Shown: positions 1 through 63,661, counted from the first letter of the whole stretch. The stretch: 63,661 bases of DNA, filler included, from Octopus bimaculoides (GCF_001194135.2; 5 parts of 5 records of this genome joined end to end with filler, not necessarily neighbours in it); one strand, 5' to 3'. Notes: generated by a model not told the origin, from the letters alone. Translations and numbers: made by a program.

Positions 1-138
1 ACGTCTGACGTTCCGTGTGTCACGTGGTTCGTCTGAGTTCATTGTTTCATTGTTGTTGTCTTGTGGGACTGTCGTAGTAAAATGTCATTGATATATATAT
101 GGCGGACATGACTTTTGTTTATTCATAACGAACATTGG
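1..138 (+). other. Putative non-coding first exon (5' leader) of the MAVS-like gene
   Basis: CpG-containing start, strong donor TGG|GTGAGT at 139-144, and no ORF joining the main CDS. The next strong acceptor (ttccttttag, 2266) lies 12 nt before a Kozak-context ATG. The splice link is inferred. Confidence 0.5.
5..27 (+). promoter_or_regulatory. Promoter-proximal motifs: TGACG half-CRE (6-10) and GTCACGTGG E-box (19-27)
   Basis: Motifs are visible in sequence in a CpG-rich patch ahead of the putative first exon; function untested. Confidence 0.3.
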
Positions 139-379
139 GTGAGTGCGTTCTTTGTATGTAATTGAACAATAAATGTAATAATTAAATTGTATAACTCGTT
201 ATGTTATCTCTGCGAGTCAGTCCGAGGGAAACATAACAATTATTTTACTGATTACAGAATAAACTACGACAGAGTCTTTGTTCAATTCATGGGCATATTG
301 TCAATTTACTTTATAATCTATGCATCATATCTATATGTTTGTGTAATATCAATATGTGCAATACATACACAAACAGAAA

Positions 380-1130
380 ACTGCTCAGAGGGCAGTTTTT
401 CTGCTGGTTATTTTTAATTACCATTATATCAAGAAATGGTAATTTTGTGTTGCTCATTTACTTTATGACTTTCAGAGTTAGATGTAGATTGTTCAGAAGG
501 ACATGGAGTTCTTTCAAAGTATCCACAATTTTGTCTAGATTAGGAAACAATCATCAAGATGTCCTTTCCATGTGCCCTCTATATATTTCCTCTAATCTTT
601 TGTACAGTTTTGTCCCTAGTATCCAATTACTGAGTTTACATAAACTGGAGCAAAATTTGTTCCCATCACTGTACCTCTATCTTGGTAGTTGTTTCCATTA
701 AAAGTTTATGGTGAATATACTAGGAATTGCTTGTTTATGTTTTATGACCCAATGTTTAATTACAATTATTTCTAAACTGTGTGGAATATTTGTTTAGAGG
801 TTTACTGCATGAAAAATAACCAATAACATTCAGTTTTCATGTTTTAGGTAGATGTAATATGAAATCCCAAATGAAACTCAATATATGGGTACAGAATGGT
901 TTCAAAAAGATGTCAACAAAATTACTTACTAGACCAGCTATGATAGGTCTCAGTTTTAGGTGCATTGGTGGTAGCAATTTTATGTATTCACCACCATGTT
1001 CCTTAACAGGTATTACAGAAAAAGATGAAATACACATTCTTGCCCTCATATAATTACAGCAGCAGTTAAGCAAGTTGTGGAGGGATCAGTGATAGAAAGA
1101 TGAGAGGATTTGAGGGAAGGCTCGACAAGC
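380..1130 (-). mobile_element. Degraded Penelope-like element, reverse transcriptase fragment (in intron 1)
   Basis: Minus-strand translation across stops and frameshifts gives LKLRPIIAG..SNFVDIFLKPF, TNIPH, GTVMGTNFAPVYVN, WKGHLDDCFL and LNNLH...LPFLDIMVIK, the ordered PLE RT motifs. Confidence 0.75.
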
Positions 1131-1274
1131 TAATTGAGCTAGGGTCCTAGTTGTGTATGTATACATTAGGATTTCAGAACAACAGATTCACCAAAAGGTG
1201 TGAGAGCTCTTAAAGCACTACTTAACATCAGTCATTTTGATCCTTTCTTATCTCCTTCATGGTCTCCGTCCACA

Positions 1275-2155
1275 AGCTCTTTTCACATGGAAATATGCTG
1301 TGCTTGAGAAGACCCGGCAAGCCAAGTGAGACAATAATCCGAGGCCTCTGCCAGGGGTGTAGCCAGCCCACTTATGCGTACCTTTCCTTCATTGGACATT
1401 AAACTCCGCTTGCGAAGACCTGTTGAGGCAAATCGAAATCGAACCAAATTCGACGACTGGCACCCGTGCCAACGTCTCCTTTATTGGACACTAAACTCGG
1501 CTTGCAAAGACCTGTTGGGACAAATGAAAGCGAAATNNNNNNNNNNNNNNNNNNNNNNNNNNNNNNNNNNNNNNNNNNNNNNNNNNNNNNNNNNNNNNNN
1601 NNNNNNNNNNNNNNNNNNNNNNNNNNNNNNNNNNNNNNNNNNNNNNNNNNNNNNNNNNNNNNNNNNNNNNNNNNNNNNNNNNNNNNNNNNNNNNNNNNNN
1701 NNNNNNNNNNNNNNNNNNNNNNNNNNNNNNNNNNNNNNNNNNNNNNNNNNNNNNNNNNNNNNNNNNNNNNNNNNNNNNNNNNNNNNNCACGTAAATACCA
1801 CCATTTGAGCGTGAGCGTTACCAGCATCGCCTTCCTGGCACATAAAAAGTCATTCGAGCGAGGTCGTTGCCAGTGCTGCTGGACTGGCTCCTGTGCAGGT
1901 GGTGACATGTAAAATACACCATTTTGAACGTGGCCGTTGCCAGTACCGTGTGACTGGCCTTCATGCCGGTGTCATGTAAAAGCACCCACTACACTCTCGG
2001 AGTGGTTGGCGTTAGGAAGGGCATCCAGCTGTAGAAACTCTGCCAGATAAGATTGGAGCCTGGTGTAGCCATCTGGTTCGCCAGTCCTCAGTCAAATCGT
2101 CCAACCCATGCTAGCATGGAAAGCAGACGTTAAACGATGATGATGATGATGATGC
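1275..2155 (+). mobile_element. 3' end of an RTE-type LINE or related SINE (family B), contains N gap
   Basis: Encodes WKYAVLEKTRQAK*, then the shared core ggttggcgttaggaagggcatccagc, ending ccaacccatgctagcatggaaagcagacgttaaac(gat)n. Many copies occur in the window. Confidence 0.7.
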
Positions 2156-2278
2156 ATATATATATATATATGTCTATATATTCAGGTGATGTATTTCTGC
2201 TAGATAACCTAAATATTTGCTTATCTAACGAAACCATTGTTTATAGGTTTATTTATTTCCTTTTAGGTTTAAGAAATC

Positions 2279-2374
2279 ATGGAAATCCCTGAGGAGATTG
2301 CTGATAGGCTGGAGAAAGAAGTCAATGCTAAACACTTGCTGAGCGAACTAAAAGGTTTAACTGACATAGCTCGT
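2279..2374 (+). CDS. MAVS: MAVS-like adaptor, coding exon 1 (CARD N-terminal part, MEIPEEIADRLEKEVNAKHLLSELKGLTDIAR)
   Basis: Acceptor ttccttttag at 2266, strong aaatcATGG start, donor CGT|GTAAGT at 2375, phase 0. Joins the next exon in frame. Confidence 0.8.
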
Positions 2375-2921
2375 GTAAGTCTCTCTTTCTCTCTCTTTCT
2401 CCCTCTCTCTCTCTCTCTCTCTTTCTCCCTCTCTCCCCTCTCTCTCTCTCTCTCTCGCTTTCTCCCCCTCTCTCTCTCTCTCCCTNNNNNNNNNNNNNNN
2501 NNNNNNNNNNNNNNNNNNNNNNNNNNNNNNNNNNNNNNNNNNNNNNNNNNNNNNNNNNNNNNNNNNNNNNNNNNNNNNNNNNNNNNNNNNNNNNNNNNNN
2601 NNNNNNNNNNNNNNNNNNNNNNNNNNNNNNNNNNNNNNNNNNNNNNNNNNNNNNNNNNNNNNNNNNNNNNNNNNNNNNNNNNNNNNNNNNNNNNNNNNNN
2701 NNNNNNNNNNNNNNNNNNNNNNNNNNNNNNNNNNNNNNNNNNNNNNNNNNNNNNNNNNNNNNNNNNNNNNNNNNNNNNNNNNNNNNNNNNNNNNNNNNNN
2801 CTTTCTCCCCCTCTCTCTTCTAACTGTGTTATTAACTATATCTCTGCCATTGATATTTGTTGTTATTTGTATTTATTCTTCGCTCTCTTCTGAAATAACA
2901 GACCTAAAATACGTCAGTGAT

Positions 2922-3115
2922 TTACTGTCTGTTTTCCATGCTGGCATGGGTTGGAATGGTTTGACAGGAGCTGGAAAGGCCATGGGCTACACCAGGTTTT
3001 GGCATGCTTTCTACAATTGGCTGCCCATCCTCACACCAATCATTTTACAGAGTGTATTGAGTGCTTTTTACATGGCATCATCAATGCTTTGTATGTGGCA
3101 CCAGGACAGTGGTTT
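2922..3115 (-). mobile_element. Family B (RTE-related) repeat copy
   Basis: Reverse complement of the family B tail (tccatgctggcatgggttgga...ggctgcccatcctcacaccaa). Confidence 0.6.
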
Positions 3116-3117
3116 TT

Positions 3118-3336
3118 GAATTCAATGCTATACTTGTTGCCAACCCTCACCTTACTGACAGCATTCCTGTACATGGCTTGTACAGGTCTCACCAACCACT
3201 TATCTATCCCTAGTTTCTGCATTGATCACCAGATAAGGGAGTAGGGGACCCTGTCAAAGGCTTTCTCTATGTCAATGAAAGAGGTTTATTCTCCCCCACT
3301 GATGCTATATTTCTGGTAAGGCAGCTGCAGGAGAGG
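3118..3336 (-). mobile_element. RTE LINE RT fragment with an inverted 5' piece
   Basis: Minus strand reads FIDIEKAFDRVPYSLIW*SMQKLGIDKWLVRPVQAMY. The normally upstream motif TDAIFLVRQLQE lies on the + strand at 3296-3336. Confidence 0.7.
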
Positions 3337-3364
3337 CTTATTAGTGTCTCTCTAATGTTGGTGT

Positions 3365-3520
3365 AATTTCAAGGGAGCAGGCGAGTCGATTACAATGACC
3401 CCAGTACACAACTGGTACTTATTTTATCAACCCTGAAAGGACAAAAGGTAAAGTCGACCTCAGCAGCATTTGAACTCGGAATGTAAAGACAGATGAAATT
3501 TTGCTAAACATGATATTAAT
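3365..3520 (-). mobile_element. SINE family C copy
   Basis: Shared core ccccagtac..actggtacttattttatc.accc.gaaagga..aaagg.aaagtcgacctc...atttgaactc, as in the other family C copies. Confidence 0.65.
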
Positions 3521-3743
3521 ATTTTAAAATCTTAGTGAGAGGGGGATATTTGATTAAATCAACCCTGGTGCTTTACTGTTACTCATTTCGTTGAAAGGCA
3601 GCCTCAGTATAATTTGAACTCAGAACATAAAGATGGATTCATTTCATCTTGCATGATAACTATTCTACCAGCCTTCTGCCTTCTTAATAATAAAAAAACA
3701 TGTCTTTTGCTTATTTTATATTATCAGTCTTTCTTTTTCACAG

Positions 3744-3909
3744 CAGGAGATAGAACGCGAAATTGATAGACACGGCATTAATTTGGGCATGAAGGAAATT
3801 ATAAGACACTTTCCTAGATTTGACAATTGGGATTATTATTTGGTGAAAGCATTGAAATCTAGAGCCATACAGAAGAAAGCTATTGCTGAGGAATTGAGCC
3901 AATGGATTT
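3744..3909 (+). CDS. MAVS: MAVS-like adaptor, coding exon 2 (CARD C-terminal part, QEIEREIDRHGINLGMKEIIRHFPRFDNWDYYLVKALKSRAIQKKAIAEELSQWI)
   Basis: Acceptor ttctttttcacag, donor T|GTAAGT at 3910, open frame, phase 0 to 1. The pattern EI..E....G....l...f.r..NW..yLv.AL.....IAEEL resembles MAVS/RIG-I-type CARD helices 4-6. Confidence 0.8.
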
Positions 3910-4082
3910 GTAAGTATAATGCTAGGGAGGAAGGGTGAGAAGTAGGCTGTGTGCTGAAGAAGTTTCTTTTGCAACTCCACAGTTCCAGGTTCAATCCAAC
4001 TGCACTGCACTTTGGACACATGTTCATATGTATCACACAATCCAAGTTTTGTGTTATGTATTGTCAAAAGTGTGGGAAGAAT

Positions 4083-4218
4083 ATTTGCTTTCCAACCATA
4101 TGGTTCCAGGTTGTCACACTCTGAGGCAAGTGTCTTCTACTATACGCCTGGGCAGCTCAAAGACTTGTGATTGGATTTGGTAAATGGAAACTGAAAGAAG
4201 CCTGTCATATATATATGT
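4083..4218 (+). mobile_element. SINE family A, 5' half
   Basis: ccaaccatatggttcc..gcaagtgtcttctactata..ggatttggta..ggaaactgaaagaagcc matches the family A head. Confidence 0.6.
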
Positions 4219-4220
4219 AC

Positions 4221-4540
4221 ATTCTTTTATTTGACTGCGGCCATGCCGGAGTACCACCTTCGGGGGTGTTTAAGTAAAAAAAATTGAACCCAGGATTTAT
4301 TTTTTGTAAGCCTAGTACTTATTGTATTGGTCTTTTTTGCCGAACTGCTAAGTTACAGGGACAGAAACAAACCAACATCGGTTGTCAAGTGATGATGGTG
4401 GGGGACAAACACACAAATACATACATATATATATATATGCACAACAGGCTTCTTTCAATTTCCATCTACCAAATCCATTCACAAGACTAAAGTAGAAGAC
4501 ACTTACCCAAGGTGCCACACAGTGGGACTGAACCCGAAAC
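4221..4540 (-). mobile_element. SINE family A copy
   Basis: Reverse complement of family A (tttgactgcggccatg...cctagtacttatt...ccaaggtgccacacagtgggactgaaccc). Confidence 0.7.
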
Positions 4541-4819
4541 TATATATATATATATATGTATAAATAAATATATGGATGGTATTACTAAAATACCATCACG
4601 AGTGGCAAGTGAATTATCAGCCATACAGGCAAATTAATAAAATATATACATACAATATTAGATATGTACATATATACACAAGGGCACTACATGAGCCCCT
4701 ACATATCTATAATAGAAGTCAAAAATACTTCTGTGCCACTGAATAGTCACAAATCTATTACAGACATGATAGGAAAAAATATCAGTGAACAATATATGTA
4801 TATATATATATATATGCAT

Positions 4820-5197
4820 CGTCATCATCATCATTGTTTAATGTCCGCTTTTGACTGAGGACTGGGGAACCAAATGGCTACACCAGGCTCCAATCTAATT
4901 TGGCAGAGTTTCTACAGCTGGATACCCTTCCTAATGCCAACCACTCAGAGAGTGTAGTGGGTGCTTTTACATGACACTGGCATGAAGGCCAGTTAGGCGG
5001 TACTGGTAACGATTTCACTTGCCTCAACAGGTCTTTGCAAGCGGAGTTTAGTGTCCAATGAAGGAAAGGTACGAATAAGTGGGCTGGCTACATCCCTGGC
5101 AGAGGCCTTGGATTTTGGTCTTACTTGGCTTGCCGGGTCTTCTTACGCACAGCATATTTCCAAAGGTCTTAGTCACAAGTCATTGCCTCGGTGAGGC

Positions 5198-5200
<3 letters not shown>
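4820..5200 (-). mobile_element. Family B (RTE-related) repeat copy
   Basis: Reverse complement of the 1275-2155 element (gtttctacagctggatacccttcctaatgccaaccactc...gggtcttcttacgcacagcatattt). Confidence 0.7.
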
Positions 5201-5240
<40 letters not shown>

Positions 5241-5247
<7 letters not shown>

Positions 5248-5506
5248 AATAATAGCAGGATAACTACATCAAAGAATCATCACAGAAGATATAAGTCCAA
5301 AGTAATATTGGATTAGTTATATAGATTAGTTATATATAGATTATATATAGATTATAGACTAGTTATATAGATGTATAAATATATGAAACATGATTATTTA
5401 AAAAGTTTATAAAGTGCTTTATATATTTATACATCTATCTATTAATACAATATTATTTGGGACTTATATCTTCTGTGATGTAGTTTTCCTGCTCTTATTT
5501 TATAAT
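5241..5506. mobile_element. MITE with ~65-bp imperfect terminal inverted repeats
   Basis: Left arm attataaaataatagcaggataactacatc..acagaagatataagtccaaagtaatattg; the right arm reverse-complements to attataaaataagagcaggaaaactacatcacagaagatataagtcccaaataatattg. TA-rich flanks. Confidence 0.65.
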
Positions 5507-5630
5507 TTAATATATAATCGTTCTTAGTAAATGTCTAAATACTTTTAATGTTTTAGACATTTCCCTACCAAGAGTACTTACTAGAAATTCAGTATATTGT
5601 ATTCTCATTGAATATATTTGATTAATGATA

Positions 5631-5675
<45 letters not shown>

Positions 5676-5933
5676 CAAATAAGAAAATGGAGAGGATAAA
5701 CAATCGACAAACATCAGCCTGTAAACATTCAATTATATCGATTTATTAATTGGTAACAATCATATGTGTAAGTGATCCAAATAAATGAATGAAATAAATA
5801 AGTAAATAAATGTATAAATAAAAATAAACAAGTAAGAATAAATGAGGAGAGAGGGGGGTGAGAAGGGGAATGGGTTGAGTGGTGAAAATGTGTGTGTGTT
5901 CTGGCTAAATTCCTTTCTCTTCTAACATTGCAG

Positions 5934-6047
5934 GTAGAAAGAAAAAATTTCACTGTTCGCTCATTCATTTTGAATACTTCTCATGCCTAGACGAGTTAAA
6001 TGATGCTGATTTGAATCCAAACTGGAAGGATTTGGCTCATAAATTGA
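5934..6047 (+). CDS. MAVS: MAVS-like adaptor, coding exon 3 (start of death domain, ...LDELNDADLNPNWKDLAHKL)
   Basis: Acceptor ctttctcttctaacattgcag, donor A|GTAAGA at 6048, phase 1 to 1, open. NWKDLAHKL matches the death-domain W..LA..L motif. Confidence 0.78.
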
Positions 6048-6174
6048 GTAAGAATGGTTCTGTTTTTCTTCACATTCTATGATGATGGTGTTTGTTTATT
6101 GCTGAGATCAACCTCAGCTAATCTTATGAATGCATTCTAGCTTTGAACATCTTGTCTTTATTCTCATATACTGT

Positions 6175-6420
6175 ATCATCATCATCATCATCATCATCAT
6201 CATCTTCATTTAATGACTGCCTTCCATGCTGTCATGGGTTGGACAGCTTGACAGGAGCTGGCACGGCCAGGAGCCACACCAGGTTCTGTAGTCTGGGTTT
6301 TCTTTCAACAGCTGGATGCCCTTCCTAATGCCAACCCTTTTACAGGGGGTACAAAGGGTGCTTTTTTTATGTGGCACCATCACGAGTGCTTTTTCCATGA
6401 TATCTTGGCTCTCAGGCATC
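6175..6420 (-). mobile_element. Family B (RTE-related) repeat copy with (CAT)n tail
   Basis: ttccatgctgtcatgggttggacag...cagctggatgcccttcctaatgccaac. Confidence 0.65.
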
Positions 6421-6749
6421 TAGAGCTATATTATTCAATGTGTGGTATAGAGTTTCTCCGGCTACAGTATCATGTGTGTTGTTAGTCTTAGGATTGCTGG
6501 AATCATTAAACATCAAAGAAACTGTTTTGTGGTCTTTCATTTTGGCCCTTTACTATCCTCTTCATCACCATTATCTTCATCATCATCCATTCATTTTTCC
6601 CCTGTTTGTATGGTCTCCAACTTTGAGCAATACCTTACCATATTTTGTCATTTCTTTTTTGAGAAATTCTATTTTCTGAAATCAGTGTTCATCACTTCTC
6701 ATTGTCTCTGCTTCTTTGTTGGGTTGGGCATCTTGACAGGAGCACAATG

Positions 6750-7300
6750 TTCTCTCTTCTGCACAACTCATGATACCTCTTATTCACAGTTTTTCTTTCA
6801 ACTCCTTTCACATCCTCCATAGCATCCTCACCTCACTTCTTTCTGCACTTCGCATATCCTTCACAACAATTTCTTTTCTTCATCATCATCATGAACAGAA
6901 TCAGCATCACCATCATTATCTCGTTACCATCAGTCCTCATTTCCATCACCATCACCATCATCATCATCATCTGTTACAGGTTAAACAGGTCTTGATCAAT
7001 TATGTGAGAGGACCCTGGTGGTCTGACACAGTTGCTTCTTCCAGTGAGTTTCTTGGTCTTCTCATGCTGCTCTATATGTGCAGCATCCCCATCTAGGATA
7101 CAGAGACCAGATCCTCTTTCTTTAGGTTTGTTGACTTGCAAGTTACAGGATGACCTCACTAGTGCCAGTGCCACATAAAAAGCACCTGGTCCACTCTGCA
7201 AAGCGATTGGCGTTAGGAAGGGCATCCAGCCGTAGAATCCACACCAAAGCAAACACTGGAGTATGACTTGTTGGTTCTTTGTCAAACCATTCAACATGAT
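6750..7300. mobile_element. Mosaic of decayed RTE LINE 3' fragments in both orientations
   Basis: Minus-strand ELKEKL*IRGIMSCAEER and a 3' ORF tail, followed by a + strand family B core (ttggcgttaggaagggcatccagc). Confidence 0.45.
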
Positions 7301-7435
7301 GATGATGGCAGTGGTGGTGGCTTGCAAAGAATAACTCCATAGCACAAATTTCCAACATTGCAATCACTGTAGATCCATAAATTTGGTCGGAGAACACATG
7401 TTTTTACATCTTTCACCAATATAATAGTAATATCT

Positions 7436-7499
<64 letters not shown>

Positions 7500-8617
7500 N
7501 NNNNNNNNNNNNNNNNNNNNNNNNNNNNNNNNNNNNNNNNNNNNNNNNNNNNNNNNNNNNNNNNNNNNNNNNNNNNNNNNNNNNNNNNNNNNNNNNNNNN
7601 NNNNNNNNNNNNNNNNNNNNNNNNNNNNNNNNNNNNNNNNNNNNNNNNNNNNNNNNNNNNNNNNNNNNNNNNNNNNNNNNNNNNNNNNNNNNNNNNNNNN
7701 NNNNNNNNNNNNNNNNNNNNNNNNNNNNNNNNNNNNNNNNNNNNNNNNNNNNNNNNNNNNNNNNNNNNNNNNNNNNNNNNNNNNNNNNNNNNNNNNNNNN
7801 NNNNNNNNNNNNNNNNNNNNNNNNNNNNNNNNNNNNNNNNNNNNNNNNNNNNNNNNNNNNNNNNNNNNNNNNNNNNNNNNNNNNNNNNNNNNNNNNNNNN
7901 NNNNNNNNNNNNNNNNNNNNNNNNNNNNNNNNNNNNNNNNNNNNNNNNNNNNNNNNNNNNNNNNNNNNNNNNNNNNNNNNNNNNNNNNNNNNNNNNNNNN
8001 NNNNNNNNNNNNNNNNNNNNNNNNNNNNNNNNNNNNNNNNNNNNNNNNNNNNNNNNNNNNNNNNNNNNNNNNNNNNNNNNNNNNNNNNNNNNNNNNNNNN
8101 NNNNNNNNNNNNNNNNNNNNNNNNNNNNNNNNNNNNNNNNNNNNNNNNNNNNNNNNNNNNNNNNNNNNNNNNNNNNNNNNNNNNNNNNNNNNNNNNNNNN
8201 NNNNNNNNNNNNNNNNNNNNNNNNNNNNNNNNNNNNNNNNNNNNNNNNNNNNNNNNNNNNNNNNNNNNNNNNNNNNNNNNNNNNNNNNNNNNNNNNNNNN
8301 NNNNNNNNNNNNNNNNNNNNNNNNNNNNNNNNNNNNNNNNNNNNNNNNNNNNNNNTATATATATATATATATACATACTGATTTGATTTATCTTTTCCTA
8401 TGTTTCCACTATGGGTTTCTTTTCTCTCTTAAATAAATTTCCTCTCTTGCTGACAACTTAATCACAAAACCTTTGAACTAGCTGAAAATGATTGCCATTA
8501 AAGAAAAATTGATACCAATTTGTCAAACCAGTATAGTAATATTATTTTCCATACAAATATTACTTAATTTTGTCTTTGTGAATTGACTGAGTGTTATTCT
8601 TGTTTTTATATCCCTAG

Positions 8618-9381
8618 AGCTCAAAACAGAAGACATAAACAAAATAGAAAAGAATCAGAGGCTGGAAAAGAATTTTATGTACTATGTAATAGAAAAATTA
8701 GGAGAGAAAAGCCTTGACAACTTGTTGTTAGCATTGAAAGAGCTCAGACTAACTAGAATGTGTGATGAAATTGAAGAAAGGGTTGAATTCAGACAACACC
8801 CACAACAGAATCATCAAGCTCAGCCATTTGAACCACCAACAGGGACAGCTTATTCATATGATAGTTATTTTCAAGAAAACAAACTGAAGGAGGAAGAGAA
8901 AAAAGGAGTTAGTAGTAAATTAAACTCAAGTTTAACTCATGATAAACATCCAATTGAGTGTACATCGCTAAAATCTGAATCTAGGCCTTTAAATCCGATT
9001 ACAGACCAAGAAAATAAACTAAAGAAGTTTAATAATGCGGAAAAGAATGAAAATACCATTGAAAGTCACTCTAGCCCAGAGGACAATACTAGTGTGAAAG
9101 CAACAGCAATATACTCCTGTTCAGGATATGATGAACAACAGATAGAATCTGACTCTATTGACTCTCAGGATGAAGAGAATAACCTCAATATAGATGAGAG
9201 AAATTTAGATGCTTCAGCAGCTGAAGAGATGCCAGATGTGGCACCACCCAATAATGATCGTACGAATGAGAGGATCAATTCTGAGAATGGTGACGTTGCA
9301 GATATTAAAATTTGTGTAATAATTTTTTTGGGGATCTGTATTACTGGAATGTTCTTAGTACGCAAATATTTTAAACATTAA
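8618..9381 (+). CDS. MAVS: MAVS-like adaptor, last coding exon (rest of death domain, acidic Ser/Asn-rich linker, C-terminal transmembrane anchor ICVIIFLGICITGMFLV-RKYFKH*)
   Basis: Acceptor tgtttttatatccctag at 8617; phase 1 joins in frame with the 8677 ORF. Death-domain pattern L..edI..Ie......k...sldnLllALkel.l..mcdeI. Single hydrophobic C-terminal helix flanked by basic residues. Total CDS 1140 nt = 379 aa. Confidence 0.85.
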
Positions 9382-9503
9382 CTTTGATCCAAGGAAAGCC
9401 TATGGAAACTAAAAGGATTGTCCCAAGTTACAACAAAGCGTCCACATATACATGCATGCACACACGTATAATATATAAGTATTTACATATAAATCATAAC
9501 AAA

Positions 9504-9557
<54 letters not shown>

Positions 9558-9963
9558 NNNNNNNNNNNNNNNNNNNNNNNNNNNNNNNNNNNNNNNNNNN
9601 NNNNNNNNNNNNNNNNNNNNNNNNNNNNNNNNNNNNNNNNNNNNNNNNNNNNNNNNNNNNNNNNNNNNNNNNNNNNNNNNNNNNNNNNNNNNNNNNNNNN
9701 NNNNNNNNNNNNNNNNNNNNNNNNNNNNNNNNNNNNNNNNNNNNNNNNNNNNNNNNNNNNNNNNNNNNNNNNNNNNNNNNNNNNNNNNNNNNNNNNNNNN
9801 NNNNNNNNNNNNNNNNNNNNNNNNNNNNNNNNNNNNNNNNNNNNNNNNNNNNNNNNNNNNNNNNNNNNNNNNNNNNNNNNNNNNNNNNNNNNNNNNNNNN
9901 NNNNNNNNNNNNNNNNNNNNNNNNNNNNNNNNNNNNNNNNNNNNNNNNNNNNNNNNNNNNNNN

Positions 9964-10013
<50 letters not shown>

Positions 10014-10273
10014 GATGATTGCCTCATCTTGTCAGATTATAAGCGTGCCACATTCAACCTGACTTACTTTTGTCCTTACATGTGCACAGATACGACTTTC
10101 ACACGTTGCCAGGCATCGATCGCCATAAGACTACAAAATACATCAAGAAATGAAATGATGGTCAGACATCTGTACATCATTTGATTTTAGTGGCAAAACT
10201 TGCACAACTCTTTTGCCACTCTCTCAGTTGCCAGAGCAGGTTCTAGTGGTAGACATATACGTACACACAGGAT

Positions 10274-10650
10274 TGGCTATCTGGTAAGAAGTTTGCTTCC
10301 CAACCACATGGTTCCGGGTTCAGTCCCACCTTGGGTAAGTGTCATCTACTATAGCCCCAGGCCAACCAAAGCCTTGTGAATGGATTTGGTAGACAGAAAC
10401 TGAAAGAAACCCATCATATATATATATTTATGTATGTAAATGTGTGTTTGTGTTTGTCCCCCTACCATCACTTGACAACCAATGTTGGTGTTTTTAGGTC
10501 TCCATAACTTAGCGGTTCTACAAAAGAGATCAATGGAATAAGTACTAGGCTTACATAGAATAAGTCCTGGGGTTGATTTGTTCAACCAAAGGCGGTGCTC
10601 CAGCATGGCTACAGTCAAATGACTGAAACAAGTAAAAGAGTAAAAGAGTA
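10274..10650 (+). mobile_element. SINE family A, full copy
   Basis: Head tggcta..tggtaagaagtttgcttcccaaccacatggttccgggttcagtcccac; tail ggcggtgctccagcatggctacagtcaaatgactgaaacaagtaaaagagtaaaag. Confidence 0.8.
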
Positions 10651-10716
10651 TATATGTATTTGTAATGGTAAGATCAGCAAAACTAGTCCTAATCTGGTGA
10701 GAGATAAATATTGTTT

Positions 10717-10722
10717 AATAAA
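10717..10722 (+). terminator. Candidate poly(A) signal of the MAVS-like gene
   Basis: First AATAAA visible after the stop codon; the gap at 9558-9963 could hide an earlier one. Confidence 0.25.
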
Positions 10723-10956
10723 CACATTATCTCTTTTTATGAGCTACAAATAGTTTCAGGCAATGAAAATGACACAGACAACATTTTTAACATGTCTGGT
10801 GTCTTTATGTAGATTGCTTGAAGATTGCTTGAAGATTGCTTGAAGGTAGCAGATGTGTTATAAAATGATGCATTGTTTTCATTGGGGTGAAACTATTGGT
10901 AGCTCTTAAAAATATTTTCTGTGTTCATTAAACAATGTTTATCTCTTACCTTTTTT

Positions 10957-11145
10957 TTATCTTTTACTTGTTTCAGTCATTTGACTGTGGCCATGCTGGA
11001 GCACTGCCTTGAAGGGTTTTTAGTTGAACAAATCAGTTCCAGGACTTTTTGCCTTTGAACTTAGTACTTATTCTGTCAGTCACTTTTGTTGAACCACTAA
11101 GTTACGGAGACGTAAACAAACCAACATCAGTTGTTAAGCAGCAGT

Positions 11146-11181
<36 letters not shown>

Positions 11182-11335
11182 ATGGGATTCTTTCAGTTTC
11201 TGTCTACCAAATCTATTCACAATGCTTTGGTTGGCCCAAGGCTATAGTAGAAGACACTTGCCCAAGGTGCCATGCAGTGGGACTGAACCCAGAACGATGT
11301 GGTTGGGAAGTAAACTTCTTACCACACAACTACAC
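10957..11335 (-). mobile_element. SINE family A, full copy inverted relative to 10274-10650
   Basis: tcttttacttgtttcagtcatttgactgtggccatgctggagcac...ccaaggtgccatgcagtgggactgaaccc...cttcttaccacac. Confidence 0.8.
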
Positions 11336-11399
11336 AAACATATATTAGTCTCCCTCTCTCTCACTCTCCTCTCTCTTTCTCTGTCTGTCTATCACTCAT

Positions 11400-11432
<33 letters not shown>

Positions 11433-11900
11433 GTTTAATGTCTGTTGTCCATGCGTTAGACAGTGTGATTGAAACTGGCAAGGCTGCAGAGCTGCACCAG
11501 GCTCCAGTCTGATTTGGCACAAATTCTATGGCTGGATGCCCTTCCTAACGTCAACCTCTCTGTGAGTGTAATGGGCCATCAGCATAGGTGCCATTTGCAT
11601 GACACCAGTATCTTCCATGACTTGTGATTTTGCTCGGCTTGGTTGGTCTTCTCAAGCACGACAGAGGTCTCAGCCATTGCTTCCATGCAGTCCAACACTC
11701 GAAAAGAGCTCAGTCACTTTGCCTCTATGAGGCCCAACACTCAGAAGATACTTTTTATGTGTCGCTGGCATAGGTGCCACTTACATGACACCAGCATCAG
11801 CCATGGCTACGATTTCACTTGGCTTGACCAGTCTTCTCAAGCACAGCATATCGCCAAAGGTCTTGGTCAATAATCATTTCCTCTGTGAGGTCCAAAGTTG
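11400..11900 (-). mobile_element. Family B (RTE-related) repeat copy
   Basis: (CAT)n-cgtttaatgtc...ggctggatgcccttcctaacg...gtcttctcaagcacagcatatcgcc. Confidence 0.65.
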
Positions 11901-12236
11901 ATGTTGATGATGATGATGGTATATATATATATATATATATATATGACAGTTATGTATTGTTGTGTCTATGTATATACAAACCTACACACATGTATATCTG
12001 ACAGTAATGCACAGTCTTGGTTCCATGAAAAAATCAACTCCTACACTCTGGATGCCGTTCCTAATACCAGTCATTTTACTGTCATTGAAAACCCAGCCAA
12101 AGTTGACATAGGAGCTTCATGCACAGGGATCCTGTTAAATTGTGTCACTCGTGTCACCATCTAGGTGGACATTAAATGACGATGATAGGTTTTGAGAAAT
12201 ATTCACACACATATATATCTGTATATGTATGTATAC

Positions 12237-12294
<58 letters not shown>

Positions 12295-12779
12295 ATACAT
12301 ATATATATCAAGATTCAATTGAACAAGGGACTTAAAGGTAAGGCACGTGGTTAGGTCAGAATAAAATGCATACACAACAATTTCAGACAAATACCAACAT
12401 CGGAACAAAAGCACAGGCAGAATGATATTCGAGTAATGATTGCCATTAATTGAACCCAACTGAGTATATAATTAGCTCTCGAGCTAATCAGGAATGTACA
12501 TTTTATTAATTATACAGTCCATGATATGCTTTGGAACAGGTGAGGAGCAGGTTCCGAGAGAGGTGAATTATAAATAAATAAATAGTAATTGATGGATAGG
12601 GTTCAATTCATTAAAGCTGTTTCTAATGAATTTTTTAATTGATCATTATATCATTATAAAAAATTGTCCAACCCATGCCAGCATGGAAAACAGACGTTAA
12701 TCGATGATGATGAAGATGTATTCTAAGGCTTGGCTGTATCAAAAGAAGACAATAAACCCTTGTTATCCATGGCTTATGC

Positions 12780-13090
12780 TAGTGTAGCATAACCGGCCCA
12801 TTTAAGAATACCTTTCAATTATTGGACAATATGCTGTGCCTGAGAGGACCTGTTGAGTCAAGTGAAATCATTGTGATGGCTGATGCCAGGCCTGCCTGAC
12901 TGGCTCCTGTGCCAGTGGCACGTAAAAAGCACCCACTGTACTCTCAGATTGGTTGGCATTAGGAAGGGCATCCAGCTGCAGAAACTCTGCCAGATCAGAT
13001 TGGGAGCCTGGTACAGCCTTCTGGCTTGCCAGTCCTCAGTCAAACTGTCCAACCCATGCCAGCATGGAAGGTGGACGTTAAATGATGATT
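12780..13090 (+). mobile_element. Family B (RTE-related) repeat copy
   Basis: atatgctgtgcctgagaggacctgttgagtcaagtg...ggttggcattaggaagggcatccagc...ccaacccatgccagcatggaag. Confidence 0.7.
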
Positions 13091-13214
13091 ATATATATTT
13101 CTCTCTCTCTCTCTNNNNNNNNNNNNNNNNNNNNNNNNNNNNNNNNNNNNNNNNNNNNTTAATTAATTAANNNNNNNNNNNNNNNNNNNNNNNNNNNNNN
13201 NNNNNNNNNNNNNN

Positions 13215-13239
<25 letters not shown>

Positions 13240-13250
<11 letters not shown>

Positions 13251-13497
13251 GTGTGTGTGTGTGTGTATTTATGCATGTATATTTATGTGCGTATTCCTTT
13301 GAGTTTGATTTCCACCGTCGCTTGACAACCAGTGCTGGTGTCTTTACGTCCTGTAACATAGCAGTTCAATAAAGATACCGACAAAATAACGACAAGACCT
13401 ACAAAAAAAAATATGTACTGGGGTCAATTCGTTCGACTAGAATTCGTTAAAGCGGTGCCACAGCAAGGCCTCACCCTGCTGACTGAATCAAATAAAA
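13240..13497 (+). mobile_element. SINE family A, 3' half
   Basis: cgcttgacaacc.gtgctggtgtctttacgtcc...ggggtcaattcgttcgacta..gcggtgcc..gactgaatcaaataaaag. Confidence 0.55.
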
Positions 13498-14797
13498 GAA
13501 TTATGGAATGAAGGAATCCTGTATTCTATTGAAAATCAGTAAATGTAAAGCTAAATACTCTCAAAAATGTTTTTCCATTTGCAATTCCGTTAGAGGGTGT
13601 CAGTTGAGTGTGATCTGTCAGTTATTTCTGCTAGACCATAACAAGAGTGACGGGCGATATGTACCCCTTACAAAACCATATTCAACTACACATACTAACC
13701 ATTAACTTTACTATTAAGTCCACCTTACTAATAACATATAATCTCTATTATCCGGATATTATAAAATCATAAATTACAGTATTCCATTAAACCTGCTTTA
13801 TGAGATACATCATGCCAGTTATACGCTTCCTCCTTATGCCAGGTATCGCTGTTCTTGTTGTTTAGGTCTTGAGGAGCATAAATAAAGCGGATCTGTAACC
13901 AATCGGTTAACGTCTTTTCAAGGCTTAACTTATCTTGGATTACATTATTCAATGTGCCCTTATATTTTCAGGACATAAGGATATGAATTTTGAGGGATAT
14001 TGCACTGTTACTCTTCAAGGACCAATATTATAAATCCCACTGAAGCATAAATCCATATCAACATCTACACCAAGCTGCTGGGTGGGCGCGGGAAGTATTT
14101 CCGTGCCACGAGTTCCTGACATCGCCATGATTATTGCGGGTTCAATCTCAACCTGACATCTTTCAGTGATACAATATACTGAAAGAATATTGCAGTAACA
14201 ATAAGACAAGAGAAAAAAAATGACAATGATTTATTAAGAATCCAATTTATGAGTTTTTATTTTACCGGCAGTCTTTATTTCTTATAACATTGCAAGATAT
14301 AGTTCTCGGCTTCTTTTTTACCTTTTTCACCTACGCTTGATGAATCTAATGTCATTTTCTTATAAATCCAGTTTGTACTTTTTCTTTTTATTAATACAAT
14401 ATCCATTTGTTCTTAGAAATAAAATAAAATATAAGCATTAAGTCGTTTCTTTTGACTTCCAAGAATCGGATCGCCTTATATCTCAAATCTCAAAATTCTT
14501 TTTATGATGGAATACTCTTTCCTATAAATCAAGAATCGAGTTTTTTCCCCCACCTTTTTCTTTATTTCTAATCTTGGAAGTAAAGCTTGAAAACTTTTAG
14601 AGGAATGCACAACGTTCTGCTACTTTTCGTTCCTATTCTTTTTCTTTATTTTAATAAATCCAGGATGTATATATTTTTTATAAGTCTGAAGTAAATATTA
14701 CATATATAATTATTGTGTGGGCACATGTGTGTATGTATGAGATATATATATACGCCTATATACTTACATATATGCATATACATACATACATGCGTAC

Positions 14798-14849
<52 letters not shown>

Positions 14850-14970
14850 CAGAAAGAGAACTATACGTTTTTAATATATTTATGTATTATATATATATTA
14901 TTTTTGTATATATGTATATGTATATGCACATGATTATATCTATCTATCTATCGAGCGATCGATCTAGCTC

Positions 14971-15014
<44 letters not shown>

Positions 15015-15249
15015 TAAGAGAGAGAGAGAGTGGGTGAGTTGGTGGGTTTTGGGTGGGTGTGTTTATAAGTATATGTGAATGTATCATATGTTTGTATACT
15101 GAAAATCGAAACAGTTTTATCCATATCTATGCAATATTCTTCTACCAAAAAAAAAAAATAAATATAAATAAAAATAAAACAATAGAAAGTCAAGTGCGCA
15201 GAATATCGGATAACGTAATGTACTCAATAACGAAAGCAGAGTAATATAT

Positions 15250-15255
15250 TTTATT
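15250..15255 (-). terminator. Candidate poly(A) signal of the minus-strand candidate gene
   Basis: AATAAA on the minus strand about 260 nt past the predicted stop. Confidence 0.3.
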
Positions 15256-15514
15256 TGTTATAGAAATTCTATTGAAGATATTCTATACTTCTCTGAAATC
15301 TTTCCTTTTAAAGTTAGCTGTCATGGTGAAAAAGACGCAACCAGTGTCAGCATAACCAAGTCTCCATGTGGTAAACATCGACGAAGATATGCGACTGCTC
15401 ACACCTTTAGTACACTATAAGCGTTTTCTTTCTGTTGAAGAAACAGTAGAACTTGCAGTAGTTTGTCTGAAAGGTAGATGATACTCTGAAAAGTACAGTG
15501 AAAAGAACAACTGA

Positions 15515-15546
15515 CTATTTGGTGTCCGAAGGAGTTTTAGGTTTGT
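15515..15546 (-). CDS. Candidate minus-strand small-exon gene, terminal coding exon ((D)KPKTPSDTK*)
   Basis: Strong acceptor ttttcttctttttttgcctgttccag; phase 1 fits the 24400-24487 exon; followed by UTR-like unique sequence and AATAAA. Confidence 0.45.
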
Positions 15547-15730
15547 CTGGAACAGGCAAAAAAAGAAGAAAAAGCGCGAATACCACTGTTTACGTGTGTA
15601 AATCTAATTAACTATCAATAAGTAATAGCTAACCTACTAATTAAGTAAGTAACTAACGAACAAACCAATTAATAAATTAGTTATTTAAATATATAAATAG
15701 ATAACAGTGACAATTTGATTTTATCATCAG

Positions 15731-15970
15731 TGTGAAGGTACATGACCCAGTGGTTAAGGTGTTGCGCCTACGATTGCTACATCTTGGTTTAGATTGCTTG
15801 ACCGAGTGGTGATTGTGTTCTGGAGCAAAACATTTCACTTAACGTTGCTTTACTCCACTCAGATGCAATGACAAATGAGTGCCTGTCGTCCCGTCCAGGG
15901 GACATGCTCTGATGTACTCTTGTACTTGTACTCAATGGAAAACGAGTAATTGGCCCTATGAACCCTAGTA
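15731..15970 (+). mobile_element. tRNA-derived SINE (family D), degenerate
   Basis: tRNA-like head (gacccagtggttaaggtgtt...), then gtgttctggagcaaaacatttcacttaacgttgct and cgtcccgtccagggg core. Confidence 0.55.
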
Positions 15971-16029
15971 CTCATAGCAGTTGTTGCTTTTTTATCATAT
16001 GTATGTATGCGTGTATATGTATATATTTA

Positions 16030-16235
16030 TTTATTGCCTACAGGGGGCTAAACATAGGGGGGGACAAACAAGGATAGACAAAGGGATTAAGTTGATTACA
16101 TCGACCCCAGTGCGTAACTGGTACTTATTTAATCGAAGCCCGAGAGGATGAAAGGCAAAGTCGACCTCGGCGGAATTTGAACTCAGAACGTAACGACAGA
16201 CGAAATACCGCTAAGCATTTCGCCCGGCATGCTAA
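16030..16235 (-). mobile_element. SINE family C copy
   Basis: cgaccccagtgcgtaactggtacttatttaatcga...ggatgaaaggcaaagtcgacctcggcggaatttgaactcagaacgtaacgacagacgaaataccgctaagcatttcgcccggc. Confidence 0.8.
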
Positions 16236-16276
16236 CGATTATGCATGTTCATATGTCCACACATGCACACGCGCAC

Positions 16277-16333
<57 letters not shown>

Positions 16334-16973
16334 GAGATGGAGAGAGAGAGAGATAGAGAGATCTGCGTATGTATGTATACACAGGGAAAGAGAGACAGGT
16401 TTCCACAAATTAACGTCAACTAATTTCCAATCAAAACATATTTGTCCCCGCTAACTTATATGACGTGTTAAAAAAATAGACTTGAATGAAGTAACGCGTA
16501 GTGGGATCGAACAGATAACATCATTTTCGCAACACAATCTCCTTAACCACGCAGTTATACACGTTTGAATAGGTTCCTGAAATTCTTTATTCATGGATTA
16601 TCTTCTCTGTATATTATATAATTTAGTAATTCCATTGATATTATTTTCGGTGTAATGCTATCGAACACAAGATTTGTCAATACTGCACCAAAGTCGGTGT
16701 GTTCACGTAGACCATCATATATATATATATATATANNNNNNNNNNNNNNNNNNNNNNNNNNNNNNNNNNNNNNNNNNNNNNNNNNNNNNNNNNNNNNNNN
16801 NNNNNNNNNNNNNNNNNNNNNNNNNNNNNNNNNNNNNNNNNNNNNNNNNNNNNNNNNNNNNNNNNNNNNNNNNNNNNNNNNNNNNNNNNNNNNNNNNNNN
16901 NNNNNNNNNNNNNNNNNNNNNNNNNNNNNNNNNNNNNNNNNNNNNNNNNNNNNNNNNNNNNNNNNNNNNNNNN

Positions 16974-17007
<34 letters not shown>

Positions 17008-17966
17008 ATGTAATGCAATATAATATAATATAATATAAGCGCACACACGTATCATGCCATTTATAAATAATTGATCTATATTGCACCGTGTACCTGAATG
17101 GAGAAAGTCGGATGGGAGTTAGTTAAATGAATCACAAACAATTAAATTTATATTCTCACATGTTCCTATCCACAATTCGATATATTTGCGTGATTAAATG
17201 TTTTATGAGCGACCGTTGTACTGGTGCATTCGATGTGAACTGAGAGAGGGAGCGAGATAAAGAGGGAAATTGAGAGAGAGAGGGAAAAGAGAGAGAAAGA
17301 GGGAGTGTGAGTGAGAGTGAGAGAGAGAGTGAGAGATTGTTGCAATAAATTCTATAAGACGCTGACTACTGAAAAACATATAAACGTGGACAGATTTACT
17401 TTGGATATCTTAAAGATAATGGCGGTTTCCAATTTCCTAATTTGTTTACAAGATTGAAGACATAATAAGAAAGTGATATGAATCTATTGGCTACAATTGC
17501 AGGTACCTTTTGTCTGTTTGATGTTTTATATCGGAAGATCTGAGAAGGGAAATTTTACGAAGACCTTATTAGGCGTTTTAATGTTTAGAATTACGAATAT
17601 CATAACAGGATGAAGTGATTCTCATTGTTATCGAGGATGAATCATTGCTTAGTCATTATTGATACATCAATGTCTGGCCGATCTATTGATCAGGGATCAT
17701 ACGAGCATGTTTGTCAGCAGAAGCCTTTAAGGCAACGACATAATACCAATATTTATGAGAATATGGGAGATTATATAATGCTATTGAGAAGAATATCAGG
17801 GTATTGGAATAATAAAGTCAAATATGTTACCCGCTGGGTGGGAAAAAGTGGAGTTTATTTTTTGCTTTGAGAAACATTGAAGGAAAAATAATTTTGCTCG
17901 TCGAGAAATTAATTTACAACAATTACAAAATAAACATTATACTAAAACATTAATTACAACCAAATA

Positions 17967-18186
17967 GGCGGTGAGGTGGCAGAATCGTTAGCACGCTGGA
18001 CGCAATGCTTAGCAGTATTTCTCCCGTCTATACGTTCTAAGTTCAAATCCCACCGAGATCGATTTTACCTTTTCTCCTTTTTGGGTCGATAAATTAAGTA
18101 CCAGTTGAGTACCAGTACTCGATGTAATCTACGATCCCTTCTCCAAATTTCAGGACTTATGCCTATAATAGAAAGGGTTATTTACA
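17967..18186 (+). mobile_element. SINE family C copy
   Basis: ggcggtgaggtggcagaatcgttagcacg...aagttcaaatccc...gtcgataaattaagtaccagttgagt...gcctataatagaaaggg. Confidence 0.8.
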
Positions 18187-18269
18187 CACTAGATGATTCT
18201 ACTAATGTTCTGCTATTGTCAGAAAATAGGAATAAGATAGATTGTGTTTAACTATCAAGAAAGAGATGA

Positions 18270-18592
18270 AGGAACGTGGCTTACTGGTTAGTGAATTCGG
18301 CTCATAACCGTGAGGTGGCGAGTTCGATTTTTGGCAGCGCGTCGAGTCCTTGAACAAGATAATTTATTTCACGTTGCTCCAGTTCACTCAGCTGGCAAAA
18401 ATGAGTTGTACCTGTAATTGAAGGGGGGCCAGCATTGTCACATTTTGTGTCACGCTGAATCTCCCCAAGAAATATGTTAAGAGTATGCGTGTCTGTGAAG
18501 TGTTCAATCACTTACACGTTAATTTCCCAAGCAGCGTGTTCCGTCAATCGGATCACGTGAATGACTCGTCGTCGTAATCGACGGAGTACCGT
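18270..18592 (+). mobile_element. tRNA-derived SINE (family D), near full length
   Basis: A/B-box-like head (gtggcttactggttagtg...gagttcgatt), gtccttgaacaagataatttatttcacgttgctccagttcactcagctggc core, tail cgtcgtcgtaatcgacggagt. Confidence 0.7.
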
Positions 18593-19234
18593 TTTATCTA
18601 GACGGAAAGAGAAAAGTTCCATATGGAATTTTAAGTGGATTTTGTAGCATTTGCAAAAAATGAAGTTGAATTTAAATGTATGATCTAAATGTTGGAAGCT
18701 AAAAGATTCCAAACACGATTGCACAATCAAAAGTTATTGGTTTGAATGCTATTGATCTATGATAGATAAAAATGAAGCAATCATTGATTGATATTATTGC
18801 TGTCAGCGTAATAAATGATTAAAGTTGAAAGCATAAACCTACAGGCTACACACATAAACACAAAATAGGCCCAGATACACTGAGGCTAAATACTCGTGAA
18901 TCTATCTATCTATCTAACTATCTAAATATCTATCTCTATCAACCTATGTATCTACCTTTCTATTTATCTATCTAACTATTTATGTATGTATGTATGTATC
19001 TATCTATCTATCTATCCGTCTATATATTTATTTATCTATCTATATATTTATGTATCTATATTAACGCACACACACACACACACATGGTGATACACAGAGA
19101 AAGCTAGATGTCTGAGAATGAGTATGTACATAATTTTTGTCCTTTCTCGTGTGTGCGTTCAATATATTGTTTGTGTGCGTTCAATATATTGTTTGTGTGC
19201 GCTAGAAGACCTAATGTCTACTTCAAGCTACATT

Positions 19235-19365
19235 TTTGTCATTGGATGAGTAGGAGCTTTAGGTGTTTTCGCTCAATATATATTCACAATGCCCGGTTGG
19301 GAATCGAAACCACGATCCTACGATCGCGAGTCCGCTGCCCTAACCACCGGGCCATTGTGTCTCCA
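19235..19365 (-). mobile_element. tRNA-derived SINE head
   Basis: Minus strand ggcccggtggttagggcagcggactcgcgatcgtaggatcgtggtttcgattccc followed by non-tRNA body gagcgaaaacacctaaagctcc. Confidence 0.6.
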
Positions 19366-19686
19366 CGCAAAAGTGGGTATACAATTATGAAAAGGAAAAT
19401 ACGTACAATACTCAAGTATTTTTATCAAAAAAAGTTTGAAGTTAACCTCATTTCTGATATTTTTATTGTCATTAATCATAATCATACTTTTATCGTAATA
19501 TTTAATTTTTTTGACAAAAATAAATGAGTATTGTACGTGTTTTTTTTTTTTCATAACTGTGTACCTATTTTTGCACCCCAACTTAATATGCGTCTCTATA
19601 TAATTACGTATAGGAATACATTTATGTATGTATGTATATATGTATCCATCTATCTCTGTGTGTGTTTATATGTGTCAGTGCGCGTA

Positions 19687-19749
<63 letters not shown>

Positions 19750-20199
19750 ATTTTGTGTTTGTAAGAAAAGTTTCAGAATAAATATAGAGTGACCATGGAA
19801 GAAAATTAGTTGTTCCATAAATGTGGAATTTGCACCTTGTAATCTTTATTATTCACGTTGGGTCATAAAATTTAAATGAATAAAGCCCTCGTTTCTATTT
19901 GAATGTGGAAATCGAGTGCTAGGAGATAGTTTCATTCTAAGCATGTGTTAAGAGGATTTGAACGAATAATTGTTCACTGGGAAATAAAACTTTCTCATTG
20001 AGAGAAGGAATCCTATAGACGAAAGTATATTTCGTTTAGTGTAACGATCTGCATAGTCTGAATATTGTCGTGGTATACTTGCTAATATTAAAATAATATT
20101 AACTAATATAAAGTAATATTAACTCGTTTCATCATGCGTCCGTGGTCATGCTGGAGCACTACCATGGTCTTTCTCACTTCTTCAGCCTGAATGTTTCAC

Positions 20200-20757
20200 A
20201 TCACCACTCCTGGATGTGCCTTTGTCTCAGCTGCTGGTACATTTGGTATATAAGAGAGTTTGATTGCGCTGCCCTCGTCTGTACCTTATGTCGGACTGTT
20301 GGTTCATCCGGTATTCGTGGAGAGGAGGATGTCTAATTCCTTTTCTGAAGACATCTACTTCCACCTTATGCAAATCTCTTGATTTTTGTGGCAGGGCATT
20401 GAAAAGCTGTGGCCCTTTGAAACCTAGACTATTGCAACACCTGGTCCTGAATTTAGATGAAGTGGATGGTACCATTGGTACAATAAAATGGCGGCCAGTT
20501 CTGGCATTTGTAAAACTCAATGCCTAAGTTCGGTACTTGTCCCTCTAGGATTTTCCATATGTATATTATTGCCAATCTCTCGCGTCTTCGCTCCAAGGAG
20601 TAATGCTGCAGTTTTCTCAGCCTATCCCCGTGGCTCATCCGCTGCACTGTTTCAATCTTTTTAGTGTAGTGGCGTTGGACTGCTTCAAGCTCCGCTGTTA
20701 GTTTGGCACTATGTGGTGATCATAACTGGGAGCAGTAGTCCAGGCAACTGAGAAACC
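20200..20757 (-). mobile_element. CR1/L2-type LINE 3' ORF2 fragment
   Basis: LDYCSQL*SPH..LEAVQRHYTKKI..RLRKLQHYSLERRRER..IYIWKILEG.VPN..GFKGPQLFNALP; frameshifted. Confidence 0.8.
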
Positions 20758-20759
20758 AC

Positions 20760-20935
20760 AGCTTGACAAACCAGGGTGGATGTGTTTACGTGCTCTTTAC
20801 TTAGCGGTTCGGTAAAAGAGATCAATAGGATTAAAAAGAAGGTATAAATACCGGAGTCGAGACATTCAACTGAAATCTCTTCAAGGCGGTGCCCCAGTTT
20901 GGCCGCAGTCTAATGACTGCAATAAGTAAAAAAAA
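20760..20935 (+). mobile_element. SINE family A, 3' part
   Basis: gcttgacaaacc...cttagcggttcggtaaaagag...ggcggtgccccag..tggccgcagtctaatgactg. Confidence 0.55.
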
Positions 20936-21619
20936 AATAAGGGTTAAATAACGTACACCGTTCCTCCACGTACACATCTTACTCCCTGACGTAATCAGTC
21001 CTTTGGACAGGAACCACAGCCTCACATTCCACCCCTCTTCACACGTGGTCTCTCTCATATTATGTAAAAGGAAACAAAACGGGCGGCTAGAATTACGTGC
21101 AATTCATCTCTCGTGCTTAGCAGTTCATGCCTCTATAAATAGCTTTTAGCCGAAATATCGTCGGTGTTTAAAATCAAGTGGATGAAGTGGGTGGCTCATG
21201 CTCGTAAGATCATGTATTTCATTGACAGACCGGGCAACACTTTATGTCCTCCAGTAGCGTACTTCATTTTATGCTTCGTTCTGCTCAGCTAAGAATGTGT
21301 TGCAACGTAGAGCAACGCTGTTATATCCCAGATGTTTTATTGGATACAGTGTAAGTGAGTGGAAACGTGGTGTATAAAAAGGATATGATATAAATGCATT
21401 GGAGCTAGACATGGTTCGTATAACGCTGATGAAATTCAATCCCAAGACATTGGTAAATGTGGGGCTATACCATTAGAGAGTTACCCAAGGTGCACAAAAG
21501 GGGATTGGAACAGAAAGTATTCTTTCGTTTCGTGAAAATCTTAAACGCCTAGCAGTGCTTGCTCATCTCTCCCCTTTCTCTCTCTCTCTCTATCTACCTA
21601 TCTATTTATCTATATATGC

Positions 21620-21970
21620 CACAGAAGCAGGAGAACCCAGTCATGGATGTCAGACAATTTCTGCCACCACATCACCCTTAACATCTGGCCACATACCTTA
21701 CCAGAATGCAATCCCATTAATTATTGTGTGTGCACAGTTGTGCGAGTGACCTACAAGACTCTTGTAGCACCAAAGATGAACCGAAGGCAAGATTTATGGC
21801 AGCATTCCCCAACTTAAACAAGGAGACCATCCAGAAGAGTTGCAGGAGATTCCGAAGTCGTCTGGAGGCTGTGGTTGAAGGCAATGGCGATTCTATTGAA
21901 TACATTTAGTCTTTCGTATTTCAAGATATTTTTATGTAATTCTGGTAAATATATCTGTTAATTTAGACAA
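21620..21970 (+). mobile_element. Tc1/mariner-superfamily transposase 3' fragment (mariner/maT-like)
   Basis: SWMSDNFCHHIT..IWPHTLPECNPINY (degenerate WPPNSPDCNPLDY) and KDEPKARFMAAFPNLNKETIQKSCRRFRSRLEAVVEGNGDSIE. Confidence 0.7.
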
Positions 21971-22394
21971 CAGTTTATTCACCACACCATGTATGTATGC
22001 ATGTACGCATGTATGCATGTATGTATTTATGTATGTATGTATGTATGTATGTATGTATGTATGTATGCATGTATGTGTGTGCGTGTACGTAGGTATGTAT
22101 GTGTGCGTATGAATGTATGTATGTATTTATCTATAACCGTTGGAAAACATATTTCCTATGTCTGCCTGTATGTATGCATGCATATACTAAGGGGCGCCAG
22201 TTGATGATTCAGTCCGTTGCTAGGGACTGCGATGTTATCGCACTTGAGCAATAATGAACATTGAACTAATCGAACGCTTAAAAATATTATCTTTTATCAC
22301 AATGTTGATTTATTGACTGAGGCCACTCGAAAACCAGAGGAGCAACAGTACGAGTCATTGGTCGATGAAAGATGCACTTTGTATTGATTACTGT

Positions 22395-22790
22395 TTCATA
22401 GATGTAGGCGTAGACGTGGCCGGGTGGGAAGAAGTTTGTTTCCCAACCACTTGGTTCTCGGTTCAGTCCCAGTGTGTGTGTCACCTTGGGGCAAGTATCT
22501 TCTGCTATAGCTTCAGACCAACCATCCAGGCCACGCTGTAAAGTTGTTGACATTTGGAAGGACATCCAGCTGTGAAAATCATGCCAAAATTGACATTCCC
22601 CATGCTAGAGCCACGTAAAAAGTACTGAGCCCACGCTGCAGAGTGGCTGGTGTTGAGAAGCGCATCCAGGTGTTAAAACCCCGCCGAAACAGACACAGTA
22701 GCCTGAGGTCGTCTTCTACGTAACCGGCTCCTGCCAACCGTGCATGCGTGGACGACGGACGTTAATCAATGTTGATGATGATGATGATAC
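22395..22790. mobile_element. Family A head (minus) fused to family B tail (plus)
   Basis: Family A head sequence at ~22400-22530, then ggacatccagctg...ccaaccgtgcatg..ggacgttaa(tga)n. Confidence 0.45.
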
Positions 22791-23225
22791 ACATGCGCAC
22801 ACTCACATGCATATGTGCATAGCGTTCATATTAAGGGATTTAAACATACGATCATAAGGGGCTCGGTTATATCCCTCAATGAGCGGATTTCTTGTGAAAT
22901 TAATCAGAATATTTCTTCCCTGTTGTTGTCGTCAATTCACCACTGAATAAGTAACAGTAATTGCTATGCGGCTGGGTGGGGGTTTCGACGTAGCGATGGA
23001 TGGCAACCCATCCCGTGGGAGTTACAGAACTCTTGGCTTATACACCGTAGGAAACAAGCTGAACTTCCTGGTTTACTGAGGTGAGAAGACTCATGTCTGA
23101 CGTAAATATTCACGTGCGTTTATATATATACATATATATCTATATATGCATACATATGCATGTGCGTGTGTTTATGTATGTATGCATACATATATACATA
23201 CATTAAATACATTACCTATATATTC

Positions 23226-23260
<35 letters not shown>

Positions 23261-23341
23261 CACACATAAACATATGTAAAAGTATATGCGTGAGAGTATT
23301 TGAGTCTGTGTCACTGTATACTTGTATGTATATTCATATAT

Positions 23342-23382
<41 letters not shown>

Positions 23383-23849
23383 TATGCATATAAATATATA
23401 TTTACACACACATATATATTTATATATGCATATATGATGATATACATATATATACATATATACATATACATATATACATATATACGTGTGCGTGTATGTC
23501 TATATATATATATATATATATATATGGATACATGCATAATGATTTCATACGTCCGGGTGTGTTGTTGCCATAGTATTTTTACTGTTCCTCTAACAAAGCC
23601 GCCATCAATAGATCGGTTGTATAGCGACCGCGTTACTGTCCAGCAGGTTCTATTGATTTCTCTGTACGTTCAGAGCAGGTAGTCTCTCTTTCATAAACGC
23701 AGACATCATTAGTCTTTATCCCTCAAATATCCTACCTTTACGCACACATACAAAAAAAAATCTATTAACCTATTTATATATTTATTCACTTGCTAGTTAA
23801 TAGTTTAAACACATATATTGCTTGCAATTCTTTTAAGCACTCACATACA

Positions 23850-23922
<73 letters not shown>

Positions 23923-24399
23923 TTTTTGATATTGATTTTCGTTCTTTTTTTCTTTTCTTTTGCAGAAAAGAGCTGATTATCAGAAATAGGAGGCATATAA
24001 CTACAGTGTTTTGTAGATGCGTGTTGGTGTAGACTTGGTGTTGTGGCCTCTAGCAGGAAGTTTGAAGGCGATGCGATCAGACCGTTCGACAAGTAGCTGC
24101 TTGAATAGATAGGAGATAAAACACGAAACAGAAAGTAAAAGAAGAAACAACAAAAACAACACCCACAATAACAACAACAATAAGAAGAAAAACAAAACAC
24201 ACAGAAAACTAACGATCTATTGTATGAAAAATGAAATGTAATGACAACACAAAGCTATTGTAATTAAGTGGATTAACTGTGTGTGGGAGTGGGTGTAATT
24301 GCGTATGTGTGCGTGTGTGCGCGTGTGACTCTTCCTTTCTCTCTCATTCTCTCATTCTCTCTCTCTTTCCCCATCTCCCTCACGCTCAACACTCCGCAC

Positions 24400-24487
24400 C
24401 TATTGTACTACTTCCGGCAGATGGTCTCTGTATTTTATGGTTAATATCGTTATTGTTGCACTCGGTGTTGTCAAATAAGTTGAACAA
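24400..24487 (-). CDS. Candidate minus-strand gene, internal exon (LFNLFDNTECNNNDINHKIQRPSAGSSTI)
   Basis: Acceptor (ttg)n-tag, donor TAG|GTGCGG. Only one frame is open (phase 0 to 1), and it matches the phase of the 34225 exon. Confidence 0.45.
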
Positions 24488-25340
24488 CTACAACAACAAC
24501 AACAACAACAATATACTCCACACGGACGCAGTGTTGTCTACAGGCGAAATCGAAAGGGTTGCACTACATGTTTGTTTGTTTGTCGTTGATTTCGTGGAGG
24601 GATCCATGTGTGTGTAAAGTTCATGATCTTGAATTGCAAGGACGGATGATTATCAAGGATTAACGGAAATCCACTTGACCTGTAAGCAGGAGTGTATTAA
24701 CACCGGTGAAATTTTGAACTCGGATCTGTAAAGGAAGAAAACAAATATATTCATAAATTGGATTAAATTTTCATTTATCGACAACTGTTTGCATCTGGCT
24801 TCGGAATTATTCATACCACCACATCGATACTCGCTGTTATTGTACTAATCACATTGTACAACATATTGTTAGTTCTGTTACTAACATACGCTCTCACACA
24901 CACACATACACAAACGCAAACACGGATAGACGCACACATACACAAACACAAACGTACACAAAGAAATGCACAATCACAAAATCACACACTTGAGCAAGTA
25001 GTCGCAGTAATACACACGAACTGACACACGCACTGACAACACGCACTCCACTGACACACGCACTGACACGCTGACGTATTTCTGAAAACTGAAGTAAATC
25101 TGATAATTAAATCCCCAAAGAATATAATCGCAAATATACAGATGCCTACAATCATAAACATACATATTCATATTCATACATAGGTACATACAAGCACATA
25201 TATATACATATACATATATACGTACGTATATATACATATATATATATATACATAGACGCGAAACAAGGCACACATATAGACGCGATTTGAGATTAATATC
25301 TCGAATGAATGATACAAAAATATAACAAACTTAGGAGAAA

Positions 25341-25790
25341 ATGGCGGAAACAAGAATTTCTCAAGTAAATTTAGTGGAATGTATACCAAAAGATGTAGAA
25401 CTCAGCTTCATTGATCTTGGAGATGGAAATACCCAAACGAAAAAGAAAATACCGAAAAGGATATTACATTTTAGTGACGGTGTCATTGAAGAATATTCTT
25501 CCTCAGAAGACGAACAAACCAGCTGTGATGACAGCAAATCTCCTTTAGTACCACCAAAGTCGTTTGATCCACGATCTCCAACGATTTTACCATGGATTTG
25601 GTTTTATTTGACAGTTGCTTTTCGGAAATCTTTAAAAACTGCTGAGATGTGTGGTGAGAAACTAGGATGGGCGCTAGGTATAACCAGCCCTAAGTATCAA
25701 TATGCCATAGACGAATATAATCGGCGGAAAAAGGAAGAAGAAGCTGCTATTATAAAAAGACAACAGGAAGGGCAGCAGGGAAAATTTTAG
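25341..25790 (+). CDS. FAM177A1: FAM177A1-family protein, intronless, 149 aa
   Basis: Family motifs PKRILHFSDGVIEEYSSSEDE, DP....PWIWFY and GEKLGWALGITSPKYQYAIDEYNRRKKEEE; uninterrupted ORF with aaaATGG start. Confidence 0.88.
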   Translation: MAETRISQVNLVECIPKDVELSFIDLGDGNTQTKKKIPKRILHFSDGVIEEYSSSEDEQTSCDDSKSPLVPPKSFDPRSPTILPWIWFYLTVAFRKSLKTAEMCGEKLGWALGITSPKYQYAIDEYNRRKKEEEAAIIKRQQEGQQGKF

Positions 25791-25874
25791 ACAAACTCCA
25801 TGATAACTCGGGTTGTGCTAAAACTCTCTTACCTTACACTCGGAGAAGTGAATATATGGATATGTGAATTGTAA

Positions 25875-25927
<53 letters not shown>

Positions 25928-26212
25928 GGCATGGAGAGATAAACCTATGATTTAATTTAAAGACTGTGTATTTGTGTTTATGTTCTTTTACAGCAAAGTT
26001 TTGAAAACAATCAGTCAGGTTTGCCATATATCTTATATACATACATACATACATACTTACATACATACATACATATAAATACACATACATGCATACTATT
26101 ATATATATGTGTAGGTATATATATGTGTATATAAATATATACATACACATATATATATATATATATATACATACATACATATATACATACAAATACACAT
26201 ACATGCATACAT

Positions 26213-26249
<37 letters not shown>

Positions 26250-26470
26250 TAATAACACGAAGATGGAGGGTGTTAGGCTTTCATAGTAAATCACATTTGT
26301 TGTCAGCACTGCATACCAGCTTAAAGCTGCTGAACCTATATTCATAATATACCATTATACAAAATTATTCTGTATAATTACTATATAGTTGGATATTCTT
26401 CAGCAACAACCGTGTGTGGGCGCATCATAGGGTAGGTCGGTATGTATTTATGAATACAAAAATCAAATGA

Positions 26471-26505
<35 letters not shown>

Positions 26506-26515
26506 NNNNNNNNNN

Positions 26516-26554
<39 letters not shown>

Positions 26555-26874
26555 CCAATCTGTATAGATAAAGTACAATTTGAACTTCAATCGCAGAGTT
26601 AATTTAGTATTCATACTTGTGTATACATGTATATATACATACACATAGCCCCACCTATGCCATCATCGAAAACGGATGTTAACTGATGAAGATGGTGCTG
26701 ACACGTTTAGATATTATACATGCAAACTTATGCATATGCACTACTGCATATGTATATAAAATAGCACATATTTTGTTATATATCCTGTTCTTTTTACGTA
26801 TTTAATTCTGTAAATTATACTGATGTTCCATTCGATGTGTTTATATGTACATATATAATTTTATATATTTACAA

Positions 26875-27095
26875 TGGACCTCAGTCTTTGTCGACGATGG
26901 TCGTGAGTTGCTTTAATTTGTTGGTCTACCTACGCGTTAAATTAACGTGTGAGCGGCCGCAACAATGGGATCTAGTGTGTGACAAATCTGGACTTTCATT
27001 TACAGGAAAGATATTATTACCCGGGCTTCCACATAATTTCATCAATCAGTTTTGGCTACCACGTAGTCGGATCGAACCTACGACCTCGTGATTCT
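26875..27095 (-). mobile_element. tRNA-derived SINE, degenerate (family D-related)
   Basis: Minus-strand head gaggtcgtaggttcgatcc and tail cacgttaatttaacg...ccatcgtcgac, similar to the 18270 copy. Confidence 0.4.
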
Positions 27096-27334
27096 TCGTA
27101 CTATTCCGTGGTTGCCTCGTCAACACTTGGCATATGATTTGTAATTTTATATGCATGCGTGTGTATGTCTATGTATATATTTGTGTATGTGTATGTCTCT
27201 ACGTACATGTGTTTGTGTATGTGTGTGTGTATTTATGCATGTGTGTGAGTTTGCGTGTTTATGTACTTATGCGTGACGTTTTTAACCTGCATAAATTATG
27301 TTTTTGCTACTAGGCAGCAACGCATGCGTATACA

Positions 27335-27403
<69 letters not shown>

Positions 27404-29063
27404 ACACAGGAGCACACACATTGATACATATATGTATAAATATAATCAAATATATACACATATGCACATACGTATATATACATAATGAAATTCTTATTAA
27501 CTTCATCACCATCTCTACCATCCACCACCACCTCCACTGCCATGTATATATGTGTGTGTACAGTATATATGTATGTATATGTGTGTATATATATACACAC
27601 ACATACACACACACATATATATATGGACAGATATAAATATATAGATACATATATACATACATACCTACAAACAAACAAACACACACACATGCATGCATAC
27701 TTACAAATAAAAATACTCTGTTGTTGATGTTGAAGTTCCAATGAAGTAGCCTTGAATGTAGGTTAGAAACCGGTTCTTTCTCTATCGGCGAAAATCTTGA
27801 AATAAAAACTGACCAATGACATACATACATACATGCATACATAATATATATATGTANNNNNNNNNNNNNNNNNNNNNNNNNNNNNNNNNNNNNNNNNNNN
27901 NNNNNNNNNNNNNNNNNNNNNNNNNNNNNNNNNNNNNNNNNNNNNNNNNNNNNNNNNNNNNNNNNNNNNNNNNNNNNNNNNNNNNNNNNNNNNNNNNNNN
28001 NNNNNNNNNNNNNNNNNNNNNNNNNNNNNNNNNNNNNNNNNNNNNNNNNNNNNNNNNNNNNNNNNNNNNNNNNNNNNNNNNNNNNNNNNNNNNNNNNNNN
28101 NNNNNNNNNNNNNNNNNNNNNNNNNNNNNNNNNNNNNNNNNNNNNNNNNNNNNNNNNNNNNNNNNNNNNNNNNNNNNNNNNNNNNNNNNNNNNNNNNNNN
28201 NNNNNNNNNNNNNNNNATATATATATATATATATATAATTATGTGTATTTCTTCTAGCTTAATGAATAAAAATTCTTCTGATAGAATAAATGGGTTAATA
28301 GAAACCAATGTAGCAAAGAACACAAAATAACTGTGGTTTAGTTCCTGTTTTTAAGGCAGGAACTCCTTGAAATTTTGGGTATTTGAGTATATTTAAGAAT
28401 TTAAGGAATGGAGAAAACGCATGTTATATATATATATACCGTCGTTTGTGCGTAGGTATCAATGTAAATGTGTGTATGTAAAGGAAATGTCGACATTGCT
28501 GCATAACTGGAACGGTTATTGGGAAAGTTGATGGAATAAAATATGAAATTGAAAGTCTTAAATTCTTCTCAAAATTCCTTGAAGCTCCTGAAATATGAAA
28601 AATCTCTTAAAAACCTTGTATTGTGTTTCTTTAATCCACGTTGTCCATTATCTTCATTGTCACCGTCGTCGTTATCATTATCACAGTCATTTGCCTCATC
28701 AACATCACCACCGCCACCGCCCCCGCCATCAAAACTGCCGCCACCGCTTTCGCCATACCACCATACCATCATCAAATCCTTATAATCTTCAACATCGTCT
28801 TTACTCTCCGCCACCACCTCCACTGCCATCTACATATGTATGTGTGTGTGTGTATGTATACGGCATATATGTATATATATATAATCATGTATATATATAT
28901 ATAGGTACGTAATACACATACGCACATATACAGGCACATGCACACACACGAACACGCATTGCCACACGCACCATTTAGCATGCTTCTTATCATTTCAATG
29001 GACTCTCATAAACAACACACAATTCTTTAGATATTTGTTGTTGTTGTTGTTGTTGTTATTTTT

Positions 29064-29225
29064 AGGCGGCGAGCCGTCAGAATCATTAGCACGCTCTGAG
29101 ATCAAATTCCGCCGAGGTCGACTTTGCCTTTCATCCTTTCGGGATCGATAAATAAAGTACCAGTGCAGCACTGGGGTCGATGTAATCGACTAATCCCCCT
29201 CCACCAAATTTCAGGTCTTGCGCCC

Positions 29226-29262
<37 letters not shown>
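29064..29262 (+). mobile_element. SINE family C copy with (ATT)n tail
   Basis: ggcggcgagc..cagaatcattagcacg..caaattccgccgaggtcgactttgcctttcatcctttcggg. Confidence 0.75.
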
Positions 29263-29264
<2 letters not shown>

Positions 29265-29265
29265 T

Positions 29266-29460
29266 AAGACGAAGAGCGCGATGCGATTGTAAGATATCTT
29301 ATTAGTTACACAATATTTCAACAGTACGTCTGTCTTTGTCAAATTCAAAATAAGAAGTGATAAAAATTCAAAATTTTGAACTTCACAAAGACAGACTTAC
29401 TGTTGAAATATCGATCAACCAATAAAATATCTATTACAATCGAATCGCGCTCTCCGTCTT
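29266..29460. mobile_element. Palindromic MITE (~195 bp, ~85-bp arms)
   Basis: Left aagacgaagagcgcgatgcgattgtaa...atatttcaacagtacgtctgtctttgt; the right arm reverse-complements to aagacggagagcgcgattcgattgtaa...atatttcaacagtaagtctgtctttgt. Confidence 0.7.
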
Positions 29461-29501
29461 GACTGTTTACCATTGTGAATAGTTACGTCAATCCTTTTTA
29501 A

Positions 29502-29570
<69 letters not shown>

Positions 29571-30224
29571 GCTACCTGTGCGGCAAATTTAACCAATTCA
29601 GTAATCAGTAAATCGTTGGATAGAATGGTTTGCATTATTTGTTAATCGTCCTGATCCTCTGCACTTTGATTTAATCCCATCAAGGTCAGCTTAACCTGTA
29701 ATCCGTCTGGGATCGATGATCGAGGTTGGTTATTTTACTGATTAGCTCATCCGCAAATTGCTGGCCTTGGTATTATGTAAGAATTAACGATGATAATTTA
29801 TGCAATAATTATGAATATCCATGACAATTTATGTAATAATTATGTTTATGTATGATAATTTTTGCAATCATTATTTAATTAGTCATCAGAGTTATCAATA
29901 TTGTCTATGCTGTACCAACAACTGCCCACGCAGAGTTTTGTCTCAAAATATGTAGGTAATGCCTCTACAAAGCGGAAGATGGATAGAAATAATAGCCACA
30001 TTTTCTTATCATGCACTATCCTCAATGAAAAATGAGGATATAAATATGTCGGGTAATGTGTGGTGCTTGTGGGTATATATAAATATATAGGGTATTGTGT
30101 GCATATATATGATACACCCACAAACATGTTCTCGCGCGCACACACGCTCACACGCACACACACACACACACATGTATATTGTATATTTTATTTGTTTCAG
30201 TACTTGGACTCCGACCATGCTGTA

Positions 30225-30520
30225 GCACAACTTTAAAGTGTCTAGTCAAATTATCAACCCATGCACTTACTTTTAAACCAGGCATTTAGACTATCGGTGT
30301 CTTTTGCTGAATCGCTAAGTTACGGGGAAAGTCGACAAACTCACACCGGTTGTCAAGCAATGATCGTGGAGAAATAATCACAGAAAGACACACACAGATA
30401 TATACATGTAGGACAGACTTCTTCTAGTTTCTGTCTACTCATTCCACTCTCAAGGCTTTGGTCGGCTCGAGATTATTGTGGAAGACAGTGGCTCAAGGTG
30501 TCATGCTGTGGGACTGAACC
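30225..30520 (-). mobile_element. SINE family A copy
   Basis: tttgtttcagt...gctaagttacgggg...caaggctttggtcggctcgag...gtgggactgaacc. Confidence 0.6.
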
Positions 30521-30641
30521 TTCGTGTTGGTTGGTTGGTCTATTTTGTATATTTTATATGTCCAGAACAATCTTCACTAAGCTTCACGCTGGCAAATAAA
30601 ATCCTTTATTGCCTTTCATAAGTTTTTATGTGTACCTTGTG

Positions 30642-31070
30642 TTAATGCATAAGAGTGAGGCATGGTCCGTAACATCAGAAATGAGAAGGCGCTCGGAGAG
30701 CTGGGGAATGAGGTTTTTAAGGAGATTATTGAGGATAACATAAACAAAGTGCTTATGAAGAAGTGATGATGATTTGGGCTCTGATAAATAGGAAACTGCT
30801 TCGTGATGAAAGGGCTAAGCAACTGAGATATCGTGATCATGTGATAAGAAAAGAGGGCGTAGAAAGTTTAACGATGACCGGAATGGGTGGAGAGGAAAGA
30901 AACAGAATGAAGGAGAGGAGGATAAGGATGTGAAACTTGATGAAGTCTTAGGAAGGAAAGAACCATTCAACACCAGGAACTGAAGCTGTTACTGAAAACA
31001 AAGAACAGAGAATTGTAGCCGGACATGTTTGCCAATGTCCTGCATTCTGTACGTGGCACTTAAAGAAGGA
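30642..31070 (+). mobile_element. RTE LINE 3' ORF fragment
   Basis: SEAWSVTSEMRRR..MRFLRRLLRI and QLRY..HVIRKEG..L.MTG; decayed. Confidence 0.55.
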
Positions 31071-31935
31071 GATTGCAGTTGAAGTAGCCATTCCCTAAAT
31101 AATGTTATCAATTCGCTTGTTTCTGTAGTTAATCTTATTAAATCCATTTAGTCTCCAGTTGATAATATTATATCTAACTCTACTAACCTCAATATTCTTA
31201 AATCTATTCTCCTTACCTTTAACATTTAGCATTGTTTTGTATACCACTTTAACGAATCTGTAATATCGTCTCCCTCTCATTTCCTTTTATTAGTGTTTTA
31301 CATAGTCAAGTTCATCGTTTCCTGTGTATTTCATAGTCGGTCCGTGTTTTAAATCTCTTACTCTTTCCATCGTTATTTAACCTAATATCGTTACATCTCA
31401 TTACTTTAAGATGCCCATAGGCTGTAATTCCAAATCACTTTTCATTTCCCGAACACCGAATACAATCTATTGTTGCAGAGTAGCAAGAGCATCCAAGTTT
31501 GCTAATTATATCACACAGATGGATACGCTATGAGTTCAAATACCCACCAGGTCGACTAGACCCATCCCTTAACTAGCCTTGTGCCAAACTTTAGGAAGAA
31601 TTATCGTTATTGATGATGTTGATGTGTTTACTGCTACTTTAATTGCTGTTGTTGTTGTTTATTATGTTACCAGAAGGCAACGGCAAGAAGTGTCTATGGT
31701 TTGGTAGCCAGGCCAGTGCTAATAGTCTAAGAGTAGGCTTCCTAGAAATGTCAGTTTGTGCACCAGACTCATTCATCTTTGTGGAGGAAGCGACTAAATT
31801 ACACCAAAGTCATTTATCTTTATATAATAAATGATGGAACCAAAATAGTCATGTATATCCATATCACCATTAGCTGCTCTACAATTACTTCCCACTATAG
31901 ACTGTTCACAAAGTTTGACCATAAATAATATGTAA

Positions 31936-32006
<71 letters not shown>

Positions 32007-32251
32007 CTTTCTCTCTCTCTCATATNNNNNNNNNNNNNNNNNNNNNNNNNNNNNNNNNNNNNNNNNNNNNNNNNNNNNNNNNNNNNNNNNNNNNNNNNNN
32101 NNNNNNNNNNNNNNNNNNNNNNNNNNNNNNNNNNNNNNNNNNNNNNNNNNNNNNNNNNNNNNNNNNNNNNNNNNNNNNNNNNNNNNNNNNNNNNNNNNNN
32201 NNNNNNNNNNNNNNNNNNNNNNNNNNNNNNNNNNNNNNNNNNNNNNNNNNN

Positions 32252-32282
<31 letters not shown>

Positions 32283-32878
32283 ATGTATGTATATATGCAT
32301 GTGTGTATGTATAAATGTATATATGGTAAAAAGAAGTTTATATCTACGCATGAAAGGATACAGAAAAGTTAGTTTTGTGATTAAAAATGCATCTGAGTTT
32401 GAAAATGAATTCTAAATTAAAATTATTTGACAAAGTTATCAAAATACCATACCGGTTTCAAAGAAATTTCCAAAGTTGGTGAGAGGTCGAAGATACAAGA
32501 GATAATTGTAAAACAGGGTGAAAAAACCAAATGTTCAAATTAATTCAAATATCGATTACATTTCACAGTAATAGAAAATAATAAACTTTCAGTAGTTTCC
32601 AAAGCAATAAGTTGTATAAATCAATATATACGACGAAGTTTTAAAAGAAACAGAAAAACAAACCCAGAAAATTACAATTTCTGCCGTAGATCATGAAAGG
32701 GAATCATTGGTCGTTGGTTTATGCTGGTGAAAAATTCAACTATTTTAAATTGATGTTGCTTTGTGTGTGTATGTGCATATGGACTGTGTTTCAGAGGTGA
32801 TAGTGTTACACTGTGTATTTGTTTTTAAATGTGNNNNNNNNNNNNNNNNNNNNNNNNNNNNNNNNNNNNNNNNNNNNN

Positions 32879-32914
<36 letters not shown>

Positions 32915-33078
32915 ATAAGAGATACACTGTATCCGATACCAAGAAAATATCATGTCCATTAGAGTAGATATGACAACTACAGTCAGAACAGTGGCCACAC
33001 ATTACAACTGTGGAAGACACCACATTATAAATCTTACTTTATATATACACACACACATATGTATGTATATACATATAT

Positions 33079-33130
<52 letters not shown>

Positions 33131-33477
33131 GAAAAAGAAAGAAAGAAAGAAGTAAAATGTGTGTTCGTGAGGGAGAGACACAAAGTGAGAAAGACAGATC
33201 TACAAAGAAAGAAAGAGAAGAGCGAGGAAGACGACAGATACATTCTACATACACAAAAGTTGACACCCACAGGCTAAAATATATATACAAGCTTGTATCT
33301 AAAGATATGTATGGACTTGTGTTTGCGACTATGGTGGTAAACGAAGATTTTGAAGAACTAATGGAAAAATTAACTTTATTACAGATATATCTAGATAATA
33401 TCATCAGCAACTTCAATAAAAAGAGTCAGCATGCTTTTAGCCACACTTACTTGAAATGAATATAATTATTGTTTAGG

Positions 33478-33700
33478 ATAAATATTGGTCTCAAATGTTG
33501 GAACAAGACCAGCGATTAAGAGGGAGGAGGCTGGTTGGTGCCACGGACCACCGTGTTTGTCTGCTACTTATTTTATCGGTAGAATAAAAGGCAATGTCGA
33601 TCTGGGCGAAATTTGACCTCAGAACTTAAAGACGGACGAAATGTCGTTAAGCATTGTCCCTGGAGCGCTAACGCTTCTGCCAGCTCGCTGCCTTCTTGTT
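33478..33700 (-). mobile_element. SINE family C copy
   Basis: aaaggcaatgtcgatctgggcgaaatttgacctcagaacttaaagacggacgaaatg...gcttctgccagctcgctgcc. Confidence 0.65.
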
Positions 33701-34224
33701 TGGATAAATGTTAAGAGCTTTCATTGCTTAATGTCATACTGTTGAGTACAATAAATTGAAATATTCAGGATAAATGTACCAAGAGGGAAGAATTTCTGAA
33801 GAAACCCCGAAATTTCCAATAGTGAAAGAGTATGGTTAAATGTTGTAGGGTGATGTAGTTATACAGGACGCATTGTAACCCTGTTATGGAACCAACCAAT
33901 ATTTTAAACATCATATACAAGAACTCAAAGGTACATAAAATAACGCCAAAATCACCAAAGACCAAACAACCTAATGATAAGTCTTAACTTCACACGAGCC
34001 TCGTTATACAGTGCTTCCTCGACTATCGCGTTACGTTCCAAAACTTATCACAGATATAATCAAGATCTAAAAGTATATACATGACTATCGGCCACAGAAA
34101 GCCGGATATACTGAAGAGTCTGCGATATAAATTTACATATATTAGCCATCAAAATCCGCGATGTACAGAGTGCGCGATGCTCTTGCAGTGACTTTTGGTT
34201 GGTAATAATGGTACTAATACTTAC

Positions 34225-34282
34225 TTCAGTCTGGGTCTTATTGTCTACCTGGTTTCTGAAATCTGTATTGACTTGCGTAATG
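34225..34282 (-). CDS. Candidate minus-strand gene, 58-nt exon (ITQVNTDFRNQVDNKTQTE)
   Basis: Consensus acceptor tttcttctctattcctag and donor GAA|GTAAGT. Only one frame is open (phase 2 to 0). Confidence 0.55.
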
Positions 34283-34752
34283 CTAGGAATAGAGAAGAAA
34301 TGGGGCTGCTTAGTTTATTTCTTTTAAAATTTACTGTGGAATGTTGAAAGGATTGATAATGAGGAACAGATCAATACAGGGCAAGAAGGAAATCATTTGG
34401 GATACATTACAGGGAAGTGACAATGCAACAGAGCAAAGAGCATTTGGTTTTAGAGATTTGCCAAACATCTATTAACGTAAGAGATAAAATTCTACGACAG
34501 ATAGAAGCATTTCCACCAACTCTGTCGAAGACGGAGTCTCGGCATGATTGCCCTGTTCGTTAGAAAGAGCAATCAGATCACCCTCAGAAAACATACCAAA
34601 AGTTTTTAATACAAACGAAAAGGCATTAGATAACAAAAAAGGTCTACAAAAACCTAAAAAGCAAAAGAAAAAAAAAGGAAAGTCTGATCATAACTGAATT
34701 TACATAATTCATAGGCCCACTCAAATAGGCTGACCTGGGGTTGAAAGCAACA

Positions 34753-34940
<188 letters not shown>

Positions 34941-35921
34941 AGCGGCAATGCCAAAGGCAACAGCGGCATCAACAATTGCAACAATGGTGACACCGTGATT
35001 CTCTCATGTCACTGCAAAAAACGACACCTGCGAAGGTATTTGGTTGAGAAACCACAAAAATCATTCTATATTCTGGTTATTGCTTCACATCCATAACTAT
35101 AATATTTGCTGTACTTAATGACCCCAGCAGAAATATAATTTGGTAACCTTGAAGAATTTGTGTTGTGGAGCATGTGAACATATTGCTTCATTCATGATTG
35201 GTTTATTCCAATCTGAAGTCAGCGAAGCGAAAATATTCAAAGAGATTTGTTATACGTAGGTAGGTACGTGACTTTTACACAAATAACTGTATAATCTTGC
35301 TGCCTAGATTCAAATGTTGGATCTCTGTTTTGTTAATAAGAGACCGGTTCTCAGCATACGGGAGGCATTCAAAGTATATAAACAGACCATACACAGACAC
35401 GTTTATAACTACATCATGGGTGTGTATTCATGTATACACACACATATATATATATGCATATGTGTGTATGGGTGTGTGTGTATAAACACGTACTCCTGTG
35501 TGTATATATAATGATTATTTTATGCATCTGTTTATCGGGAAACGCATAAGCATATTTGCATAATAAAATTATCTTCACAGATACACTTACATACAGTCAC
35601 GTGTATACATCCACACATATACATACATATATGTATGTAAGTATATATATATATATATATATATATATNNNNNNNNNNNNNNNNNNNNNNNNNNNNNNNN
35701 NNNNNNNNNNNNNNNNNNNNNNNNNNNNNNNNNNNNNNNNNNNNNNNNNNNNNNNNNNNNNNNNNNNNNNNNNNNNNNNNNNNNNNNNNNNNNNNNNNNN
35801 NNNNNNNNNNNNNNNNNNNNNNNNNNNNNNNNNNNNNNNNNNNNNNNNNNNNNNNNNNNNNNNNNNNNNNNNNNNNNNNNNNNNNNNNNNNNNNNNNNNN
35901 NNNNNNNNNNNNNNNNNNNNN

Positions 35922-35962
<41 letters not shown>

Positions 35963-36178
35963 GTATATATATATACCTATACATGCATGTATACGCATGC
36001 GTGTGTATGAATTATATAAAGCATAATAGCTTTCCGTTCCATTAAGTACTTTTATCGGTTAATCGAACTCGGTAATGTTTCTGCTAAAATAGATAAAATA
36101 TCGGTAAAAGAGCTGAATATCCGGGGTTTTACTGGTTCCCATAGCATAACAATTAACGCCATAACTGTGTACAATTAC

Positions 36179-36206
36179 CTCTGTAAACCATAGGGATTCA
36201 CAATGG
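36179..36206 (-). CDS. Candidate minus-strand gene, 28-nt microexon (IVNPYGLQ)
   Basis: Acceptor ctgttccctgttttacag, donor GAG|GTAATT; phase 1 to 2 fits both neighbouring exons. Confidence 0.5.
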
Positions 36207-36325
36207 CTGTAAAACAGGGAACAGACCGATGAAGTTCTATAGCGAATGGCGATAATGAGAAATGTTTTATTTACTGTGCCTTATCAAACATCATATGAAT
36301 GTTTATAAGTTTCATTAGCTAGTGT

Positions 36326-36371
<46 letters not shown>

Positions 36372-36479
36372 CTTTTACAATTATTATATACGTCCATATA
36401 CAAATATATATCTAACTTAGGTACATACATATGTATGTATCTGTCAGATATATGTATACGATTATAAATGCATATAAAC

Positions 36480-36582
<103 letters not shown>

Positions 36583-37574
36583 CATAAATACATATAAATT
36601 TACGTATACATGTTTATATACACACATATACCTCGAACCTGATAGCAGAGTTCATCATGCACATATAATTCTGCATGCATACATGCATACACAGACACAT
36701 GTGTATGTGTGTGTGCATGTATATATATACGTATACATACATACATACATATATATATANNNNNNNNNNNNNNNNNNNNNNNNNNNNNNNNNNNNNNNNN
36801 NNNNNNNNNNNNNNNNNNNNNNNNNNNNNNNNNNNNNNNNNNNNNNNNNNNNNNNNNNNNNNNNNNNNNNNNNNNNNNNNNNNNNNNNNNNNNNNNNNNN
36901 NNNNNNNNNNNNNNNNNNNNNNNNNNNNNNNNNNNNNNNNNNNNNNNNNNNNNNNNNNNNNNNNNNNNNNNNNNNNNNNNNNNNNNNNNNNNNNNNNNNN
37001 NNNNNNNNNNNNNNNNNNNNNNNNNNNNNNNNNNNNNNNNNNNNNNNNNNNNNNNNNNNNNNNNNNNNNNNNNNNNNNNNNNNNNNNNNNNNNNNNNNNN
37101 NNNNNNNNNNNNNNNNNNNNNNNNTTCCTTTCTTTTTTTCTGCTACCACTCTCCGCCGCAGAACCGATCAACAGCTCTGCTCTGTGTGTAATAGGTGCAT
37201 AGAGTCTTGTTAGGGTCGTGAACAAACAGCCAGCATATTATAATGGGATTTTTTTCTTTTCTGAAGCAACTGTCTATACAAGTACATTTTCGTTCAGGTG
37301 ACATTAGAGTAGATAGACATTATTCTTGTTGTATTGCCGTTGCTTCTGCTTCTGTTGTTGTTGATGTTGTTGTTGTTTTGCTCTGGGTTAGTTTGACAGA
37401 GCGGAACTATTGAAAGACATTTCAGTCCTGTTTTCTGATCTATTTAGACTTAAAACTACATTTTCTTATGTGTCTTTTTCCGTATTTAAGTAATTACGAG
37501 TCATTATTCGAGAGATATTTGTCTGCTCTTTATAGCAAATCGACCGACCTCAAAGACTTTCAGGGTAGTGACAT

Positions 37575-37790
37575 GAACTGGCAGAACCGTTAACACGCCG
37601 GGCAAAAATGCCTAGTTATGAATTCAAATTTACGTTCTGAGTTCAAATTCTGCTGAAGCTGCTTTGACTTTCATCATTTTGGAGTCGATAAAATAAGTGC
37701 CATTTGAGTACTGTGGTCATTGTAGTCGACTTAGCCCTTCCCTCGAAATTGCTGGGAGGGGGGTGGGAGGAGGAGACAAAAGTTGAAACT
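37575..37790 (+). mobile_element. SINE family C copy
   Basis: gaactggcagaaccgttaacacgccgggc...ttctgagttcaaattctgc...gtcgataaaataagt. Confidence 0.7.
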
Positions 37791-37946
37791 TTTGTGTGTT
37801 AATTTCTGACTGTAATTCTGTATCTTCAAACGGTTTCAATTTCTCTTTGTCTTAACATATGTTTAGAATTATTTTATTCCCGTAACTTAGAGGTTTGGCA
37901 TTAGAAAACGACAGAATAAGTATAAGGCTTCAAAAATATTAATTAC

Positions 37947-37995
37947 GGGGGAGGGGACTCTTTCCACTAAAGCACTTCGAAATGGTGCCCACCAT
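37947..37995 (-). CDS. Candidate minus-strand gene, first coding part (MVGTISKCFSGKSPLP); exon 37947-38004
   Basis: Acceptor ctgtctttctcctgtttccttgattag, donor CCC|GTAATT; phase 1 continues into the microexon. The start codon assignment is inferred. Confidence 0.4.
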
Positions 37996-38124
37996 GGGCC
38001 CAGTCTAATCAAGGAAACAGGAGAAAGACAGATGAAAGACAATCCATTATGGACAATTGAAATGTATACAGCCCGCATTTCGTCCGGAGTGCTAACGAAT
38101 CTGTCAGATGAAGTTTTGTATATA

Positions 38125-38345
38125 ATCCTTTCTATAATAGGCACAAGGCCTGGAATCTGGAGGAGGAGGTGGGCTTGTCGACGAAATTGATCCCAGGGTT
38201 TCACTGGTACTTAATTTATCGACCCCGAAAGGATGAAAGACTAAGTCAACTTCTGCGGATTTTGAACTCAGAACGTAGCGACGAGCGAAATACCGCTAAG
38301 GATTTTGTCCAGCGCACAAACCATTCTTCCACTTCACCGCCTTAG
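38125..38345 (-). mobile_element. SINE family C copy
   Basis: tcctttctataataggcacaaggcctgg...actggtacttaatttatcgaccccgaaaggatgaaag...ttgaactcagaacgtagcg. Confidence 0.75.
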
Positions 38346-38644
38346 GATTGTATATGATAACACATTCTATGTAATGATTGACAATAAACACATTTCGTTT
38401 GTGCATTATACTTTAAGATGAAAATAAAATACCTTCTTTTCGAAGTTTTACGAAAATCCTCCAAAATTAGAAGTACATTAATTAAAGATGGTATTAGCTT
38501 AATTAAGACAATATTCCAATCAAGAATAGAATGGTTGGCGCAAGTGGTGAGGCTGCATTTACGGTAATTTGATATAGGAGGTTTATATTTTATGTACTAT
38601 TGTCGGGATGATGAGATGCTGTTTGGTATGAGCTGTGTGTGTTT

Positions 38645-38797
38645 GTGGCTGTGTGGTAAGTAGACTGCTTTCCAACCACATGGTTCCGGGTTCAGTGCCA
38701 CTGTGTGGAACCTTGAGCAAGTGTCTTCTACTATAGCCTCGGGCCGACCAAAGCCTTGTGAGTGGATTTGGTAGACAGAAACTGAAAGAAGCCCATC

Positions 38798-38838
<41 letters not shown>

Positions 38839-39049
38839 TATACATTTGTGCGTGTCTGTGTTTGTCCCCGACCATCGCTTGATGGTGGTATGTTTACGTC
38901 CCCGTAATTTAGCGGTTCGGTAAAAAAGACCGATAGAATAAGTACTAGGCTTACAAAGAATAAGTCCTGGGGTCAATTTGTTCGACTAAAGGCGGTGCTC
39001 CAGCACGGCCCCAGTCAAATGACTGAAACAAATAAAAGAATAAAAGAAT
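38645..39049 (+). mobile_element. SINE family A, well-preserved full copy
   Basis: gtggctgtgtggtaag..gctttccaaccacatggttccgggttcag...ggcggtgctccagcacggcc..gtcaaatgactgaaacaaataaaagaataaaagaa. Confidence 0.85.
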
Positions 39050-39360
39050 TGTTGATCGGTTTCTGTGTAGGTTATGTGTTGTGCGAAATGAAATAGATTA
39101 TTCAGTTGTAATTGTTTCAAATGCGTGGCTTGTGGGCGGTCCTGATGTTGAGCGTCGGTTATAGATTGCCTGAGAGTACGTGACATGTTATCGTATTAAA
39201 TGTTGATATAAGAATATATTTTGCGTGGGTTTAATGTTTACTGATGATTCTGTAGAAGAAGGTTTTCGTGATCTGTGTTAATTTATTGGATTCTGTTCGT
39301 ATGTAACGTGTGTTCTATTATTTCATAGACAACAACAACAACGACTTTTATAATACTCAC

Positions 39361-39584
39361 GTAAAAGCAATCATTTCATTGGACAGATTTATGAAAGGCA
39401 TCAGGAACATTCAGCATCTAAACATTTCGATGTGCCTTCCTCTGCAGTTCAGAATCATGGTTATCCTACCGTCACCACCTTCTATCCCTTGAGCCCTTCT
39501 ATTCATAAGTGCGGGAACAAAATCTGCTTTGTGAGTGCAAAGCCAAGTCCAAGGTTTGTCCTTTTTAATATCAGTTTTTTCAAT
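39361..39584 (-). other. Candidate upstream (probably non-coding) exon of the minus-strand gene
   Basis: Acceptor tatttcttttgatattaag and donor TAC|GTGAGT. All frames contain stops, so it is a 5' UTR exon with uORFs if real. Confidence 0.35.
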
Positions 39585-39604
39585 CTTAATATCAAAAGAA
39601 ATAT

Positions 39605-39850
39605 AAGGATAATAATAGATAAGGGTAATAATAGATTCAAATTTTGGCACAAGGCCACCACTTTATTTTGTAGTGGAGGTGTTAGTCGGGTACATCAACC
39701 CTTATATTCAACTGGTAATTATTTTATCGACCCCGAAAGGATGAAAAGCAAAGTCAACCTCGGCGGAATTTGAACTCAGGATGTAAAGACGGACGAGATA
39801 CAACGAAGCATTTCGCCCGGTGTTGACGATTCTGCCAGGTTGTCGCCTTA
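39605..39850 (-). mobile_element. SINE family C copy
   Basis: aaattttggcacaaggcca...actggtaattattttatcgaccccgaaaggatgaaaagcaaagtcaacctcggcggaatttgaactc. Confidence 0.75.
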
Positions 39851-39920
39851 TGAGAGAATAATAATAATCATCATCATAATACTACTACTACTACTACTAA
39901 TAATAATAATAATGATATAT

Positions 39921-40045
39921 TGGAACCGCTCGAATACTCCGGAAGGTGCTCGAAAAATAAGAAGTGTTACCTTAGTTCACTGGTAGTGAACAGCTAATGC
40001 CGTAGTACATCTCCAGTGATAGAAGCTGTGCAAAGGCAATGATAA
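39921..40045 (+). mobile_element. Severely 5'-truncated R4/Dong-clade LINE (3' end) within (TAA)n
   Basis: GTARILRKVLEK* followed by a 3' UTR shared with the 57418 copy; flanked by TAA repeats. Confidence 0.6.
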
Positions 40046-40379
40046 TAATAATTATTATTATCATTATTGTTTTTATTTTCTCTTTTTCACAGGTTTTGTG
40101 GGAGCTCCTGGAGTCTTGCATGCATTGCAGACTTACTACTTGCAGCCTGCGGTACCATGCTATTCGTTCTTTTCAGCTATCTAATACTTTCCTGATTATT
40201 CTGGCCGTGCGAGGGAGGCTATTATTATTATTATTATTATTATTAGTAGTAGTAGTAGTAGTAGTAGTATTATTAGTATTATTATTGTATGTGTACATTA
40301 ACCAAGTGAAATAAAATCTAATAATGGAAATTAATGCTTTAAATCAGACCAAAAATGTTCCTACACTCATTCGTAGTTT

Positions 40380-41300
40380 TTCAGAGGGATGTTCAAAGTG
40401 GTTTCATTATCTCACAAAAGTTTCAGGTGTTGCACCTGTACCCTCGCAACTCATGTTATCGAGCTTGTGTTTCTATTTGCACTGCAGATATGAATCTTTG
40501 CACACTTTCCATTTAGTATGTGAGCTAAAGCACGGCTGCGGCTGTGCCAGCACTGCCATTGCGAATGTCTGGTAGAGGAACATCTTTCAGGAATTTGAAT
40601 GGTCGGTGTATTGTTTAAGTGTCCAGCTTGTTTATGGCAGTAACCCGCATTGACAGCTAAAAACTGGGAATGTTTTTGGCTTCTGCATCTGCAGTGATGA
40701 AGTAATATTGGTTTTATTGGAATGGCAAGTGGCTTTATGTTGTACAATGAAATCTTTGAGTGTGATGTATATAAAATGACAGCTTTTGTGAAAAACTGTC
40801 CTCAATGATGGGAAAGAGATATTAGAATAATTGTTATTGGGTGAAGAATCTCTCAGTGTCGTAGAGACATAAAGAAATGCAGAAAGTAGACTTGTAATTC
40901 GCACAAAAAATATAGAAGTTTATGTCGGTGATAGCTTTGCTAAGCGAGAAGTGCGGTGGGTAGTGTAGTGTTCAGGTAAGCACATTGAAGATCTTTCACA
41001 CCCAATTCGGAACAGAGAGATGGATTGGAAATAAATTGTGAAATATTTGTGTCACAGAGAAGAATCAGATGTGAGGTTTGCTGTTTATGATAGGATCAAA
41101 GGTGTCTCAAAGCCATCGATTGTTGGTGTAGAATGGAATTAATTGTCCCATATATTGATTCTAGTTCTCTTTATTATATTTCTTCACTGTATTGGTTTAG
41201 AATTGTATTCAGAGATGAAAGAGGAGGAATAGATAGACCACGTTCATGTATGTTCTCGTCCATCTGACGACATTTAACGAGACAGGTTAATATGTAGTAC
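40380..41300 (-). mobile_element. Possible highly decayed Penelope-like element (GIY-YIG end)
   Basis: Only faint motifs (LRD..P....SN, FSCQCG, AHILN..CAK) across many stops. Confidence 0.25.
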
Positions 41301-41558
41301 TATATGCAACACAAATATCAAACGTTCCGCTATTTGAAGAATATATTTAATGTGTTTGCTATATTAATGTGCTTAGAATAGAATCTCAGATGCAGTATGC
41401 AAGTATTTTGTAACAATATTCCATACATCTCTCTTCCTCTCCCCCTCTCCCTCTCTCAATCATTCAATATGTATATATATCATTAATACCCGAATGAAAT
41501 TATTAATGTTATTATTATTATTATTATATCATCATCATCATCATCATCATCGTCGTCG

Positions 41559-41626
<68 letters not shown>

Positions 41627-41671
41627 GTTGTTGTTGTTGGTGTTGTTGTTGTTGTTGTTATTGTTATTGTT

Positions 41672-41702
<31 letters not shown>

Positions 41703-41779
41703 TTTCAATTAATGTCATTGTTTTGTTATTGTTGTTATTATCATCATTATCATAACTATTACTCTTATACACGAATATA

Positions 41780-41822
<43 letters not shown>

Positions 41823-42474
41823 TAAATTCAATGCCATTATTTTGTAACAAGATTTCATGTACTAACACGTGCAAACAAACACACATACACACATACACAC
41901 ACACACACGCACACACACACACACACACACACATACACACACGCATGCACTCACATATCGACGAATATATATATGCATGCATATGTACATTTAGTGCTTG
42001 AAAGCCAGCAAACGAGAGCTAGCTAGTTTCTTCGTCATAAGTGCCTTTATGTCGGATGAATGCTACATATCTGTTAGTTCTTCAAATATCCTGTCTCACA
42101 TAATCAGATTTTAGAGCTTTTAAAATGTCTATAAATACGTGTTGTACCTTGCTACATAGCTGTCTTTATTTATTCGCTGGTTTACAAATGTTTTTGGTTT
42201 TTATAGAGTGGCTTTGAAATTTCAAAATTGTGTTTCATTGGTAAAATAAAAATAAAAAAGATAAGTATGTGCATAAAATATATTGACACACTTGCGACAT
42301 CTGTATAGGCTCACACACCTACAAATACATCCCGGAACTATAAGCGGGAATACACAGACATATACACAGCCACATATACAGAGACACACAGACACAGACA
42401 CACACACACGCACATACAAACACACACACTTTCACGCACACACGCATACACACAAATAAACATATATATACATA

Positions 42475-42704
42475 TATATACACATACATGCATATACATA
42501 TAGCTATCTATATGTATATGTACAGAAATACAGACACGCAAACACACAGATATGTTTGTGTATGTGTCTGTGTGTGTGTTGTAGATCTTAACACTTTTCG
42601 CCCGTCCACAAGTCTATGTTTCCCTTGTAAAAATGTCCCTAATAACATTCCTTATACTTTATTTCATTCAGTACTTGCACTCTATATGAAACCATGTACT
42701 CAAC

Positions 42705-42768
<64 letters not shown>

Positions 42769-42803
42769 GTCTGTCTGTCTGTCCATCTGTCTGTCCGTCT
42801 ATC

Positions 42804-42880
<77 letters not shown>

Positions 42881-43113
42881 GTCTGTCTGTCTATCTGTTC
42901 ATCAAGCAATATGCACCGAGATTGAATGATTAGGAGGAGGTGTACAGCATGTTAAAGAAATCTGACAATTTATTGTATCTCTAAAACGTGAAACTATTAG
43001 TAGTTTTTTTGTAAATAGTGTACATTAAATGATATTTATCTCACACTAGATGGAGTACTTTTTTGTTGATCCGACCTATAACGGAACTGCAAATACGCTT
43101 GTATATACATACA

Positions 43114-43146
<33 letters not shown>

Positions 43147-43755
43147 NNNNNNNNNNNNNNNNNNNNNNNNNNNNNNNNNNNNNNNNNNNNNNNNNNNNNN
43201 NNNNNNNNNNNNNNNNNNNNNNNNNNNNNNNNNNNNNNNNNNNNNNNNNNNNNNNNNNNNNNNNNNNNNNNNNNNNNNNNNNNNNNNNNNNNNNATATAT
43301 ATATATATATATATATAAAACATATATTTTATATATCTCTGATTTTGCCTACATATTTATGAGCATGGTTGTATATGTATATATGCACACGTATGTGTTC
43401 TATATATATAGAGATACACAAATCTTTGTTCATATCAATAGATTCATGTTGATGACCCCGACTGAAGCTTACTTTTTTGTGCATGTGTGTGTACATGCGT
43501 ATATGTGTATGTATGTGCGGGCGGGCGTGTATATGTTCATGTGCCTATATCAGTGTATGTGAGTATAATAAAGTATTAGGAATGTTATTAGGGACATTTT
43601 TACAAGCGAAATATAGACTTGTGGACGGGCGAAAAGTGTTAAGATCTACAACACACACACAGACACATACACAAACATATCTGTGTGTTTGCGTGTCTGT
43701 ATTTCTGTACATATACATATAGATAGCTATATGTATATGCATGTATGTGTATATA
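42475..43755. repeat. Inverted duplication, arms ~42475-42663 and ~43568-43755
   Basis: The arms are reverse complements over ~190 bp with about 3 mismatches by eye; they include unique sequence gtagatcttaacacttttcgcccgtccacaagtcta. Confidence 0.85.
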
Positions 43756-43978
43756 AATGTATATAAATTTTGTTTAGAAGTTGACTGAGTACGAAATCGA
43801 GGCTGGTACCCATAAAAATAAAATGGCGGTTAAATGAAAGCAAGTTAGTTCACAGTCAATTTATAATGATTCAAGTACAATTTTTCTAGATTTTATTTAT
43901 ATCCTTCGTCCTTTTGTTTTTAATATTATTTCTAGCCTCTTCCATTAACATCATTTTCCTTCTCCTTATTATCCTGGC

Positions 43979-44019
<41 letters not shown>

Positions 44020-44197
44020 GTTCATTTAATGCTGTTTTTATATTTTAAGTGGCTTCTACTTCTATATTTTATATACCTTCTTTGATTCCCTTCAGGATTT
44101 TCTTTGCTATTTCATTCTGGTTTACACCATGTTTTCGATTTTTATTATGCAGCTGTGTATCATTTTTAGATCTAGTTGCACACACACACACACACAC

Positions 44198-44238
<41 letters not shown>

Positions 44239-44546
44239 CAAACATACACACGCACACGTACACACGCACACGTACACGCACGCATGAACGCATACAAAGA
44301 AATATAGAAAAAAAACAACATCGTTGTCGTTGTGAGGTCGTCGTTATTACTGTTTTTGTGGNNNNNNNNNNNNNNNNNNNNNNNNNNNNNNNNNNNNNNN
44401 NNNNNTTAATTAATTAANNNNNNNNNNNNNNNNNNNNNNNNNNNNNNNNNNNNNNNNNNNNAAAATAAGCAACACGGATAATACCATACTATATTCTGGT
44501 GCCTAAACATAAGTACCATATTCAATTTTGAATCTAAATCTAAATC

Positions 44547-44578
<32 letters not shown>

Positions 44579-44912
44579 TATAAAGAAAGGAAGCTGTTTT
44601 TAGGTACAATATAAAACTCAGTTCTCAGTCCCGTACAACCTACGCGTTTTTCAGGGTGATGTTACGTCAATGTGCTTCGACAGAAATCAAGTGGTTGAAA
44701 CAATCATACTCTTCCGACATTTGGATCCTGTTTCGTGAAGATCCGTCGATTTCAATAACGCTGACTAACAGCTGACGTGATTCTGTGTCCTGTTTAAGCC
44801 CCAAAATCGGACGGTTAATTTACAATCTCTTGTTATATCTCCAAAAATGTTCAGGATTCTTGAACACTCTGAAAACAAAACAAAAGCAGTCATACAAAAA
44901 TGTTTGACTCAC

Positions 44913-45240
44913 TTTGCTTAGTAAACAGTAAGACATTATTATTTGAAGTAGAAATTTCAAGAAGCAGACAAACAGAACACTTCAGCAAACACTTAATACT
45001 CAATGTATGATTAATGCTAAAACACTGCTTGGTTCCAGAGAAAGAACTTTTGCACACTAGTATTAACAACGCCAACAGTAGAAATTGTGTTGGATGGATA
45101 ATATTCCGATAGAGATATACGTGAAGGTCACAAAGCATTTTCTTTCAGCATACTTTTCTTCTTGGCCTTTGGGAGACAATGTTCCAGAGTTCTGAGAATT
45201 TTCCAATGTTAAAACAAAAAGCGTTGAGGTCAGACGGTTT
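44913..45240 (-). other. Possible first exon of the minus-strand candidate gene
   Basis: Unique sequence ending in donor AAA|GTGAGT, downstream of a CpG-richer patch (45300-45550); link to the other exons is unproven. Confidence 0.25.
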
Positions 45241-45767
45241 TGCGACATTCTATTTTCTCTTATGTTAAAGTTAAAATACTAACATTACGCCCCATCACAC
45301 GACCCGTGAGNNNNNNNNNNCGGAAGCTGTATTAGAACCGAAGGACCTCTCATATAGACGCATGGTGCAGAAAAGCACACATATTTATATCGTTTGGAGA
45401 TGAGAATCGTCTGCTACGGGCGCAAAAAAAAAAAAGCCAGATGACGTGGTTTTAACATACTGCGTCTCATTCGTGACAGCCATCCGATGGCCGCACATCA
45501 GCCAAATCTCACTACCAACGATCTATAGAACTCCAGTGGCTTTTCAAGCACTGATGACATAAATAGCCAGCAAGCTTATTAAAAAATTATTATTAGCAAC
45601 AGAAGCAGTATTAATATCCAAAAGCAATCTTTATAACGTGTCTGATGGAATGGTTTTACCCACACTTATTTTTTAAATTTTCACGATTCCTTCAGTTAAG
45701 TGTTGTCATTCGTATCTTTCACTGTGTGTGTGTATGTGTATACGTGTGTGTATGTATATACATATGT

Positions 45768-45814
<47 letters not shown>

Positions 45815-45815
<1 letters not shown>

Positions 45816-46165
45816 ATATATATAAGCATGCTTCCAAACCGCATGGTTCCATGTTTAGACCAACTACTTCGGGCCGACCAAACTCTTGAGTGGATTTGGT
45901 AAGCGGAAACTGAGAGAAGCTCGTCGTAAATATATGCATATATCTCTGTGTGTATCTTTGTATATATGTTTGTCACCCGCCACCACTAGACAACCAGCAT
46001 AGATGTGTTTATGTCCCCCCATTACCTAGCGGTTCGGCAAAATAGATTGATAGAATAAGTACAAGTCTTTAAAAAATAATTATTAGAATCAATTCGTTTG
46101 ACTAAAGATCCTGAAAGCAGTTCCAAACATGGCTGCAGTCTAATGACTGAAACAAGTAAGATAAA
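45815..46165 (+). mobile_element. SINE family A copy
   Basis: gcttccaaaccgcatggttcc...ggatttggtaagcggaaactgagagaagc...catggctgcagtctaatgactgaaacaagtaag. Confidence 0.7.
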
Positions 46166-46248
46166 CATATATGACTAATTGATCGAAACAGTATTGATTT
46201 TGACATTTATGTTGCACAGCCGATATGATTTTAACTTATCACTTAACT

Positions 46249-46569
46249 CAGAAGTACTCAACCATTTTTTGCCCATGGATCCCTTGGATTCCTATTTTTC
46301 TTAGGTACCCCCACCCCTAGCCAGCTCGATGTTTAAAATCCTATTGTATTTTTATAATTAGGTATTATTTGAATTGTGTAAAAGTAATTGCTAAGATATT
46401 TTTTTGTATTCTGGACGTATAACCAATTTATTGTACTGGTCTGAAGCGCAGTGTTTTCATGGCCCCTGAATAATTACCTGGACCCCAATTTATTATACTG
46501 CATCCCTAGACTCCCAAAAATCTTATACCGACCCTCAGCGTCCATGTGGAAAATGGTTGAGAAACCCTG
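46249..46569. mobile_element. hAT (Charlie-like) MITE
   Basis: TIRs cagaagtactcaaccatttt / aaaatggttgagaaaccctg; degenerate 8-bp TSD acttaact / gctcaacc. Confidence 0.55.
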
Positions 46570-47699
46570 GCTCAACCGGAATTGTAGAAATGAAATGGCT
46601 GAATTAATATGGTCTAATTTCCCGTATGCTCTAATTCAAGGCTGTCATTTTTTTTGGGGGGGGGGGTGAAGATGAGAGAAGACGTGAACAAGTTGTTTCT
46701 AAAGTGCTTCCATCGACCTAGTTGGCGAGAATATCCAGAAGATAGTATATGGAACTGCTGTTTCTCACAATAACTGGGAATCGTTTTTTAAGGATGGGAT
46801 ACAAATTTTATTTATCTCTCTTCCTCTATAAATCATGCAACTGAGATCAAATACCAACATCGAATGCATTGACAGTCCCACCAGGTGGTGGTGGTGGTGG
46901 TTGTAGTTGTTGCTGTTGCTGTTGTTATTGTTTTTGTCGTCATTAATGTTACTATTAGCCCCCTTTCAGCTGTGATTAAAGAGATCAATAAACAAAAGCA
47001 TTCGACCCTAGACCATTTTATCTCTTTTTCAGTGGTGTGTATCCTGGACCGCACTTGCCAATAAGTTCTTTAACTTTTAAAGATGTTAAAGAGATTTCGT
47101 TTATGGGTGCAATTTTAGGCTAGTCCAGTGATGACAAAGGAAAACCATAAAATAATTTCATACCCTAGGCCCATATAACCATTTACTTAAAAAGTAGATG
47201 ACTATATGAACATAGTTCATGGTTATAACGGTTTTAAGGGATACGTGATTAGTTTGTGGGTTCAAAATGCGAGATATCTCGTTTATGAATTAATTTGGAG
47301 AAAATAAAAGTACTTTTCCAACTAACGTTCTCACCAATTAAACGTATAAAGTATTTTTGACAATTTCCAACAATGAATCACAGCATACAACTCAATCATT
47401 AAGATCTTTATAAGTCAATGGGTTTTGATACCTACTCTGAACAGATCCGGGGTCTGAAACCTTTACAGAATGCTAATAAATGGTCTATTGTTATTTTGAA
47501 TTGTTATATTGAGCTCAATAGACAATGTAAAATTTATCATGAAAAAGATCATGTGTTGATAACATTCACAGGCCGTTCGAAACTGATGAGTTTGTCACGG
47601 TTAACGTTCAACATAATCAATAGATCAGTAAAACGGAATTCCAGAAGCTTGATGTTCTAAAGAGGAAAGATTAGACATGGTGGTTTATGCAGGGTCTAG

Positions 47700-48045
47700 G
47701 CTTGACACATTGTATACTTGACAATAGGAGGAGAGATAGATAGGTCTAGCTGTAAATTGTGAGCAATTATTTCGTTCTGATGAGCAGAAATTGTTTGTAA
47801 AAGCATTAGAATAGAGAGAGTTAGGTAAAGCCCATCTGTAGGCCGGATGTGTTGCCTTACTCTTATCATCTGCATGTGAGGTAGAGTTTATTTTGGTCAT
47901 TCAGGGCATTACTGTAGAAAAAGAAAAGTGCTGAGAATATAACTGAACCTTGGGTAAGACCAGAGTTCATAGATTTTTGGTGAGAAAGTGTTCCACCAGT
48001 GTGCGCTACCATAATACGATCTGATAGGAAGATTCTTACCCAATA
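47700..48045 (-). mobile_element. CR1/L2-type LINE RT fragment
   Basis: WVRIFLSDR....G.LS....SGLTQGSV..ALFFFY..(frameshift)..HADDKSK, a decayed SGVPQGSVL...YADD. Confidence 0.6.
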
Positions 48046-48470
48046 AATTATGAAACGCAAAGAAACCATAGACGAGCAACTTAGCTAAGATATTCTCGTG
48101 TCAGGCATGGTCAAATTATTTACTTTTATCAAGTGCGACGACATAGCTTTTAAAGGGCCACTGCCGAATATAACAGGTGTGCAAATTAATTGTAGAATAC
48201 ATCACCACCGATGTCCTACTAGCGATCACTAACGAGGAAATAGGAATCAATATTTTGGCAAAATAGGTCGTAACAAATGTTTACATCATTTTTAATATGC
48301 TGGAGCTCACTTCAGGGAAAAGATCACGGGGTTGCCCTCTTCGAAGATACAAGGGACAACTCAAGAATCGGTCTACAGTCATCAACAGTATCACCATAAA
48401 GGAAGCGGTCGGCAACGAAGAAACTAAATTCTAGGATACGAGATAAAGCCGCCGCTGCCCACGACAGATG
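48030..48470 (+). mobile_element. RTE LINE 3' fragment, decayed
   Basis: ELTSGKRSRGCPLRRYKGQLKN resembles the RTE C-terminal GEL..GKR.RG.P..RYKD.LK. Confidence 0.4.
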
Positions 48471-48928
48471 TATTCGCCATGGTGAGAGAAATTGGCCTTT
48501 TTATGGTGGAGGGAAACACACTAAATGTATGGGTATTGAAAAGTGTTCAACTCGTTTCCGAGTATCCAATTGGAAACAACACCAACGGTATTGAAATATA
48601 AATTGAAATGATCTCAGTATTTAGAAGATAGCAACATGATCAGGACTGAAGGTTACTACATTATCAGTTAAGTAAGATATACGATAAAAAGCAGGTAAAA
48701 TGCTGACGAGGCTGGCTTTAAACCGTTCTAAAGACAAACTTCAATCCAATCTAATGTTGGACGAATATTGACACAATTCAAGATCATTTACGTTAATTTA
48801 AGAAAATTCCGTTCATATATTTTCGAAAAAAACACGCCATAACGTCTTCTGGAAGCATGCAAGAACAGTTTAAAATAATAAGATAATACCTTATAATCAC
48901 TGGCTTCTAATGCCAAAGCTATTCGAAA

Positions 48929-48971
<43 letters not shown>

Positions 48972-49604
48972 NNNNNNNNNNNNNNNNNNNNNNNNNNNNN
49001 NNNNNNNNNNNNNNNNNNNNNNNNNNNNNNNNNNNNNNNNNNNNNNNNNNNNNNNNNNNNNNNNNNNNNNNNNNNNNNNNNNNNNNNNNNNNNNNNNNNN
49101 NNNNNNNNNNNNNNNNNNNNNNNNNNNNNNNNNNNNNNNNNNNNNNNNNNNNNNNNNNNNNNNNNNNNNNNNNNNNNNNNNNNNNNNNNNNNNNNNNNNN
49201 NNNNNNNNNNNNNNNNNNNNNNNNNNNNNNNNNNNNNNNNNNNNNNNNNNNNNNNNNNNNNNNNNNNNNNNNNNNNNNNNNNNNNNNNNNNNNNNNNNNN
49301 NNNNNNNNNNNNNNNNNNNNNNNNNNNNNNNNNNNNNNNNNNNNNNNNNNNNNNNNNNNNNNNNNNNNNNNNNNNNNNNNNNNNNNNNNNNNNNNNNNNN
49401 NNNNNNNNNNNNNNNNNNNNNNNNNNNNNNNNNNNNNNNNNNNNNNNNNNNNNNNNNNNNNNNNNNNNNNNNNNNNNNNNNNNNNNNNNNNNNNNNNNNN
49501 NNNNNNNNNNNNNNNNNNNNNNNNNNNNNNNNNNNNNNNNNNNNNNNNNNNNNNNNNNNNNNNNNNNNNNNNNNNNNNNNNNNNNNNNNNNNNNNNNNNN
49601 NNNN

Positions 49605-49629
<25 letters not shown>

Positions 49630-49636
<7 letters not shown>

Positions 49637-50878
49637 GTTAGAAGTAAATAGACACCCCATAAAACATCGTTTTCTGTTTATTCTAACTTCTAAAGGTTTA
49701 TATTTCTTATTAATTGACATTTTTATGTTTGAGATTCTATGTGTAACTGTTTAATCATACCACGCACAAAAGAAGCCTTGGAACTGTCTAAATTTTAAAT
49801 GAATTGTGAGTCATTCTGAAGGTGGATATAGTCAGCGTAAAATCGCAGAAGACCTTGGGATCCCGCTTTCTACAGTTAATAGAGTGATTGTGCAATTCAC
49901 CAGAGAGGGGAAGGAGTCCACATCACCTTGTCCAGATCAACCAGGGCTCTCTGACAGGACCCTTCTCTTTGCTAAAAGAAGTATGGAGGATAATTCTCAT
50001 TGCAGGACCTCTGACATAGCAGAACAAGTTGATGTCAGTTCCAGAAAAACTGTCAGGTATCTCCACAAACTCGGTTACTATGGCAGAGCAGGAAGAAGGA
50101 AGTTACATTTTTGACCAGGCAATATGCAGCGGAGAAAAGATCGAGCCAGTGAAATGGAGGAGAGGCCATTAGCATTTTGGGAAACTGTCATATTCTCTGA
50201 AGAGTCCAGATTTGCTGTATTTCCTAATAGAGGTCGATTGTGGGTCTGGAGACTCTGTGATCAAGAATTTGATGTGAAATGATTGCAACCAGCAATGAAA
50301 TACAGCAGCTATTCTGTGATGGTCTGGAGAACAATTTGGAGCAATGGTTGATCAGAGCTGGTGGAGTGTGAGGGAAAGATAAAATCAAATAAATATGTGT
50401 CCATATTGCAGAAAGGACTCCTTCCAAACTTCTCCGGTGGTGAAATGATTAAAGAAGACTCTCTATTTATGGAAGATGTGATTCCTTGTCGCACGGTTAA
50501 AATGACCCAAGATTTGTTGGAAAACAATGGCATTAGAAAGCTTCCATAGCCAAGCTAGTCACCAGATATGAACTCTATAGAACACCTGTGGGGTATAATG
50601 GACAGGACATTTCATAAACAGAACAAGAAAGCATTTTCAAAGCCAGATCTTTTTAGATTATTGCATGAAACTTAGCAAGAAATTCCGCAAGAGAATATTC
50701 ACCATCTGATCAGTAACATGCCTAATAGGGCCCTTGCATTGAAAAATGCAAAGAGCATGTCTGCTAAATACTAAATGTTCACATTATAACAACTAACAAA
50801 TAATTTGAATATATAATTTCAGATTTAAATAAATTTTAATGATTATAAGTGTGTCTATTTACTTCTTTCATGTCTGTG
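49630..50878 (+). mobile_element. Full-length Tc1-family DNA transposon (DD34E), inactive
   Basis: TIRs cacacatgttagaagtaaatagacac / gtgtctatttacttctttcatgtctgtg, with TA at both ends; internal transposase relic. Confidence 0.85.
49757..50774 (+). pseudogene. Tc1 transposase pseudogene
   Basis: HTH region [20 protein letters not shown]; FSEES (first Asp changed to Glu); D-34-E through SPDMNSIEHLW. One frame from 49806 to 50774 with six internal stops; start mutated to ATA and one 5' frameshift. Confidence 0.85.
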
Positions 50879-51368
50879 TATTTATAAGGAGAAACTTCTT
50901 CCATCAGGACTGTGTTTGGAGTTTCTTCTTAAATACTTTTAAAGATATTTTTTTCAGTATGACCGTTTGTGTGCGTCCCCTCGCTTTTGTGTCAGAGAAA
51001 GCTTTTTAGACGAATGAATATACACATAACAGAAGACATGTTTACGTGTGAAACTATGGTTATGCCTGTCGTTATGTGCGCATACGATTATGTGTGCATG
51101 TGTGCGGACGTGCTTGTTTGAGTTTTCCTCTGTGTGCGTGCGTGTGTGTGTGTGTGTGTGTATGTGTGGTTTGTATGTCTCTATGTATGTGAATACTTGA
51201 TAGGTAAGGTCGTCACCAAAGAAGAAAAAGAGAACAAGGAGGCAAGAAATAAAAGACTTTAAAAACTTAAGATGTAAGAGAAACGACGTAAACAGTGATA
51301 TAAGAACAAAAAAAAGAAGGATGTAGAGCGAAACAGTTTTCAACATGGAGTTTCGTGTGTGTGTGTGT

Positions 51369-51411
<43 letters not shown>

Positions 51412-51914
51412 AGAATGAGATAGGGAAAGAAAGAGAGAAGAGATTGAAAGAAGACCGTGACAATCAGATGGTTCTGAAAAATGGTACAATTTTCTGTGTT
51501 GAAAACGGTAAGAACGCAGAATTCTAGAGAAAAAAGGCTTATTATTGTCCATAATGTGGTTAAAACAGCGTGAATTAATCTTGGTGTGGTGAAAGTAGGT
51601 GGTACTTAAGGACATTCTTGACCTCGATACTTGTAAAAGTTCTAAGGCNNNNNNNNNNNNNNNNNNNNNNNNNNNNNNNNNNNNNNNNNNNNNNNNNNNN
51701 NNNNNNNNNNNNNNNNNNNNNNNNNNNNNNNNNNNNNNNNNNNNNNNNNNNNNNNNNNNNNNNNNNNNNNNNNNNNNNNNNNNNNNNNNNNNNNNNNNNN
51801 NNNNNNNNNNNNNNNNNNNNNNNNNNNNNNNNTTAACAACAACAACAACAACAACAACAACGATTTAAGAATGAAGTGTAGCAAAAGAGAACAATGACAG
51901 AAATATTCTGTTTG

Positions 51915-51967
<53 letters not shown>

Positions 51968-52219
51968 ATGTATGTATATATATATGTATGCATGTATGTA
52001 CATATGTATATATATATATGTATGTATGCATGTATGTATATATGTGTGTGTATGTGTGTGTGTATGTGTGTGTGTGCGCGCGTATGTATACGTGTACGCA
52101 CATTTGTTTGTCACAGTAGACTTTGTCGTTTAATATTACAAGAGTTCCTTAATTGTTCTCTTATTCTTGTTTCGTTTCTACTCTTTGCTTCTTTTCCATT
52201 TTTAAAACTTATTATTATT

Positions 52220-52257
<38 letters not shown>

Positions 52258-52519
52258 GTTCGTTGATGATACTGTTGCTTTTTTTCTTTTTAATTTGATG
52301 CATGCTTGACTTCTTAGAATGTGTTCCAGCCACACAAACGGTTGCATTGAACCAACAAAACACACACACCCAAAAGGAAACAAAAGAACACACACAAATA
52401 CACAAGCGATTCTAAGTGTAGCTTTGAATGGATAATTGTATTAGTGGCAATAATAATGATAATGATAATAATGATAACAACAACAACAACAACAACAACA
52501 GCAACAACACTACAATAAT

Positions 52520-52975
52520 AGATGGGCTACAGCAAATATTCTGCTCAATGCTACAGATTTGCTTGTCAGTTGTTTGACCTTAACCAGTTGAGCATGTCCT
52601 TCAGTGATTGACATCTCTGATCATGAGCAGAAGTAGTGGAGGAGCACCATAGCCATGTGTTGAGAGGAATTCTTTGGGGCTTCAGTAATTCACCTCTGGA
52701 ATCATGGGTGTTTCATTCAACATCCTTAAACAATCTTTAATCATGAACCTTTTGAGCAGGATGGTCTACTCGATATGAAGAAAATTTCAACTGGTCCCCA
52801 ACTGCAAAGCCATGCGCTGTTTATCTTGATATAAGGTCACCACGTCGTGCACATATGGTTGTGAGGCATGTGCCTGGTGTACCCTTATCAGACGGGTAGT
52901 CATGATGGGTATAATGGGCTTCGTATATTTGTACCCCAATGTCACTTTGATGGCACGCGCTGCTCTCCCATTTAA
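52520..52975. mobile_element. Probable interspersed repeat
   Basis: Resembles a common octopus repeat from recall and is bounded by trinucleotide microsatellites; no second copy in the window. Confidence 0.3.
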
Positions 52976-53004
52976 TAACAACAATAACAAGAACAACAAC
53001 AGCA

Positions 53005-53225
53005 ATTACAATAAAAATTTCAAATTTTGGTACAAGGCTAGCAATTCCGGGGCGGGGCAATTTAGTTACATCGACATAGTTGCTCCACAGGTACTTATTT
53101 TATCAAAAGGATGAAACGCAATGTCGACCTCGGTGGAATTTGAACTCCGAGCGTAAAGACGGACGAAATGCCGTTAAACATTTTGCCCAGCATGCTAACA
53201 ATTCTGCCAGCTGGTTGCTTTATAA
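53005..53225 (-). mobile_element. SINE family C copy
   Basis: caaattttggtacaaggctagcaatt...gtcgacctcggtggaatttgaactccgagcgtaaagacggacgaaatg...aattctgccagct. Confidence 0.75.
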
Positions 53226-53228
53226 TAA

Positions 53229-53293
<65 letters not shown>

Positions 53294-53579
53294 AACATTT
53301 ACTCCAGATACGATGGAGGACGTTTTAATCCACTTCGGCAGACTTAAATCTGGACGTTATACATCTACAAACATAATCTGTGAACTGAAATATACTGACA
53401 ACACTGTCCTCTCTTGAAATTCAATCAACCGTCCACCTTCGATGCTTTTGTTCCTGTTTTTCGTGATATTGACTTCACTGCCAGTATACCTAAGGCGAAG
53501 ACTTGTGTAATATCCCCTCGGAGAGGAAAGAAATCTTCTCCAAGTTTTTTTTTAAATTTAGTTAGTTTGGCCATCCTCC

Positions 53580-54140
53580 CGGGCGCTTCAATGATTTCAC
53601 GCGAGCATGCCATCCATCACGGTCCCCTTTGCATGTTCTTGATTCGTCAACATTTGCCATTCCTCTGTCCTGAAGCAAGCTATCCACATAGCTTAGATGT
53701 TTTCTTCCTCTGTTGATTCTTCATTCATTTACTACCATAAGACCAGTTGACTCATAGGTTCTTCTGAGTGTCTGATGTAATGACCAGCAATTCTCATTCT
53801 TCTCTGCTGAATCTTCTCAGTCGCTTTGTTAAGATCTTGAGTATATCCTCTTCAAACTGCTATCAATGGGAAAATTGTCAAGGAAGCTTCCCTTTTATCT
53901 AATCAGCAACATCTTGTCCAATACCTGCACACACAAAAATTGCCTCACCAGCCGACTGCGAACAGCCCACAAAGTTTTGTGTATCTTTAACACCGTGTAT
54001 TTCACAACTGTAACAGAGGCTCAATGCAAAAATTTCATCGTATCAAGTCATTTTGCTCTTTATGAAGATTTCTATGACAGCAAGACTTTGACAGAATTTC
54101 AACCTGAAATACGTCAACTTCAGAGATTTCCTTAAACAAC
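53580..54140 (-). mobile_element. RTE-type LINE 3' fragment, decayed
   Basis: RLRRF...(AGHC-like)...W...G.R........L..SG...K..M.RG.W C-terminal pattern across stops. Confidence 0.4.
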
Positions 54141-54747
54141 TTTGCAATCGGCTGTGAGCGCCAAATGAGATAACGATGTTATAAGCAATGATATACTGGA
54201 AAAAGAAAACCCATGGGAATCCAAGACATCACTGAGAAATATCAAGGTCGATGATTAGAACATGTAAAAAATGAGGCCCGAAGGCAAAATGTTCTAATTG
54301 ATCATGCGTTTTGAACTTACAAGCCACCACCCATAGGATGCCCTTACCAAACGCCTTTGTAATTCCGTCAAGAGCATGCCCTTATTCAACCTCCAGACTA
54401 ATAATTGGAAGAATGTAGCCGAAAGTCTAAGAACTGGAAGCCTGCCCGAGGAGAAAAAGTTGTAGGTGCGGATTAGATTTTACATCAATACATTGAAGGA
54501 AAATGTCTCGAAAGAAATGAGAGCTTAACAACAGCTTCAGGGAATAGGATCGTCTCACAGCAATTTTTGTGCCTATTTTGTGGCTAACGATTCATCTCTG
54601 ATATCAGATGTTACAATCCTGAAAATGGTAACAAGAATAACCTCGATAAAGGAACCTCGAAATTTTTCTCAAAAACTTAAAATACAGAGACAGAAAGAGA
54701 GAGAGAGAGAAGGAGAGAGACAGAGAGAGAGAGAGAGNNNNNNNNNN

Positions 54748-54812
<65 letters not shown>

Positions 54813-54867
54813 GGGAAGAAAGAAAGAAAGAAAGGGGAAGAAATAAAGAAAGAAAATGTCCGCATGA

Positions 54868-55235
54868 ATAGGAGTGGCTGTATGATAAGTAGCGTGCTTA
54901 CCAACCACATGGTTCCGGATTCAATCCCACCGCGTGACGACTTAGGTAAGTGTCTTCAACTATAGCCTCGGGCCATCCAAAGCCTTATGAGAGGATTTGA
55001 TAGATGGAAACTGAAAGAAGCTCGTCGTATAAATATGTGTGTGTGTGACAAATATGTGTGTGACAAATATGTGTGTTTACGTCCCCGTAAACTAGCGGTT
55101 CGGCAAAAGAAACTGATAGAATAAGTACCAGGCTTACAAAGAATAAGTCCTGGGGTTGATTTGTTCGACTATAGGCGAGGCGGTGCTCCGGCATGGCCGC
55201 AGTCAAATGACTGAAACAAGTTAAAAGAATGAAAT
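54868..55235 (+). mobile_element. SINE family A, full copy
   Basis: ataggagtggctgt...ccaaccacatggttccgg...ggcggtgctccggcatggccgcagtcaaatgactgaaacaag. Confidence 0.8.
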
Positions 55236-55254
55236 AATGAATAAATACTACTGC

Positions 55255-56340
55255 TGTAAAACGCCCACTACAATAACTGTCAAAATAGTGATCAGGTATA
55301 TAATTAGTGTAGTGATAATTACCACATCAGTTAGTACCACAACAATAATTACTAAACCATTATCACAACAATAACTAGCACAGCTATAACTGCTACAACT
55401 ATAATTAAAATAGCTTTAATTACCACAACTCTAATTACCTCAGTTTTAATTAAAACATATATTATTACTACAGTTGTAATTACCACATCTATAATTTCGA
55501 CAGTTATAATTAATGCAGCTGTAATTGACACGGCTTTAATTAACTACTGTCTCGAGTCGTATGACTCATAGGACCATTTACCCGCTTTCAAAGGTGTTTA
55601 AGTGACCGAGATTACAGTTTTCGTTGCAGGTCTACTCATTTACAGAAACAACGGGAAATGAAGTGTTTTGCTCAAGAATACAACGCACCGCCTGGTTCAA
55701 GAATCGAAACAAGAATATTGCAATCGTGGGTGCAGCATCCTTACCGTTAGGCCGCGTACCCTTCACACAGCTATAATTAACTCAACACAATAACCATATT
55801 ATAATTACCACAAGTATAACTACCACACTGTATTTACCACAACAATAATTACTACAGATATAATTAACAGTTATAATTACCAAGCTTTAATTACCAAAAT
55901 TATAAATTACCACACCTATAATTACTGCAGCAATAATTAATAATTAGCAAGGCTTTAATTACCATACCTATAACTTTCTCAACAATAACTACCTTAGCTT
56001 ATATATATATATATATATATATATATACTAGTTATAGTTAACACAGCTTTAATTGTCAGAGCAATAACTAACAGAGATTTTAATTACTACAGTTTTAATT
56101 ATTTCAGCTATAACTCACAAAGAAATAATTAATACAGCAAAAATTAACACAGCTTTAAATAGTTCACATTAATTACCTGAGCAATAATTTCCACATCTAT
56201 AATTACCAGAGCAATAATTAACACACCGTTAATTAACTTAGCATTAATAATACTGATGTTAATCACTACAATCTCTAATTACCACTGTTATAATTAACAC
56301 AACTTTAATTACCTCAGTTTAATTACTTCGTCTATGATTC
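55255..56340. repeat. Degenerate ~15-bp minisatellite (consensus ~TAATTACCACAGCTA), split by a SINE
   Basis: Periodic aattaccacaactct/aattacctcagtttt/aattaccacatctat units at 55255-55545 and 55766-56340. Confidence 0.75.
55548..55765 (-). mobile_element. tRNA-derived SINE (family D) inserted in the minisatellite
   Basis: gaagtgttttgctcaagaatacaacgc..aatcgaaac..gcagcatccttaccgttaggcc is the reverse complement of a family D head. Confidence 0.6.
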
Positions 56341-56492
56341 ATGATCATCAGTCCCTGATGATTCCTAACTCGAGTCCTAGGACTCATAAAGTTTATTACC
56401 GGATTTCCTTAGCGTGAAATGACGGAAATCACAACGTTGGCCCTGAATGAGACGCCAGTCCCTCCCAATTTTCTATAATTACTACAGTTAAT

Positions 56493-57185
56493 AAGGCAGC
56501 GAACTGGCAAAATTGTTTGCACGACGGGCAAAATGCTTAGCAGCATTTCGTCCGTCTTTAAGATTTGAGTTCAAATTTCCCCGAAGTCGACTTTACTCTT
56601 CCTCATTCATGGGTCGATAAATCAAGAACCAGCTGATCACTGGAGTCAGTGTAATCGACTTAGCTCATCCCTGGAAATTGCTGGCCTTGTGTCAAATATT
56701 GAAATCATTATTATTACTGTTAACAAGACAACAAGCTGGAAGAATCGTTAGCACACCGGACAAAATGCTTAGCGACATTTCGTCCGTCTTTACATTCTAA
56801 GTCCAAATTCTGCCGAGATCGACTTTACCTTTCATCCTTTCGAGGTCGATAAAATAAATACCAGTTAAACACTGGGGTTCATGTATTTGACTAGTCTCCT
56901 CTCCCAAAATTTCAGGCCTTGTGCCTATAGTAGAAAGGATTATTATTATTGTTACTATTGATATAGCGTCGAGCTGGCAGAACCGTTAGCATGCCGGGCA
57001 AAATGCTTAGTGGCATTTCGTCTGTCTTTATGTCCTGAGTTCAATTCTCACCGAGGTCGACTTTGCCTTTCATCCCTTTAGGTCGATAAAATAAGTACAA
57101 GTTGAGCACTAGGATCGATTAATCGACTTACACCCTCTTGCGAACTTGCTGGCCTTGTGCCAAAATTTTAAACCAATAATTACTG
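56493..57185 (+). mobile_element. Three head-to-tail SINE family C copies
   Basis: Units at ~56493-56720, 56724-56955 and 56963-57185, each gctggcagaa..ttagc...gagttcaa...gtcgact...gtcgataa...ggccttgtg, with ATT-rich tails. Confidence 0.8.
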
Positions 57186-57417
57186 TTTAATCAATAGCCA
57201 CTGCGATTTGAGCCTCAACATCGCCAATAACTATAAAAACATGAGCCAACGAATGAGCTACTACATAGTTGTTAAAAATGCTGGAAACTGCAGCCAGTTC
57301 TCCCTAAAATCACACCCTTCCGTCTTATATAAGAACAAAAGACAAGACATAATGTAATCTTGGATACCTCTAAACAGATGAGGGGTCTAGAAATAACCTT
57401 CGACCATAGGCCTGCTC

Positions 57418-57620
57418 GATAATTGTCGGCGCCCTGGAAAGAGTGAGTAAAAATCTTGAAAAGTACATGGAATAAATAGGGGCTGCAATAAGGGTGGAGG
57501 ACTTGCAGAAAATAGCACTGCTTGGAACCGCTCGAATACTGCGGATGGTAGTGAACCGCTGGCACCGAAGCACATCTCCAGCGTTAGTAGCTGTGCAAAG
57601 ACAATAAATAATAATAATTA
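57418..57620 (+). mobile_element. R4/Dong-clade LINE 3' end
   Basis: IIVGALERVSKNLEKYME*IGAAIRVEDLQKIALLGTARILR, the typical C-terminus of RLE-type R4/Rex6/Dong ORFs; ends in (TAA)n. Confidence 0.65.
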
Positions 57621-57624
57621 TAAT

Positions 57625-57785
57625 CCTTTCTATTGTAGGCACAAAGCCTGAAATTTTGGACGATTACATCGACGCTATGGCGTAACTGGTACTTATTTTA
57701 TTGACATCGAAAGGATGAAAGGCAAAGTCGACCTCGGTGGCATTTGAACTCAGAACGTAAGGACGAACGAAATGCTGCTTAAACA
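57625..57785 (-). mobile_element. SINE family C copy
   Basis: tcctttctattgtaggcacaaagcctgaaatttt...aaaggatgaaaggcaaagtcgacctcggtggcatttgaactcagaacgtaa. Confidence 0.75.
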
Positions 57786-58319
57786 GAAGAAGAAGAAGAG
57801 GAAGAAGAAGAGTTTCTAATCTTTGTCACAAGGGGTCAGAAATTTTGATAGATGGTTACAAATCAATTACATTGACCACAGTTCTTGGTTTGGACTTAAT
57901 TTATCGAATCTGGAAGGATGAAAAACAAAAACAAATGAATAACACAATAAAAAAAGATCCAACAAAAAATGTTTCTTAGTAATGGGGAAAACCACGAAGT
58001 GTAATTCGTGGGAAAAAAAACCCTATGGAACTCTGAAAATACTCTGCCACATCCAAGTATCAAAAGTATCTTCTCTCTGTTTCTTTCCTACTTAGAAATG
58101 CCATTCAGCCTTGCAAGTCTTGTGCCCCTCTCTCTTCCCGACCTTTCATAATACATACTAGGATGTAACACGCTCCTCTTTACCCTCACATCCGCATCAA
58201 GTGGTGCTTGAAATTTATAAGAGCTTGGCCAGCGAGGAAAATGTCTGCCTATGAAGCTTTCAGACGTGTCCAGAAACCCCTTTTTTCTTTCCCTTTATCA
58301 TTTTTTTTTTTTTTTTTGC

Positions 58320-58520
58320 ATAATTTCTAGGCTAGACTCTAGGCCCGAAATTTGGAGGAGGACCAGATTAAATTGATCCCGCTAGTTGATTTTACCGATC
58401 CCGAAACGGCGAAATGGTAAGCTGCTCTCGGCAAGGTTTGAACTCAGAGCGTAAATAGCCGTAAATAAATGCTACAATGCATTTTTGTCCGACGCTCTAA
58501 CAATTCTTCCAATCCACTCC
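58320..58520 (-). mobile_element. SINE family C copy, degenerate
   Basis: aggcccgaaatttgg..ccgatcccgaaac..ggtttgaactcagagcgtaa..gtccgacgctctaac. Confidence 0.5.
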
Positions 58521-59029
58521 ATGCTTTCTATTTTTGGCGGAGATAACAATTGATTATTTTGACACCAGTATTTGACTTGCAACTAACTAATGCATATGGA
58601 CAACCCACTAAAGTTTGTTTCACTTTATATTATAGTCTTGTTATAATTTCCGGCAGAAAGCTGCTGGTTAATGCGCTCTGGTTGAAATATAAATAAGACG
58701 AAGATAGGTTATAGACCGAAACATAACACTTTTTTAATGAAATGACGACAATATTACAAAAAGCGGACGAAATGTATAAATATTTGGGTGTGTTAACGGA
58801 TGATGGTATGAAATCAGAATGTAATAAATATCATTAAAGTCACCAACAACACGTAGTGTCAATATTGAGATATACTCCGGCCTTGTGTCAAAATTTGAAA
58901 CCAATATTGAGATACACTGCTGCCTTCATCGAGTGATGATGGTGATAATGGTGATATAAATTATTCGGTTAAAAGAATATTACTTTCCACTAAACTACAG
59001 GATGTTGTAATATACAGCTGGTTACAATG

Positions 59030-59290
59030 CGCCTCCTCGCAATGTTGCCGCTTTCGAATGAGGCCACATCCCAGGCTAGGCTTGGCGGGTATGCAGGCAG
59101 GCAAACCGTTCCTCTAGAACGGAATGCCAGTCTGTAGCAAGCTTAACCATTTGCAGCTGAATGGACTGAGCAACGTGAAACGAAGTGTTTTACTCAATAT
59201 CACAACGTGCGGCCGCTCTGGGAATGGAACGCACAACCTTGCGAACATAAGGGCAGCACCCTAACCACTTGATCATGAGCCTTCATAATG
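59030..59290 (-). mobile_element. tRNA-derived SINE (family D)
   Basis: ttgcagctga.tggactgagcaacgtgaaacgaagtgttttactcaa...gcagcaccctaaccactt. Confidence 0.6.
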
Positions 59291-59309
59291 TGTGTGTGTG
59301 TGTGTGTGT

Positions 59310-59455
59310 GCATCCTTTATCTTTTACTTGTTTCAGTCATTAGATTGTGGCCATGCTGGAGCACTACCATGAATTTTTTACTCGAATGAATCGACCCTAG
59401 TACTTCTTTTTAAATACTTCTCGTATTTATTCTATCGAAATATTTTTGCCGAAGC
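59310..59455 (-). mobile_element. SINE family A 3' end, truncated by a gap
   Basis: tcttttacttgtttcagtcattagattgtggccatgctggagcact. Confidence 0.65.
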
Positions 59456-59820
59456 NNNNNNNNNNNNNNNNNNNNNNNNNNNNNNNNNNNNNNNNNNNNT
59501 TAATTAATTAANNNNNNNNNNNNNNNNNNNNNNNNNNNNNNNNNNNNNNNNNNNNATATATATATATATAGTGATTGGAAATAACTATTCAAGCTGACGT
59601 GTACATTGTACATGTATGTTGTACATTAAGTTTATGTGTGGAACAGTATCTGTCAACAATCTTGAGATCAGCAAACATAATAGCCTTGGTAGTTTCCTAT
59701 CAATAATGCAATATAATTATAGAAAATGAAGTACCCAACATTAGGCATTTCACAGTTAATATCGAAAATCTGAGGAGGATGCGCCACTGTTAGTTAGAAA
59801 TGCCAATTTCAGAACACTGT

Positions 59821-59850
59821 ATGGGACTATGTCTGCAGAGTTTAGCTAAG
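59821..59850 (+). CDS. Possible first coding segment of a downstream gene (MGLCLQSLAK)
   Basis: ATG frame ends exactly at a consensus donor AAG|GTAAGC; possible acceptor catttcacag at ~59755; no downstream exon identified. Confidence 0.2.
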
Positions 59851-61733
59851 GTAAGCGTTTTCGTCTCGTAAAGAAGTCTATGACTGAGGTGAAGTCTATG
59901 GATAGATTAAGAACCCGATATACAAAGATCCATTAAGTCACTCAGCAAACTTGAAATAGCTACTTTAATGTGACTTGAGTATGGGGAGTAGAGTCACGGA
60001 TGGAGAATTACCAACTCTTTGATCATTATGTAGTGGTGCCTCAATTTCACAATTCTAAATGCACGCTTAAAATAAATACGGAAAACTCCACAGAGGATAT
60101 ATTTGGGTGTAATATATGGTGACCCGTGTAATTACAAATATATATGCATACAAAATACAAAATAGCTGATAGTTAGCAAGGTTGGACACACATAAGAAAG
60201 AAGAAAGCAAAGGACCACTGTTGAGGTCACAGAAGTGTAACGAAAGAACTCTGGCCGAAATAGGATTAATGTAATGTAATGTAATATAAAGCTGAAGCAA
60301 ATTAATACCAAGTATACAGTGCGTGTGTTTTTATTGGCTAAACTGGCAATATGACCATCCCCAAGTACAACAACATATGCATATATATATNNNNNNNNNN
60401 NNNNNNNNNNNNNNNNNNNNNNNNNNNNNNNNNNNNNNNNNNNNNNNNNNNNNNNNNNNNNNNNNNNNNNNNNNNNNNNNNNNNNNNNNNNNNNNNNNNN
60501 NNNNNNNNNNNNNNNNNNNNNNNNNNNNNNNNNNNNNNNNNNNNNNNNNNNNNNNNNNNNNNNNNNNNNNNNNNNNNNNNNNNNNNNNNNNNNNNNNNNN
60601 NNNNNNNNNNNNNNNNNNNNNNNNNNNNNNNNNNNNNNNNNNNNNNNNNNNNNNNNNNNNNNNNNNNNNNNNNNNNNNNNNNNNNNNNNNNNNNNNNNNN
60701 NNNNNNNNNNNNNNNNNNNNNNNNNNNNNNNNNNNNNNNNNNNNNNNNNNNNNNNNNNNNNNNNNNNNNNNNNNNNNNNNNNNNNNNNNNNNNNNNNNNN
60801 NNNNNNNNNNNNNNNNNNNNNNNNNNNNNNNNNNNNNNNNNNNNNNNNNNNNNNNNNNNNNNNNNNNNNNNNNNNNNNNNNNNNNNNNNNNNNNNNNNNN
60901 NNNNNNNNNNNNNNNNNNNNAAATGTCTACTGTGTATTCTTCATAGAAAGCTTAAACTATGATTCTGTGTATGTGTATGCGTGTGTATGTGTGTGTGCGT
61001 GTGTGTGTCGTTTGTGCGTGAGTGCGAGTGTGCGTGTATATAATTTCAATAATGAATAAATTCAGTGAATACACGAGTTTCACAAGTCCGCCTCTTCAAG
61101 CAACAGATGATAACTTTGTGTGGATCACATTCATAGCAAAAGGTTCACTGGAAAGCAGATAAACTCTATAGCCAAGCAGGGTAGCGAATGCTGTTCTCTC
61201 ACAATGAAACTGAGCAGCATAAAATAAATTTATAAATAAATACACAAATACATGAGTCAAATGTAAAGACAAGTGTATGAATGGATATAATGCAATATAT
61301 AAATAAAACTAAAATAATTTGATGGATGTTAATAAGAGTAGAAGTGTTTAGTTAAAGAGTTGCAGTCGCGATTCTAATAAATTTAATAAAATCAGCATAT
61401 GGGATACATAACAATTGCAGGTATTTTAAAATTCCAATATATTCCACATAAGGGTGTGGAAGAGCTAGTGGTGCAAAGTAATAGTGAGATGTACTCCCAG
61501 ATAATCTATTGTTTAAATGGAGTATAGCTGTCAACGAAATAAGTAATAAATTATAGACGGTTGAATAACTTGGCTCCTATTGTGGAAATAGAATTCTGAA
61601 TGATAAATGTTATATATCGGTGAAGAAAGATATATGCACACATATACAGTGACCCAAACGATTGTCTGCACATTCACACAATCATGCAGATACACATAAA
61701 TATTACATACAAATAAAGACAGGCACACACTGA

Positions 61734-61764
<31 letters not shown>

Positions 61765-62409
61765 TGGCACACATGGACACACGTATATGCACTTAGATGT
61801 GTTTGTGTGTGTATCTATTATCACATACCTCTACTTAGACACATATAAGTATATTCACGCACGTACATGGTTAAATTCTATAAATGCATATGTACCTGCA
61901 TTTCTACTTAAATCTATATTATATGCTTTTATATGTGCACACACACACACACATACACGCACATATGCAAAGAAATGGATATATTTATAAATGTGCGCGT
62001 ACTTACACATTTATATGAAAAGGAACACAACCATATATTGGTGCGTGTGTGTGTGTGTGTGTGTGTATATATATTTAGGTATATATATGTATATATATGT
62101 ATATATATATATATATATGTATATACATATATGCATATATATATGCCTATATACATATATATATATATATATATACATATATACATATCCATATATACAC
62201 ATAAATGCAAATATATATATATATACATACATATATATGNNNNNNNNNNNNNNNNNNNNNNNNNNNNNNNNNNNNNNNNNNNNTTAATTAATTAANNNNN
62301 NNNNNNNNNNNNNNNNNNNNNNNNNNNNNNNNNNNNNNNCCATAGCCTAAAACGTGGGATTCCGTAAAAAAAAAAAATAATAAATAAGGGGGGAAAGGTT
62401 CAGATTATT

Positions 62410-62496
62410 TAGGGGGTGCAAATTTTGATCTTGCACCCCCTGAAAATTCTAGGGGGTGCGGGTGCACCCGCTGCACCCCCTGTTCCCGGGCCCTTG
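62410..62496. mobile_element. End of a GC-rich DNA-transposon or MITE (hAT-like) with nested gggggtgc/gcaccccc hairpins
   Basis: agggggtgcaaattttgatcttgcaccccct and agggggtgcgggtgcacccgctgcaccccct are local palindromes, ending cccgggcccttg. Confidence 0.4.
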
Positions 62497-63354
62497 GAAG
62501 TGGACACAATTATATTAATTCTAAAACCTAACAAAATCTTAACTCAATAGCATTCTCACAAACCCATCCTCTGCCTTTTTGAAGATTTCAAAAATTTGAG
62601 AAAGACTCATTCTTAACATAATCAACCCACAAATTCCTCCTCACCATTTACTAGTGGGACCAGTGTAAAGTTTACAGAATGAAAAAAATTAAAAGCACCT
62701 ATTTAAGAAAGAAAGGATGATTTGCATTTTTATAGCATTTTTAGTTTAGCTTTCTTTAAATATACTTGACGTTTGTCTACATTAATTTCCTCACATCTCC
62801 GTCAGTGTTGTCTTTCTCTTTGTTTTATTATCTTCTTGCTGTTCCTCTCTGATCTGTGCTTCATATATGCACATCCTTTCCCAGGCAGTGTACAACTGTG
62901 TTTCTTGTGATTCTATAATTTAGGCTAAATTAATCTTTATAAACAAATATAAATTTTTTAAGTGAGCAGATGATAAATAATACCACTTATGCAAATGCGT
63001 TAAGTAATGGTTGCTATAACTGCCTCTCCTATCCATCTCTATCTACCTTTCTTTAACCTCATCATTATCTGCTAAATATTGTATCCTAAACATATCTCTT
63101 TATCTCTTCACCTTTCCTTTCTACTAACTTTTTAACCATGTAATAAGTATTCCTTTCCCAACCCACTGCATGTCATTAACACTTCTCTTCCCCCTTTTTC
63201 TCTCATTCTTAGCCTCTACCTTCAGCTGACCATGTAACACATTTGGCCTAAGTATACTAATATTTCTCTACTTCTTCCTCTCTTCTTTCTTCACTTCTCC
63301 CTCACCCCTCTCTCACTAAAGTATAACAGGTGAACAAACAAGCAGATTATTATA

Positions 63355-63661
63355 TCTATATATATAAAAATGAGAATGTGTGTCTGTCTGTCTGTCTGTC
63401 TGTCTGTGTGAATCCCTAAAACTCGAGAACTACGCAACCAATTTCATTCAAATTTTACACATGCCTTACTTAGGGTTCCAGTTGTGTTTTAGTCAAAAAA
63501 AAATGTTTAACTTCTTGCAGAGTTCGAGCACACGGCAACATAATATTTCTTCCACTATTTAAGTATTGTGTCAAAAGTGAAACAAAAACACTCATGTCAA
63601 ATACTTTCACTTTAAAAATGAAACTATTCCACTAACTGAAACAATCACATTTCGATACTGT
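63355..63661 (+). mobile_element. Helitron-like non-autonomous element, 5' end (runs off the window)
   Basis: A|TCTATATATATAAAAATGAGAATG followed by (GTCT)n and aatttcattcaaattttacac, a layout typical of Lep1/DINE-like elements. Confidence 0.45.

What the first reader, a model, noticed from the sequence alone, without database searches (positions are those of the whole stretch)
2279..9381. Hidden cephalopod MAVS-like adaptor: CARD + death domain + tail anchor
Seen: four exons with consensus splice sites and matching phases (0,1,1) give a 379-aa ORF. It has an N-terminal CARD (~aa 1-87), a death domain (~100-185), a long acidic linker and a single C-terminal TM followed by RKYFKH. Established: an RLR-type CARD plus a basic-flanked tail anchor defines MAVS, and CARD-death-TM MAVS has been reported in bivalves such as oyster. 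Inference: this is the octopus RIG-I/MDA5 pathway adaptor. This matters because coleoids carry very heavy A-to-I editing and a large load of repeat-derived dsRNA, so their dsRNA sensing must be tuned. To my knowledge it is little characterised in cephalopods; I could not check this.
Basis: partly seen in the sequence, partly recalled or inferred. Interest (0 to 1): 0.82.

Follow-up and report, generated by a model that had tools for sequence, protein, structure and literature searches.

The report
Octopus MAVS-like CARD–Death–tail-anchor adaptor gene
The window holds a real four-exon Octopus bimaculoides gene, already in RefSeq but unnamed, for a membrane-anchored signalling adaptor built like the antiviral protein MAVS of oysters and scallops. 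It evolves unusually fast, and its upstream RNA sensor in octopus is unclear.

Summary
Exons 2279-2374, 3744-3909, 5934-6047 and 8618-9381 (+ strand) have GT/AG borders and phases 0/1/1, and give a 379-aa ORF. It is identical to RefSeq XP_014782561 (O. bimaculoides LOC106878001 isoform X1, "uncharacterized protein"), so the gene is unnamed, not hidden. Both assembly gaps lie in introns. The gapless O. sinensis ortholog has the same four exons, and the CARD and Death profiles run colinearly across the junctions.

Domains:
- An RLR/MAVS-type CARD. Pfam CARD_2 scores 25.6 bits, just under the 28.2 cutoff; the ortholog passes. The best single-domain PDB match is the MAVS CARD. No Apaf, caspase or NOD CARD matches.
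- A Death domain (27.6 bits, passes).
- A disordered acidic linker.
- A single C-terminal TM helix followed by RKYFKH.

An exhaustive HMMER search found few relatives: Argonauta, scallop CARD-Death-TM proteins and fish MAVS. This is the architecture of functionally studied oyster and scallop MAVS.

Two caveats:
- dN/dS against O. sinensis is about 1.4, yet the ORF is maintained.
- The only RLR reported for O. bimaculoides is classed as CARD-less (V2).

Verdict: a new cephalopod member of the molluscan MAVS kind. Its role as an RLR adaptor is inferred, not shown.

The parts
2279..2374 (+). Coding exon 1 (aa 1-32, first part of the CARD). ATG at 2279, in-frame TAA upstream at 2270-2272, donor GTAAGT at 2375.
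   Evidence: Identical to the RefSeq protein. O. sinensis exon 1 has the same 96-nt length.
2375..3743 (+). Intron 1 (phase 0). It contains a (TC)n microsatellite at 2380-2482 and the assembly gap 2486-2800; TC-rich sequence resumes at 2801.
   Evidence: In O. sinensis the two gap flanks are adjacent (window 2428 aligns to L004 10150, and window 2811 to L004 10141), so no exon is hidden there.
3744..3909 (+). Coding exon 2 (aa 33-88, rest of the CARD, including the invariant D59-N60-W61). The tandem cagCAG acceptor at 3741-3746 gives isoforms X1 (379 aa) and X2 (378 aa, lacking Q33).
   Evidence: CARD_2 covers aa 7-86. W61 aligns with human MAVS W56.
5934..6047 (+). Coding exon 3 (aa 88-126): inter-domain segment and first helices of the Death domain.
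   Evidence: Pfam Death covers aa 114-179. AF2 helices H104-110 and H118-124.
6048..8617 (+). Intron 3 (phase 1). The assembly gap 7500-8355 is flanked by (TC)n/(TA)n before it and (TA)n after it. The intron also carries interspersed repeats.
   Evidence: The O. sinensis equivalent (L004 18173-19227) is 1055 nt of AT-rich sequence with a short repeat match, and lies between exons 3 and 4 as mapped from the RefSeq protein.
8618..8796 (+). Exon 4, first part (aa 126-185): remainder of the Death domain.
   Evidence: Death, 27.6 bits, above the 22.6 cutoff. (p75NTR, NRADD and IRAK-M death domains, E 1e-4 to 3e-4). (helices 129-137, 143-153, 158-167, 171-185).
8797..9303 (+). Exon 4, middle (aa 186-354): acidic linker predicted to be disordered. 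Short islands are conserved from Octopus to Argonauta, for example PIECT at 8950-8964, which fits Px[Q/E]x[T/S].
   Evidence: pLDDT below 50 over most of aa 182-347. (33 D/E against 16 K/R; motif scan). (conserved islands PI[EQ]C[TS], DQxxKLxKxNN, EDNxxxKAT).
9304..9360 (+). The single transmembrane helix (aa 355-373, IKICVIIFLGICITGMFLV).
   Evidence: the only 19-aa window with mean Kyte-Doolittle above 1.6; value 2.64. (helix 352-377). The same terminal position is seen in O. sinensis, O. vulgaris, Argonauta, P0009, P0008 and Mizuhopecten.
9361..9381 (+). Six-residue basic tail RKYFKH and the TAA stop (9379-9381). Together with the TM helix this has the form of a tail anchor.
   Evidence: There is a weak, non-significant resemblance to the BAK tail anchor (E 1.2).

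Best explanation
This is the O. bimaculoides member of the molluscan-type MAVS family. The protein is a tail-anchored death-fold adaptor with four parts: an N-terminal RLR/MAVS-class CARD (exons 1-2), a Death domain (exons 3-4), a disordered acidic linker carrying short conserved motifs, and a C-terminal TM helix with a basic tail.

The likely mechanism is inferred by homology with oyster and scallop MAVS and with vertebrate MAVS. The tail anchor should place the protein on an organelle membrane (mitochondria or peroxisomes) facing the cytosol. An upstream CARD-bearing sensor should nucleate CARD-CARD oligomerisation. The oligomer should then recruit TRAF-type and TBK1/IKK-type effectors through the linker, and possibly through the Death domain, to activate NF-kB and IRF transcription.

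What is shown here: the gene structure, the domain classes, homology to scallop CARD-Death-TM proteins and to fish MAVS, and rapid evolution with a maintained ORF.

What is inferred: the localisation, polymerisation, the partners and the antiviral role.
For: - Gene model: verified and identical to RefSeq.
- Domains by Pfam: CARD_2 25.6 bits and Death 27.6 bits in O. bimaculoides. The O. sinensis ortholog passes both cutoffs at 29.3 and 24.4 bits.
- CARD class: the CARD-only profile against PDB scores the MAVS CARD as the best single domain (31.8 bits, E 1e-6), then RIG-I CARD2 (26.4) and MDA5 CARD2 (18.6). No other CARD class appears. The invariant W61 aligns with human MAVS W56.
- Relatives: the exhaustive HMMER search of 1.84e9 proteins gave only nine hits at E<1e-3. 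They include Argonauta hians (CARD region, Death, TM), a scallop-like CARD_2+Death+TM protein matched over aa 11-178 (E 1.6e-6), Pecten maximus LOC117340036 and Mugil cephalus MAVS.
- Structure: the AF2 model of aa 1-187 (pLDDT 77) has two six-helix bundles. The top Foldseek hits are RIG-I and MDA5 2CARD, MAVS CARD and the p75NTR death domain.
- Tail anchor: its position and short, mostly basic tail are conserved in all the cephalopod relatives and in two of the three scallop-type proteins.
- Precedent: oyster CgMAVS and scallop CfMAVS have exactly CARD+Death+TM. CgMAVS binds RIG-I CARDs and TRAF6, and CfMAVS binds a TBK1/IKKe homolog (PMC5557890; PMC9879056).
- ORF maintenance: the ORF is kept despite 17% nucleotide divergence (23 of 20000 random-substitution simulations stay open), and all indels are in frame.
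Against: - CARD_2 is below Pfam's cutoff in this species. In Argonauta, Pfam reports no CARD_2 hit and Death falls just under its cutoff.
- All Foldseek E-values are above 0.08.
- The sequences of the characterised CgMAVS (KY630189) and CfMAVS (OM069740) were not available, so reciprocal best-hit orthology was not tested. Oyster MAVS was not retrieved by any search.
- The only RLR catalogued in O. bimaculoides is classed as CARD-less V2. No other cephalopod CARD_2 protein was found, although that search was limited by its word index.
- dN/dS is about 1.4, with differences spread evenly over codon positions (67/72/52). This is also what relaxed constraint would give.
Confidence: 0.6

Rival explanations
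1. A MAVS-derived adaptor that no longer serves RLRs. The membrane-anchored CARD-Death protein is driven by some other CARD- or Death-domain partner (a CARD-only protein, an NLR-like sensor, or IRAK/Pelle/TNFR-type death-domain proteins) and feeds NF-kB or cell-death signalling.
For: - The single O. bimaculoides RLR is classed V2, meaning no CARD (PMC8998645 Table S4).
- Heterobranch gastropods have CARD-less RLRs plus separate CARD-only proteins (P0011).
- The Death domain resembles those of p75NTR, NRADD and IRAK-M.
- Fast evolution fits a change of partners.
Against: - The CARD is specifically of the RLR/MAVS class.
- The same architecture in oyster does bind RIG-I CARDs.
- The V2 call for ObiRLR rests on automated domain detection in a fragmented assembly. 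A divergent or unannotated N-terminal CARD is plausible, since the CARD of this very protein falls under Pfam's cutoff.
Confidence: 0.22
2. A gene under relaxed constraint, on its way to loss (as MAVS is reported lost in gastropods). It would still be open by chance or by recent history, with no conserved function.
For: - dN/dS is 1.39 (bootstrap 95% CI 0.97-2.16), and differences are nearly equal at the three codon positions.
- Exons are less conserved (83%) than most of the aligned intron segments (86-93%).
- The O. sinensis genome sequence of exon 3 is 1 nt short of the frame needed for its RefSeq protein.
- Aplysia and abalone are reported to lack MAVS.
Against: - The ORF stays open in only 0.1% of neutral simulations, and all indels are in frame.
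- The CARD region, Death domain and tail anchor are retained out to Argonauta at about 33% identity, with invariant core residues such as DNW.
- O. vulgaris has an intact frame at the O. sinensis frameshift position.
Confidence: 0.1
3. An artefactual or incomplete gene model: the assembly gaps hide further coding exons, or the exons do not belong together.
For: Two gaps of estimated length lie inside the gene (2486-2800 and 7500-8355). The newer assembly GCA_001194135.2 still carries them.
Against: - The gapless O. sinensis locus has the same four exons.
- The domain profiles are colinear across the junctions.
- The ortholog alignment shows no indel at the exon 2/3 or 3/4 junction, and at the exon 1/2 junction only the one-residue (Q33) difference in isoform X2 from the tandem acceptor.
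- The gaps are flanked by microsatellites.
Confidence: 0.03

Closest known systems
Bivalve MAVS: Crassostrea gigas CgMAVS (KY630189; PMC5557890) and Chlamys farreri CfMAVS (OM069740; PMC9879056)
   Same: The domain order is identical: N-terminal CARD, Death domain in place of the vertebrate proline-rich region, long linker, C-terminal TM. Scallop relatives with this architecture (Pecten maximus LOC117340036, Mizuhopecten LOC110448678, P0008) are the best non-cephalopod matches, aligned over both CARD and Death domains.
   Different: Identity is only about 23-28%. The oyster protein itself was not retrieved. The octopus linker is acidic and rich in Asn/Gln and Ser/Thr. No function has been tested in any cephalopod. 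Bivalves have CARD-bearing (V1/C type) RLRs, whereas the octopus RLR is listed as V2.
Vertebrate MAVS (IPS-1/VISA/Cardif), e.g. human MAVS CARD structures 3J6J, 2VGQ and 4P4H
   Same: Both have a single N-terminal CARD of the RLR/MAVS class. It is the best single-domain PDB match (31.8 bits), and the conserved Trp aligns with W56. Both have a long disordered middle and a C-terminal tail anchor with a basic end. Fish MAVS is a significant hit in the exhaustive search (E 7.6e-4).
   Different: A Death domain replaces the proline-rich region. No TRAF6-type PxExx[aromatic/acidic] motif and no pLxIS motif is present in the linker. Only one Px[Q/E]x[T/S] site (PIECT) is present.
RIG-I/MDA5 tandem CARDs (e.g. 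6BZH, 4P4H, 7DNI)
   Same: The same CARD_2 family. The two-domain model of aa 1-187 has RIG-I and MDA5 2CARD as its top Foldseek hits, and RIG-I CARD2 scores 26.4 bits.
   Different: There is no helicase or C-terminal RNA-binding domain. The second domain is a Death domain, not a CARD. The protein is membrane-anchored.

Membership tests
MAVS (molluscan CARD-Death-TM type) | A single N-terminal CARD of the RLR/MAVS class (Pfam CARD_2, PF16739), not the caspase/Apaf/NOD class | tested here: met
   CARD_2 covers aa 7-86 at 25.6 bits, under the 28.2 cutoff in this species; the O. sinensis ortholog scores 29.3 and passes. PF00619 was not reported. Against PDB, the profile hits only MAVS, RIG-I and MDA5 CARDs, and the MAVS CARD is the best single domain at 31.8 bits.
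MAVS (molluscan CARD-Death-TM type) | A Death domain directly after the CARD | tested here: met
   Pfam Death covers aa 114-179 at 27.6 bits, above the 22.6 cutoff. PDB death domains match at E 1e-4 to 3e-4. The AF2 model shows a six-helix bundle at aa 104-185.
MAVS (any) | A single C-terminal transmembrane tail anchor with a short basic tail and no signal peptide or other TM segment | tested here: met
   The only hydrophobic window is aa 355-373, followed by RKYFKH. The position is conserved in the orthologs. This is in silico only.
MAVS (any) | A long disordered linker bearing TRAF-binding motifs | tested here: inconclusive
   Disorder is predicted (pLDDT below 50 over most of aa 182-347). 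One Px[Q/E]x[T/S] site, PIECT at aa 237-241, is conserved as PIQCS in Argonauta. No TRAF6 PxExx[aromatic/acidic] motif lies in the linker. About 0.1 such Px[Q/E]x[T/S] sites would be expected by chance (my estimate).
MAVS (any) | Conserved CARD core Trp (human W56), which from my own knowledge of the MAVS filament literature is needed for filament formation | tested here: met
   W61, within the invariant D-N-W, aligns with W56 of human MAVS (3J6J residues 21-88).
MAVS (molluscan) | Reciprocal best-hit or phylogenetic orthology with the functionally characterised CgMAVS and CfMAVS | tested here: inconclusive
   The forward search hits scallop CARD-Death-TM proteins and fish MAVS.
MAVS (any) | A CARD-bearing RLR partner encoded in the same genome | not tested
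   The literature lists a single RLR, ObiRLR XP_014769581.1, classed as V2, the LGP2-like type without CARDs (PMC8998645). I could not retrieve its sequence. A search with a slug 3xCARD_2 protein found no cephalopod hit, but that search is limited by its word index.
MAVS (any) | Organelle (mitochondria/peroxisome) localisation, CARD filament formation, and activation of NF-kB/IRF | not testable with these tools
   These need experiments.
RIG-I-like receptors | DExD/H helicase plus RIG-I C-terminal domain | tested here: not met
   Pfam finds no hit other than CARD_2 and Death at E up to 10.

The most novel reading that the evidence does not exclude
Octopods keep a rapidly, perhaps adaptively, evolving MAVS-type adaptor even though their only RLR lacks CARDs. 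In that case the adaptor would be triggered by a sensor not yet recognised (a split or highly divergent CARD module, or a non-RLR sensor). That would be a rewired cytosolic RNA-sensing pathway in the animal lineage with the heaviest A-to-I editing.
Probability: 0.2. Interest if true: 0.7.

Novelty: new member of a known kind. Interest (0 to 1): 0.5.

Why it matters
MAVS has been characterised functionally in bivalves and is reported missing from the gastropods studied (Aplysia, abalone). In the searchable literature I found no paper that identifies it in a cephalopod.

Naming LOC106878001 and its orthologs in O. sinensis, O. vulgaris and Argonauta as molluscan-type MAVS fills that gap in the phylogenetic map. 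It also gives cephalopod immunology a concrete handle on cytosolic RNA sensing.

Two features make it more than a routine annotation:
- The gene evolves at dN/dS of 1 or more while keeping its ORF. That pattern fits a host-virus arms race, which from my own knowledge has been described for primate MAVS.
- The reported octopus RLR is CARD-less. Either the sensor annotation is incomplete or the pathway is wired differently.

Both questions can be tested directly. The link to RNA editing remains speculative.

Tried and rejected
- **Single-sequence phmmer against PDB.** This gave only weak hits: an ankyrin death domain at E 1.1 and the BAK tail anchor at E 1.2. The profile searches were needed.
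- **AF2 on the full length with three sequences.** The model was poor (pLDDT 52). I redid it on aa 1-187 with seven sequences (pLDDT 77).
- **Foldseek against PDB.** All E-values were above 0.08, so it ranks folds qualitatively but is not significant evidence.
- **Word-indexed profile search with A3.** It reached only scallop proteins and unnamed transcript contigs. It did not reach oyster MAVS, so no source-named MAVS came out of it.
- **Third homolog search, with the slug 3xCARD protein P0011.** I was looking for a cephalopod CARD_2 partner. Only sacoglossan sea-slug hits came back, so the result is uninformative.
- **The look-up of encoding contigs for isoform X2.** Nothing was on record. 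Isoform X1 gave the locus, but that assembly carries the same gaps, so the newer assembly could not settle the gap question. O. sinensis did.
- **Brute-force GT-AG reconstruction of the O. sinensis CDS.** It failed because the genome is 1 nt short in exon 3.
- **Rfam scan of the window.** No matches.
- **ORF list.** No other credible coding ORF on either strand.
- **Reading the Death domain as a degenerate second CARD (an RLR-like 2CARD).** Rejected: Pfam and the PDB profile hits for that segment are death domains only.

Full report
**1. Observation**

The four exons are 2279-2374 (96 nt), 3744-3909 (166 nt), 5934-6047 (114 nt) and 8618-9381 (764 nt). All acceptors end in AG and all donors are GTAAG. 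The intron phases are 0, 1 and 1. The joined CDS is 1140 nt and gives 379 aa. An in-frame TAA at 2270-2272 lies just upstream of the ATG.

The protein is identical to RefSeq XP_014782561.1, LOC106878001 isoform X1 of Octopus bimaculoides. NCBI calls it "uncharacterized protein" and UniProt (A0A0L8GCF5) calls it "Death domain-containing protein". Isoform X2 (378 aa) lacks Q33 because the exon 2 acceptor is a tandem cagCAG.

The window is part of GCA_001194135.2 CM046614.1. So the gene is annotated but unnamed. It is not hidden.

**2. The gaps**

Both gaps inside the finding lie in introns: 2486-2800 in intron 1 and 7500-8355 in intron 3. Both are flanked by microsatellites. Gap 1 has TC-rich sequence on both sides. 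Gap 2 has (TC)n then (TA)n before it and (TA)n after it. The chromosome-level assembly still has both gaps, so I used the gapless O. sinensis locus L004.

The O. sinensis ortholog has the same four coding exons with the same borders. The flanks of gap 1 are adjacent in O. sinensis. The gap 2 equivalent is 1055 nt of AT-rich sequence with a short repeat match.

The Pfam CARD_2 and Death models also align colinearly across the exon 1/2 and exon 3/4 junctions. The ortholog alignment has no indel at the exon 2/3 or 3/4 junction, and at the exon 1/2 junction only the Q33 difference in isoform X2 from the tandem acceptor. I conclude that no coding exon is hidden in the gaps.

**3. Domains**

Pfam gives two hits:
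- Death, aa 114-179, 27.6 bits, above the 22.6 cutoff.
- CARD_2 (PF16739, the RIG-I/MDA5/MAVS CARD family), aa 7-86, 25.6 bits, just under the 28.2 cutoff.

The O. sinensis ortholog passes both cutoffs. The general CARD family PF00619 was not reported.

A profile of cephalopod and scallop sequences searched against all PDB chains hit, for the N-terminal domain, only RIG-I, MDA5 and MAVS CARDs. For the second domain it hit only death domains (p75NTR, NRADD, IRAK-M, RIPK1, Pelle and others).

With a CARD-only profile, the single-domain scores were:

| PDB domain | Bits |
|---|---|
| MAVS CARD (human 3J6J residues 21-88; horse 4O9L) | 31.8 (E 1e-6) |
| RIG-I CARD2 | 26.4 |
| MDA5 CARD2 | 18.6 |

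The invariant D59-N60-W61 places W61 opposite human MAVS W56.

AF2 on aa 1-187 (pLDDT 77) gives two six-helix bundles. Foldseek ranks RIG-I and MDA5 2CARD, MAVS CARD and the p75NTR death domain on top, but with non-significant E-values.

The full-length model predicts no structure over most of aa 182-347 and a terminal helix at 352-377. The only hydrophobic window is aa 355-373, followed by RKYFKH. The linker is acidic, with 33 D/E against 16 K/R.

**4. Relatives**

The family is small and divergent. An exhaustive HMMER search of 1.84 billion representative proteins with the aa 1-187 profile gave nine hits at E<1e-3:

| Hit | Source | Features |
|---|---|---|
| P0001 | O. bimaculoides | The query gene itself (isoform X2) |
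| P0006 | Argonauta hians, 526 aa | CARD region, Death, TM; E 2.6e-24 |
| P0007 | Unidentified species (Logan contig) | 77-aa fragment matching the exon 2 region |
| P0008 | Scallop-like transcript | CARD_2+Death+TM; matched over aa 11-178; E 1.6e-6 |
| P0009 | Unknown species | CARD_2 + TM, with no detectable Death domain |
| P0012 | Pecten maximus LOC117340036 | CARD_2+Death |
| P0011 | Sea slug (Plakobranchus) | 3xCARD_2 protein |
| P0010 | Amphioxus | Death-domain protein |
| P0013 | Mugil cephalus | Named MAVS; E 7.6e-4 |

Mizuhopecten LOC110448678 (Death + TM) was added by the profile search. The terminal TM is present in all the cephalopod relatives and in two of the three scallop-type proteins, followed by a short, mostly basic tail.

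The literature shows that oyster CgMAVS and scallop CfMAVS have exactly this CARD-Death-TM layout. CgMAVS binds RIG-I CARDs and TRAF6, self-associates through its TM domain, and protects against OsHV-1. CfMAVS binds a TBK1/IKKe homolog (PMC5557890; PMC9879056). Aplysia and abalone are reported to lack MAVS. I found no paper that identifies MAVS in a cephalopod.

**5.

(a) The gene evolves very fast.
- Against O. sinensis, dN is 0.20 and dS is 0.15, so dN/dS is 1.39 (bootstrap 95% CI 0.97-2.16).
- The differences are spread 67/72/52 over the three codon positions.
- Exons (83% nucleotide identity) are less conserved than most of the aligned intron segments (86-93%).
- Yet the frame stays open in only 23 of 20000 random-substitution simulations, and all indels are in frame.
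- The architecture and core residues persist out to Argonauta.

The simplest reading is a maintained gene under diversifying selection. Relaxed constraint cannot be fully excluded. The O. sinensis genome sequence is also 1 nt short in exon 3 relative to its RefSeq protein.

(b) The only RLR catalogued for O. bimaculoides (XP_014769581.1) is classed as V2, the LGP2-like type without CARDs (PMC8998645). I could not retrieve that protein to check it. A last homolog search for cephalopod CARD_2 proteins was uninformative. The upstream partner of this CARD is therefore an open question.

**6. Mechanism**

Shown here: the gene, the domain classes, the homology, the form of the tail anchor and the evolutionary rate.

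Inferred by homology: the protein is anchored on an organelle membrane, CARD-CARD nucleation by a sensor drives oligomerisation, and TRAF and TBK1-type effectors are recruited.

The linker has short islands conserved from Octopus to Argonauta:
- PI[EQ]C[TS] at aa 237-241, window 8950-8964.
- DQxxKLxKxNN at aa 255-265.
- EDNxxxKAT at aa 280-288.

The first island fits the TRAF2/3-type Px[Q/E]x[T/S] consensus. From my own knowledge, human MAVS uses PVQET. This is a lead, not evidence. No TRAF6-type motif and no pLxIS motif is present in the linker.

**7. Verdict**

This is a cephalopod member of the known molluscan MAVS kind, already present as an unnamed RefSeq model. Its role as "the RLR adaptor" is inferred. 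It is complicated by a reportedly CARD-less RLR and by a rate of protein evolution at or above neutral.

Interest is moderate. The finding fills a phylogenetic gap and raises two directly testable questions. The proposed link to A-to-I editing is untested speculation.

Noticed in passing
window 3741-3746: The exon 2 acceptor is a tandem (NAGNAG-type) cagCAG. It explains RefSeq isoforms X1 (379 aa, with Q33) and X2 (378 aa).
   Followed up: yes
L004 15869-15981 (O. sinensis exon 3): The genome sequence is 113 nt (GTAAAAGAAAGG). The RefSeq protein XP_029645019 needs 114 nt (one more A). Read as is, the frame shifts and hits stops. O. vulgaris has an intact frame (CNKKGFD). This is either an assembly indel or a real lesion.
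   Followed up: partly
window 2279-9381 vs L004 10001-20277: Coding exons are less conserved between O. bimaculoides and O. sinensis (83% nucleotide identity, 63-66% protein identity) than most of the aligned intron segments (86-93%). dN/dS is 1.39.
   Followed up: yes
window 1978-2144 and 12925-13092; 4125-4216 and 10334-10425; 4269-4543 and 11018-11298; 4877-4961 and 11491-11575: Several families of interspersed repeats (72-91% identical copies, SINE-like) lie in the introns and flanks of the gene. Other pieces look, on reading, like copies in opposite orientation (for example 4820-5160 against 1290-1530). No Rfam or tRNA-type match was found.
   Followed up: partly
window 1537-1787, 2486-2800, 7500-8355, 9558-9963: Three of the four internal assembly gaps are bordered by (TC)n or (TA)n microsatellites, often the same motif on both sides. 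They are therefore probably unresolved simple repeats rather than missing unique sequence. The fourth gap, 1537-1787, sits inside an interspersed repeat.
   Followed up: partly
L001 151-1245 and L002 145-1239 (Logan SRR25158154, SRR19578107): Transcript-like 1.36-kb contigs from an unidentified species encode a 364-aa relative (P0009) with CARD_2 and a C-terminal TM plus basic tail. The Death domain is partly deleted and undetectable. This may be a Death-less variant of the family.
   Followed up: partly
P0011 (Plakobranchus ocellatus GFO40012.1), P0027, P0028: Sacoglossan sea slugs encode helicase-less proteins made of one to three RLR-type CARDs. One is mis-named SETMAR. This echoes the CARD-only 'MDA5-like' gene reported in Aplysia, which lacks MAVS.
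   Followed up: no
P0013 (Mugil cephalus XP_047467311.1): The fish protein named MAVS is 979 aa and looks like two complete CARD...TM units in tandem. This is probably a fused gene model of two adjacent MAVS copies.
   Followed up: no
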